DNA of 63,416 nt, filler included, from Pelomyxa schiedti (taxonomy: Eukaryota; Protista; Evosea): the NCBI GenBank assembly GCA_020536535.1. It is 13 parts of 13 records of this genome, joined end to end, with 100 filler letters (N's around TTAATTAATTAA, not from the genome) between each part and the next. Parts side by side here need not be neighbours in the genome. Positions count along the whole stretch, not along the records: positions 2,097 to 11,448 come from JAHLWZ010000534.1; 12 more parts are not named here. One strand, given 5' to 3'. The stretch's first letter is position 1. Every line of letters starts with the position of its first letter. This document shows positions 1 to 63,416 of the stretch, piece after piece. The notes under the pieces are model-generated. The model did not search any database. It was given only the letters and a program-made list of their open reading frames with translations, and was not told the DNA's origin. Both the position numbers and the translations under genes were made by a program.

Positions 1-191
1 ACCATTTGAAGAGGACAGTAGCCACACACAATTTCATCGAAAGGGGCATGGTCCTCAAATACAATCCTGATTTGCGAGTGTTTGCAGTGGTTGCTTTTGT
101 TGTTGTTGGTTTCAGGGAGCAAAATGTTGCACCACGTGCCTTCTCCTTGTTCAACATGTGACATCACATGATTCATGTCTGTGATTGACAG

Positions 192-1404
192 TTAGGGGGC
201 CACGTGGTTGGTAGAGAAAAGGGGGTTGTGAGGCAAACGGTGATTAAATCTTTGTTGAGCAGATGCCCTTTCATCACAAAAGATATTCTGGTTCTTGACA
301 CTTTCTTCCTCCAGTGTGGATATCATTCCCAGCAGTTCTTTTGGGTGGTCAGAGGGAGAAGAAAGGTGGAGGAGGTTAAAACCCTTGTTCTTTGCAGTCA
401 AGTCAGCAAATATTTTTTGGTGGAGTTGAGTTTCATCATTGAGAAGCTTCAGCTTTGCGTTTTCTTCCTCCAATTGTGTGATTCGCGCATTTAATTCTGT
501 GATTTCTTCTTTTGAACACAAAAGGTGTGATTTGAGATTTGAAGGGTTGTGGGGTACAACTTTGCAGCTGTGTTCCAGTGATTTCTTGGAAATTCAGTGA
601 TTTCTTCCTGGTTTCACTGGAAATTCCTTGTTTCCCATCATCGTTGCTGCTGCTGCCAATGGTGATGCCAACAGCTCTGAATTGCACATTGCTGGTGGTC
701 CTGGTCCTGGTCCTGGTCATTGTGGCCGTTTCTGCCGTCGTTGTTGTTGTTGTTGTTGTTGTTGCTGCTGCGGGTGGTGTTTGTAGTTGTGGATGTGGTG
801 GTGGTGAGGTGGGCTTGGAGGATTGAAGCATTCTCGTGTTGTGAGCCTTCAACAGGTTGCAGATATCAGTGAGGTTCCTTCTTTTTGCCACGTCGAGCGG
901 TGTTTCGCCTTCTCTGTTCACGCGGTTCGCGTTGATCCCGCTGACTTGGAGCAGAGCCCTCACCCCTTCCGCGAATCCCGTCTCGCAAGCCGCGTGCAGC
1001 GCCGTCTGGCCGATGAGAGACACGAACACCGACGTCTGCACCGCCAAGTTGACGTCCACGCGCGGGCACTCGAGCAGCGCCGCCGCGACGCCCGGCCAGC
1101 GCAGCCAACACGCGACGGCCAGCGGGCACGCCTTGTTCACGTCCACGTCGGGCCGCGCCGCCAGCAGCCTCACCACCGCCTCGTGGCCGTGCTGGGCGGC
1201 GCAAAACAGCGGCGTCCGGCCGGTGATGTCGGGCGTGTTTGGGTCGACCGGGGGGCGGGGGCCGCCGCGCGACGCGCCCTCCCCCGCGCCGAGGAGCTCC
1301 CGGACGGCCGACTCGTCCCCGTGCCCGCACGCGTAGTGAAGCTCGGTCCAACCGCCGGCGCCGACGGGGGTGTTGATGGGCCTGTCTGACAGCGGTGTTG
1401 TCAT
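192..1404 (-). CDS. Ankyrin-repeat protein with poly-Thr linker and coiled-coil C-terminal exon
   Basis: ORF 436-1533 has ankyrin motifs GWTELHYAC, GRTPLFCAAQHGH, GQTALHAAC and GETPLDVA. The likely ATG is at 1404. An intron near 515-560 probably joins it to the heptad-rich ORF 192-521 (EEITELNARITQLEEENAKLK). The 3' end is uncertain. Confidence 0.8.
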
Positions 1405-1996
1405 CGATCGCGATGATGGGTTTGGTTGGTTGCCGTTTGCTAGCCTGGGAAAGGGGCACGGCAACCCGTGGGAGAATTCAACAAGGCCAAAGCCGGACTT
1501 TGAAATCGGGGCGTGATCAAAAACCACCAACATTACAGAAAACCAACACCCTATTGCCAGGCTGTTTTGTTTAATTCAGACATTTGGTTGTGAAATGTAG
1601 GTCCACAACCCCGAGGGCCCCTGTTGGGGCGCCCAAGTCCTTGCTGTTGTCGCAAAAAATCCCAATTGCCTTATCGGGCATTAAATTATGCAAAGAGATT
1701 TACGGTTTTCAACCGTTTTTTGCGAACTATGATGAGCGGGGAAAAGCAAAGAAGGCTGCAGCCAAGCCCGCAAGGCGCGCGGCATAGTGCGGCCCCCCCG
1801 TTGGCGTCGACGTGGTTACCGCGGCGGTGGAGGCCGTGTTGGTGTTGGTGTCGATGTTGCGTGTGTGGCCTGGGCTTGTTGTTGTTGCTGTGTTTGTGAT
1901 GATTGTGGGTGCGGAACCACCACCTGAACTGGTGGTTGTTGTGACTATGAGCTCTGTGCATGTCATCATGATTTTCTCAATTGCGGGGAACGACGG

Positions 1997-2096
1997 NNNN
2001 NNNNNNNNNNNNNNNNNNNNNNNNNNNNNNNNNNNNNNNNTTAATTAATTAANNNNNNNNNNNNNNNNNNNNNNNNNNNNNNNNNNNNNNNNNNNN
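1997..2096. other. Artificial contig linker (N44-TTAATTAATTAA-N44)
   Basis: The same six-frame-stop linker recurs at 11449-11548, 14039-14138, 16181-16280, 17499-17598, 18787-18886, 20977-21076, 26419-26518, 28633-28732, 42334-42433, 60267-60366 and 62087-62186. Confidence 0.98.
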
Positions 2097-5079
2097 CCTC
2101 AGTGTCACTTCCTCCATGCCACTGGTGGCAAAGGTTGAAGGAGTGAGCAGTGGCAACCTCATGCATTTGCCGTCTGTCGTCCAGCCATGGATGTCCCTGT
2201 AGTTTGGTGCTCTGTCACCAAGTGGCCCCATGCACGGAATCACCCCGTAGGCTACAAGCTGGTCCGCTGTCATAAGGTGGGTGATAGATAGGTGCCACTC
2301 ATACACGCGATCACCAATGAGCTGTGTGGTGGCTATCACAGTTGACTCCCCGGATCGTCCTGGCCTCGGTTTGGTGACTGTTGACTTGTCATTTGTTGGT
2401 ATCACGAGGCTATTCCCACAGCAAGCTGTGTCCCACTCCCATGTTTCCTCTTGTGTTACCAGGGGGTTAGGGGGTTAGGTGAAGGAAATTGTTTGGAGAT
2501 TTTCACCCCAAAGAGAGTTCAGAATTCACACCATAACACAAAGTGGAAGAAGCCTTTTGGCCGGCAACTGTGATCGTCAACGTGTGAACTGCGTTGTTGA
2601 CTGCAGGTGGTACCGTGCATGTGATTTCAGTGTGTGGGNNNNNNNNNNNNNNNNNNNNNNNNNNNNNNNNNNNNNNNNNNNNNNNNNNNNNNNNNNNNNN
2701 NNNNNNNNNNNNNNNNNNNNNNNNNNNNNNNNNNNNNNCATAACACAAAGTGGAAGAAGCCTTTTGGCCGGCAACTGTGATCGTCAACGTGTGAACTGCG
2801 TTGTTGACTGCAGGTGGTACCGTGCATGTGATTTCAGTGTGTGGGCATGTAAGTTCGACGCTGCTACACATCACACCTGTTCCATTTGGGAATTAAACAA
2901 CTAAATAGTCCTTGAGATACCATTGACTGAGGCAGTGATTTCACTTGATGAGGAACCAAATCTGCGCCCTCTGATTTTAACCTCCCTGCTATTACAGGAA
3001 GCCTTAGATACACTGTGAATGCATGGTCCTGGATTTGATGTGAACTTCGCTTTAGGGGAAAAAAGAACATAGTAACCTGGAAAAGAGAACCTTGTGTCGT
3101 TCGGACTGTCAGCAGTGACACCAAACACAGAGAGGGACACTGGTAGGTCACTGCCCACGCCATAATCCGGCACAGTGAAAGTGAGAACAGAACCAGGAGT
3201 GACAATTTTCACGTTTGTGCACTCTGATTCACCAACATGCATTATAATGTCTTTGCTTGTTGCTGTTGCCGCCCACAACCCAGTTGCAGTTACACAGTCT
3301 TCTGCCACCGCGGCAGAACTTGTGGTATCTTTGATGCATTCAAGTACTGGCCCTTTATGCATTGTGTGTTTGTCAGATGCAAAAGAGCAACACATACCAG
3401 GGGAAACGAAGCACAGGTGAGGAATCTTTTCCTTTACCAGTTCGATGTCATGTGCGGAAATCCAAATTTTAGTTGTGCACGGTGATAGGTGTTCTGCCTT
3501 GCATTCAAGTTGCTATGAATTGACTGTTAAGCGCGCAAATCAAAAACAATAAGACCTTGAGGATTCCAGGTAACGCCTCACACAAGTCAGTGATCTTTTG
3601 GCCATTCCCACTTTTCAAGATTGCAGCACACTTCGACTTGTATTTCTCAATGTGCCCAAGCCCCGTATCAATGACATCCAATTGCTGTGACAAGGCACCA
3701 ACTGCGTGTGGTTAGTGAAAGAAGTAAGAATAATTGGGAAACACGCCTTTACAGGATGCAATTGCCTCAGAAGTCGAAATCAATTCCTCTTGCCTCCTTT
3801 GCAATCTTGAAATAATGACTGAGAATTCCTGTACAACTTTTTCTGCAAATTGGCTCTGATCCTTTGGTGGTGTTTATTGTTTGGGTGGTGGGTGGAAAAC
3901 ATAAACCAGCTTTATTCTCACACTGTCAGATTTGATGGAAGCAGCCAATGAATTCAAATCAGCTTCCAGTTTTGCGAGTTGTGCAAAAAAAGCTTTTGGG
4001 CTTGGAAGATGCTTATAAGACATGTCCTCCACTGATACAACATTGTGCCCCTTTTTTTCTGAAGTCATTCAATAATAAATAATGTACCAAAGAACCTTGT
4101 GAGAGGAATAGAAAACGCATCTTGAGCAAATTAATGTATCATCTGTTTGACAGAATACATCAAGTGGAAGCTGGTGACTTTCACACATTCTCACAGCTAT
4201 TACACCATTAAGAATAACGCACACAGTAGGATACAGAGTAATCAATGTAACTACATACTACTAAGTTCAACTTGAAGGGAGAACTTAACCTTCTGGGAAT
4301 TCCACAGGTACATAAATAGAACTAAGATCGGACTTGGCATGGGAGGACATCCAGGGTGTCCAGTGAGCCTTTGACCAACACGACTCGCAGAATAGCATCA
4401 CAGTCTTTCCCCCAGGTGATGCCTTTGTGCACTCAGCGCACGTGTACTTTGCTGCAACATCAGCATGCTCTGATGCCTTGCACATCACGCACGATTGAAC
4501 AGAAGCCACGCGAGCGGCCTTCCTCCTCCTCTTTGGACAAGTAGGTGTTGGGCTCAGTGGTATCTCGACCTCTTCTTCATCTTCTTCCACAATGACCTCT
4601 TCCTGTTCTTCATCTATCATCTCCTGCTTCACAACCACTGCCGACACAAGTGACTTATCGCTGAGGGGGGATAAGCTACACCCAGTGCCGTGATAAGCCT
4701 GTTGCTGTTGCTGTTGATTCTGCCGTTCCCGCCACAAGGTCCCCTCCTTTGCACACCCACACACGGAGCACCAAAACTCAACAACCGTTGTCATCGTCGC
4801 GGTGGGGGTGGCGGGTGGTGAGGCTTCCTCTCCCTCTCCCTCTGCCCCCTGCTGCTGCTGCTCCTCCCCATCCTGGTCGTGGTGGTGGTGGTGGCGGCGA
4901 TGGTGACACGCACCCGCTGCCGCCGTGGGGATGCCCCTCGAGAAAGTCACTATGGCGTCGCCGCACTCGCAGCACACAGGGTGCCCGCACGACGGGCACT
5001 CAAATGCCCAATGTGACCAAGGGGGCAGTGGGCCACAGTGGCACACCGAGCACCGTCGCCGCGGTCCGGTTTCGTTCAT
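2097..5079 (-). CDS. TRIM-like protein copy 1 (RING-Bbox1-Bbox2-CC-2xIPT/TIG-SPRY-like), multi-exon, 3' end cut by contig edge
   Basis: RING: CSVC..CGHPVCCEC..WCSVC. B-box1: CVMC..CAEC..FCESCWSKAH..SH. B-box2: CESHQLPLDVFCQTDDTLICSRCVFYSSHK/GHNVV. Coiled-coil exons follow. IPT/TIG: VGESECTNVKIVTPGSVLTFTVP and VKIRGRRFG..ITCTVPP. C-terminal beta-sandwich: WEWD..YEWHLSI..VAYGV. Confidence 0.8.
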
Positions 5080-5165
5080 CAATTTTGGCTACTTATTCTT
5101 GGAAGGTTTAACTACAAAAGCCAATGTACTTACACAGTGGCATGTACATGTTCCATTGCGGTCTT

Positions 5166-7937
5166 TCAATGCTTGGCAGGGGAGATCCTTACGGTATTGG
5201 GGTAGGAAATGCTGACGGCAGGATACAAGCCACTTGGCACATTTGCCACTGTTTCACGTTGTGTGTGGCCATCTGAGTACACCCACTTTGGCCACTTGGC
5301 AGTGAGCGTGAGTGTGCGCGGATCATACCTCAGTATCACTTGCTCTTTCCCCTCTGGCGTCCCTCTCACTCCTCCCACTGGCACCCGCAGCTGGTCGTTG
5401 TCTGTTGTCCATCCATACATGTCGCTGTACTGTAGCGCCTTGGTGTTGAGTGGCTTGGGCATCACGCCAAAGGCCACGAGCTTGCTTTGGTGGGGCTTAC
5501 CCCTGAGGCCAGAGATTGAGAGGTGCCACTCGTGCACGCGATCGCCAACTAGCTGCGTTGTGGCTATCACTGTTGAGTGGGTGTATGTCCTGGAACTGGC
5601 CGTGGACTTGCTCACTATGGACTTGTCATCTTTGTGTATGTCAAGGAACCCACCACAGCACGTTGTGTCCCACTCCCATGGGTCCTCTGTTTTTGGGCCA
5701 TTAGAGTTGACGTTTACTAGAATTGACACACCAAAAAACAAAGTGGAAGAAGCCTGTTGACCAGCAACTGTGACAGTCAAGGTGTGAACTGTATTGTCCT
5801 GTTTTGGTGGAACTGTGCATGTTACCTTGGTGTACGGGTGTATGACTTCAACATCGCTGCACAGCACTCCTGCATTTAAGCCTTAGGATGAAAAAGAAAA
5901 CTTTTCATCACACCATTGACTGAAACAGTGATTTCACTTGGCAAGGTACCAAACCTGTGTCCTGTGATCTTCACCTTCCTTTCATCACAGGTAGCCTCTG
6001 ATACCTTTGTTATCTCTGGTCCTGTTGTGTGTGATTGCCGAAGGAACAAAAGGTTTCACTGAAAAACCTGAGGATGAGAACCTTGTGTCATTTGGCCTGT
6101 CGGCAGTGACTCCAAACACGGAGAGTGATACCGGGAGGTTGTCACCCCCTGGTGGAGCAGTGAAAGTGAGAACCGAGCCAGGAGTGACAATGTTCACGTT
6201 TGTGCACTCAGATTCACCAACTCGCACTTGAATGTCTTGGTTTGTTGCTGTTGCTGGCCAGCAGCCATGTGCTGTGAAAGAGCCTTCTGCTGTTGTGGTT
6301 TCTTTGATGCATTCAAGCACCGGTCCTAACGTGGATTGCTTGTTTGTTTTCCAGAAAAGAATGCCGGCACACACCAGAAGAAACAAAACACAGCTCAGGA
6401 ATCTTGTCCTTCAGAGGCTTGATGTCATCTGTGGAAATCCAAATTTTTGTTGTGCTGGAGACATGTGTTCCTTTTTGCATTCAAATTGCTGTGTGGATTT
6501 GAACATTAAACACGGCCGAGAAAGATTGAACAAGAAAAAAATCACCTTGAGGATTCCAGGAAATGCCTCACACAAGCTTTTGATCTTGGGACCGTTACAG
6601 CTTTTCACGATTGCGGTGCACTTGGACTTATATTTCTCAATGTGCTCAAGTCCGGCTGAAAGGACTTCCAGTTGTTTTGACAATGTACAAACTTTGCCGA
6701 TAAGAGAAAAATGAAAGAAAAAACAATGAATGACAGAAGTACCTTTGGAGGATGCAATTGCCTCGGAGGCTGAAATTAATTCATCTTGCCTCATTTGTAG
6801 TAGTGAAATCATCTCAGCGAATTCATTTCGGACAGTCTCTTCAAATTGGCTCTGTTCCTTTTTGTTGTTGAGATGATTATTGATTTTGTTTGGAGTTGGG
6901 CAAGAAACCAGGTGTATCTTGGAAGTGTCCGATTTGATGGAAACGGCCAGCCTATTCAAATCGGATTCCAATTTCGAGAGTCGTGTACAGAATGTTTTTG
7001 GGCTTACCGAATTTTTACAATAACATGTGTCCTCCACAGATCCGACTGGGTGCCCCTTTTATTAAGTTACAAAACAAAAAACTGTGTTACAACCTTGTGG
7101 GAATCGAAAGCACATCTAGCACAAATAAATGTGCAATCTAATCTGCAGAACACATCAAGTGGAAGCTGGTGAACATCACATGTATTCGTGCCTGGTTTTT
7201 TCAGTAGGATTGTAAAAAAAAAAAAAAAAAAAAAAAGAAAGAATAGTGCCACCTAATTGACAGATGTAATCGTAGCCGGGAGCAGCGGCAGGATCGGACT
7301 TTGCGTGAGACGCCATCCAGGGGGCCCAGTGGGCCTTTGCCCAGCACGACTTGCAGTACAGCATCGGCATGCCTCCCCCCGACGCCTTGGTGCACTCCAC
7401 GCACATGTAGTTGGCCGCAACCCCGTCGGCCTTGCACGCCACGCACAGCGCCACTGCCCCCGGTACCCGTGGTGCCCCACGCCGCGGGGCCGGTTCCGCC
7501 GCTTCCCTCCCCCGCCTCCTCTTCGGACATGGTCCCCTCGGTTTGCCTGTGCCTTCGTCATCGTCATCGCCGTCACCATCATCATCGTCGTCATCATCAT
7601 CCTCTTCTTCTTCGCCCTTCACAATGTGCCCAACTTGTAGTTGGATTACGGTCGCGTCCCGGGCACACGCGCACGCGGGGCACCACATCTCGATTGTGGT
7701 CGGCGGGTCGCCCTCCTGCGGCTCGGGCGGATGCGCCGACGAGGTAGCGGACGCGGGGATGTCCCTCTTGAAGGTCGAGACGACGCCGCTGCACTCGTGG
7801 CACACGGGGTGCCCGCACGACGGGCGCACGGCCACGCACCCCGAGGCCGGTGGCGCGAGAGCGCCGTGCACGGGGCTGTGGCACACGGAGCAACGTGCGG
7901 GCGTGACGGTACGCGGCACCGACGGGCTGCTTGCCAT
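5166..7937 (-). pseudogene. TRIM-like protein copy 2, same architecture, with an apparent 1-nt frameshift near 6455
   Basis: Exon structure matches copy 1 and the SPRY-like domain is complete (..GLYPAVSISYPNTVRI). It reads 'cca gc aca aca' where copy 1 has 'ccg tgc aca act', giving a premature stop at 6411. This could be a sequencing error. Confidence 0.7.
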
Positions 7938-8049
7938 GTTTGGCTTCTCGGAAACAACGGTTGTTAGTCTGGTGATGGGACCAGTTCCGTGGTAATGAGG
8001 CACAATTTGGGGAGGGGGTCACTTTGAGGAGGAGCGGCGGAAAGGGGGG

Positions 8050-10857
8050 TTACGTCTGTGCTATCTTGACAGTGTTGTGGTTGTGAATGTTTACAGCAGG
8101 ATACAAACCCAGCGGGACGTTGTTCACTGTTGCGGTTGCGTTGTTGTGTCGCGGCCACGTTGCAGTGAGCGTGAGTGTGCGTGCGTCATACCGGAACATA
8201 ACATCCTCACTGCCCCCGCTGGCTTGGAACCTGGGTGTGGTGTCTACATTCCAGGAGTTACCAGATGTGCTCCAGCCGTACATGAGGCTGCAGGGGGTTG
8301 CATAGTTTTGGTCGAACGGCTTCGGTATGAGTCCGTAGGCAACCCATTGGCATCCAAGCGTTTGCTTGAGGTCAGAGATTGAGAGCTGCCACTCATACAC
8401 GCGGTCAGGATCAGAGAGCTGTGTGGTGGCTGTCACTGTCGATTGTGGGTGTTTGTGGGGGCTGGATACTGGCTTGCGCACCATTGATTTGTAATGTGGT
8501 GTGATGGCAAGGTGGTTACCGCAGCACCCTGTGTCCCACTCCCATGTTGTTGTATCTGTTTTGGTGAGGAAGTGATTGATGGGTTGAACAACAAACGGAA
8601 ACACACCAAAAAGCAGAGTGGATGAAACATGTTGACCGGCAACTGTGAGAGTCAGTGTTGCTTGGTTGGAGTTGTTGTCTCTGGGCTGTGGCACTGTGCA
8701 CGCGATGACAGTGTGTGGGTGTGTCACCTCTACGTTGAGGCACATTACTCCTGTGTGTTTTTGGAATCAGATAATCAGATGAATATCAATGGAGTGTAAC
8801 ACACCATTGACACACACTGTTATTTCACGGGGTGAGGTTCCAAACCCACGACCTGTGATTGTTACCCTCCCGCCTTGTCGAGGAACCCTTGTGACGTTGT
8901 GAATCTCTGGTCCTGTGTGTGCCTGTTGTGAGATTTCTTGTGAAAAGCACAACAAACCTGGGAATGAGAACCTCGTGTCATTTGGCCTGTGAGCAGGAGC
9001 CCCAAACACAGAGAGTGACACAGGGAGGTCACATCCAACACCACAATCTGGCAACGTGAAAGTGAGAACAGAACCAGGAGTGACAATGTTCACGTTTGTG
9101 CACTCTGATTCACCAACTCCCACTTGAATGTCTTGGTTCTTTGCCGGCAGTGCCCAGTGTCCACACAGGGCCACCAAACGTCCTCCTGTTCCTCTGGCGT
9201 CTGCTGTTGTTTCCTCCTTGATGCATTCAAGCACTGGTCCTGTGATTTTATTCAGATAATAAGCGGGGAAAGTGAAGCAACCAACCAGTTGAGATGTAAC
9301 AGAGGCCAGGAATCTTTGATTTGAAGGGTTCAATGTCATCAGTGCGACAACTCAAAGTTCCACTGACACAGGGTGTCAAGTTCTCTGGTTTGCATTCAAT
9401 TTGCTATTTTCCTTTGCGTAAGAGTGTGGGGATGTGTCCCCGCAAGTTAGGTCGTTGAAATAACAATTACCCTCAGGATGACAGTGATTGAATTACAAGA
9501 TTCGATGATTTTAAAGGGATCACCAGTCTTCAGAATTGCCTCAAACTTGGATTTGAAATTCGCAACGTGCATCACTCCCACTGTGATGCTCTCAAGTTGC
9601 TTTGACAACTCACATGCTGTTTTGTTAAAACAATGTCAAAAAAAAAAGTGAAAGAACTAGAGGACACACACTCTTGGAGGATGCAATTGACCTTGACAAC
9701 GAAAGCAGTTCCTCTTGTCTTCTTTGCAATCTCGAAATCATCTCATTGAATTCCCGGCTTACTTTTTCCTCAAACTCACTGTGAACCTTGTTGTTTGTAT
9801 TGAATTGGTTGAAAGAAAGCCATTTTCAAATGAAAAGAAACCTGTTTCACATTTGAGATCACCGGCTCAATGGACTTTGCACTCAAGCTCAAATCAGTTT
9901 GCAATTTGGTGAGTTTCTGCACAAAGGCCTCGACACTCGATTTCTTGGAGCTGCACAAGTCTTCCACAGTCGAAATGTTGTGGCCCTTCAATGCGAGATC
10001 AGCAAAATTGATCAGTCAAATGAACAAATGGAGGACCAAACAAACCTTGTGGGAAGATGAGAACGAGCATGTCGGGCAAATGAATGTGCCATCACTCTCA
10101 CAGAACAAGTCCAGTTGAAGCCGGTGCTTCTCACACATCATCCTTCCTGTTTTTTCATCAGACTAAAAAACAAATGAGAGAAGGATTGGATTACGTTCGG
10201 GTGCCGGCTCCACCACGGCCACAGGGTCACATTTCGCTGTGACACTGAACCAGGAGCCCAGTGTAAATTGTACCAACAAGATTCGCAGAACAACATCGGG
10301 GAACCCCCTCCCAGTGTCCTCGTGCACTCCCTGCACCAGTACTTGGCACTCACTCCCATAACTCCCATCGCTGTGCACTTGCTGCAACTCATCACAACGC
10401 CACTGGTGCTGTTGTTCGGTGTGGGCTTGGCTGTTGCATCTGCCGATGGTGGTGGCGAATCGTTGTGCGGCGTCAGTTGGCGCACTGTGGCGTCCCTTGT
10501 GGCCCCGCACACGCCGCACCACACTCGCAACGCGGCTGCCGACGTCGGCGAGTTGCGGTCCCCAGCCCCAGGAACACCGCCACCGCCGCCGGCAGTGCTA
10601 CTTCCACATTTCGTGGCCGCACCCTCACGCGAGACGGAGGATTGTGGGATGTCCCTCGAGAACGTGACGATTGCTTCGCTGCAATCGCCACACACCACGT
10701 GCCCACACCCTGGCTCAACAACGACATGGTGACCACCACCACGCTCCGACGACAACGCGTTGGGTTGTTGTTCGATTATGGGATCCCTGCACACACTGCA
10801 TCGTCTTTGTTGTTGTTGTTGGTGTGTTGGTGGTGCGGCGGTTGTCACCCCTGCCAT
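8050..10857 (-). pseudogene. TRIM-like protein copy 3, same architecture, with an apparent 1-nt frameshift near 10253
   Basis: RING CSVC..CGHVVCGDC..WCGVC; B-box2 CEKHRLQLDLFCESDGTFICPTCSFSSSHK; two IPT domains; SPRY-like end LGLYPAVNIHNHNTVKI. After HWAP the paralog-like sequence (WFSVTAKCDP) and the correct intron phase lie in a shifted frame. Confidence 0.7.
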
Positions 10858-11089
10858 CGATGCAACAATTTTATGTGAAAATCACTGTTCTGGTTGTAAA
10901 TCCTGGACACAGACCACACGGTACTTTGTACACTGTTCCACTGTCCAACTGAGGGAGACCATAGAAGTTTCTGAGCCCCTGAGCTGAGGAGATGATTACT
11001 ACATTGTGGGTCAAAGGCCACAGACCGAACATAATAAAAGAGAATTCTCCACACGCCTCTTCACGACCTCCGCGCAGCCCCGGAAAAAA

Positions 11090-11448
11090 ATGATTGATGG
11101 TGCCGGTGAGGAGCGGTATACCACAGCCAAATCGCAAGTCCTGGCCATCCTATGTTCTGCAGTTGGGTCGTTGAGTGCCCATAACTTTAGCACACAAAAC
11201 AAAACTGATGTAGAAGTGACGATACTTACAAAAAAAAACAAAATACAGACACACACGCAGTGGCAGCAGCGACGACGAAAGTGGCGACAACGAAGACGAC
11301 GTCCACATGGACGCGTGGAGGCCGACGACGCATCCCGTCCCATCATTGATTTCTTGGGTGCGCTCAGCTGATTTGTTCAGGGAGTGGGCTGAGAACTGGG
11401 TTCTGAGGCCTGACCAAGAGGCCGTGTTCTTGCCATTGAAGCACTCGC
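11090..11448 (+). CDS. 5' fragment of a lineage-expanded hypothetical protein family
   Basis: MIDGAGEERYTTAKSQVLAILCS followed by LFREWAENWVL, resembling 28129 (ARAQFVAFGCG..DFGRQWVV). Cut by the contig end. Confidence 0.45.
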
Positions 11449-12630
11449 NNNNNNNNNNNNNNNNNNNNNNNNNNNNNNNNNNNNNNNNNNNNTTAATTAA
11501 TTAANNNNNNNNNNNNNNNNNNNNNNNNNNNNNNNNNNNNNNNNNNNNACATTTCGGGTGCTCTAGTGCACGACGCATTGCGTCCAGTGGTGCCCGATAC
11601 CCCTCATCGATGCACTCGGTGGCGTACAGTTGTTCCCAGACATCTGCACTCATTCCGTTCTCGGTTTTTTTTTCGCTCCTCCTCTAATGGGAGAAGTTTC
11701 TAAGAAGAAGCGGCAAGAAAAGTCTCAGAAAAAGTTTTGATCAACCAGCCGATTTTACTCTTTTTCCTGGGAATCAAACATGTGGGCTGTTCTTCTTGAC
11801 AGTGGCTACCTTGGGGAAACTGTGGCAGCCCTGAAAAGCAAAAGGTAGGGGTCCCTTCAATCCAATTCATGCTGATACTTGATAGGGTTGTGGTGGAGTG
11901 CTTCTTTGGCTGTATGTGCATGCTATGGAGCTGTTTACTACACTCCTACAAGTTTAAAAAGGCCCACTTGAATGCAGATATCGATATCATGATTTTACTA
12001 ACAAATGAACACATCCAGTACCTTTTCTAATATTGTTTTCTGGCACTTATGTTTATTTCAGCCTGCACCAACTGAACTTGGACAAAGATTATGAGATGAG
12101 ACAGCGATTTTATGGCATGCTTAAAAAAATTGTGGATGAAGGAGAATCTAATCCTGAGCCCAAGTCAGACACTGACTCTGGATCAGAGTTGAAAGTTCGG
12201 GGTGGTGTTCAACACCTCAGTTCCAAAAAAAGAACCTTTTTTTTACCCTGATCGATTCTTCTACCATCACATAAGAAATTTTCTTCGAACTCACCATCTG
12301 AAAATTAATGGTGAAAATAGCCCTTGTGTGGCACTCACCTGGTGAGTCGGATTGTTTCCCAAATAAAGGAGTCACGAAGCTCATTTTTTTGTGAAGGCAC
12401 ACTACTTGTTTATCTGGGTTTTACTAAACAAGCACCATCAAGTAACTTGAATAACAACCCTGCACAAGGCAAGCTAGCTTTTAAGCGAAGACTCTGAGTT
12501 CTTGTGCGCGAAATCGCCACAGAGTCCCAAATTAATTAAAAAAACTTCCAGAACAGTGGGTGAATGAAGGAGCAGCCACTGTTCTGACTGTCATGTAGTT
12601 CCATTTACCTGAAATTGGGCACACTCTGAT

Positions 12631-14038
12631 TCAGAGTGCTGACTTGAGCAACTTTTGAAAAGCACAGCATGCCACTGTACAACTAACAGACATCAAATCT
12701 TGGAGTGAAGAGAAGTTTTCCAAAAAGTGATTGCTCATTTCTGCCTCATTTTGCATCTCAGTCATCTCAGTGAAGAGTTTAGCCCACACTTCATGCAACC
12801 TGTGCAAGAAGAGATCTCTATTGTGCTCGAAGGGTACTTTTTCCCTTTGGGTTGCGAGGGCCCTGATAAGTTCGTGATCATTTGAGAGTCTGTTCTTAAT
12901 GGATGCGTATAATTGGAAGAAGATCTCCAGCAATGCAAACAAAATTTGTTCAAGCTTACTCCTTTCCATTCTTGATGCTGACTGAGATTGCACTTCTAGA
13001 CTCCTTAGTTGGTATAATAACTCCACCGAAATCTCAGAGAGGTTTGCTCTTGTTATCAGGTTTTGCACTCCAGGTTCCTGAGCAGACACCAAAATCTCAC
13101 ATGTTCCTGGTTCCCCTTGCCTTCCAGCCCTTCCAAGTCCTTGACATTCCACCCGAAAATTCTGAGGGAAGAAAGTGAACACACAGTGCAACCCTGAATT
13201 GTTTTTCACTTCAGGGCTCAGGATTATATCGGTACCACGACCTGCTGTATTAGTGGCAACCGTTACGGCACCTGGTTGGCCAGCCTTAAATACAATGTAG
13301 TCTTCATCTTCTCTCTGCATTTNNNNNNNNNNNNNNNNNNNNNNNNNNNNNNNNNNNNNNNNNNNNNNNNNNNNNNNNNNNNNNNNNNNNNNNNNNNNNN
13401 NNNNNNNNNNNNNNNNNNNNNNTATATCGGTACCACGACCTGCTGTATTAGTGGCAACCGTTACGGCACCTGGTTGGCCAGCCTTAAATACAATGTAGTC
13501 TTCATCTTCTCTCTGCATTTCATTGAGTAACGAGTGGGTAATCCCCTTCAAATGCAAAAGCTTTGAAAATTCCTCACTTTCAGAAATTGATAAAAACAGT
13601 ATAAGTACGCTTCTTCTCTGAGACTGCATTGCAGAAATGGACTCCAGAATGGCTTCCCTGTGTTTCTCAGATGTGTGAAAAATCCTTGTGGGCAGTTTTT
13701 TCCTCATGCACTTGCGATTAGGTGGAACGTCGAACGAGTCTACTTTGTAAATCTCCTGCACTTCATTTCTTTCCGCTGGCTCTCCAGCTGTGCCAGTAAG
13801 GCCGAAGATACGCCGATAACGGCCAAAGAATGTAGGGTGTGATATTGACGCAATAGTGTAGCTTTGATCCTGTGGCAATAGTCCTTCCCTTGCTTCCACG
13901 AATTCATGTACACCACCCGACCACCTAGAACCATGCATGATTCTCCCAGTTCCAAGGTGCACAATCTGCACTTCTAGTTGGTGTGTGGCCTTGTTTTGAT
14001 CTACTACGTAGTCCTTCCCTTTGACCTTTTTCAGGGAT
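12631..14038 (-). CDS. SecA-like DEAD-type ATPase, C-terminal part (eukaryote-type SecA family), 5'-truncated
   Basis: SecA motifs GKDYVV, TGRIMHGSRWSGGVHEFVEAREGL, FGLTGT, VTVATNTAGRGTDI and GLHCVFTFFPQNFRVECQGLGRAGRQGEPG. No intron seen. The internal duplication flanks a 100-N gap. Confidence 0.85.
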
Positions 14039-14138
14039 NNNNNNNNNNNNNNNNNNNNNNNNNNNNNNNNNNNNNNNNNNNNTTAATTAATTAANNNNNN
14101 NNNNNNNNNNNNNNNNNNNNNNNNNNNNNNNNNNNNNN

Positions 14139-15860
14139 TCCAACAAGGAATCACCCCCGCCATTGTCCTGGATTGCTTCATGGATTTTGTTCTTGTCACG
14201 CCAGCTCACATCGAATTCACCATCAGGAGTGTCCCAGGATTAACATCGTTTGATGTGATCCAGTGCTGTGGCATGTATCCATCACCGTGTGCCCTGCCTG
14301 CCCCAATCAGGATGTGGTTGCACAGCAATTGGCCCTCCCCCTCCAAGTCGACCACCACAACACCCCCCAACTGTTCTCTCCTTTAGAAATGGGTTTTTGT
14401 TTTTTTGGTTTTTCAACAGCTGCACTTGTAATTCAATCCAGTGTGTGAATCAACAGTAGAACGACTGGTTAGGCACACAGTTACAGCTGAATAAAATAAG
14501 GGCGGTTGATCACCGAAGCTTTTTTCGTGTTGTTGTGATGATGATGGTGTGAGTATTAATGCAGGTTTGTGGAGGATGTTGTTTATGTGGAAGCGTTTTT
14601 ACTTACACGCCTTCAAGGTGTCGTTAATGGTCGAGCACTGCCTGAAATTCTTGTGTTGTTGCCACCGAAGGACCTGAAGAGTTTGCAAGGAAAGTAGTGG
14701 TCCGCCCTTTTTAATTTGGCAAACAAACAACACTTGCCACCACACACTCTCACACAGGGCTTCCAACTGATTGCCGATGAAATTATTGCCCGGCCAAGTT
14801 ACTGGTCCAATTTCAAGCTTGAAAGAGAGTTTCGTGAATTGCGCAAAGCTCCTCAGGCCGTTTACAGTGGGGATTCAAGACTTCATTCTTCAACATCCTC
14901 CACTTCATCCAGATAGTTGTGATCACCGCTTCAGATTTGTACTCCTTGGTTAGTATGTTGCCGGAGGAGGTATTGACAGTTCTGGTAATACATTGACACA
15001 GGGGACCATCGAGCTGGAAAGAAGGAACTGATGCAATGTTTTGTGCGACATTCTTTTAACAACACTGAAAACCCTGTTTTCGTTCGGCAATTCGCGCAGT
15101 GCAACGGCAAGGTTAGGAAAAGTCTTTCTTTTTTTTTTTTTCCCCTTTTGTCGTTAACTTTTGACATACCAACAGATCATACAACTTCAAGGTTGGCCTA
15201 TTATTTTATTTTTTGACATCACCTCAATTTTTGTGTGCCTCTGGCAGTTTGGAAGGCGTCTCCGGTATTACCAGGAATCCACAAACGCCATTTCTATATA
15301 AAGGCCTCAATGGTAATGATTTGCTTTGACCTGTCCGGTATGATCTCCGTCTTTGCGTTCTCCTCCCTTTTAGTTTCGAGTGGTTTTGACATTGATTCCA
15401 AAACAATAACAACAACAGAGAGACGTTCCTTTGACAATCTGATACACTGGTTTGATGAAGTGGGTTTTAACTTCACGGTTTCAGTCAAACAATCTGGAAT
15501 CAACAACTAACTTCTACTAGGAGGAAACACTGATTGTTCTTGTTGGGATGAAATCAGACTTGCCCGGTCGAGCAGCTACAGCCAAAGAAGTTTGTGTCTC
15601 ACCAATCCATCACTGGGTATTCATACATACAAACCTCCTTTCAATTCCTCCGTTTTTTTTTCTTTCAGATTGCGTTTCTGTGCACTGAAATGCGGGAACA
15701 TATTCGTTTCCTGCATGAAATAGTGTATGTTGAAGCAAGCAGCCTCACAGGCTACAACGTGGACCTGGTGTTCAAGGTTGCCACACACATCGCAATGCAA
15801 CCCATTATCACACTGTATCAACCACAAAATCGCCAAAAAAAAGACTGTCTTGTGTGCTGA
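14139..15860 (+). CDS. Rab/Ras-like GTPase-fold protein with degenerate G1/G3 motifs and an N-terminal extension, multi-exon
   Basis: Spliced: RFVLLGDHRAGKKELM..IIQLQVWKASP..VMICFDLSERRSFDNLIHWFDE..IVLVGMKSDL..YVEASSLTGYNVDLVF..KKDCLVC*. The 5' structure is uncertain. Confidence 0.75.
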
Positions 15861-15975
15861 GAACACAAACTTGTATGCCACCACGCAAGACTACCAGAGG
15901 TTGTAATAATCTTATGAGAACATGAAAGTAATTACATGTGACATCATTACACTTTACATCATGCCAGTATCATCA

Positions 15976-16180
15976 TCACATCAACAGACAGTGGTCCTTT
16001 TTGTGGAGTGGTGTTGGTTGTGACAGTGGTGAATTCGTGGCGCAGCAAATGCCGCGAACAGCATCCTCGAGAGCAAGAACACCAAGGGCAGTGAGCAGCT
16101 CGGGAATGTTCATCATTGTTTTGGCTGAGACCTGGATGAATCCCTCAAAGTTGTGCTCCTTGGCAAATTTCAGCCCTTGT
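15976..16180 (-). CDS. 3' fragment of a small GTPase with a CaaX box
   Basis: QGLKFAKEHNFEGFIQVSAKTMMNIPELL..KKDHCLLM*, containing G5 SAK and CaaX CLLM. Confidence 0.75.
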
Positions 16181-17140
16181 NNNNNNNNNNNNNNNNNNNN
16201 NNNNNNNNNNNNNNNNNNNNNNNNTTAATTAATTAANNNNNNNNNNNNNNNNNNNNNNNNNNNNNNNNNNNNNNNNNNNNCAGTGTATAAATGGCGCCAG
16301 CACAGCACGTCTCCATCCACGCGTAGTTCTACGAACCTCGAGCCAGTCGGCTGGCTGTAACTGCTCATCACTCTTTCGGTGAATAATGAGATTTTGATCT
16401 TTGGCATCTCAATCCGTTTTTGCCTCGTTGAGCAATGGTTCTTTTTTTTTACTGGGGTCCGAGAGTACCACACACCGTGTGTGTTTGTGTGACAAAGCCG
16501 GGTGCTGCAGTGCCATTGTTGTTGCATTGATGCATCACTTGCTGTGCCTCTTGTGCCGACAGAGTGTCAGCAGACCGGTACTGTGCGACAGTGACAGGGA
16601 ATGAGGCCGTTGCTGGGTTTCCTGCTGTATCCGTAACACTGCAACTTACTGTTGTCTTACCCTTGGATAAATATTAGTTAACTCCAGTTCCAGGGCGCGA
16701 AGTAGAACAGGGTCTTCGAGAGGAGCAGGCAGCGCGACCCTCGGCGGAATGATGCAAAGGGGTACACATAGAAGGGTCGGTGGAGGGCAAGTTGGTGCAA
16801 TGCGTACACAGCCGCGCCGAAGCGGACGACGCGGAACACTCTGTAAATGAAGAGGCGTCGTCGCACACACTACACGTGGAACCTCGTGCAAACAACTACA
16901 TCAGATCGCACTAAACGCCGCCAAAGATCCAGATATCGCTTTTTTTTTTTCCTTTTCCATCACAGAGAATTCCAGCAACCCAAGAAGCTTCACACCGATG
17001 CTTCTGAAGCCCCAGAGCGCGCCCTGAATTCTCGCTTGGGATACTGGACAAGGGGAGCTACACCACCTGAACAATTTTCCGATAAAACCGAAAGAAACAA
17101 CAGCCGAGTCGAAACACTACAGCAGCAACCCATAAGTACG

Positions 17141-17498
17141 ATGGCGGGAATGGACTTTGCGAAATGGGAGGAGACGATACGCCAGTGTCACGTGTTGCCG
17201 ATGGACGACCTCAAAAAACTCTGCGACAGAGTAACAACTAACCCTACTTTTTTTTTTTGAAATTGTTGAAGGTTGGTGACTAAAACCACATGGTAATAGG
17301 CAAAAGAGATATTGCTGGAAGAATCCAATGTTCAACCAGTGTCTTCCCCTGTGACGGTATTCCCTTATTATTCATGCTGTGTTAAATAGAAATTGTTAAT
17401 TCGAATTTAACAGATTTGTGGAGATATCCACGGGCAATTCTGGGACCTTCTCAAACTGTTTGCCACTGGTGGTGAACTGCCTGAGACTAAATACATTT
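17141..17498 (+). CDS. PP2A-family Ser/Thr phosphatase catalytic subunit (PP6/Sit4-like), 5' fragment with two introns
   Basis: MAGMDFAKWEETIRQCHVLPMDDLKKLCDR|AKEILLEESNVQPVSSPVT|ICGDIHGQFWDLLKLFATGGELPETKYI. Confidence 0.9.
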
Positions 17499-18090
17499 NN
17501 NNNNNNNNNNNNNNNNNNNNNNNNNNNNNNNNNNNNNNNNNNTTAATTAATTAANNNNNNNNNNNNNNNNNNNNNNNNNNNNNNNNNNNNNNNNNNNNAG
17601 AACAGTGAGGGGGAGATCCAGGAGTGTGCCAGGAACATCTCAACACTCACAAAAAAAGTATGGGGAATCAAGTCCTCCTCCACATTGGCATCAACCTCAG
17701 AAATGGAGATGGTTCCAAAAGAAGAAGCAGGTAAAAACAAAAATGCACACAGTACTTTTATTTGACAAACAACACAGAGGGTGATCACGACAACCCTGTG
17801 GATGGCATTCTGATGAAACCTCTTCTGACTGTGAATGATCCACAGCCTCATACGTTCACCCAGCTCCTTTGACAGCACTGTGTGTCTGTTGGCGAGCTTT
17901 GTGCACTCCTCAAAATGGCACCTCTGGAGCTGCGCCAGTGTGTATGCTTCTGTGTATGTTGTGCTTGAACTAATGTGGGGATACTCACTCAATAACAGAA
18001 GACAGAAAGAGATGAATTCGATTGGAATAAAGGGTTCTATTGTTTGCCTTGTGTTTGTTGTTTATTTGTTTGTGTTTGTGTGTTTTCCGA

Positions 18091-18285
18091 TGTGATTCTG
18101 AGCTTGGAGCGTCAAGCTTATAAAGGCCTTGAAATTGAGTCGAATGATCATGGAGATTTCCGTGAAGTTGATTTCCAAATTCGTTAAGTCCGTGCTGCTG
18201 ACTCAGCACCTGAGTCTCTCAGTCCTGCGTTGCTTCAGCAGTTTGCATTGAAGAGTTTGCCTGTGGATTCACTGAATCACACACA
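18091..18285 (-). repeat. Putative 3' LTR (distal end uncertain, may extend to about 18000)
   Basis: Starts with TG right after the PPT. There is a 9/10 inverted match TGTGATTC(A/T)G at 18091 and a TATA-like tttataag near 18120. An AATAAA at about 18062 suggests a longer LTR. Confidence 0.45.
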
Positions 18286-18786
18286 CTCCCCCTCCTTCTG
18301 AGATCAATCACTCTCTGCATCCTACACAATTCTCCTTGAATTCCCAAGTATCATCTTCAGGCTTGTATCCTTTCCAGTGAATCAGATACTGTCTCTTGCC
18401 TTTGTGGATTCTGCTATCAAGTATTCTCTCTACTTCGAAAATTCCATCATCGGGCTTAGTTTTCTCAGCTTCAGCACCTTTGCTCAGTTGCTTTGGTGCT
18501 TGCCTGAGTCTGTTTCCTTCATTGGTCTTTCATTCCAGTGATGCCAATGTTGACTAGTTTCTGCACTAATGCTCCTTCCAGTGTCTCCAGTCTAGCTGTG
18601 CCAGGAAAGGGAAGTGACCCGATCCTGAATGGTCCTTTCCACTTGTTGGCTAGCTTCCCCTTTGTGTGTGCATCTTGCTGTACTTCAGCGTGAATACAAG
18701 GTCTCCAACTTTGAAAGATTCTCTGGCGTTGTTGATTGATTTGGAGTCCCAAGCTTGCCTTGTTAGTTCCGCTGTATGTTGTGCAA
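18286..18786 (-). mobile_element. Ty3/Gypsy chromovirus 3' end: integrase GPY/F motif, chromodomain and polypurine tract (degenerate)
   Basis: KLANKWKGPFRI (GPY/F motif); [33 protein letters not shown] (chromodomain, about 18308-18451); PPT agaaggagggggag at 18299-18286 immediately followed by TG. Confidence 0.85.
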
Positions 18787-18886
18787 NNNNNNNNNNNNNN
18801 NNNNNNNNNNNNNNNNNNNNNNNNNNNNNNTTAATTAATTAANNNNNNNNNNNNNNNNNNNNNNNNNNNNNNNNNNNNNNNNNNNN

Positions 18887-20976
<2,090 letters not shown>

Positions 20977-21076
20977 NNNNNNNNNNNNNNNNNNNNNNNN
21001 NNNNNNNNNNNNNNNNNNNNTTAATTAATTAANNNNNNNNNNNNNNNNNNNNNNNNNNNNNNNNNNNNNNNNNNNN

Positions 21077-21660
21077 GTCACTGGGGTGGTGGACATGGTA
21101 ATGCCGTGGGAGGTGCGCACGGCGGCGCTTGATGGTGAGCATTCACTGGTGGTGTCGCAGGGGTTCAAGGGCCCTGGTGTAATGCTCGTCGACTTGGAGG
21201 CCACTCTCAAACAGAACAGGCTGATTGCCGGCCCCCCTCCAGTGCCCAGTGGCTTCAAAGGCGAGGGAAAAATTTCCTCCATGATTGGCTGGAAGGGTAT
21301 GACCTGTCCGTTATTGCAATAACGCGGAGCACTGATCAACTGTTGTGCCTGACAACAGGCCAGACCACTGCATTGCAAGGAGAAGGAGAGCCAATTGGTG
21401 GCCAATACTACGCAGTCGAGCATCGTTGTGTCTGTACGAAGCTGATCAGGGATGTCTTCAGTGTTGTTGACCCAACAGTGCGGTGTTGCAGCCTCAGCCA
21501 ACTGTGGGAAAGTGAGAGAATGTATTTCAAGAATGAGTTTTCTGTTAGAATACCTGATGAAACCAAAGACGGGCAGCAGTACATTGAAGTGATCGATGCT
21601 ATTTCTGGCCTTGTTCTCTTCCAAATGGAAATCAGAGGGGGATATATCACCTTGGTGTGA
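21077..21660 (+). CDS. 3' fragment of a hypothetical protein (probably with one intron)
   Basis: Consecutive coding-like ORFs 21086-21322 and 21343-21660 (..IEVIDAISGLVLFQMEI..), similar in style to the 42434 fragment. Confidence 0.4.
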
Positions 21661-22129
21661 TGGACCTTGCCTGAAATCAACTCAGTAACCTAAAGGAAGT
21701 TGTATATTACTCTACAAACCCAAATGCTTGCTTTATCCACAAATTGTTGCCACCCTCTCTCAAAGAATGTGGGGTCACAACAAAGTGTAAAAGGGGAAGG
21801 TTTTGAGTTAGTCAGAACCATCATCAATTTGTGGGCCTCTGCCTGTGTCGACGACTGTGCTCCAACAATCATTAATGCGATGGGTAAGAATAATGTGATC
21901 CAGACTGCCGAAAGAAGAAACTGATTGTTTGATCGATGGCGCAACTGAACGAATCCTCTGTTGATGATGTCCCTGCGTACACCAAGGTCGTTGACATCAA
22001 AGACCAAATCGACGCGCGGAGCCAGGATACTCTCACTACTCTTTAAACTACAGAAGGCCTCAGCACTCTGAGGATTTTCAAAAGCAACAAAGAAGTGCAG
22101 ATTTATTTGACTATTATCCCCCAAGCCCA

Positions 22130-22525
22130 GACCAAATCCATGAAGCCTGGGTTAAAACTCAACTAAACTAAATTTAGATCCCCAAGAAGAGACATAAGTA
22201 AAAGTAATCTATATGCTCAAATGCTAGACCCTATTACCTGCAACTTGAAGAAATCACAAAATCCAATATAGAAAGCTTTACTGAGCAATTACAATAAGAA
22301 ACTCAACCCAATCCCCCATCAGACAGAAACAGACATTGAAGCAGCTATTCTATCCTGCAAATCAAGATCGGCCCCTGGCTCAGATGGGGTGACCTTTGCA
22401 GACTCCCCAAACTCTCAGCATCGATTCTGTGCAACATGTTCTATTGGCTATCAATAGAACACCTTGTCCCAGATCACTTCAACGATTCCCTTTTCTTTGC
22501 ATTTCCCAATGTGGAAGGGACCAAA
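22130..22525 (+). mobile_element. Degenerate non-LTR (LINE) reverse transcriptase fragment
   Basis: ETDIEAAILSCKSRSAPGSDGVTF (RT domain 0, SAPGPDG type), then in a shifted frame ILCNMFYWLSIEHLVPDHFNDSLFFAFP, matching LFN..LP..FNES..IPK. Confidence 0.7.
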
Positions 22526-25500
22526 CTGGTTTTCCTCCATAGCTGCCCTCCTGTGCAGTATAAATGCCTGAAAAAGGTCTTTTCCAACACCATCACCATT
22601 GTAATAACAGGCTGCAAGATTGCGCATTGCTTTAGTATCACCAACATCAGTAGCCCTCTGATACAGTGTCACTGCCTTGTGGGCATCCTTGTGGGCACCA
22701 TCACCATTTTCATAACACACACCAAGGTTGTACATTGCAGTAGCATGACCAGCATCAGCAGCCCTTTGCCACAGTATCACTGCCTTGTGCATATCCTTCT
22801 CTACACCATAACCATTTTTATAACACACACCAAGGTTGTACATTGCAGTGGCATGTCCAGCATCAGCGGCCCTCTGCCACAGTGTCACTGCCTTGTGAAT
22901 GTCCCTGTCAACACCTTTACCTGTGAAATAACACAGAGCAAGGTTGCACATTGCCCCAGCATGACCAGCATAAGCAGCTGTCTGGTACAGTGTCACTGCC
23001 TTGCAAGTGTTTGTGGAAACACAACCAAGACCAAAATAATAGCAGAGGCCCAAAAGAGTAGCAGGGTGAATCTGCCCCACAGAATGCGTCATCATGGGTG
23101 CACTCATTTCAAAAATGGGTGATGGATGTTGTTGGTGGTTGTATGAAGAGCAGCACAACATACTCCACAGGCCAACAAAGAACATGCAAGACCATGATTG
23201 TTCTTCTGGTGATGATTGTTGATGCATGTTGGTTCTCAAAGATGCTGTGGACACAAGGGCAGCCCATTCTTTCTCCGAGGTGTAATGCAACACACGCATG
23301 CAATGTTCTCTCATTTCCTCCAATGAGAAGGAGATGGCATGAGAGAAAGCCAGAGACAGGCAGGTTGGAATGTGCTGATGAAGTGTCACGTGGTCATCAA
23401 AGACAAGACAGAGACAAACAAGGAACAACAGTCCAGGCAGGTAATTACACTTAATTTCGTCTGTGGTTGGATGTTAATCAAAATGAATAAAGAAAGAACA
23501 CACCATCTATCTCGTAATCAAACAGGGCGTTTTCAACAAGACCTAGGGCAGAGTCAATGTTTCCCACTTGCAGCTGCACAAGTGCTTCCATCATCATCTC
23601 ATTTCGTGTGTAAATCACACTCCTCAAAAAAATGGAGACTTGTGGAACTGCATCACGTATCACTGAGTTCCCAGATGTCACTTGTTGATGGTGTTGTTCT
23701 TGCCCAATTGATGATTCTGGGTCCTTTTTCAAAAGCAACAAGGTGGTGTTGTGGAAACCTTCAGCATCACATGAAATGTGCCTTGCCCAGAGTGCCGTCA
23801 ACACCAATTCAGGGAGTGTGTTTCTGTGTTTCTTGTTGATGATGGCTCTTGTGAATCCCACGTCTGTGGCTGTGAATGATGCTGTCTTGCCTCTCAGTGA
23901 TGCTTGAACTGCTTCTTTATTACGACTGTAAATCTTCTTGTGCTGGCATGAAGAGAGATAATGCAAAAGCAACAAAGCAGGTGAAAAGGAAGGTTCGACA
24001 TCCAGTGCCCTGTTGAGGGTGTCAACACAGTCTACTGTGGAGGAACCACAAAGAATCTGACACACTGCCTTGCTTGTCAGTGTTCCTGAAATGGGTAAGT
24101 GGAAAAAGCACTTCTGGATGTTAGTGATTACAACCTGCATCATTTGTCAGAGGAACAACAGAAGAGTAAAATGAGAGGAGTTCAGAAGGGCTTGGTGGCT
24201 CAATGTTCAACAGAACCTCAAATGCATCCAAGAGTGGCATTCTCTTGTTGGGGTCAAATTGCAGCAATGAACGAACGAGGTCACAGAACTCCTTTGGGAA
24301 CTGTGGTGATTTCATGGGGAACAGCTCCTCACTCTCAATTGAAAACGTGACATTTCCACTTGGGCCATAACCACCAGGGTATCCTGGAAGTGGGTGCTTC
24401 CCACACATGGCAAGTTCGAACAGGATGCACCCAAGTTCAAATGATGGTTGCTGTTTGGGGTCATGTGAGAAAGTTTCACATTATCAGATAAATACCTTGT
24501 CACAGCACAACGTTGAAGAGTGATCAGGGTTCTGCCTGTGTCTTGCAATTTTGTTGATGATCTCAGGTGCTCTGTGACTTGTATTTCCTGCGACTGAAAT
24601 AAGACTCACCATTTCGATCTCGAATTGTCTTCTTGTGGGGGTTCTTGGAAACTTTGTTGCACACCCAAGATCAATCAAAATCACTTGTTCTTTGTTCTGT
24701 TGTTCATTAAATTGCATGAGTATTTTGAGTGAACAAAAACACACAGAAGAAACAACGATGTTGTCCAGTTTGATGTCAAAGTGAATGGTTTGGTTCACGA
24801 AAAGATGAACAAGAGCAGCACAGATATCCCTTGAATACTTGTGAACAATGGGCCATGGCGTTGTGTGGGGGCCAAGTTTTGGAGCCCTGCTGTTGATGCG
24901 CCTTGATAATTGTTCCAATGTCTCAGAGTGATGCTCAAGGACGACCCACACACACGCATGCATCCTCTTTTGAACTGGGTCAAATGCCAACTCTTTGGCC
25001 ACGGTTGGGAGGTGGTGGTAATACTCTGGTGGGATCCGGTCTGTGAAATGACAGAAGTATCGGTTGATGTTTGGATGTGGCTCCAATGTGGAAGAAACAA
25101 TGTATTCATTCTGTGTGATGGAAGAAATTGTAGTAATGTATTTTATAAAAGGAATACCTCGAAGGCATTCTGGACACTTGTAGTTGTGACACCATAATTG
25201 AAGAGAGCCTTGAGGACATAAGACTGGTCCCTGAACAGCTCAGGGTGCCCCTCCCCAATGCACTTCACCTCATAAACAATCCCTGTCATCCATCACGAAG
25301 TGGTGTCATTTTGAGTCAGAAAAGACAACAGGGGTAGTGGTTTGTGTGACTTGAGTTGAGCACAAGTTGTGTAAAAGTGATTTCACACACCACAACAGCC
25401 GTGTGAGATGCATCTCACAAGCCTGAAGTTTGTTGACACAACCACACTCCCCGACGAGTTTTGCACGTCATTGATTGTGGCGGACTTGCCCAGCCTCGTG

Positions 25501-25580
25501 AAGAACGCATCGCGGTCCTGAATGGATCTCTGGAACTCGTCATAACCAACACTCCGCGCCGTTGCTGGACTATTCCCCAT
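22451..25580 (-). CDS. PINK1-like protein kinase fused to a helical region and Sel1 repeats, multi-exon
   Basis: Starts MGNS. Kinase motifs ISHGCCG|IVYEV, VLKALFNY, HPNINRYFCHFT, IHFDIKLDNIVV, LIDLG, GNTSHRAPE, FELGCILFEL. About 5 Sel1 repeats (AMYNLGVCYKNGYGVEKD). Exons join in frame via GT-AG introns. Confidence 0.8.
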
Positions 25581-26518
25581 TTTTTGATGGATGAAATGTC
25601 GTTGATGAAATTGATGCACACAAGCAGGGTCATAAAAGCCACTTATGCAGAATCCTTCCTCGGTATTCCTTCGAACTGCACTGCAGGTGGCAAAAAAAGC
25701 CTGAGCAGATCCGGTTCAGATGTGGGGTGATCTGCCTGTCGGGTTGTTGTTCACAACTCTGAGAGTGTGCCGGAGTGCAAACAACAACCCATGCCAGTTG
25801 TGCGTGGGCTGTGGTTTGCTTTCAAGGTAAACGGTAACAAACTGACGAAAATACAACACAACACAGCTATAGGGAAAAAAAAAAACCCGATGTTGTTTAT
25901 TATGCTGTGCAACAATAAGACCGGTCAATGTCATACCACCAGGCTGAGTGGCAAGACACCAACGTTGGCAACAGTGCCACAGTGGGTGTTTCTCGAAGGA
26001 TAGCGTTGATTTGGTGCCAGACAGTCATTTCTGCTGTCGAAGTTCAGTGACATCGCTGGCAGCACCCAGTGGTGAATTTCTGACAGTGTGTGTTTGGGGT
26101 CTGGGTGGCTGTCACTCCACTGTGTGTTGTTGTTGGCACAGTGGTGGTCGGTGGTTGCCCATCACAGCGGTGTGTCTACCTCTTCTGCTACATGAGAGAC
26201 AACTCAATCGATCGGCTTGGGAATGACACAAACTAAAAATAGGTTTATTTTTGGAATTTTCTTTCATCTTCGGGGACAGGAGATTGTAGTGGAAATAACT
26301 CCGCAAATACTCACAATCCGAAGCACCCAGTAACACACACAGCCGTTAATTCTCTACAAATCCCTCTGACGATTTTCCTCCGTTGTGTCCAGGGGCAAGT
26401 CCGGGTTTGGTGCCGTTGNNNNNNNNNNNNNNNNNNNNNNNNNNNNNNNNNNNNNNNNNNNNTTAATTAATTAANNNNNNNNNNNNNNNNNNNNNNNNNN
26501 NNNNNNNNNNNNNNNNNN

Positions 26519-28073
26519 CTCGGGGACTACGACAGCACCTACCACTCCTGCTTGGATCTCCTCACCTCGTCATCGTCGCCGTCGCAGTCGCAATGTGGGG
26601 CTCCTCCTCCCACAAGTGCATCTGGGATGGGCCACAAGTGGTTCGATTTGAATGGCCTCCTGGCCTCTACGATTGACCCCATCAACACATATGTTGATGC
26701 TGATAACGATGAGAGTGAATTTCAATGCGAATGTACCTGTGGAGGAGGAGGAGGAGGAGGAGGGAAGTGGAGGGCACTGGAACTTCTGGTGCTGAGGAGT
26801 GTGTACCATGGGAAGCCATCACTGTTCAAGGAGTACAGGCCACACCTCGTTTTCCCCTCTGAGGGTTTGAGGATTGCTGTGAAGAATGCCTCCACGGAAT
26901 CACTGCGGGTTCTAAAAGAAGTGCTGGATACGGCTTGTGTGAACAAGCCCAGACCTGATGTGGACACTGCCAGAATGACACAAGAAGAAAAGCGGAAGTA
27001 CGAGGAGGCAAAGGCCATGTGGTGTGCTGGAACCTACCTGAGAGGGGTGTGTTTGTTCCATGGCATCGGGACACCTGAGGACAGGAGTGGGGCATTACTC
27101 CTGGATTTGGAGTGTGAGCCTTATGGGTTCGGGCCATCCCTTTTTAACATCGGATGGTACTATGAGGAAGGGAAAGGTGGTGTTGAGAGGGACTTTGCAA
27201 AGGCCTTCCAGTACTATTTGTCTGCTGCTGAGAAGGGACACACGGGCTCACAAGTGGGCCTTGGGCTCATGTACAAGGAAGGACGCGGTGTAGGAAAGAA
27301 CTTGGAGGAGGCTGTTCGGTTGTTTCAAAAGAACTGTGAGCAGGAGAGTGTCTATGGATACAGCACTCTCGCTTTATGCTTCAAATTTGGCAAAGGTGTG
27401 AAGAAAGATGAAGAAACAGCAACACGGTTGCTGAAGTTAGCTGTGGAACCCGTGGTCACAGCGAAAATTGGGGCTTCAGCCATCAGTGGGCCCCACAGAA
27501 TCACTGAGGCTGTTCCGCCTTGCTGCTGCACAAGGTGACACACTGGCACAGAGGGAACTCGCCAAGGCATTTCTGACTGGACAAGGAACAACCTCACACT
27601 TGCCCAACCCAACACTTGCTGTGAAGTTCTGCAAGTTGGCTGCTGACAAGGGTGACCGGACTGCTCAGGAACGTCTTGGGCTGATGTACTTCGAGGGTGC
27701 TGGTGAGGAGGTGCCAGAGCAGCACCACCTGGCTGTGAAATACTTCAGGCAGGCTGCAAACGCAGGGAGCCTCATGGCACAAAACAACCTGGCACTGTGT
27801 TACAACCGAGGTTATGGCGTTCCTGTGGACCTGAGAGAGGCATTCAGGCTGTACACACTTTCAGCAACATCTGGTGACCGCACAGCACAGTTCAACGTGG
27901 CACTGTGCTACGTGATGAAGGAGGGGGCAGGAACAACAAGGGATGTGAGGGAGGCCCTCAGGTGGTTCAGGCTCGCTGCTGACCAGAACCAAACCACTTC
28001 TGTCACTGTGATGAAGCGGGTGCGAACCGGCACGGACCTACTGACTGCACTAAGGATACACAGTTCCACCTAG
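26519..28073 (+). CDS. Sel1-repeat protein (frame change near 27440-27480: small intron or frameshift)
   Basis: Many Sel1 repeats (SQVGLGLMYKEGRGVGKN, AQNNLALCYNRGYGVPVD) across ORFs 26552-27538 and 27468-28073. Confidence 0.85.
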
Positions 28074-28128
28074 TTAGATTCCCCAGAAAACCATCAACAA
28101 GAGGGAAAGAAGTCCGGACTTTTTTCTG

Positions 28129-28632
28129 TTGATGACGACGAAGATCGAAGCGGTCGTTGACGCGCGGGCACAGTTCGTGGCGTTTGGTTGTGGCTCCATC
28201 ATCGACAGGTGCGGCCGCCGCAGCCCCCCGCGTCTGCTATTTCATCGGCTGCTCGAGGATTTCGGCCGGCAGTGGGTCGTCGGCTGCGTCAGGCAACTTG
28301 GCGCCACGCTGTTTTTCCACCACGACGGCGCAATTTTGGGACGGCTGCCATCGAGGGTGCATGTGTTTGCGGGGCTGAGTTCCACTCTCGGGATCGTGTG
28401 GTGCAAGTGCTGGGGCAAAAGTGGAGGAGGTGGTGATGACACAGTGCAACAATCATCACAGGCGGCAGAAGAAAACTGGCAGGAGAGTGTGGATGCATCC
28501 ACCACCACCACCAGCAGCAGCAGCAGCAGCTTGTGGATGGTCGAGGCCACTGTGGGTGATGACAGGTTCCTGGTCACTGACACCCAACAGTGCCCCAGCG
28601 TGATCGACAGCAGTGGCAAGGTGGTTGCTGCG
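28129..28632 (+). CDS. 5' fragment of a lineage-expanded hypothetical protein
   Basis: DARAQFVAFGCGSIIDRCGRRSP..FGRQWVV..GLSSTLGIV. Cut by the contig end. Confidence 0.6.
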
Positions 28633-28732
28633 NNNNNNNNNNNNNNNNNNNNNNNNNNNNNNNNNNNNNNNNNNNNTTAATTAATTAANNNNNNNNNNNN
28701 NNNNNNNNNNNNNNNNNNNNNNNNNNNNNNNN

Positions 28733-29551
28733 GTGTAAGGGTCCTCTTTGCACGCCTGGGTGATGCAAGTGTCTGTGAGGTAGTACTCGTAGTACATCGG
28801 GTCATTAGTGCAGGTGGTGTCATCGTTGAAGTAGTACTTGATGACTTGCCACTGGGAGCTTGAACTGGCGGCGTCAGCATCGCACTGAACCTTGTACCAG
28901 CCCTCGTAGGAGTCTCCAATGCAGTCGCCCATTCTGTAGTCGTAGTACTCGGTTGGTTCCCAGGTGTAGTCGTAAGTGCTGGTTCCACAAGCCTCGCCGG
29001 AACCAGAAACGGATTGCTGCCACTCGACCATGGCGTGGGAGAACACATCGCACGTCCAGTAGTAGACGTACCACGCTTCGTACCCAGAGGTGTCGTAGCA
29101 GTACTCGCAGGCGTCTTTATTGTAGACGAAGTAATTTGTTACATCGCCCTCGCACTGATCGTCCAAGTCGTCCCAAAGGGTTATCAGGTGATAACTGTCA
29201 TGGAAGGGAAAGATGTAAGAGAAAAGACACAGCAAATATCAAAGCAAGAACAAGGGTGAAGTGAAACACGTACTTGGTGAAGTATGTAGAAAAGTCGGGG
29301 ACGGTATCGAGGCAGCTAATGATTTCGTTGTAGTGGCCGCCGGTGTCGCACTCCTCGGAAGTGCAGGTTTCATCGGAGTCCAAGAGCTCAAGAGTGACGT
29401 AGATCTCATCGTATTGGTCGGAGCAGTGCTCGACTTCCGTGTACGGAGAGGTGCTGTAGTCGTAGTAATAGTTGTAAGGGTAGTATTTGGTCTCCCTCCA
29501 TGTGGCTCCGCAGGCTGCGACAAAGAGTGCCGCAACAAAAAGGACGTTCAT
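28733..29551 (-). CDS. Secreted or surface Tyr/Asp/Cys-rich protein, 3'-truncated, one intron (about 29195-29271)
   Basis: Signal peptide MNVLFVAALFVAACGA. The intron gtacgtg..gacag joins ORFs 29198-29551 and 28681-29235 in frame. Confidence 0.8.
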
Positions 29552-29823
29552 CGTTGTTGACCCCTTTGTTGGATGTTTCGGGTTTGTGTTTTTGTTTAAA
29601 AAAGACGTTTCTACAGATTTCGCTTGGCCTTTAAAAAAGCCAAGGCCGTTAAGTTTTTTTTAGCCTGTTTCCAGAAAATGAAACGAAACAACGTCACAGC
29701 CTATTTTTTTTCCCTTCGGCCAAATCCAAGTGCGGCGAAACCCGCGGATCGCGCCGGGTTGGGCTTTCCTTTTTTGCTAGCAAGGTGCGGGTTGGATCTT
29801 TGTTACAAGCCGCACGCCGGGGA

Positions 29824-31179
29824 ATGTCCCAACAGCCGAACAACAGGCAGTACCTGCCTTCAACCGACTCAGGCACAACCCCAACTGCCGCTGCGCCCCC
29901 CCTTTGCTCCCCACCAAGGGTGTCCCCCTACGCGTCCCTGCCGCCTCTACACTCGGCCACCGACCTGCTCCCCGATGCTTCTTGTTTCCACGAGGTGTCC
30001 GCCTCCCTGCCCTCGCCTCCTCCCTCGTTATCGTACACCACGCGAGCTACTGTTGGGATTGGCACTCCTGCCGCCTCACACGACGGGGGGTCTGCTGTCA
30101 CCCCGGGAACGGGCTCGAGCGTCGGGCGCCGTTGCAGTAACGGGCAGCAGGGAGGAGGGGCGTTTTCGTCGTGGCATTTGTGGGCGCACTCCTCTGGCGG
30201 GCCGAGGGGGAGCCACCGGGCCCGGGCTTCCCATAATCCCGGCACCGAGGCTAGCTCGCCCGCCAAACCGGGGATTTGGGCCCGGTCAAAGTGCTTCTGG
30301 TTCGGCTCCCACACTGGGACGTTCCACTACATGCAGGATTCTTCTTGTGTGCAGGAGCTAGTTTGCTCCGCCTGTGGAGTCACTCAGCAGAGAGTGGTCC
30401 ACACCATGGGCCCAGAGATTTATTCGTCTCTCGAATCCTGCGAGCTCTGCGTATTTTGCACCAGGTGCGCGACCAGGGAGACCCGCGGGATCGAGCACGC
30501 CGCGTTGGAATCCCATAAGTGGTACGAGAAGGACGGCAGCTGTCTTCTGGTCCGGAAGTGCTCCAAGTGTGGCGGCCACCAGGCCTCTGGTTATCTGCAC
30601 GAGTACGGCGAGCCGGTGTACTGCTGCGGGGCCGAGGGATTGCCTACCAAACCGGGTTCTCCGGATATGTGCAAGATGCACCGCATCTGTAGAAGGTGCG
30701 GTGATTCGGAACCCCATGGCGTTTTTCATGTCATGGGGGAGCCGAGCTATTTCACGCCGGGTTCTTGTGTACTGCATTCGAAGTGCAACAGATGCGGAAC
30801 ATTGGAAGAGAGGGGTCTGGTCCATCAAATGGGACCCAGACTCTTTCTTCAGAGCGGGGGCCGGAAAATGGAAATCATCAGTGATACTAGCCAGGCGGAC
30901 GCCGGGGCTGTTGTTCTTTTTGGAGAGAACGGTGCCGAGTCTTCCTCTTGTGAACCGGGTACGAACCAAGGTCAAGGTCTTCCGGGGAGTTGCACATCTG
31001 CAATCTTCTGCCAGCGGTGTGGGTATGCTGAAATCACCGAGAAACATGAGTGGAGTTATCCTCCACCTACAGCCGAAGTAGAATCCTGCTGTAAGCGTGT
31101 ATGCAGAAGATGCGGGAAGATAGATAAGCCTAGAACTGGTTTTCTTCACTCTTGTACTCAATCAATGACTCCCGGCTAA
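29824..31179 (+). CDS. Intronless protein with 7 tandem C-x4/5-C-x2-C-x8/11-H repeats (putative multi-zinc protein)
   Basis: For example SCVQELVCSACG..VVH, SCLLVRKCSKCG..YLH and SCVLHSKCNRCG..LVH, after a Pro/Ser-rich N-terminus. Confidence 0.8.
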   Translation: MSQQPNNRQYLPSTDSGTTPTAAAPPLCSPPRVSPYASLPPLHSATDLLPDASCFHEVSASLPSPPPSLSYTTRATVGIGTPAASHDGGSAVTPGTGSSVGRRCSNGQQGGGAFSSWHLWAHSSGGPRGSHRARASHNPGTEASSPAKPGIWARSKCFWFGSHTGTFHYMQDSSCVQELVCSACGVTQQRVVHTMGPEIYSSLESCELCVFCTRCATRETRGIEHAALESHKWYEKDGSCLLVRKCSKCGGHQASGYLHEYGEPVYCCGAEGLPTKPGSPDMCKMHRICRRCGDSEPHGVFHVMGEPSYFTPGSCVLHSKCNRCGTLEERGLVHQMGPRLFLQSGGRKMEIISDTSQADAGAVVLFGENGAESSSCEPGTNQGQGLPGSCTSAIFCQRCGYAEITEKHEWSYPPPTAEVESCCKRVCRRCGKIDKPRTGFLHSCTQSMTPG

Positions 31180-31321
31180 CCTACTCCTTACAGGCACTTA
31201 GAACGCCTCCGCATTACACAACTCTATGATAGAGCCACACCATTACTGTATAATCCCGGCACCTTACCTTATCACGAAAATGTACAAAGAAATTCAAAAA
31301 AAATAAATTGTTTTTATAGTG

Positions 31322-32782
31322 TTACAGACACTTAACATTTTCCTTTCCTACTCTTTCTTCTATGATTCGCTTGAATTCTCTCTCCATGAGCTCAGAAAGG
31401 GAATTGAAAAAGTCTTCCTCAGTCCCGCCTCCTTTCTCAGCAGACAAACACAAGTACTCGAGCAGGCTGGATTCCAAGCCATCCATCACTCCTTTGGTGG
31501 CGATCCTTCCCATTTCGTACACTGTTAAACCAGCCTTAGCACCTTTCTTCACCAGCATAGTTCCGATTTTGAGAGTTTTCACGCATTCGCTCCTTAGTCC
31601 TAGTGAACGTGCCTCCTCAATGTCCCGTTCCAATGGTATGGCCTCTATGTAGTCCAGGGTGCGTTGGGACAAGGGTTGTTTACACTGTGGCCAAGTCAAC
31701 CACTCAAACCATGCATCACCTACATGGGGATATGCTGGTAATACATAGCCATGATCGATGGGTACAAGTGTCGTCCCGACAGCATCTTTTTCGGTAGAAG
31801 AGGTGCCAGTTGCTTCATCACAGCCTTCTTTAGCAAGTAGAATATTACCGCCGTGCCTGTCAGTGTTGAATAACCGCAGATCTAGAAGTGCAATGGCATG
31901 CACCCTTTCTGTGTCAAAAGATCGGGGCCCAATATCCCAGGCACACAGTTTATGCGATACGAACTGCTGTAGAGAGCCATACTTGAAAGGAGTTGTATCA
32001 CTGTGGGGAAGTTTAAGCCCACACCAAAGCGTAAGCGGAACACCCGCGAAGTGATCGTGATCGAGCCTATATGCTAGTACCTCTTTCATAGCACCTTCTC
32101 CAGGAGTAAACCCGGGTCTTGGTAACTTTGCGGCGCTCCCGTCGGGGTAGTCCTCTGTGTCTACAGACTCAGGTGCTTGACGGGGGTTCCCAGAGCAGCC
32201 AGGCTCTTCGTCACGTGGCTTAAAAACGGCGATTTTGGTGTGAGAGGAGGCTGGGGACATCATGAAATAGGTGCCACCACTTCCGTCCTTGGTGAGTACT
32301 GGATCATGAACTTCAAGTCCTCGTTGCACAGTATGTACAAGGAGATGGCCTTCATCATCCGGCTCGGGAAGCGGAATAGTGGGGGCGGAGCTTTGTTCCG
32401 GGATAACCTCAGATCTTCCTTGTTCCGTAATAACCTCAGAGACTCTTTCGCAATCGCTACTAGCTCCAGACTCGGGCTTTGGTTCAATCAACGCAGGAAA
32501 CCCAGATTGGTCGCAGTAGTCCACAAGATCTGCCTGTTGCGTAGCTGCCCTAGTGCCAAAAAGCAAAGTCCGGCGCTTCAGAGATCTCGAGTGATGGCGG
32601 TGCTTAGACTTCTTCCCCTCAACGGCGAGTGCAACTACGCACGCACGGTTCTTGTCGATAGGGATGACAATCAGCACGACGTTTTGGGTAACTGGCTTTG
32701 TCCGCTTGGTTTTGCCCAGTCCATCACCAGTGCACTGAGGGGGCTGATCCCAGGTCATCACAACAACAAGCGCTTCCGTCAT
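31322..32782 (-). CDS. Type II phosphatidylinositol 4-kinase (PI4K-gamma-like)
   Basis: GSGGTYFM, AVFKPRDEEP, GEGAMKEVLAYRLDH, GSLQQFV, LDLRLFNTDRHGGNIL, LVPIDHGYVLP, FEWLTWPQ. Confidence 0.92.
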   Translation of the reverse strand: MTEALVVVMTWDQPPQCTGDGLGKTKRTKPVTQNVVLIVIPIDKNRACVVALAVEGKKSKHRHHSRSLKRRTLLFGTRAATQQADLVDYCDQSGFPALIEPKPESGASSDCERVSEVITEQGRSEVIPEQSSAPTIPLPEPDDEGHLLVHTVQRGLEVHDPVLTKDGSGGTYFMMSPASSHTKIAVFKPRDEEPGCSGNPRQAPESVDTEDYPDGSAAKLPRPGFTPGEGAMKEVLAYRLDHDHFAGVPLTLWCGLKLPHSDTTPFKYGSLQQFVSHKLCAWDIGPRSFDTERVHAIALLDLRLFNTDRHGGNILLAKEGCDEATGTSSTEKDAVGTTLVPIDHGYVLPAYPHVGDAWFEWLTWPQCKQPLSQRTLDYIEAIPLERDIEEARSLGLRSECVKTLKIGTMLVKKGAKAGLTVYEMGRIATKGVMDGLESSLLEYLCLSAEKGGGTEEDFFNSLSELMEREFKRIIEERVGKENVKCL

Positions 32783-33059
32783 GTTCGTTCAGATCTCACA
32801 CAACTCGCCCACGATGCGTAGTCACACGCTTGTTTGTTGGTTTTTTTTTTGTTAAGTTATGAAGCAATTAGTTTGTCGGGTTTGTATTAATTTTTTTTAT
32901 GTGGCACATTACGCTTTTTTATGGGGCATCGGCCACGTTTCTCGTCAAGTCACAACGGTTAATTGGCTTTCCAATTGATTATTAACGAAATATCGCAGAG
33001 AGTTAATTGATCGCCAGATGGCAGTCCTTCTAACTTTAGAAAAGCAATTCTAACGCGAA

Positions 33060-36000
33060 ATGAACCGAGGTGAACGGGATAACAATCGCGCGGGGGTTGA
33101 TGAACGTAGACGTAGATTTCTAGACGAAGGGGAGGAGGTTGCCGAGCCGGACTTGGCCGCAATACTGGCAGATCTCGAAAGAGAACGACGGGTGGAGTGT
33201 TTCGTGGAGGACGTGCGGGAACACGGTGTGCGGGTTGCCGTATTGAAGTTTGTGCAGTCGTCGCCGAGTTTTACGGATGACATTGTTGTAATGGCTGAAA
33301 ACTGCATTTTGGCATCTCTTTTGGCATTAAAACCCACTTCTGCAAAGGTATGTTTTGTGGAGGAAAAAGGAGATGAGGGAAAAAATCAATTTACCGTGCA
33401 CAGATAGACTTGATTATGTGGGGAATTGGATTCCGAGCTCCAAATCTTTCTCATCAAGTTTGGAACCGTGTGAAAACAGGATTTTGTTAAATTTCAATTC
33501 CATATAGGAAGTAGTACGGTGTGCTCCAAAGCCTAGTGTTTGTGGCCTAGTTTGGAAGAATGGAGACACTGCCTACAAGTGCAGAACTTGTGAAAGTGAC
33601 CCAACATGTGCCATTTGTGTGCAATGTTTCTCAGAAGGTACCTCAGTCCTTTCTTTCGTTGACTTCTTACATGTTGCCACTCGTAAGGCGACCACACTGG
33701 GCACGACTATAGGATGATTAGTACTGGAGGTGGTTGCTGTGACTGTGGAGACAGGGCCGCATGGCAGGAGTCTGGTTTCTGCAGGCATCACCGGGGTTCA
33801 AGTTCGGACGACCCATCCACTTTTTTACCGCCTGACATTGTCCCAACGTCCACTGCCACATTGCGAGCCACTGCTAGATACCTTTCACTGCTGTTATTGA
33901 AGAGAAAGGGATGTCCCGCAGAATTCCGCACAAAAAGTGATCCATCTGTAGCAGCAGCCCAAGTTGTTGTGGGATGCCTATTAGGGTTATGTAAGGAGAT
34001 GGGAGAAGGCATGGGAAGACTTCTGTCTCTAGCGTTATGTCACATACCCGCCCAGTCATGTTCTCCTCTAAAGGCTATTCTAATCTCGGACTTGGACATA
34101 CCTGATGAACTGCGAAGCCAAATTCATACTCTGTTGTTTCATCTCCTTGGGGACCAGTATTTCAAAGCAGAGTTTGCTCGCTCACTTATTGGCAATTACC
34201 ACCAGTTGGTAAGAAGAGATATGGAAATTGTGGCTGAAGAAAATAATGGCATACTTGGTTTCAGTGTTCAACTTTTTACTGTCAAAGGGTTATCTTGCGA
34301 GATGGTCACCACGGCATCACTCCTTGAGGTTCTTTGCGGCACCACGCTTGAATTTATCCAGAAGAGTCTCACGACAACTTCCTCCACTTCAGAGCGTCCA
34401 TCTGTTTCTGTGAAGGCCCTTTCACGCATACAAAGCAAGTATTGGCGTCTGTTTACAGATTTACACTATGTCCTACAACATGTGGACTGTGCCCAAGCTC
34501 TCCTTTATCAACACCCAATTGCCCTGAAGGACTTCATCAACATTATTTCTTTTTTCCAAGGTATGAACCCGCAGTGTCGTGCTGTGAAAGAGCATGTTCT
34601 GTTTCCTTCCACAGACTGGATTCCAGCAGTAAACTTGGTGAATTTCAACACTTCGATATTTGGTCTCAATGCTTTAAGGAGTCTGAATTTATGACGTTGT
34701 TACCATTACTGATATCAGGAATCTCAATACCACCAAAAATTGCCCCAGTAGATGCCTCAAGGTTGCTTTGCGCCTCCCTTGATTCCTGGCTGTCAGCTTT
34801 ACAACACTCACAATACCGCGGATACGAACTGATAACGTATACCCCACTTGCAGATCCTCTAACATTTCATCTACCATTACACCGATTTGTAGCACAGTTT
34901 TTGAGGTTTGCATCGGCACACTAGTATTCTCGAATTTATTCTTCCCCTCTGCAGAGCAATGGTGATGGACTTCGGCGTTTCTGTGACAGGTTTGGCGTAC
35001 TCTTTTTTCTCATCTCTGATAAAAAAAAGAAATACTTGATAATTGCTCCCCAAATTTCCTTTTGTGCTTCATGCATCACCCTTTAAAAATTCAAGCTGCT
35101 CTGTCCCAGGTATTTCTTTTGTTGGTATGGTAAGGCACTTATACTTTCCCAGATTCGCTTGGGGCTGTGGGTACGAAATGGGTCTGGTGTACAAGAACAG
35201 GCACAGATTTACAAAACCTCCCCCATTTCATGGGATTACGGTTATCGCCTCGATCTTTTCATCATACAGTTTGTTGCATCGCTTTTGCCAGCTTCACATA
35301 TTCTTTCAGTGTTTCTTCAGGCATTTTGTTGCAATACAGGCGAAGTTATATGGTGTGGGTTCCCACAAACCAATGTAGAGCTCGCTAGTGGTGAATCCCT
35401 TGTTCCCCCTGGCACTACCTCCGGTCTTGATAAAGCACAGTGTTCCGGACTAGTTGAAGACTTTCTTTCATTTGTTGTCACAGTTGCCGTTTCTGAACGC
35501 TCACTTTGTGGCATTGTCGATCCCGAATTCTTAATCCGCCGCGAGCTATTGCACTTCCTTGCAATTGCCAATCAAACTCATAGCAGTCTTGAAAAGCATT
35601 TACCTGCAACACTGTCAAAGAACCCTCATTTTGATGATATACTCAGTTCCCTTTCTTCTTTTATCGAACCCAAAGCAATGGAACCAGGGCACTTCGTAAT
35701 TTCTTCCAAGTGCTGGGATGAGTACGATGCATACTTCAGGCACCCAACTTTTTTGTATTCAGTAAAATTTAATATGTACACAGTCGCTACTCAAGGGCTG
35801 AACTTACAAAAGCTGATGAACGGTGTACCAGTTTCTTGAAAACGACGAAGAACACATCACAGATTGTGCCCTGTCCCAAACTGTGTCCAACACTTCCAGC
35901 TTTCAGTGGAATTATTGATCTTCTACACTCTCATGTGTTGCATGGCGTAATTTTTTCAGTTCTGTATCATCATGTGCATAACGGCTGTGCTACCGGTAGA

Positions 36001-38475
36001 TCACTGGTCATTGTGCTGCATATTCTCCAACTAGCCTTGCAAACCTACAGCAAGCCAACACCAACTCCACCAATACACCAGTCCCCAATCGGCACTCTCC
36101 TTGCAGATGAGAAGGATATTATTGCCAATGCTCAAAGCCTAGTTTCACCTCCACATTCCTCATCACGAACGAGCATACTTGCCTTACTTTGTGATATGCA
36201 TAAATCTGCCAGTTTTGCTGCCTATGACTCGGTGATAACGGCGGTACTTCGCAAGTTTGCCCAGTTGGACTCGGAATGTGCCGTAGTTGTTGATGCAGTC
36301 TTAGGCCCATCTACCCAGCCAGCAGTGCCGAGCCGAAAGCGTCTGAGCACTCTTCATGAACGGCAGCAGGCTATACTGTCTCAATTTGCAGCCCAGCAGC
36401 AGGCTTTCGCACAAAAATTCAGTGTTGAAGAAGACAGTGAACCCTCTACAGAACAGTCTTCTGTATGTGTTCTATGCAGAGAGAACGTTGATGACACCTC
36501 GTTACCACTCAATCCTAGTGGAATTGTGGCCTTGTGTCATCAATCAGGTTTACTCTCTCAAGTTGGTAACATTCAAAAAAGTTTTTATCACTTTGAAGGG
36601 GTAAAACTCCCAGATCTTCTGTCAGGTAGTTTACAATTTTCAGTACAACTGAACCAGGAAGAGATAAGAGAAGATAGTGACACTTCAAGCCAGGGTGACA
36701 ATGATAGTTCACTGGAAACACCGAGAGAAGCAAGAGAAGATATCAGAGGACTCAGTGAAGGAGAAAGACAGTTGTGCAGTAAAGCGAATCATGGGGAAGT
36801 AGACATGACAGTTCCTCCATTTGCCATATGTGCAAAGGAACTGATGCGAGACATAGATACGTCAGTAGGAACATACATATCTTCTTGCTCCCACGTTATG
36901 CACCTCAAATGCCTTAACACTTATCAAGCAAGTCTTTTAAAGAGGCATTTAGCTGGAGAGGATCTCCATGTGGACTTGAATTATGGTGAATTTTTTTGCC
37001 CCGCATGTAGAAAGCTTGCGAATTGTGTGATTCCAATTCTCGCAACCTCCGAAATGCCCTCAGGCAGTAGTACCACCATACCTGTTGATCCCACTGAGGC
37101 TGTAAGGAGTGGATTAGTTTCCCTGTCGCATAGAGTATACCAAACTCAAATATGTTGTGTGACTCTTCCCACTTTCGAAACGTGCACATTTCTATCTTCA
37201 GCACTGGCAACAACAATCGGTGTTTTGGAGGTAAAATTACGCAGTGAAACAGACTGTAATTCTACTACACCTGCACTCTTTTCCTGCCTTCCATCACAAC
37301 AAACTGAGCAAATATCACACTTATTTCGGGCTGCTTGCGCTAATTACAGGACCGATTCTAGACTGGAAGATTTGAAGCATGTGCTTCTCACTTCACTTTA
37401 TAACAGAACTCAACTTTCAAATGCACCAGGCTCGGTTTTCACTGCTGACCCCTTCTCTATTTTTGTACATTTAGTATGCATGGGACACCGACCAGTACAA
37501 GAAATACTTTGTCTTGCTTTTGCTGCTGAGATGGCTAAGATCTTATTAGTTGTCCAGCCACTCCTTTCAAGTACCTCTGGCACTTACCAGATCTCAGAAA
37601 CTGAAGATGTACCTTCATTTCCTATATTTTGCGATTTTGTCAAACAGTATTCCCTGAAAACCGGGAATTGGAGTGGCCTGAAGACCGGTACAACTTTAGA
37701 ACAGGCAGTTCCTCTCTATTGCCTCAAGTTCCTCCGACGTGCTGCATTGTTCTTACACCTTACTCTGAACTATCCACCCTCTCCGGATTCTTCATTTTCT
37801 TCTTTGTTGCGATTCTTACACCTTGACTCTGCATTATGCGTTGCACAGACCTCTTCATCTCAATCCACAACAACTAGCGCAGCTGAAGCAACTCCGCCCG
37901 CCGTTCTCACACCCGAGATACTTTCATCCTGGTTTTCCAAGCTCTTTTCCTCGCGAGTGCCCACAACCGTAACCTGCATACCCACAGTGCCCCTGACACT
38001 GCACCCACTGCCGAATTCCTTCTCCCAGCTTTTCTGTGAAGTCACCACCAGCACCTGCACCGCATGCGGCGCCAAGCCCCCCAAAGAACCGGCCCTGTGC
38101 CTCATGTGCGGGAAATTGATGTGCCTGGGTGGCAAGAGCAAACCCAGCGGCACTGGACCTGGAGCAGCAGCAGGCTCCCGAGGGGAATGCTCAGAGCACA
38201 GCCTCACCTGCAGCAAAGGCACTGGGGTGTTTCTGCTGGCCAAGCAAGCTGTCATTGTACTGCTTCTGCCCTCTCGCAAGGACGGCTGCATGTGGGGCAG
38301 TGTGTACCTGGATGTGCACAGGGAAGAGGACCCTGGGGTCAAGCGAGGCAAGCCTCTGTTTCTGGACCAGGGGAGGTGTGCCCAACTGTCCTCGCTTCTA
38401 TTATCCCACGGGGTCGAGGACCTCTGTGCACAACAACGCACCGTCTACCTCCCTAACAACTGGAACGCTATGTGA
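33060..38475 (+). CDS. UBR1/2/3 (PRT6-like) N-degron E3 ubiquitin ligase, multi-exon
   Basis: UBR box CGLVWKNGDTAYKCRTCESDPTCAICVQCF..HTGHDY..GGGCCDCGD; FSVQLFTV; GLWVRNG; RING SCSHVMHLKC..GEFFCPACRKLANCVIP; C-terminal YLDVHREEDPGVKRGKPLFL. Confidence 0.95.
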
Positions 38476-38592
38476 AAATCTTTTCTAAATTAAAGCTTGA
38501 ATTCCAAAAACAAAGCATTCAACAGAACACGAAACGTTCAACATCTGTCAATCGCCAATAACACCGGCGTCGCGCCCCTTTTTTTTTTTTAG

Positions 38593-40707
38593 ATGGGCAG
38601 AGTCAAGGACAAGGCGGTGTGGTTGTGGGGATTGGTTGTAAAGTACGTGTTGGTGTGGGGACACCCAAACGACGCCAAGTTGGTGTACCCTGGTGACTTG
38701 GACGCCTTTTGCTTCACGGTAGTGTTTGTGCTGTCCCACTGAGCAGTGGGGGAAACAAAGTTTTTTTTTTTTTGTAACCAACACCAAAAAAGTTCATTGA
38801 CAATGTGTGCAATTTTTCACTTACGTACACTCTATTGGTCGATTTGATTGGGTTCGACCCATTATTTGTACAACAGCATGTCATTCCTGGTATCTTTTTC
38901 TTCTTTCTTCTCACATTATTTAAAATCAATTCCACAACACAGGTGCCGGGATATGTTTACTACTTGGCAGTTTGTTTTACTGGTGGTTAGCAAGAAGGCT
39001 TGCCCGGTCCACACCAGGCATTTGGGTTACTGCACTTCCTTTTGGAATATCTACGCCATCACAACTTGCTTTTGTGTCATTGATTATGCTACCTGTAGCT
39101 TCCCTTTTGAGTAATACTCCGCACTTGATAATTTCTTGACTCAGGAAAGTTTGAGGTCGAGCAAAGAAGAGGCTTACAATGCTGTTCTTTGTGCTAATCT
39201 CGTCTCAGGAGTGGTTGAATCTTTGACTGCCGTAAGCTAAAATATTTATATAAAAAGCTTAAGTATTTCTTCAGATCTTTGGTGACTTTGTATTGATGTT
39301 TTGCCCTCAACCTGCTCTCTTGTCTGTACTTGCCGGAATAGCGCTTGGTACCCTCTCCGTGTCATCAATATTCAGACTCTTTCAATACCCCTGGGTCGGA
39401 GGTGTCACACTTTTGCTGTTCATTTTTGCACAGACAAGTTCTACTGTGATAAGAGTGAAAAGACTTATTATTCCGTGGAGTTTACTTGCTATACTTGTGG
39501 GAACAGGCATAGGCTGGATTTATGTAGCCGCAGGGCTATACAAGATGCCTACAGAGGACCTCTACGTTGGCTGTTTCTACCCAAGATTAGCTGCACGTAT
39601 TTCATGGGCTAAAATACTACCCCACTCATTGGTCTCAGATCTCGGAAATAATCAGTGGCTTTTTGAATTCTCTAAACTACATATCTGTCTTCCTCCCACT
39701 TGCCTTCATGAATGGAATTGGGTCCCTTCAAGTCATTGCAGCAGCAAGGAAATGTCAAAATTCTTACAGTCAACGAAGTGCTCTTCTGTGCAACGGGATC
39801 ATGTGCGTTATATCGGCATTATTGGGCAATCCCTTCCCGACAACTCTTTTTCTTGGTCACACGACATTCAACCAAATGAGAGCATCCAGTGCTTACATGC
39901 TGTTTGAAGGCGTTGGAATATTCCTGGTTGCGCTCTTTGGTCTTGTGCAACCTATTCTTCTAGCAGTTCCCTTTGAAGCCATCCTTCCAGTAATTGTCGT
40001 TCTTGGGTTTGATATGACGGCGCTTGCCTTTGTCAATGATGATGACTTACCACTGCGATACCCTGGCTCTGAATGCAAGTCTCCTAGACGGCACATTTTC
40101 GCTGTGGCGATGGGTATGACCCCTGCATTGGCTCTTTTAGGAGTACAAGGTGTTCAGGCAGCTTTGATATCAACCGGTAAACTCCTTGAACTCTATCTTG
40201 TATCAACGCAAAAAAAAAAAAAAAAAAGGTGCCGATTGGACTACAACCATTCCCCAAATCGTCAAGAACGGGTATTACATTGGAGGCGCGATAGCACTAT
40301 CCCAGGGCTTCCTACTATCCGGAATGCTACTTTCCGCTGTTGGTGTATTTTTCATAGACCGGCTGTACCTCAAAGCCTCGATTGCATTCGCCATGCTTAG
40401 TGCTCTATCCTGGCTAGGACTCATTCACTCGTATACAATTACACAGACAGGCTACGAATCGCTGTTCGTGGGAATAAACGGAACCTGGATTGCAGCCCCG
40501 GCCTTTGTGGTGTGCTACGCCCTATTTGGTGTTTTCATGCTGTGGCTGTACATTCTGACTCCTGTGTGTGGATTCTGGGTAACAACAAAGCCGTTGGCTG
40601 ACCCACACGGCTACTTTGTTCTTCCTCATTCAACTGAGAGACTCACTCAGAGCGCCCCTGTTGTTCCTTTTGGCAGTTTACACGAAGACACCAACACCAG
40701 CCTCTGA
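38593..40707 (+). CDS. NCS2/AzgA-related xanthine/uracil-type permease, multi-exon
   Basis: PGDLDAFCFT|FIDN, VTALPFGISTP, ALLSVLAGIAL, GNPFPTTLFLGH, LSQGFLLSGMLLS, LSWLGLIHSY; many transmembrane segments. Confidence 0.75.
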
Positions 40708-40793
40708 AAAATGAAAAAAATTCGGTGCAGTGGAAAAAAAAAAAGAAAACAAGAGAGGGGAAGACGGTCCGTATTTTGCCGTGGTTTAGCACT

Positions 40794-41900
40794 ATGGGAG
40801 GTGCGCAGGGGAGTGGTGTCAGTTGTTGCTGTCTGATGGGGCAGTTAGCGAGTTACATGCGAAATCAATGGGTTTTTTTTATTTGCCTGCGTTGTGTCTG
40901 GCCAAAATGCAATGTGAAGCCAAGGCATTCGGGTGCAGAAATGGGAGATCTGCATTCCGGCATGTGGGAGCTACTGTTGGAGCAAGAAAGTGTGCTCATG
41001 GTGCGGTGCCGTGCGTGGGACGATGCTGTTTGTCAGTCGGACTTCAGTTGGTGCGTTTTCGGGAAGCGAACCGTAGATCTTGCTGTGGATTGTTGTGCAT
41101 CACTGGGATTCGTTGCGGCAACCCTTCATGACGCTCTGTGGTTTTGACGTCTTGGTTTTTTTCCTCTCCTTACCTGAAATTAAGTTTGCTGTATTACTGC
41201 TGCACGCACTCTGAGATCCAGCAAAGGTTCTATTTCCCTCCCACTTCTTTTCCTCAACAACAGTGGTAGGCATCCTTCTGAGCTCATTACACTGGCTTGT
41301 ATCCTTGTATCCGCGAAAAAGCATGAAACCAGGAAAAAATGGGTTCCTATCCTCCTTGGTTAAGCTGTCTGCTGTAGAATGCTCCATCTACTAAATAGAA
41401 GCTAGAACACGCAGGTTACCCAAGTCATGCAAGAAATGAACTCTTCCTTTGTGAGGTTGAGGTGTGCCGTGCCTTGGACATGCATCTCAATATCGGCCCC
41501 GAGTTTTGTGACCTAGTTCACATGGAATGCATATTGTATAATCAAGAGCACAGCAGGCCCCTTTGCCTCCTCTGTGAGAAAATGGTGTACTTGCTCTGTC
41601 AGAACTTTGAGGCGTGGTTCACTTGTGGTTCACTGCATTTGCTGTCACTTGCTTTGATCGTGGCTGCTGCCTCAGTACAAGATGGAAATAGAGCAACTGG
41701 TACCCTTGGTTGGGGTAGTTCCTCCTCTCCGTTGCGTTATTAAGCTGACACGCAGTAGTTACCTCTCGATACCACCAGAGAGTTAGTGAAGTGAGTACAC
41801 TTTCCAATAGAATTCTTTGTTCAGGTTCCATCTGCAATCCATTGGGTTTTCCTCACCGTTTTAGTATTTTCTCCTGCACCAGTGCCTGTACAACTCCTGT
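40794..41900 (+). CDS. Putative cyclin-fold protein, multi-exon (ends uncertain)
   Basis: VDLAVDCCASLGFVAATLHDAL and VEVCRALDMHLNI resemble cyclin-box helices. Confidence 0.4.
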
Positions 41901-41964
41901 TTTAACACTCATAACAAGGGAAAACAAAAGAGGAGCTCCTCATTTTCAACTTCATTATTTGTAT

Positions 41965-42333
41965 TTATGGTTTATCGGTGTGCATCTCCACAGAATCGGC
42001 AGTGATAGTGGAAGTCACAACAGGTTGTTCATTTGCCGGGAATTCCTCGAGAGGGAAGTCACCATCTGCAGCGGCAGTGGGCTCGGTTGTCAGCCCCTGT
42101 GCTTGTACCTTCTTGACGTCCTGGTATTTGACTGCCATATCATGTTAGTGATGGGGGTGTTTCATTGAACAGAAAAAGCAAGGGAGGAAGAAGGGAGGGG
42201 AAATAAACATCAACAGCATACTTGCGTCCTTGACGGGAAGGAACACGATGACGAGAACGTAAATGTACAGGTTGGGAAGCGTGATCGTCGTCAGGAACTT
42301 GGCCGCGTTGTTCTCGACGGCGGGGTGTGACAG
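41965..42333 (-). CDS. 3' fragment of a TMEM181/Wntless-like membrane protein
   Basis: ENNAAKFLTTITLPNLYIYVLVIVFLPVKDA|IKYQDV..KP* resembles the last TM segment of TMEM181 (NSAEFL..NFYLYTLAFVYSP). Confidence 0.55.
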
Positions 42334-42433
42334 NNNNNNNNNNNNNNNNNNNNNNNNNNNNNNNNNNNNNNNNNNNNTTAATTAATTAANNNNNNNNNNN
42401 NNNNNNNNNNNNNNNNNNNNNNNNNNNNNNNNN

Positions 42434-43128
42434 GTCCAGTCTGTTTTCATGTTGGGCGCTTTGATGTGGAAGTCAAAGCAACAAGCTTCAGCAAAATGGT
42501 TCCATCACACGCCGTGATGCTTGTGCAATCCAATGAGGATCAACTCAAGGGTCAATTCGTCGTTGTTGACGTGGCTGCGATGTACCTCACAAAGAAACTT
42601 CAAGTGTTGAGCACAACAAACTTTCGTGCCCAAGAGATGCTTGGCACTGATGGCGTAGTGGACGATTGTCTGATGATGGAGACACCTAAAGCCGGTCAAC
42701 CTGTGTTTATCGTTGCTACCTACAATGACCATCATGAGGGAGAAGACATTGTAGTTCGTTGTTTGAATCCCAATGGAGTGGCTGCGGAACTATCCAGTAC
42801 AGGCTATGTTAGCGATGCAGTTCTATTCCAAGTGGATGCCTCCCGCTTCGCCGTCAACCCGATGTTTGAACCTCTTGAGTTATGGGACATCAGTGACACA
42901 ACCAAGGAACTTCCCACAATCAACCCTGAAGGAGTTTGTGTGAGTATGAGCAGCATAGTGGGTGGGGGATTTCTGCTTCGATTTTATCCGCCCCAAGATC
43001 CAAAACTTACGTACCAAGTTATGCACTTGATTGAAGTGGCATCAAGGAATACCGTTGCACGCATCGAGTTTCTTGCCCCTGGTTGGTGCATCTACGACAT
43101 CTTTCAGGAGGGCTGTTACTTGTGGTAG
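42434..43128 (+). CDS. 3' fragment of a hypothetical protein
   Basis: 220-aa beta-rich open frame running from the contig edge. No family recognised. Confidence 0.55.
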
Positions 43129-43222
43129 ATGATACAGAAAAACAACAAAGAGTCTGAATTTGGCTTCACCAAACCCTCGTGACACCGACGCCTGCGACGG
43201 AACACGTGTCCTGGGGCACTCC

Positions 43223-44795
43223 TCAAAAAACTCTTGTGAAGCACACAACCAAAATTTTTTTTCCTTGTAATTGTTGAAACTTGGGTGAAAATTCCTGCTT
43301 TTCCATTTCCACTGTGAAATTTGACACATTACTGTTGGTATTAAGGCAAGAGTCCCATGAATGTGGATATAACATCCGGATGCCAAATGCAATTCCAGTG
43401 ATGACGGGGGGTAATGACGAAGCCACCCGGCTGGTGTAGATTGCTGCACGAGGGAAATAGGTGGATGAGGTTGGCTGCAAGTGATAGGGCTATGAGAGGG
43501 TATACACTGATCAGATTCAATATTGGGTAAAGTGTAACCACTGTTTAATGATTCAGGCGTACCAAGTTCTTGTCCCAGAACCCCAGCCACCACCAACTCC
43601 AGTGTACGTGGCCCAGGTGAGTATTACAAGTGGATCTGCGGCCCCACAGAAAAAGTAACCACACATTACTAGCATACTATCTTTCTTCTCATGGGCATAA
43701 AGAGCCCGGCAAACACTATTTGCCTCAGAGAAATTCTTATTCCTTACTGGAGTCAGAGCGTCTGTTGCCAGCATATTACAAATGATCAAATGGGAAGATA
43801 CAAATACCAGGCATATTATATTGAACTGCGTAAGCATAAGTGGTTGATGTCACCAGTATTGTTAATCCAGATAGGTGGAACCCCCAAGCATCATTAGGTG
43901 AGAACAAAACACCTCTGGTGGAAGCTAGCACTATTTGAGGTTTAATTGGCCCAGAGATCATCAATGCAATGAACACTGTCATTAGCATAAGTGCAAATCC
44001 CGCAAATCGATAGACAGTCAAAGTATTTGCTGTGTCACGTCCAGAAAAGACATTGTAACTACGTAAGCCCCAAAAAGCACTGCGGATTCATAGTATGCAC
44101 TTCGACAAACTGGGGATGGATCTTTGTAGATGTCACAGTGGCCTTTTTCGGAAGGGACAAATTCAAGAGCCAGACTGGAAAGTGATTACGAAAAAACACT
44201 CACACTTGCCCAATATGAGGCCAGAGCCATCTCCGAAACAATTTGTCCACCCAAGCCAGAGAAAATATCACAGAATTTCGTGTAATCAAACTTCTCGTAT
44301 ACGAGGAGATCATTGAAAGGTTTCCTGCCGCTTGATTCACCAGCAAAATGCCCACATGTGATATGTTGGTACCCTTGTGCCCTCGCCATCAGTTCTAGAA
44401 CCCTGTTTGGTGATTAGATTACGTACAAGTTGATAGTAACAGTTAGCTTCCCAACAACATGACAAAAACGTAAGGCTGAACATAATCAGCACTGTTAATA
44501 CAATTCCAAAGGGAATACCGGCTTTCCTAAATCACCATGACAGCGAATAAAACACCTTGGGCCCTCACCAAAATGTGTACGGTAGACCAAAGACTCCGGT
44601 TCCTACGATGCAATTGACAATAACAGCGTAACCAGCGAATGAGCTGTAATATGTGTTGCACGAGGCACCATTGCGATGCTCTGCCAAAACATCATCAGAG
44701 CCATAGTAACGTTCCGTAAGTTTGAAAGGTACCAACAGTCTTAGTACACGTGATAAAAGCATGGCCTCAACGGGCATATGCCTAGCTACTCCCAT
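43223..44795 (-). CDS. Amino-acid transporter (Aa_trans/TMEM104-like), multi-exon, 3' end uncertain
   Basis: YSSFAGYAVIVNCIVGTGVFGLPYTF, VLELMARAQG, YRFAGFALMLMT, NLISVYPLIALSLAANL. Confidence 0.8.
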
Positions 44796-45030
44796 CAACT
44801 CTAGCACCACAAGAAACAGATCCAACAAGTCACAACGAGATCCACGCCACTGCCTGTTTTTTTGCAAAATGACCACATTCGTAACACCACGCTTGAGAAA
44901 CGCCGCAGGGAAATCACTTCAATTTTTTTTCCTTTTTTTTCCTTCCGTTTGAAGGCAGAACAAAAACAATTCCCGTTCAGTTGCAAGAACCGATTAATTA
45001 AATTGAATCGGATCTGCGGGCGTAGCGACA

Positions 45031-48000
45031 ATGGCACGCAAGGCAAAGAAAAAGGGAAAGGAACGACTTGATAAGTTAGTGGCATTCCTGTTTGTGTTGT
45101 TTAGATCTCACTCTCGCCACATAGGTACTACTACCTTGCTAAACAGCAAGGGTATCGCGCTCGTTCGGCTTTCAAGTTGATACAGCTCAATAAGAAATTC
45201 GGATTTCTGGATAAATGTCGTTGCCTCATTGACTTGTGTGCCGCGCCTGGAGGATGGTACTTTTTCCCCCTGTGTTAATATTAAGTGTTACGTTGGATCG
45301 TATACTGCCTGGACCATTCATGGTCAACCTTGAATTTAGGCTCCAAGTTGCCTCCAAGAATATGCCAATTCAGTCTACCATTGTGGGAATTGATTTGGTT
45401 CCGATCAAGCCCATCCGAAATGTGAGCACTCTGGCTCAGGACATTACAACAAGCGAGTGCAGAGAACAAATTAAAAAGATTATTCATAAGCAGAAGGCTG
45501 AAGTGTATGCCTTCACGAGCCTTTTTTTACATACATTTACTAAGTTGTACCTTCCAGGGTTTTGCATGACGGGTCTCCTAGTATGGGTACACAATGGGAA
45601 GCTGATGCCTACTCACAGGCATATCTGGTTTTAGCTGCATTGAAACTGGCAACAGACTTTCTTGCCCCAAATGGTAAAATTTTTTCCGCGGACCTCTACT
45701 GCACTCTTACGACATGTGAAGGTTGGTTTATTTCAAAAGTTTTCAGATCAGCGGATTACAACGCACTGATTTACGTTTTCTCCAAGCTCTTCAAGAAGGT
45801 GTGCCATTGTACCAAACCCCTTTTTTTTTCCCCTGTCTCAAATCACAATAGGTTACTGCAACCAAGCCTTCTGCATCAAGGTACAAACTTACTCTTGTTT
45901 CTCCCTTTCTAACACTCTAAAGAAATACATCTGCAGAGGTGAGATTTTGAGTTTTCAATTTCAGTTTAAAAAGATTGTTAACACGGAACTCTTTAGGTCT
46001 TTGTCGTATGTCAAGGCTATCTGGCACCTCCACACCTCAACAAGCAGCTTCTCAACCCACGATTCGTATTCAAGGAGGAAAATCTCACTGCCCCTGGAAT
46101 GCCAGGATACATCTCACGCAAAATGTTGTTCGAGGGAAAAAGACCCAAGGCTTTGGGTTACGATAAAATGACCACAAGCCAGTCCTTGATCACCAATGCT
46201 CGCACTGTTGCTGAGTTTGTCCACACGAAAAATCCAATTCATCTTCTGGCATATTGCACTGCCTTCACATATGACGATGAAGAATCCAAACGGTGAATAT
46301 CCTTGACATTTTGCATTATCTGACCTTTCACTAAGATTCCTCGCACTTCCTTTTACCAAACCCCATTTTGCAGACCAACTTGCTGACCTGAAATTACTTG
46401 GAAGAGGGGCGTTTAAGGCACTGCTTCGATGGCGTGAAAAAGTTATTAAAGTGCGCTAGTCCAGTCTTGTCACATTTCAAATTAATAGCTCCCAAGTTCC
46501 TTGAAGGTGAAAAAGCTGCTGAAGCTAAACGATTAGCTTCTTTGCATGTTCCAACTCCTGAAGAAAGGCAGCAAGCCCTTCTAAAAGAGGTTTATTTGCC
46601 ACCCAAAATGTGTACAATTAATGGTTGTAGCTTGAAGAAAAAGAAAATGCTATCTATTCCCGTGAAAAGCGCAAACAAAAAAAAAAGTTGCGTGTACAAG
46701 AGAAGACAATAGAAAAACAAAAGTCCCAACTTGAAAAAGACAATGCCTCATCCATTGACATTACAGACGATGGTTTATTTGCACTGAACAAACTGCCACA
46801 GGAAGTAAGTGTTGATTTTAAATGTAATCCTCTACCCATGTGAAAAGACACTGGATGAAGTCATGGATGGCTCCACAGATGCGCGTGCTGTGAAAGAGGT
46901 TATGCAGGAGCAGGCAAAGGAATTGGTACCTGTGAAAGAATCAGTGCCAAATCCCTCCTTAACTCCCGAAGAAGCGTTTAAAGCAAAAGAGGATCTCTTG
47001 GATCTTATGTAGGTATTTTGATTTATCAAACTTGTTAAACTGGTGCAGGTATGCTAAATACCTCGAAGAGAGGAAAATGGATAAACACACAAAAAAACGT
47101 CTGCATTTCAAGTTAGACAAAAAAAAAATTTCTGTACCCATTGCAGAAAAGAGGGTGAGTCGCAACGAGGTTCCTACTGACAATATCCGACTTCCAAAAC
47201 CTCTAGAAGGTTCCTCTTCTTGATTGCTATGCATTATCCTTACTGAAATCTAGAAAATGCTCCCCCTGAAATTGACACGGAGGACATGGGGACTGGTATC
47301 AAAACTTCATATATTAGTTTGTCTAATTGTATTCATCAAGGGGAGAATGAACTCCTTGTCGATCTAAAGGGCAGTGCTTCTAAACAGACATCTTTGTGGT
47401 TCAGCAAAGATTGCTTTAAAGATGTCCTTGAAGAAGTTAGTTGGAAACTTATTCAGTGACAATTCTCAACCCATCCACAGGAAGAAGAAGAAGAAGAACC
47501 CCCGGTAAATAATACAGAAGACGACGGTTCGGACAAAATCACTCGCAAGCGCGCACGAGAAAACACAAAGGAAACAAAGAAAGGAAAGACAAATAACACC
47601 AGTAGCACCACTAGAAGCAAAACCAGTGAGCTCGACACCAAGACGATTGAGGGCTCAAACAATGATCCATCCAAATTCTTTCTTCCCTCTGAACCAACCA
47701 ACAAAAAGAGACGAGTAAAGGCTACAATTGAGGATGAGGTATATCCCCCAGTCCAATCCCACAAACACTTATATCCTCACACTAACAATACAGATAAAAC
47801 CTGAACCCTCTTCCTCCAAGAAACGAGGAAAAACCAAAAGCCAGCCTCAGTTTGAGGAAGTACCGGAGGAAGCTGACTTGGTGCCTGAAGCAGAAGATGA
47901 GACCGGCACTGAGAAGAAAGCAAATCCCGAAGAAGAATTCGATGACGATATGAGGAGGTTCGAATGGGACACAATGAGAGGCGCTGAGGAATCTCAAGGA

Positions 48001-48946
48001 CTCGGCCCTCAAATGGTTTCCATCATCCAATTGTGTTCAAACTAACACTTGAAGGGTAAATATAAACTTCAACAAGCACTAGCCCTTGGAACACAGATGG
48101 TTACAAGCAAGAAAGCTCGTATGCGCATGGTAGACGACTTGTACAACAGGGATGCTTGGAGTGAGCTGAACGCCCCTTCATGGCAAGTGTTCCACTTACG
48201 GCTTCCTGCCTATGACACTGCTCCCTCAGGTTCCTGGACAAAATCGTGAAGTACAGTCGAAGAACCATTCCTGTGGACGAAACTGTTCTGGACAAAGTAA
48301 AGGAGCGGTTCTTGGATATCAATGCACGGCCAATTAAGAAAATCGCTGAAGCCAAGGCCAGAAAGAAGATGAGGGTGTGTAGCATCCCTATTTTCAATCC
48401 TTTGTATCTAACATTGTGGCAGCTTGAGAAACAACTCGAAAAAATGAGAGACAGGGCAACAAAGATTGCCTCCAACTCCGAGCTGAGCACTCAAGACAAG
48501 ATGAAACAACTTGACCAACTGTACAAAGTTGCAGCTCGCAAGAGGAAGTCCTCAAAGCGAGGCAAGGTGCTCGTATGCGGACCCTCCAGAAAGCGCATAG
48601 GAGGAGCAGAGCGTGGAAGGACCGTGGTATGTGTACCTCCCTTGTTAGTTTATGCATTCATTTTGCCGAGTTTTACTAACCAACACCCCTCCTCTCTACA
48701 CCATTTCACTGTGGTAGATTGTGGATAGGAGAATGAAAAGTATGTACCCACACTCCTCCCTCTAATTACACTAACCGTGCCACTCTCACAGAGGACAAAC
48801 GAGCCCAGATGAAAGCATCTGCCACAAAGGCTCAAAAACACAGGCAACACAAAGCAGCACTTGGAATCAGTGGCAAAAAGAAGAAACACAAATCCAGTGG
48901 TGCCAACACCAAGGGCAAGAAGAAGGGAGGCAAAAAATCCAGCTAG
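45031..48946 (+). CDS. SPB1: 27S pre-rRNA 2'-O-methyltransferase Spb1/FTSJ3, about 20 exons
   Basis: [101 protein letters not shown]. Confidence 0.96.
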
Positions 48947-49109
48947 ACGGTGTCATTGCCAAGTTGAGAAAAATTTACCACCAAAATGAAAAAGTAACTA
49001 AAGGTGGTGATGAAGGTTTTGGAAATAAAGAGCTCTTTTTTTACATTTTACTGTCGTGCTCACACTATACATCAAAACTTGCTGAAACAAACCTTTGGCT
49101 ATCTGAGTG

Positions 49110-50491
49110 CTAAAAGCTCTCAAACGTGGCGAGAAAGCCAAGTAAATAGGTGGATACAGGGTCGACTCCAATACAGTTTTTTGATGGAGTACGGACCCAC
49201 TCCATGAACAGCTTTGGTCCATTTCTTGCCTTCTCTATTGTGTCATAGGTAGTAGCCATCACAATAAAGGTGTCTGATTGGCAGTTGTTGTCTATGATGA
49301 CGTGCTGGACGGCCAGAGCGCCGCTGGAAGCCAGGTCCTGGCCCGCGTTGCAGAATGAAAGGCATACCAGTTTGTCCACACTTGTCCGAGGCATATGCCA
49401 AACACACAGGCGTACAATGATTGGAGGGAGACCTGTTGTGTAGTTGGAACATGTAAAGACGCGGAGTTACATACAGGAAAACCTCTCAAGCCAAGGAGGT
49501 GATGCCTTTGGAGAAACAGGTGACAGTTTGGATAGTGGGGAAGAAGGACTAGTGGCTGATGAGCTTGAGTACTTACAAGGAGCACGCGATCTGAGACTAA
49601 ATGGTGTACTAATAGATGACCCAGCGCAGTTTGGAAAGGATACAAGCATATTCAAATCACTGGATAAGTGATCTCTAAAAAAGAGAGAAGACGTGAGAAG
49701 GGTTGTACCCGTAGTGAAAGGTTAAGTGCCTGGTAGGTACCTTGACGACTTGCACAGAGATGTTAACAAAAACAGGTATTTTTCTCTTCCAGTTTTACTG
49801 TCAACACGCGGTACTTTTTCAAGAGCTGAGACAGAAATAACTTTTCCTGTATCAGTTGAACAAGAGTAACACTTTATTTCTGTCACTGGTAGAGTTGTAA
49901 GGGAAAGTGAGGTAAACTAGTGGAAAATATACTTGAAGAAGAACCATAAGCAAAAGCTTTGCAAGCAGTAACAGCATCAAACAATGAAGTCTCAGTCAAC
50001 CCATGGTGTAGGCGCCATTCTTTTTGAACGGTGACAGTGACCTTCAAATAGTTATTTGATTGAATTTAGCAGAATTGTCAGATACTTTCTTCGCAGTTAG
50101 AAATTAACGTTACCTTCACGGGGTGCCGGATATAAACAATGCGATCCAGAATTATGGTCGGCTTGTGAAGCGCAACCGGCTGGGGTGCTTGCAAGGAATT
50201 TGAATTTTGAGAGACTGTGTCAAGTGTAGGATTCTGAACGAACCATGGTGTACTGTTGTATGCGGAGGTAACAGCAGCAATATTTTCGCCGTTTACGTTA
50301 CCTAACGAGCGTGCAGTAAGCGACGCAGATCCGTAGAGATCCACGGCCGCTGGTGTTCGGATTTCGTTCGTTTCCGGAGAAACGCACGGACTGGCGGCAG
50401 ATAACTTTGCAGCCCCGGAAAAGTACTGCACAACGTTGTCGGAGATGGTTAAAACTCCGTCGTGCCCGAGCGAGATGGTTTGCGTCTCCAT
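49110..50491 (-). CDS. Putative CudA-like DNA-binding protein, multi-exon
   Basis: IVYIRHPVK|VTVTV..EIKCYSC..KVISV..EKYLF..LCKSSRYL resembles the amoebozoan CudA core (CxxC..C.SSR). Assigned from recalled family pattern only. Confidence 0.4.
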
Positions 50492-51128
50492 CAAACAGAT
50501 TTTTTTCTTGCAAAAGCGTATGTTTCAGAAATTTCTGTTCAGTTTCGTGATGCGAATTGATTGCCCTGCGAAATTGTTTCACTGCCGTTTTGGGTTGTTG
50601 ATCAGCACCAAGAGGGCGCCAGCAACAGCGACTCAGGAGATACTAGATGAGACCAAATAACAAGCTTACTAATGCCGAGTCCAGAACCAGATTGCAGTTG
50701 CGCAATAAGAAATCTCAATCACTCCCAGAGTTAATACAAAATAAAAAATAGGTAACAAGCTGATGTCTTATCCCGGGGCGCCGCCCATCTGTGAGTGTGA
50801 CATAAAACCCCGGACAACACATCGTCACTTTTTTTCGTTTACTTTTTTTTTATATTTTTTAAAAACCAACGCGCACACTGTCGACGCTGATGTCTTTCCT
50901 TCAATCTCTTTACCTTCAATCTCAAGCGGCACAATCAGGGGCACAAGATCGGAACAGAGTACCTCAACAAGTACGTTTATCTTCCTTTTCGCGGTGTGGG
51001 ACTTTACTGTGGCTAACTTGTGCATTCGAATATCTTCACTTTATTTCGTTTTGCTTTGTTTTCTTATTTATTCTCTTATTACACCCTTTTCTAACATTGT
51101 GTAGCCAGCAAACACAAGTACCTACGCT

Positions 51129-52919
51129 ATGTACGGGACTGCCTCCCAGTATGCTGGCATGACCCCCCAACCTCAACACTTCCCGGCATCCTCGCCTTCA
51201 CATCTTCAGGCGACACCACAAGTTACGGTCACCACTACGCAGCCACAGAAAACTAAGAAGAACCTAACCGTCCAGAAAAAGAATCATGGTCCGCAGACCC
51301 CCGCAAAGGCTCCACCAAAACCAAAATCACAAATATCACCAGTGCCACAAGTCTCAAAACCTTCAGAACCTTCAGACATTGTCGTTGATACCACTGCACC
51401 ACCAGGTGATGCAAACCCCTGTCCTCCTCCGTCCAAGAGGATACGAGCACCAGCAACTACCGAGTCTGGGCCACTGCAAAGCCTCGCACTTGGGGGTGCT
51501 TCAACAAATCCGCAACCCACTAGTGTGGCAACACATCTCGTTCCTTCTCCCACCTCAATTCAAAGTACTGAGCTTTCAATGGGTGAAGGAAATGTTGCTG
51601 CCCCTCCCGGACCTCCACTACGTGTACCTCTTCCAGGAGTCGGTACTAGTCGCTTAACTTTTTAACAAGCTTGTTGAACTACCACCAGATCAACCTAATA
51701 AAGGTGAGAAACCTGATATGGAACCAAAGAGGCTATCGCAGTTGCAAAATATGCTTGGCGATCAGCTAACTGCAATGTCGAAATCATTCTGTTCCCAGAC
51801 GGATGTAATCAAGAACCAAGCAATTTCACACCTTACAGAACGATCTGAACTGGATGGTTTGTGCCCTTTGACTTCTGTTCTCAATAAGTTTTGTGTTCAT
51901 GTTAATTTTTTTCTCAACTGATAAGTGGCTGTTTAAGTTAATTCCCACCTTCCAATCACCGTTGTGACACTTTTGCTGTTATTGCTATGCTATTTATTTG
52001 ACATTTGCTAGTGAGTTCACAGACTATGTTAGATGACCTGGCTGGAAAAGCAACATCCCTTCTTCAAGAATGCTCCATCTTTCAATAAAACTGAAGAAAT
52101 AAAATATTTCCCTATGTACCACATGTGAACTTACCAACCTCCAGTTACTTGGTGAAGTCGATCCTACAAGCCTTGCAGAGGGAAACAATGACGAAATCGT
52201 ACAACAGAAGAATAGAGAGATTGCTTTACTACAAGGTCAGATCAATAACCTGCAGAAGGAAGTCGCAAGCCAACAAATGAGTGACCAAGGCACGAAAGAA
52301 GAGCTCAACCGGGTACAATTGCAACGCCGAGAAGAAGCAAGGCAGAGGGAAGCTGAAAAAGCCGCAACTGACAAGGCGACAGAGGAAGCTTTTCAGAGAT
52401 ACCGCAATATGGTAGCGGCCGCTGAAAAGCGCGCTGAACAAGCACTAGCCCAAAACCATGAACTCCAGCACAGTTTTGAGATTCATCAGTCGCAAATGGA
52501 AAGTGCGCGGAACGCTATTGCACTACATCAACAACAGTCGAGAGAGAAGGACGAACAGATAGAGAAGCTCAAAAAAGAGCTCGATGAGACATCTGCTCGT
52601 GAGAAAGCCTTAGCCGAACAGCTGGAGAATACCCAAAAGGAGCTTGAGAAGCAAAAGCGTAAATGGACCCAAGTGTTGGCGTCGAGTAAGTTTCCCCTTC
52701 CCGTAGTCAGCCTAATCATCCAAACATACCACAACTAATGCATACTTAAATACCCTTTCTCACCCCACAGTACAATCCTCCGAGTGAGCGCCTGTTATGC
52801 TTTTCTCGATTCTATCTCGCTGAAACTAGACGACTACCAAAACACCAACAATACAAAACAAAACACAACCAACTCCCACCAACACAAATCTTACCTTAAC
52901 ACCGTAAGAACGTAGAATA
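51129..52919 (+). CDS. Hypothetical protein: Pro-rich N-terminus and long coiled coil, multi-exon
   Basis: ORFs 51129-51665, 51718-51921 and 52277-52738 (heptad-rich). Boundaries are uncertain. Confidence 0.55.
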
Positions 52920-53060
52920 GAGTGGCACCCAACACCTTCGTTTTTCTGTTTTCCTGTCCTTCCTCCTTTTTTCTCAAATCGTAAAATTGGCAGGTACCTG
53001 TCAAGATCTTTATCGGTTCATAACAGAGGAGAAACAAAACGCTGTCGTGGGGTGGGGTTC

Positions 53061-55316
53061 ATGCAGGTGGTGCGGAAGCGACAGCGTGCAGTAGACGTTG
53101 CTCTGAGTTGAGTGTTTGACTTGGTGTTTTCTCTCTCGTATGTTGCTGTGGAGGAAACGTAACGAGTACACTTAGGCGACGACACATTGGGAGATCTGGT
53201 TGTGGTGGGTGTGCCGGCAAGGGTGTTCTTCGACACTCACTCGTACGAGTTTTACGAGAGTGGAAAACACTTGATGGAGTGGCCACCACCGTGTACTTCT
53301 TTACCATCTTCGAGCGGAGGTTGCACCATAGGCACTGCTGCCAGCGACTTGTACTATGGCGATGATGATGAGGGGAAAACTGGGAGTGAAGTTGGTTGTG
53401 TAAGGACTATTGACCGTTATGATGCCAGGACTTTGGTGTGTCCTGCTAGAATTGTACTACCTGCGCTGGGCTAATCGCTGGTTTATGGTAGCTCGATGAT
53501 ACATACCTTGTCATGCTAAGCAAGGGATGCCTGCACTCTTTCCACATTTCCAAAAAAGAAGCTGAGATAGAGCAACTGTGTGATAACGAGAGATATGCAG
53601 ACCTTTATGAGGCAATGAAACACGAAAATGATGGTATGCCCTCTTCCGAACTATCATTATTCTTTATAACCTCTCATATTTTCATCTTCATATTTCCTCT
53701 TGCAGTGTGGTGTGCTTTGGATATTAACAACAAACAACACACAAAATAACCAATTAAAATACAAAACAAAGCACACAGGTATTTGGTTTTTCTTTATGAT
53801 AATATTAATAGCTTTTGGTTCATCACTTTACACCACTCTTACACAACAAAACCTACACAGAAATCACAGAAGAAAATCCAGTACCTTCCATTGAACCTGA
53901 AGTATTCTTTCATTTTTTTCCCCCTACCAGAGATTCATTGTACTCTTAGGTACCACATTTTGTCCCATTTGTACCCCCATTCGTTGTCCCTGATACTATA
54001 ACTCTGGTTTCTCCCCCTTTCTTGAAGCCATCCTAATGATCCCGGCAGCCTCAAACGGAAAAGATTCATCAAATAATATTAAGGACAGCTCTCTTTACAA
54101 AGACTCAAGGGAAATCGGCTGTATTGTCTCTTACAAAAACTCAAGTTTTCACTGGGTTTTTTCTTCCCTCCCTGATTCATTTTAGGCTACAAATCCAAAC
54201 TTTGGATTTCTATTTGAGGGACACCCTTTGCACACTTACTATGTGTATCTATGTGAAACAGAATTGGTGTACAAGAATCCATCACAATCTTACACCTCTG
54301 TACCACCCCCCCTTCAGTATGCACCCTCTCAATCTGAGGACTGCAAACCTAATTCAACACCCCCTCCACATCAACTCCCATTGACCAATTCTACCTCCAC
54401 TGCTTCATCTGTTACTCCCAACTCTTGTCCGGATAGACAGAAAAGTACTTGTCAACAACCTCCATCCCCAAAGTCAACAGAACAAATTTTTACAGACGAG
54501 TTATCAATGACTGGAATCGTTCCCCCTGAACCTGAAGTAAAGGTGTGGTTTTCTCCTGTGGATTTGAATTAAACTGTAACAAGAAAGTGGTTGATAAGCT
54601 GGTTGAATTCGTTCTCTCGAATGGAACTAAATTTGAAGTTATTGTACGGGAACGTGAGCGGTCCAACCCTCGTTTTTCTTTCTTGTTACCTTGGGACACG
54701 AACAATGCATATTATAACTTGCGGATTAATTTCTTTCGAGTAACGCACTGACCTATTTATCATTTCCTTTTAAATGTAGCCCTAGAAACGGGAGTCTAAT
54801 GCTGGTCAAGATATTATTAGCTCAGACAGAGTTGCTGATAACCCAGAGATAGCACCAACACCTTCAAGACCATCCATAATAGTTCTCCCAACAGGTACCA
54901 CTAAACCTCCTCTTCCTAATGCCACACGTTCAATTCCATGCCTCAAAGAAACACCATCACCTCCCGAACACACCACAAACGCACCAGGTTCACCAGAAGA
55001 AACACACCTAGGTAACACCAAGCTTCCGGCAGCACCACACACACCATCCAACCCAGCACTCTTTAACAATAAATTGCTACCAGAGCACCCAGAACAACCC
55101 TCGCCCCAACTCCCGGCAATGCAAACATCCACGCCCGTACCTGCACCTAAATCCACTGATCCTGTGCAACTCCCACCATTTCCCGGTCATAACCTCTTCC
55201 CACCAATACTCCACACAAACAAATCCACAACCACTGCAGCACAGGCTTCTCCTCCCGATACCAAAAGAGCCCGCCTATTACGTGTCAAGGCTCTGTTGAG
55301 TTCCCAACTCTTGTAA
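53061..55316 (+). CDS. SFSWAP: Splicing factor suppressor-of-white-apricot homolog (DRY_EERY + 2 SURP domains)
   Basis: LVVVGVPARVF..GKHLMEW..IDRYDARTL..LCDNERYADL; SURP NPNFGFLFEGHPLHTYY; SURP VVDKLVEFVLSNGTKFE..NPRFSFLLPWDTNNAYY. Confidence 0.85.
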
Positions 55317-55516
55317 CCTACCCCACTGCATTTTCTTTTGTTGTAAAGTAATAATTCTCAATTACTGTCAACCATTGTTTTGTTGGAAAATGTACAAGGG
55401 AATCCTTCCCTTCACACTCGGGGCACACAATCACAAGGGAGCTCCCTGATTTACGGAAAACGTGGCATTTCTTTTCAACCAAGTTTTTTGGCGAAACAGT
55501 CGACACGGTTCATCAC

Positions 55517-57433
55517 TCACAGGCCGTGGTTGGCAGACTTTGGCTCGTCTGGAGTCTCGAGGCTGGGAACGGAAGAGTCACTTGGAGCGGTGCTTGGTGG
55601 AACGTGGGGCGTTGGAGGCTCTAACGGAGGCAGTTCCGAGCCATCACTGGCACTGGAGGAGCAACTTGGGACACTGGTGGCACTGGAAATGAAAATGGGG
55701 GCAACTCTGTCCTCCTCTAAGTCAAGGAGTGAGCCCAGGTCGCAATTGGGGTATTCGGCCCGGTCAAATGCCTATTTTTTTTTTTTTTTGTTGATTGTTG
55801 ATGTTAGTTTGATTGTTTATGTAACAATGGGGGAAAAAAGGGGGGAGTACTGTGTAGGACGCATTCAATCTTTTGAGCTCTTTCCACTTTTCCCTAAATT
55901 TTTCTTCTGTTTCTTTAGTTTTGTCAATGAGGGCATCTGCTGATTTATCACCCTTTTTGAGCATTCTAGTACAACAGCTGGAAAGTCTATGAGAGGATTT
56001 CGCCAGTACAGTAAGCTTTTCTATCAATGCATCTGTTTGCACTCTTTTATTGAGCATCTTTCTCACATGTTTCAATTTTAATGTGCTTCTCATTTTTGAA
56101 ATATTGTGGGTTTCACAAAAAACAGCATAGGCTGCAATGGAGGCCCAAAAGTCAGTCTTGTTTCACGTTAATTTAAGGAATATAGAGCATAGATCAAAGC
56201 GCTGACATTTATGCCAGGGGAGTGAAAATCTGAAGGTGCAATATCAGCTCCATTGAACAAGAAAACAATAACCAACTGCCTGGTGGAACATTTATCACAA
56301 AAAGAGTGGGAGAGCGATATACTTGAGAGATTTCAATTGCTTGGCGAATAGCTGAAACTGCTCACCCCTTTTCACCCAGAAGTGCAACAAATTTCTCTCA
56401 CTTATATGTTTTGGTTGGGGTATGACAAAATTTAGATACTCACTTCTCAGGCCAATAAAATTTGGATGTAATTATGATGGTGCAGGGACCACTGAGTAAA
56501 ACAGAGCCCGTTGGATATGAGCCTATATTATTATGACATTGAGCTCTGATGAAAGACCCTTGTGGGAGGATAGAGAGTAGAGGTTTTTGTACGCCAGCAG
56601 GCAATTCCAGAGTAAAAATATCCCCTATTTCCACTTCTGAGGTTGAAAGAAAGTGCTTGGGTTCTTTTGGCAGCAGGCCTTGTTTATGTAACTCAAGAAG
56701 CCCTTCAAACAAGCTGCTAGATGTAAACTTTGCGCACTCCCTTTCCTCAGAGCTTTCTGATGATATATCGCATTCTTCCACATCCACCACCATAGCATGT
56801 CTTTGAAGGTAATTTACAGAATCAGATTCATCCAAGCCGTCACCAGTGTCTTCACAAGAACATAAAAAAGCAGAGAGGAAGAAACCCCCCGATATAAGAA
56901 TAAGTACCGCGTGGCAGTGCATATCTATACGCAGCTACATTCAGATCCCCAGAACACTCAGCAGCAGCCGTCTCTCTCAAAGCCAAACCCAAACCCGCAC
57001 CCAACCCCTTTCTCCTCCAGGGCTCCATCGTCTCACTTCCCTCAACCAAATATCCTCCCGTACCTGTAACAGTGTAATCGGCTCTGGCTTCAGAAGAAGA
57101 ATCCACATCTGCATCAGCGGGAGTACTAGGTTGAGCAGTAGCAACAGCAGCAGTAGCAGCAGCAGCGACCCCACCGTCCACCTGGATAGCTTTACTACTC
57201 CTAGCCCCTCCTCTCCTTGCGCCTCCTCCTGCTCCTGCTCCTCCTCTCGCTCCTCTTGTGCTCGTGTGCCCTCCTCCCCCTCCGGCTCCCTCCTCGCCAC
57301 TCGCCCCCCTTGCCCTTCCGGCTGCGATTCCGAGCCCTCGCCGGGCGCCCCCGCGGTGCCCTCGGCCCCTCCCTCGCCCAGCACCGCCACCGCGTCCACC
57401 GCGCCGGGCGGAACGGCCGTGACGCCTACCCAT
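55517..57433 (-). CDS. Hypothetical protein with RG/RGG-rich N-terminus, multi-exon
   Basis: MGRRHGRSARRGGRGGGAGRGRGRG..; spliceable to ORFs 56440-56922 and 55764-56093. Confidence 0.6.
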
Positions 57434-57662
57434 GTCGAGGCCCCCTTTTTTTGGATTAAGTTCTTCTCAGTAGATTCCCCCACTTTAGTTTCGCAGGGGT
57501 TTTTCCCTCTTCAACGGTGAACCGAAAGGGCGCTGTTTTAGGGGATGTCCCGGACTACGTTGAAGAGGTGACAGGGCGAAACTGGCAGATACGCCGCTGT
57601 AACTCAGAGGTAGGGCGGAGCCATTCTTTTTATCAGAGAACCAAACCTCCAAAATTTCTGCG

Positions 57663-59904
57663 ATGGACGGCGGCAGGAGGGAGTGGGTCGTTGTGGTGTC
57701 CAGCAATGTGCTTTTCGCAATGCGACGCGTCGGGGGAATGATGAATTCGCCTGGTGTGATGGCCACCGTAGGGGAGGCACTGTTCCCACTCACGGCCGTT
57801 TTGTCAGACGCCGTCGTGCATTCGTTCCCTTACTGTGTGTGTGTGTTGGAGTTGGCGCGTTATTGGTTGGTTATGTGGTCTCTTGTGTTTGGAGTGAGTT
57901 GAAATAACTGTTTATACAAAGAAAAAAAAACACACAAGAAACCCCCAGGGCTAACAGAACTATAGGGAACTGCATCCAGAGGACCATTGGAGTTTTCATT
58001 GATGGTGAGTGCGTGAGGTGCCTTGAATGGCTGCGCACTGCCATTCTGGTGCACAACAAATATGCGAAGGAAGTTCACTGGGAACCAAACCGCATCACAA
58101 TGCCGGAAATCATAGAGAACTTATTCGCAAGTGCATGCAGAGCTGGGAAGCTGTCTGTTTTTGAGTGGTTCAATGCGCGCTACCCTGACCTTCTTCGAGT
58201 GACTCCAAGTGACTTCAATCGGCGCAGTCACTTTTTGTCTACTGTGGTGCAAAGTTGTTGTGAGTCATGCAACATCTCGCTTGTAAAAAGAGCCGTGAGC
58301 ACAATTGATAAAACTTGCCTGGCTTCAGTTGTGAAGTATTTACCCTTGAACCCCATATTTGCCTCCTGGTGCAGATGTGAAGATGCGGAGGGCCTTGCAT
58401 GGATTCTGGATAATGTGTTGGATACTGAGAATATTATTATGGATGAAACACGGTTTCAGAACTTTTTTGGTCTTGCGTATGGAAACGGCTGTGTACAAAT
58501 TGTGAGTCTTGTGGAAGAGAGATTCTCCATCCCCTTGTCAAATTATAGGGTGTTGTGTCTTGTGTTCTTGGCATGCAAAGGGAATCACTTACCCCTGGTG
58601 CAGCACCTTTTTTCCAGGCATTGTCTAGTTGACAAAGCGGACCTTTTCCAATTTTCATTTCAGAACAGGGCGCAACCAGGACCCCTATCTGAATGTTGCA
58701 GATGTGGAAACGTAACTCTAGCAGAGTGGCTAACGAACCGATTTGATTTAGTTGATGAGGCCATCACGGAACAAATGGCCAGTCATTTGTTCAACAACTC
58801 TCTGGCATCAGGAAGCTTTCAAATGGCAAACTGGGCTGTTAGTAGGTTTCCACATGCCGCGGAACGTTATTTCTTGGATTTTCCTCAAGTATCTCCAACT
58901 CCCTTTGCCGCTGTTTGCAGCCCAGAAGACTTCGTGCATGCCTCCAAATCCTTCACATTTGATATGACCGATGCTCTTGCAGCTCTCACCGTATGCTGTT
59001 CACGAGAAGACGAGGTAAGTGCGCAAGCTATTGCAGAAATCGTCATCTCTTCTTCAACACTATCATCAATTCCTGCCTTGCAAGCAGCAGGTGTGTTCCA
59101 GAATGCCTGCGTTCGTGGAAAACGAAACCTCGCCAAGTTATTTGCAGATTCATTTTCTCTGAGAACCTCTTCCATTATTGCCGGTCCAAATGCAAACCCT
59201 TATCCCTACGTTCTAACAGCAAATTAAAGGACCCTTCACACAAGTCTGTGGAACTGGTCAGTTGCACATGGCTCAGTGGATAACAGAGCGGTGGACACTT
59301 GGGCCAGAACACATGAAAGAAATGCAATTTCAGCCGCTTTTTGTTGCCTGTACAGCTGGCCACCTTGACCTTGCCCAATGGCTTGTCTCACATTTCGTCG
59401 TGGAACATGTACCAATTGGGCCTGTACCTTTTCCTTTCCCATATCCCCACAAATTGTCAATCGATCATTTTCCAGGAAGACTTAGGCTACAGCTTCTTCC
59501 GGGCTCTGGTGACTGGTTCCAGCGGACCCGAAACCAAGCTTGAAGCCACAAAGCTTCTCGCGGCCACATTCTCAGAGTACCTAGACACCCCCAGAGTGCA
59601 ACAAGTACTTTCCGAGACAACATTCTCATACCTGCCGGCACTGAAATACTTCTCCGGCAAGTATTCCATCCTGGAGCACACAGTACACCGCGCAATCGCG
59701 GCCTTCACAGGGGCCGGCGATCTGGATGCTCTGGACTGGGTGTATGCCAACCTGCCAGGGGCTGTTTCCTACAGTGCCCTCAACTTCAGGAGCAGCCACA
59801 GTCACGTGAATCAGTGGGCACAAGAAAAGTTCTATTCATCCAACTCAAACCAAAACACAAACGCAACACACCAGAACAAGCCTGACAAATGCCTCTGCTG
59901 TTAA
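57663..59904 (+). CDS. Degenerate ankyrin-like repeat protein with C-terminal CLCC
   Basis: Repeats such as ACRAGKLSVFEWF, ACKGNHLPLVQHL, CCRCGNVTLAEWL and ACTAGHLDLAQWL. The first exon probably starts at 57663 (..GEALFPL). Confidence 0.75.
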
Positions 59905-60055
59905 ATCGTCATCAGCAGAGACTGTACAATTACTGTCAAACAAATGTTTTATGTTTTTCTCTAGCACTACCCCGTATCCACCTTCATTCAGCTCCGAACT
60001 TTGTTTCCGTGAAAATAATATTTCGGAATATTTGACAAGACTCAAGTTGGCGGCC

Positions 60056-60266
60056 ATGGAAAAGAGGCAATTGATTGCACAAATAACGTGCCCGTGTTGC
60101 TCCTCGTTCTTCCGTGACCCAAGGTTTTCGTTCTTTTTGTTCTTCCTTCCCCCTTCTCCCTCACTGTTGACGTGACCACCCAGGTTGCTTCCTTGCTTGC
60201 ACACTTTGTGCCTCGAGTGCATCCCAAAATGCTCACCCGGAGCATCCCTGAATTCCACGGCCTCGT
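60056..60266 (+). CDS. 5' fragment of a RING-HC protein (TRIM-type N-terminus)
   Basis: MEKRQLIAQITCPCCSSFFRDPR|LLPCLHTLCLECI. Confidence 0.8.
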
Positions 60267-60486
60267 NNNNNNNNNNNNNNNNNNNNNNNNNNNNNNNNNN
60301 NNNNNNNNNNTTAATTAATTAANNNNNNNNNNNNNNNNNNNNNNNNNNNNNNNNNNNNNNNNNNNNACCCCGTGGCCGATGGTCTTGTAGAAAACGCCTT
60401 TTTTTTCCGTCTCAGTTCCTCGTCTCTGGACTGAGAAAACTAATAAACCCGATAAAAAGTGTGCACACTTGGGCAGTCCCAAAATT

Positions 60487-62086
60487 ATGGGTGTGGACAC
60501 TGCCGACGAGGCACGTCGTACGATGGAAAAACAACAAACCGCGGAGCTACTCGCTGCAGGGCACGTGCATGACGAAAAAGTGGTGTGTGTGCGCGTGTGC
60601 GAGTGCGTGCGCGCTTGCAGTTGCTGTACTGTCTTAATTGGCTTGTTTTTTCGCCCATTTAAACGGCTCACCTTTGTATGAATTATTTGTTCAGTATTTT
60701 CTGCCGCACAAATGGTTTATGGATTGGAGGACATTCACAGAGGTAAATAGACTTTGCTGACACTTGTTATTACATAATGACCTTGGGGTACTTTATCAGT
60801 ACTCGTTTGGAAAACGACCACCCACAGGCATTGATAATACTTGCTTGGTATTTCCAGATGGCACACTGAAAGACCACTACTTTTACCAAGGAGTTGACTA
60901 TGACATCGTTTCAGAGCCTGTTTGGGAATTGCTCATTAAATGGTTTCGAAACCATTGTCATGGTCACTCACTTTTTTTTTTACCCTGACAAGGTGGACCA
61001 GCAGTGACCCGAAGGATAAGGATGGATGTCTATGGTGCCAAAGTGGATTTGGAAGACTACAAAGTGTCTTGCCACCTTCTGACAACTGAGCAGGATCTCA
61101 GATTGCAGGTTTCAAAATACAGATGCACCTGTCGTAAACTGAAAAAAAAGGTGTTGGCTTTTTTTTATTACTATCAATTTGTGGTTCAGTGCCAACTCAC
61201 ATCAGTACTTCCAGATACATAAGTTGTATGAACTTTCAACAAACCTTTCGCAAGTGCGTTTATTTGTTGAGAAGAGGGAGATTTCTGATGCAGAGTGTGT
61301 ATCCTGTTTCACAAATTACTATTCAACAGTCCTTGTTGACCCTGATGGCACTCATACAGTACGTCCTATCNNNNNNNNNNNNNNNNNNNNNNNNNNNNNN
61401 NNNNNNNNNNNNNNNNNNNNNNNNNNNNNNNNNNNNNNNNNNNNNNNNNNNNNNNNNNNNNNNNNNNNNNGCAAGTGCGTTTATTTGTTGAGAAGAGGGA
61501 GATTTCTGATGCAGAGTGTGTATCCTGTTTCACAAATTACTATTCAACAGTCCTTGTTGACCCTGATGGCACTCATACAGTACGTCCTATCTCTCTCACT
61601 TGACAGTCAACTTCCACTCAAAAACAACAAAAAGCCTCCACTCTACAGTGTATTCTCTTCTCCAGTGAGGATGCTTGGCCACAAGAGCCTACCCAAGAAG
61701 GTGTTCAGTTTGCAAACCTGTATCAGCTTATTTTTACACTTTAAAAAACCAGAAGCCGAGACTGCACAACGATGATGCATGGGTCTCTGAAAGAAATCAG
61801 TGGAACAATGAAAGAACGCAACTCCAGAACATGTTGAACGTGGCACAAACTAAGATAAAGGCATGTGATGTCTCGCCAATTTCCCAACAACAACAAAAAC
61901 AAAAGGAATTGAGTGATGAAAGAGACCATCTTCAAGACCAACTCGTTCAAGAGCATGAACTTCTGCCGGCTCAAAGCTATGAAGCTGATGAAGGAAGCCC
62001 TAAGCAAAGGCCATCAAAAGCCTGGAATGAGCTTAACACACCATTCCAGGTTGCCACCAAGCTCCAATCGCAGTTGAGAAATGCAG
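60487..62086 (+). CDS. DUSP-domain protein (DUSP, putative UBL, coiled coil), 3'-truncated
   Basis: KWFMDW..PPTGIDNTCLVFPDGTLKDH..GVDYDIVSEPVWELLIKW..GGPAVTRRI. Confidence 0.75.
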
Positions 62087-62256
62087 NNNNNNNNNNNNNN
62101 NNNNNNNNNNNNNNNNNNNNNNNNNNNNNNTTAATTAATTAANNNNNNNNNNNNNNNNNNNNNNNNNNNNNNNNNNNNNNNNNNNNGTGTGTTCTGGCTC
62201 ACAGCAGAAAACCACTGACAGTTGCACAGTGGTTCTGGTTGTTCTGGTCAGAATGT

Positions 62257-62305
62257 CTGGCTGCTGGCTGCTTGCTGCTGGCTTCTGGCTGCTGGCTGCT
62301 GGCTG
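62257..62305 (+). repeat. Heptamer tandem repeat (CTGGCTG)x7
   Basis: Read directly; two units carry one substitution each. Confidence 0.85.
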
Positions 62306-62417
62306 CTCAGCACACAGATCCTGTCTGGTGCCTGCTTGCAAACTGCACAGTCTACCCTCAACCACAAGAGTGCTTTATGAGGTGGGTTTTCTGGGGAGAA
62401 AAAAAAAAAACAGAATC

Positions 62418-62578
62418 AAGGAGGAATGAAGAATGGGTTATTTTCTTTTGATTTTTCAGGAGGTTGCCTTGGTGGGTGTAATGTCTAGGGAGGCCTTGTG
62501 CTTCCAAAGCATCAGCACACCCACCAAGGCAACCTCCTGAAAAATCAAAAGAAAATAACCCATTCTTCATTCCTCCTT
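62418..62578. repeat. Perfect 62-bp inverted repeat with a 37-nt loop
   Basis: 62418-62479 is the exact reverse complement of 62517-62578. It extends about 18 bp further with mismatches. Confidence 0.95.
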
Positions 62579-63078
62579 AATTTTGTTTTTTTTTTCCACT
62601 GTGGCCTGAGCACCACTCAGGGAAACTGGGCTTGGGAAGTACATGGTAAATTCAAAATGTGGTTGCAGTGGTGTAAGCAGATGTTCACCATCCAAGAGAG
62701 AAAGAGTCACTTCCATCTTGACAGTCATTGAGTTAGGCTCGATGTGGTACTGGTTGTTATACCCTGAAACAGTATTATTTAATTAAAAACAAAAAAAAAA
62801 AGAGTACCTGAACATGATGGAAACATCACTCAAAAGTAATCCTCCTTATCAGTCATGAAGACAAAAGGAAGGGAATTTGGTGGAGGCTGCTTTATGGCTT
62901 TATGGTTGGACTTGCCACAGCAGTTGTCCACGCAACCTTCTCCTGCTTTATGAGGGTGTGCATGTCAGCTGCAGCACCGATGCGCTCCTTGAACACTCTA
63001 GGTGCTGAGTCGATACCAAGTTGGTGGCATTTCCTGTTTCATGATTGTGGCGCACATCACACCTCGCCACAATGATCA

Positions 63079-63416
63079 TCAGAAAAAAGAAAAAATGTGA
63101 TTGCAACAACCGCCGAAGGCCTCTAAAGTCCGAGTACTTGTTGCGTCATTGTTGTCTTGGCGACCTGTGTGAAGATAAGTGAAAAGATGAGCAATAGTTG
63201 ATTGTGCCTGGGGGACTGCGACTGGGACTGGGGCTGGGACCACTGTTGTTGTAGTCGTTGCTGCTCCATAGTAGTCATCTTGTTCTTGTTCTTGCTCTTG
63301 CTCTTGCTCTTGATCTTGATCTTGATCTTGTTCTTGTTCTTGTTCAAAAGGAATTCCACCCTTGTGTATTGTGTACAACCAATGTTCCTTGATCTGCCTA
63401 AACACAAGTAAGTCAT
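63079..63416 (-). CDS. Exon of a hypothetical protein with an (EQ/DQ)n microsatellite
   Basis: EQEQEQDQDQDQEQ.. encoded by a hexamer repeat at about 63280-63345. Confidence 0.4.
   Translation of the reverse strand, partial: DLLVFRQIKEHWLYTIHKGGIPFEQEQEQDQDQDQEQEQEQEQEQDDYYGAATTTTTVVPAPVPVAVPQAQSTIAHLFTYLHTGRQDNNDATSTRTLEAFGGCCNHIFSFF

Follow-up and report, generated by a model that had tools for sequence, protein, structure and literature searches.

Contig C534 of Pelomyxa schiedti (Archamoebae) carries, at positions 2097-10857 of the 63,416-nt stretch of DNA analysed here (the window), three head-to-tail paralogous TRIM-like genes on the minus strand. Each encodes, in order, a C3HC4 RING-like finger, a B-box1-like finger, a B-box2, a coiled coil, two IPT/TIG domains (TIG1 and TIG2) and a C-terminal SPRY domain. 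We consider it probable that the array represents three members of a P. schiedti TRIM-type multigene family that work by the E3 mechanism proposed below. Clustered TRIM-type families have so far been described mainly in animals, and this one belongs to an anaerobic amoeba.

Structure of the tandem array

All three copies have ten exons and nine introns at homologous positions and a length of about 775–800 codons (Table 1). The introns are 38–93 nt long and are bounded by GT..AG with a single GC..AG exception. The array has a period of about 2.9–3.0 kb, as given by direct-repeat families with spacings of 2866–3002 nt; two further repeat families are spaced by about 3230 nt, and both of these span the assembly gap in copy 1. 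An earlier note, made from the sequence by eye, had described three tandem paralogs of about 2.8–3 kb with a common exon layout, and the repeats and the shared exon structure confirm this. The apparent single last ORF contains an additional in-frame intron of 45 nt, so that the SPRY domain is a separate exon. In GenBank these genes carry the automatic names "TRIM38/41" and a single model merges copies 3 and 2; exons 2–10 of copy 3 correspond to the first half of KAH3761308.1 and exons 1–7 of copy 1 to the partial model Pelo_6865 (P0045).

Splicing of the seven 3' exons was observed in copy 2, where introns 6908-6858, 6742-6692, 6545-6489, 6374-6326, 6067-6022, 5913-5870 and 5731-5687 are removed in RNA contigs, six of them at listed joints and one as deduced from a loose end. 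One single-cell RNA contig (X1 record 1) matches copy 2 at 5127-6126 with 0 mismatches, and contigs at 7974-8192 and 8280-8417 cover parts of the copy 3 region. The proposed gene models are to this extent supported by RNA, whereas exons 1–3 have no RNA contig; introns 7252-7192 and 7093-7056 were placed from GT..AG boundaries, reading frame and the GenBank model, and the join of the RING to B-box2 is based on their conserved linkage, on frame and on the PASA/EVM models that GenBank gives for paralogs.

Table 1. Positions of the genes, exons, domains and other features along the window.
Feature	Position	Strand	Remarks
Copy 1	2097..5079	-	3' end cut by contig edge
Copy 1, E1-E4	5079..4290, 4196..4096, 4050..3907, 3861..3747	-	GC..AG intron follows E4
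Copy 1, E5-E8	3701..3556, 3512..3398, 3352..3077, 3028..2921	-	
Copy 1, E9-E10	2876..2846 + 2638..2532; 2449..2097	-	about 55 codons lost at edge
Gap artefact	2532..2845	.	100 N (2639-2738) between identical 107-nt blocks 2532-2638 and 2739-2845
Copy 2	5166..7937	-	RNA-spliced introns and GenBank model
Copy 2, E1-E5	7937..7253, 7191..7094, 7055..6909, 6857..6743, 6691..6546	-	
Copy 2, E6-E10	6488..6375, 6325..6068, 6021..5914, 5869..5732, 5686..5166	-	with stop
Copy 2 RING-like C3HC4	7671..7892	-	C-x2-C-x21-C-x-H-x2-C-x2-C-x36-C-x2-C
Copy 2 B-box1-like finger	7305..7445	-	C-x2-C..C-x2-C..C-x2-C-x3-H-x7-H
Copy 2 B-box2	7094..7191	-	exon 2; last His from start of exon 3
Copy 2 coiled-coil region	6546..7055	-	exons 3-5
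Copy 2 TIG1	6068..6325	-	exon 7, phase 1-1
Copy 2 TIG2	5732..6021	-	exons 8 and 9, one intron within domain
Copy 2 SPRY/B30.2	5166..5686	-	exon 10, 172 aa and stop
Copy 2 frame break, exon 6	6456..6457	-	CC in window, CCC in RNA contig
Copy 3	8050..10857	-	first in transcription direction; GT..AG at all 9 introns
Copy 3, E1-E5	10857..10195, 10146..10046, 9985..9842, 9786..9672, 9616..9471	-	
Copy 3, E6-E10	9403..9286, 9239..8958, 8912..8805, 8750..8607, 8555..8050	-	with stop
Copy 3 frame break, exon 1	10237..10238	-	1-nt deletion, codon of last B-box1 His
Dispersed repeat	10976..11079	.	about 102 nt; upstream of copy 3, outside genes

The gap in copy 1 is an uncollapsed overlap, since the two blocks that flank it are 100% identical. 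The duplicated block begins precisely at the final base of exon 9; after removal of the gap and of one of the two blocks, this exon measures 138 nt and is in frame, as in copy 2, and copy 1 is open in every exon. The assembly was produced with P_RNA_scaffolder run on SPAdes contigs (PMC8887013), and we infer that this step made the gap.

The dispersed repeat upstream of copy 3 has at least 20 copies elsewhere in the genome at about 76–98% identity. It is bordered by 9-nt near-direct repeats and is missing from a C760 flank of 97% identity.

Domain assignments

The RING-like finger has long and variable loops with inserts of 20–60 residues. All eight zinc ligands are nevertheless invariant across nine paralogs of 39–44% identity (alignment A4), together with flanking residues in the motifs CSVC, CGH.VC..C and WC..C, a sign that the zinc finger has been maintained. 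Pfam RING families match five of the nine paralogs (best E 8.9e-6) and no other family does so consistently; the RINGs of the window copies do not reach the Pfam RING cut-offs, and nothing significant was returned by a profile search against the PDB or by profile-profile comparison including euglenid RINGs. The B-box1 pattern was found in 22 exon-1 ORFs of the window and at 20 paralog loci, with matches to Pfam ANCHR-like_BBOX at E 7e-4 to 0.03. B-box2 is recognised by Pfam zf-B_box in copy 2 (27.6 bits, cut-off 24.1) and in the intact paralog P0043 (1.3e-11).

Residues 219–411 of P0043 align to B-box1, B-box2 and the coiled coil of TRIM28 (E 7e-6), and the region equivalent to the copy 2 coiled coil aligns to B-box2 and the coiled coil of TRIM72, TRIM28, TRIM3 and TRIM5. 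In a phmmer search of the PDB with P0043, TRIM B-box/coiled-coil chains were the only matches at E<=0.001, in agreement with the TRIM-type RBCC identity that had been proposed; P0003 gives a weak match to Pfam TRIM_CC. Prediction of a homodimer of P0043 residues 262–470 scored 0.59, against 0.00 for the best of three controls. Of 30 proteins solved as one-chain pairs, 21 attain this mark, and of 23 solved as single chains none does. At least 91% of contacts recur between the runs, the partner pLDDT is at least 78, and the contacts are antiparallel (343 with 394, 336 with 401–405). This result may reflect memory of solved TRIM dimers.

Of all the domains, TIG1 differs least between the three copies (67–74% identity). 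It scores 20.6 bits with Pfam TIG (cut-off 20.9, E 4.3e-4), and its profile finds nothing significant in the PDB. TIG2 passes the Pfam TIG cut-off with matches on both halves, reaching 3e-10 on the intact domain of P0043, and its profile matches the IPT domain of Sec5 (0.007) and plexin-A4 (0.065). Judged from the hhalign comparison of the two profiles (probability 82.6%, E 9.7e-6), TIG1 is homologous to TIG2. The Pfam search did not report filamin at E<=1 for this region. The two IPT/TIG modules suggested between coiled coil and SPRY are recovered.

The last exon begins with the motif WEWD..CCG and has GLYPAV near its end. A direct Pfam search with the C-terminal domain gave no match. Its AF2 model (pLDDT 88.9, pTM 0.86) matches SPRY/B30.2 structures in 50 of the 50 PDB matches listed by Foldseek (TMq 0.59–0.75), and ESM features place the domain in a SPRY cluster (0.96). 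The SPRY profile A3 finds TRIM9 (6.3e-10), TRIM67 (2.9e-9) and the HERC1 SPRY (1.7e-6) in the PDB; this link depends on intermediate sequences, as profiles built from Pelomyxa alone have no match, and the intermediate relatives P0023 and P0026 have Pfam SPRY over the corresponding residues. Model and profiles together indicate a SPRY/B30.2 fold, consistent with the terminal SPRY-like beta-sandwich ending LYPAV of the earlier note. The overall order RING-Bbox1-Bbox2-CC-IPT/TIG x2-SPRY given there also holds, with RING, B-box1 and TIG1 resting on invariant ligands or weaker profiles. SPRY identity among the three copies is 48–55%, and variation within the domain is focused in four loops (entropy 0.75 in strands and 1.44 elsewhere, p=5e-7). 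In four close pairs the SPRY exon has a dN/dS of 0.28–0.62, so domain-wide positive selection is not indicated; these values give no support to the description of the family as fast-evolving.

Family, relatives and known TRIM classes

The family numbers at least 30 copies in P. schiedti, mostly in tandem arrays. The genome contains about 34 sites with a SPRY exon and at least 25 with an exon 1; at 14 or more loci the two lie on one strand, exon 1 being 2.1–2.4 kb upstream of SPRY. Further arrays are present on six contigs (C760, C488, C665, C584, C1391 and C520); the clustering and the amoeban host proposed in the earlier note are both supported. Close relatives were found in P. schiedti only. 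Among 1.84 billion proteins searched, the nearest SPRY relatives from other organisms are euglenid proteins (E 5e-9 to 5e-8), and the outside SPRY relatives as a whole are euglenid and metagenomic, not animal. The euglenid proteins, from Urceolus (P0017), Jenningsia (P0018) and Entosiphon (P0016/P0047), have the order RING-B-box-(CC)-SPRY-like, with a RING and B-box that reach or come close to Pfam cut-offs; they differ from the Pelomyxa proteins in having no detected TIG, are transcriptome-derived and were compared by SPRY domain alone. Because such proteins are the nearest outside SPRY relatives, the independent assembly suggested earlier is not established. Our literature search returned no paper joining 'tripartite motif' with 'TIG domain', in line with the earlier remark that no TRIM class with IPT/TIG was known, and no description of a clustered Pelomyxa TRIM-TIG-SPRY family.

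The architecture resembles several TRIM classes in part. With class I (TRIM9, TRIM67 and MID1/2; RING-B-box1-B-box2-CC-COS-FN3-SPRY) the Pelomyxa proteins share two B-boxes, a coiled coil, an Ig-like beta-sandwich and a C-terminal SPRY, and the SPRY domains of TRIM9 and TRIM67 are the best PDB sequence matches of the expanded profile, reached through intermediates; the nearest ESM Atlas cluster is TRIM9-like (score 0.84, a lead only). However, two IPT/TIG domains replace the one FN3, a COS box was not detected in the Pfam search, and class I genes are few and conserved whereas the Pelomyxa tandem family has 30 or more. Class IV (TRIM5, TRIM21, TRIM7, finTRIMs) is similar in its RBCC with C-terminal SPRY/B30.2, tandem clusters, lineage-specific expansion and variable SPRY loops, and the Pelomyxa SPRY has fold matches to the B30.2 of TRIM7 and TRIM11. 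Unlike the Pelomyxa proteins, class IV members usually have no B-box1 and carry the coiled coil directly before B30.2, and the positive selection that defines their immune members was not found in the four pairs of Pelomyxa SPRY exons. In TRIM-NHL and TRIM45 (classes VII and X; RBCC-filamin(-NHL)) the domain next to the coiled coil on its C-terminal side is likewise E-set and Ig-like, sponge and cnidarian B-box/filamin clusters are among the nearest ESM clusters, and P0043 matches the TRIM3 B-box-CC chain, but the Pelomyxa domain scores as IPT/TIG, not filamin, and the C-terminus is SPRY, not NHL. The TRIM37-like subfamily A (RING-B-box-MATH) is the sole TRIM subfamily reported outside animals and includes the single TRIM of Dictyostelium (PMC3503706; PMC5758549). 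It too is a TRIM-type protein in Amoebozoa; the Pelomyxa proteins lack MATH, have other C-terminal modules and are present in 30+ clustered copies, compared with one in Dictyostelium.

Proposed mechanism and rival explanations

By analogy with animal TRIMs, the coiled coils would form antiparallel dimers, the RING-like finger would recruit ubiquitin-loaded E2 and the SPRY would bind a target through its four variable loops, while the two Ig-like TIG domains may set the distance and orientation of the SPRY, much like FN3 in class I TRIMs or filamin in TRIM-NHL proteins. It is alternatively conceivable, if quite unlikely, that the proteins are non-catalytic scaffolds or adaptors whose RING-like finger, with its long inserts, does not bind E2, and which act by coiled-coil/B-box assembly and SPRY binding, for instance as autophagy receptors or cytoskeletal adaptors. 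Several animal TRIMs function without ligase activity, and the sub-threshold RINGs of the window copies and their non-significant PDB and euglenid comparisons fit this reading; the invariant zinc ligands and flanks and the RING-family matches of five of the nine paralogs speak against it. A special case of that mechanism, to which we give a minor chance and which is speculation, is that the family comprises intracellular immune or symbiont-surveillance receptors that ubiquitinate bacteria, endosymbionts or viruses. Animal RBCC-SPRY families with a like genomic pattern, such as TRIM5 and the finTRIMs, are immune factors, and the Pelomyxa family is large, tandem-clustered and lineage-restricted, with possible pseudogenes, variable SPRY loops and a SPRY more diverged than TIG1 among the three copies. 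The host carries obligate prokaryotic endosymbionts (PMC10579272). However, the SPRY-exon dN/dS values do not favour an immune role, loops exceed strands in variability in any beta-sandwich, and E3 adaptor families expand for other reasons too. Gain of the family from an animal by horizontal transfer, followed by expansion, is highly improbable: outside Pelomyxa, RBCC-SPRY families are characteristic of animals (PMC3503706) and the expanded profile matches TRIM9 and TRIM67 best, but each gene has nine tiny introns of host type, the nearest outside SPRY relatives are euglenid or metagenomic, no animal TRIM class is known to include IPT/TIG, and the proteins share very little identity with animal TRIMs (E about 1e-5 to 1e-6).

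As assembled, copies 2 and 3 each contain a single-base frame break, and the array may therefore include transcribed pseudogenes or draft-assembly errors. Exon 1 of copy 3, read from its ATG, is out of frame with exon 2 because of a one-base deletion with respect to three paralogs (CACA-GCG against CACATGTG in C2777, C760 and C1637; DNA alignment A5); from 10237 to the stop the frame is open and in phase, and the deletion is either a mutation or an assembly error. Exons of copy 2 downstream of 6456/6457 are open in the shifted frame only. An RNA contig (X2) has a G inserted after 6456, a DNA-like run (X4) has no extra base, and copy 1 is contiguous at the matching position; the GenBank model bypasses the break via an out-of-frame stretch through TIG1. 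That at least one break is real, the array being partly decayed and function residing in intact paralogs such as Pelo_6094 (C488), is a serious possibility somewhat short of even. The copy 3 site is not a homopolymer and its base is present in the three paralogs, copy 2 is one base short of the RNA contig, and X4 agrees with the window. X4, though, is probably source data of the assembly and so gives no independent support, and the assembly pools whole-genome-amplified single cells and Nanopore reads (PMC8887013). The copy 2 break, moreover, falls at a CC/CCC run in a gene that is transcribed and correctly spliced, and the RNA contig with the extra base has 27 differences in the last exon, so that it probably derives from a C303 allele or paralog. 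Pseudogenes in the array would be expected where a family gains and loses copies.

Gene structure, transcription and annotation of the array

The tandem array is genuine, and the reading of its domains in the earlier note proved largely correct. It lies on a contig of 9352 nt (C534, window 2097–11448) in an assembly of the genome of the anaerobic archamoeba Pelomyxa schiedti; this assembly, of 52.4 Mb and 5337 contigs, was obtained from pooled whole-genome-amplified single cells with Illumina and Nanopore reads, assembled with SPAdes --sc and then treated with P_RNA_scaffolder (PMC8887013). The paper describing this genome gives 7.43 introns per gene and makes no mention of TRIM or SPRY (PMC8887013). 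Direct-repeat families recur through the array, with spacings of 2866–3002 nt in most of them, and the three-way alignment of the copies places nine introns of 38–93 nt in homologous positions in all three. These introns are all of the GT..AG type with the exception of copy 1 intron 4 (3702–3746), which is GC..AG. Copy 1 is open throughout the part that is present.

Features of the TRIM-like array, in window positions
Feature	Position	Strand	Remark
Copy 3	10857..8050	-	
Copy 2	7937..5166	-	
Copy 1	5079..2097	-	truncated by contig end, about 55 codons absent
Copy 2 introns spliced in RNA contigs	6908-6858, 6742-6692, 6545-6489, 6374-6326, 6067-6022, 5913-5870, 5731-5687	-	
Intergenic spacers	7938-8049 (112 nt), 5080-5165 (86 nt)		stop to next ATG
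N run	2639-2738 (100 N)		between 2532-2638 and 2739-2845, 107 nt each, 100% identical

The N run in copy 1 and its two identical flanks are overlapping contig ends that were scaffolded and left unmerged. With the run and one duplicate removed, exon 9 of copy 1 measures 138 nt, the same as in copy 2, and the frame continues into exon 10. The duplicate begins precisely at the final base of exon 9, which fits a break in the assembly graph at the point where the intron starts to differ between near-identical paralogs or alleles. In copy 1, intron 9 (2450–2531) is 82 nt long versus 45–51 nt in the other copies and contains a short TTAGGGGG-like repeat, most of it absent from the version on contig C1156. 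The GC content of exon 1 (7250–8000, 10150–10860 and 4290–5080) is 0.58–0.64 versus 0.40–0.47 in the remainder of each gene, and this exon is full of low-complexity runs of Pro, Ala, Gly and acidic residues.

Evidence for transcription came from three single-cell RNA-seq runs of the same study as a DNA-like run (X4), with RNA contigs placed on 5100–10990. Six splice joints were found in these contigs, appearing as CT..AC on the plus strand and hence as GT..AG on the minus strand, and a seventh was obtained from a loose end. An RNA contig, X1 record 1, aligns to copy 2 over 5127–6126 with 0 mismatches; copy 2 is hence both transcribed and spliced, and short RNA contigs are present at the 3′ end of copy 3. 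None of the RNA contigs from the three runs covers exons 1–3. The 45-nt intron at 5731–5687 is in frame and concealed within the last ORF, and the SPRY domain is therefore encoded by a separate exon. One exon encodes TIG1 and two encode TIG2, all with phase-1 introns at their borders. The RNA contigs of copy 3 extend to 7974, 37 nt ahead of the ATG of copy 2, and the array genes may have very short shared promoters or be co-transcribed.

Two frame breaks, which may be true mutations or errors of a draft single-cell assembly, were found in the array. Copy 2 is one base short at 6456/6457, where it reads CC versus CCC in an RNA contig, and its exons 7–10 are open in the shifted frame only. The RNA contig with CCC has 27 differences to the last exon of copy 2 and for this reason probably derives from the near-identical allele or paralog on contig C303; X4, which is probably the source of the assembly, agrees with the window at the break. 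Copy 3 is one base short versus three paralogs at 10238/10237, where the codon for the last His of B-box1 is lost, and downstream of 10237 it is open and in correct phase up to the stop. The GenBank model KAH3761308.1 (“tripartite motif-containing protein 38”) mirrors both breaks: it begins copy 3 at B-box2 via dubious upstream exons, reads through into copy 2 and traverses the TIG1 of that copy in a wrong frame, so that copies 3 and 2 are fused. The ORFs upstream of copy 3 (10874–11368) match no Pfam family, and the GenBank start exons in this region look spurious. Public annotation is corrected here for one fused two-gene model, one partial model and one unrecognised SPRY domain.

Upstream of copy 3, at 10976–11079, lies a dispersed repeat about 102 nt long, with near-direct 9-nt flanking repeats AGCCCCTGA / AGCCCCGGA. 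It has at least 20 copies on other contigs at approximately 76–98% identity and is missing from the flank on contig C760, which is otherwise 97% identical; it resembles a small SINE/MITE-like element that has inserted recently.

Domain content of the encoded proteins

The traits expected of TRIM (RBCC) proteins are an N-terminal C3HC4 cross-brace RING, a B-box2 immediately behind the RING/B-box1, a coiled coil following the B-boxes and forming an antiparallel dimer, and E3 ubiquitin ligase activity. Domain searches were run exon by exon, with the intact paralog P0043 (Pelo_6094, 814 aa) and the public proteins P0042, P0006 and P0001 as proxies for the full-length products. The RING-like finger has a complete C3HC4 pattern in which all eight ligands are invariant in nine paralogs (approximately 40% identity), separated by long and highly variable loops. 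Pfam RING families match five of these nine paralogs with a best E of 8.9e-6, and the window copies fall under the cut-off. Nothing significant was found in the PDB with the RING profile (the RINGs of RNF4, MAT1 and TFB3 appear at E 1–8), nor by hhalign between the Pelomyxa RING and two euglenid RINGs (probability 23%).

B-box2 matches Pfam zf-B_box at 27.6 bits versus a cut-off of 24.1 (window 7070–7252, minus strand) and at 1.3e-11 in P0043, with PDB matches to the B-boxes of TRIM29, TRIM39, TRIM41 and TRIM5. B-box1 occurs in TRIM classes I, II, III and VI and in some members of classes V and VII; its pattern (C5-C/H-H2) was seen in 22 exon-1 ORFs within the window and at 20 paralog loci, and it matches Pfam ANCHR-like_BBOX at E 7e-4. 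When P0043 was compared with the PDB by phmmer, TRIM chains only were returned at E ≤ 0.001, including a continuous alignment to TRIM28 across B-box1, B-box2 and the coiled coil, and alignments to B-box2 and the coiled coil of TRIM72, TRIM3 and TRIM5. Residues 262–470 of P0043 were predicted as a homodimer with a score of 0.59, compared with 0.00 for the best of three controls, with antiparallel contacts, contact agreement of at least 91% and partner pLDDT of at least 78. Of the proteins whose structures are same-chain pairs, 21 of 30 reached this mark, and of those with single-chain structures 0 of 23 did. By this prediction the coiled coil would form an antiparallel dimer; the pass may reflect memory of solved TRIM dimers. 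In copy 2 (approximately 7470–7500), copy 1 (approximately 4520–4550) and several paralogs, the acidic low-complexity stretch is separated from B-box1 by a conserved basic motif, PKRRR(K/G), which is absent from genes of the copy 3 type and may serve as a nuclear localisation signal.

The IPT/TIG domain (PF01833) is an Ig-like E-set module. TIG2 is matched by Pfam at 40.4 bits (E 3e-10), and its profile matches the IPT domains of Sec5 and plexin. TIG1, at 20.6 bits versus a cut-off of 20.9, is borderline alone, and its profile found nothing significant in the PDB; the TIG1 and TIG2 profiles match each other by hhalign with a probability of 82.6% (E 9.7e-6). Pfam detected neither COS nor FN3 at E ≤ 1 on residues 310–470 of P0043 or on the TIG regions, where TIG is found instead.

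SPRY/B30.2 domains (Pfam PF00622 clan) are bent β-sandwiches of two antiparallel sheets, spanning about 170 aa with PRY-like N-terminal strands. The C-terminal domain encoded by exon 10 gave no direct Pfam SPRY match, and SPRY profiles built from Pelomyxa alone matched nothing in the PDB at E ≤ 10. A search of 1.84 billion representatives with a profile built from 19 Pelomyxa copies gave just 40 proteins at E ≤ 0.001. Of the 13 matches at E ≤ 1e-26 six were looked up, and all of these are from P. schiedti; the weak matches (E ≥ 5e-9) include euglenid and metagenomic proteins, in some of which Pfam SPRY covers the same residues. An AF2 model of the entire last ORF, built with 10 paralogs, reached a pLDDT of 49 and was not usable; the domain was then modeled within its exact exon bounds with 39 sequences. 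With the alignment enlarged by the euglenid and metagenomic relatives, exon 10 of copy 2 was modeled at pLDDT 88.9 and pTM 0.86. The 50 matches listed by Foldseek against the PDB were all SPRY/B30.2 with probability 1.00, among them Ash2L, TRIM7, TRIM11, TRIM67, RanBP9/10, SPSB and BTN3A1. The expanded profile matched TRIM9 (6.3e-10), TRIM67 (2.9e-9) and the SPRY of HERC1 (1.7e-6) in the PDB, and a protein language-model search with the C-terminal domain gave a SPRY cluster at 0.96. The AF2 model, Foldseek and profile matches thus agree with the SPRY-like domain claimed in the earlier note, and speak against a fold that is not SPRY/ConA-like.

Size and divergence of the family

The SPRY exon occurs about 34 times in the genome and exon 1 no fewer than 25 times, counts that are lower bounds and include some alleles. 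At least 14 loci have exon 1 2.1–2.4 kb upstream of the SPRY exon on the same strand, and arrays of two to four genes are found on contigs C760, C488, C665, C584, C1391 and C520. A word search with the annotated paralog P0006 returned P. schiedti proteins alone. Contigs C303, C4173, C2029 and C1156 (loci L002, L016 and L009) carry fragments 94–98% identical to parts of copies 1–3 with dS of 0.02–0.12, which suggests that they belong to a second haplotype, to the variant of another cell or to a segmental duplicate of the array of very recent origin. In the last exon, one RNA contig agrees with the sequence on C303.

Identity among copies 1–3 is highest in TIG1 (67–74%), followed by SPRY (48–55%) and the RING region (35–49%). 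Variation within the SPRY domain is concentrated in loops 28–36, 61–68, 79–89 and 95–103, with an entropy of 0.75 in strands versus 1.44 elsewhere (p=5e-7). Immune-type TRIM expansions, such as those of TRIM5-like and finTRIM-like genes, show diversifying selection on SPRY loops. Pairwise Nei-Gojobori dN/dS values for the SPRY exon of four close pairs were 0.28, 0.60, 0.62 and 0.30, on small counts, and gave no sign of positive selection in these pairs.

Relation to known TRIM proteins and putative role

As judged by their architecture and by the sequence homology of the B-boxes and coiled coil, the Pelomyxa proteins are of TRIM type, with a SPRY substrate-binding module. Class I TRIMs have COS-FN3 before SPRY and classes VII and X have filamin after the coiled coil, whereas the Pelomyxa proteins have two IPT/TIG domains in this place. 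To our knowledge, none of the standard TRIM classes has anything equivalent to this IPT/TIG pair, and no paper containing both “tripartite motif” and “TIG domain” was found in the literature searched. The family was auto-annotated as TRIM in GenBank, with some wrong models, and was found to be undescribed in the papers searched. Outside animals, TRIM37-like genes alone had been found, and the other TRIM families were regarded as restricted to animals (Marin 2012, PMC3503706); in Dictyostelium there is one TRIM (PMC5758549). Beyond Pelomyxa, the SPRY domain has its nearest relatives in RING-B-box-(TRIM_CC)-SPRY-like proteins of euglenid transcriptomes, namely P0017 (Urceolus), P0018 (Jenningsia), P0016 and P0047 (Entosiphon) and P0029 (Ploeotia), and the RBCC-SPRY arrangement is thus not confined to animals. 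In view of these relatives, the Pelomyxa architecture may have been assembled independently, as the earlier note proposed, or may reflect shared ancestry.

Most likely, these proteins would act as dimeric RING E3 ligases whose target is picked by the SPRY loops. The host archamoeba houses obligate bacterial and archaeal symbionts (PMC10579272), and a putative immune or symbiont-related role is consistent with this host biology and with the genomic pattern. A further reading, rather unlikely when taken as a whole, is that the family represents an undescribed TRIM class, RING-B-box1-B-box2-CC-IPT/TIG x2-SPRY, whose tandem genes, numbering at least 30, would provide a cell-autonomous receptor repertoire for dealing with ingested bacteria, viruses or obligate prokaryotic endosymbionts. 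If true, this reading and the euglenid RING-B-box-SPRY proteins would together imply that RBCC-SPRY ligases, and their surveillance use, predate animals or arose repeatedly. A clustered RBCC-SPRY family of this size, with a new middle module and in an archamoeba, would carry both the TRIM architecture and its expansion pattern beyond animals, and would offer a defined set of genes with which to study how food, symbionts and pathogens are distinguished by a protist.

The protein P0007 (KAH3731649.1, contig C1372), annotated as “LRR-GTPase of the ROCO family”, comprises an N-terminal LRR ectodomain and a transmembrane-like stretch followed by B-box1, B-box2, coiled coil, TIG and SPRY. It was rejected as a true LRR-TRIM fusion because its RING region is translated in the wrong frame, and its sequence is probably that of two genes merged by annotation.
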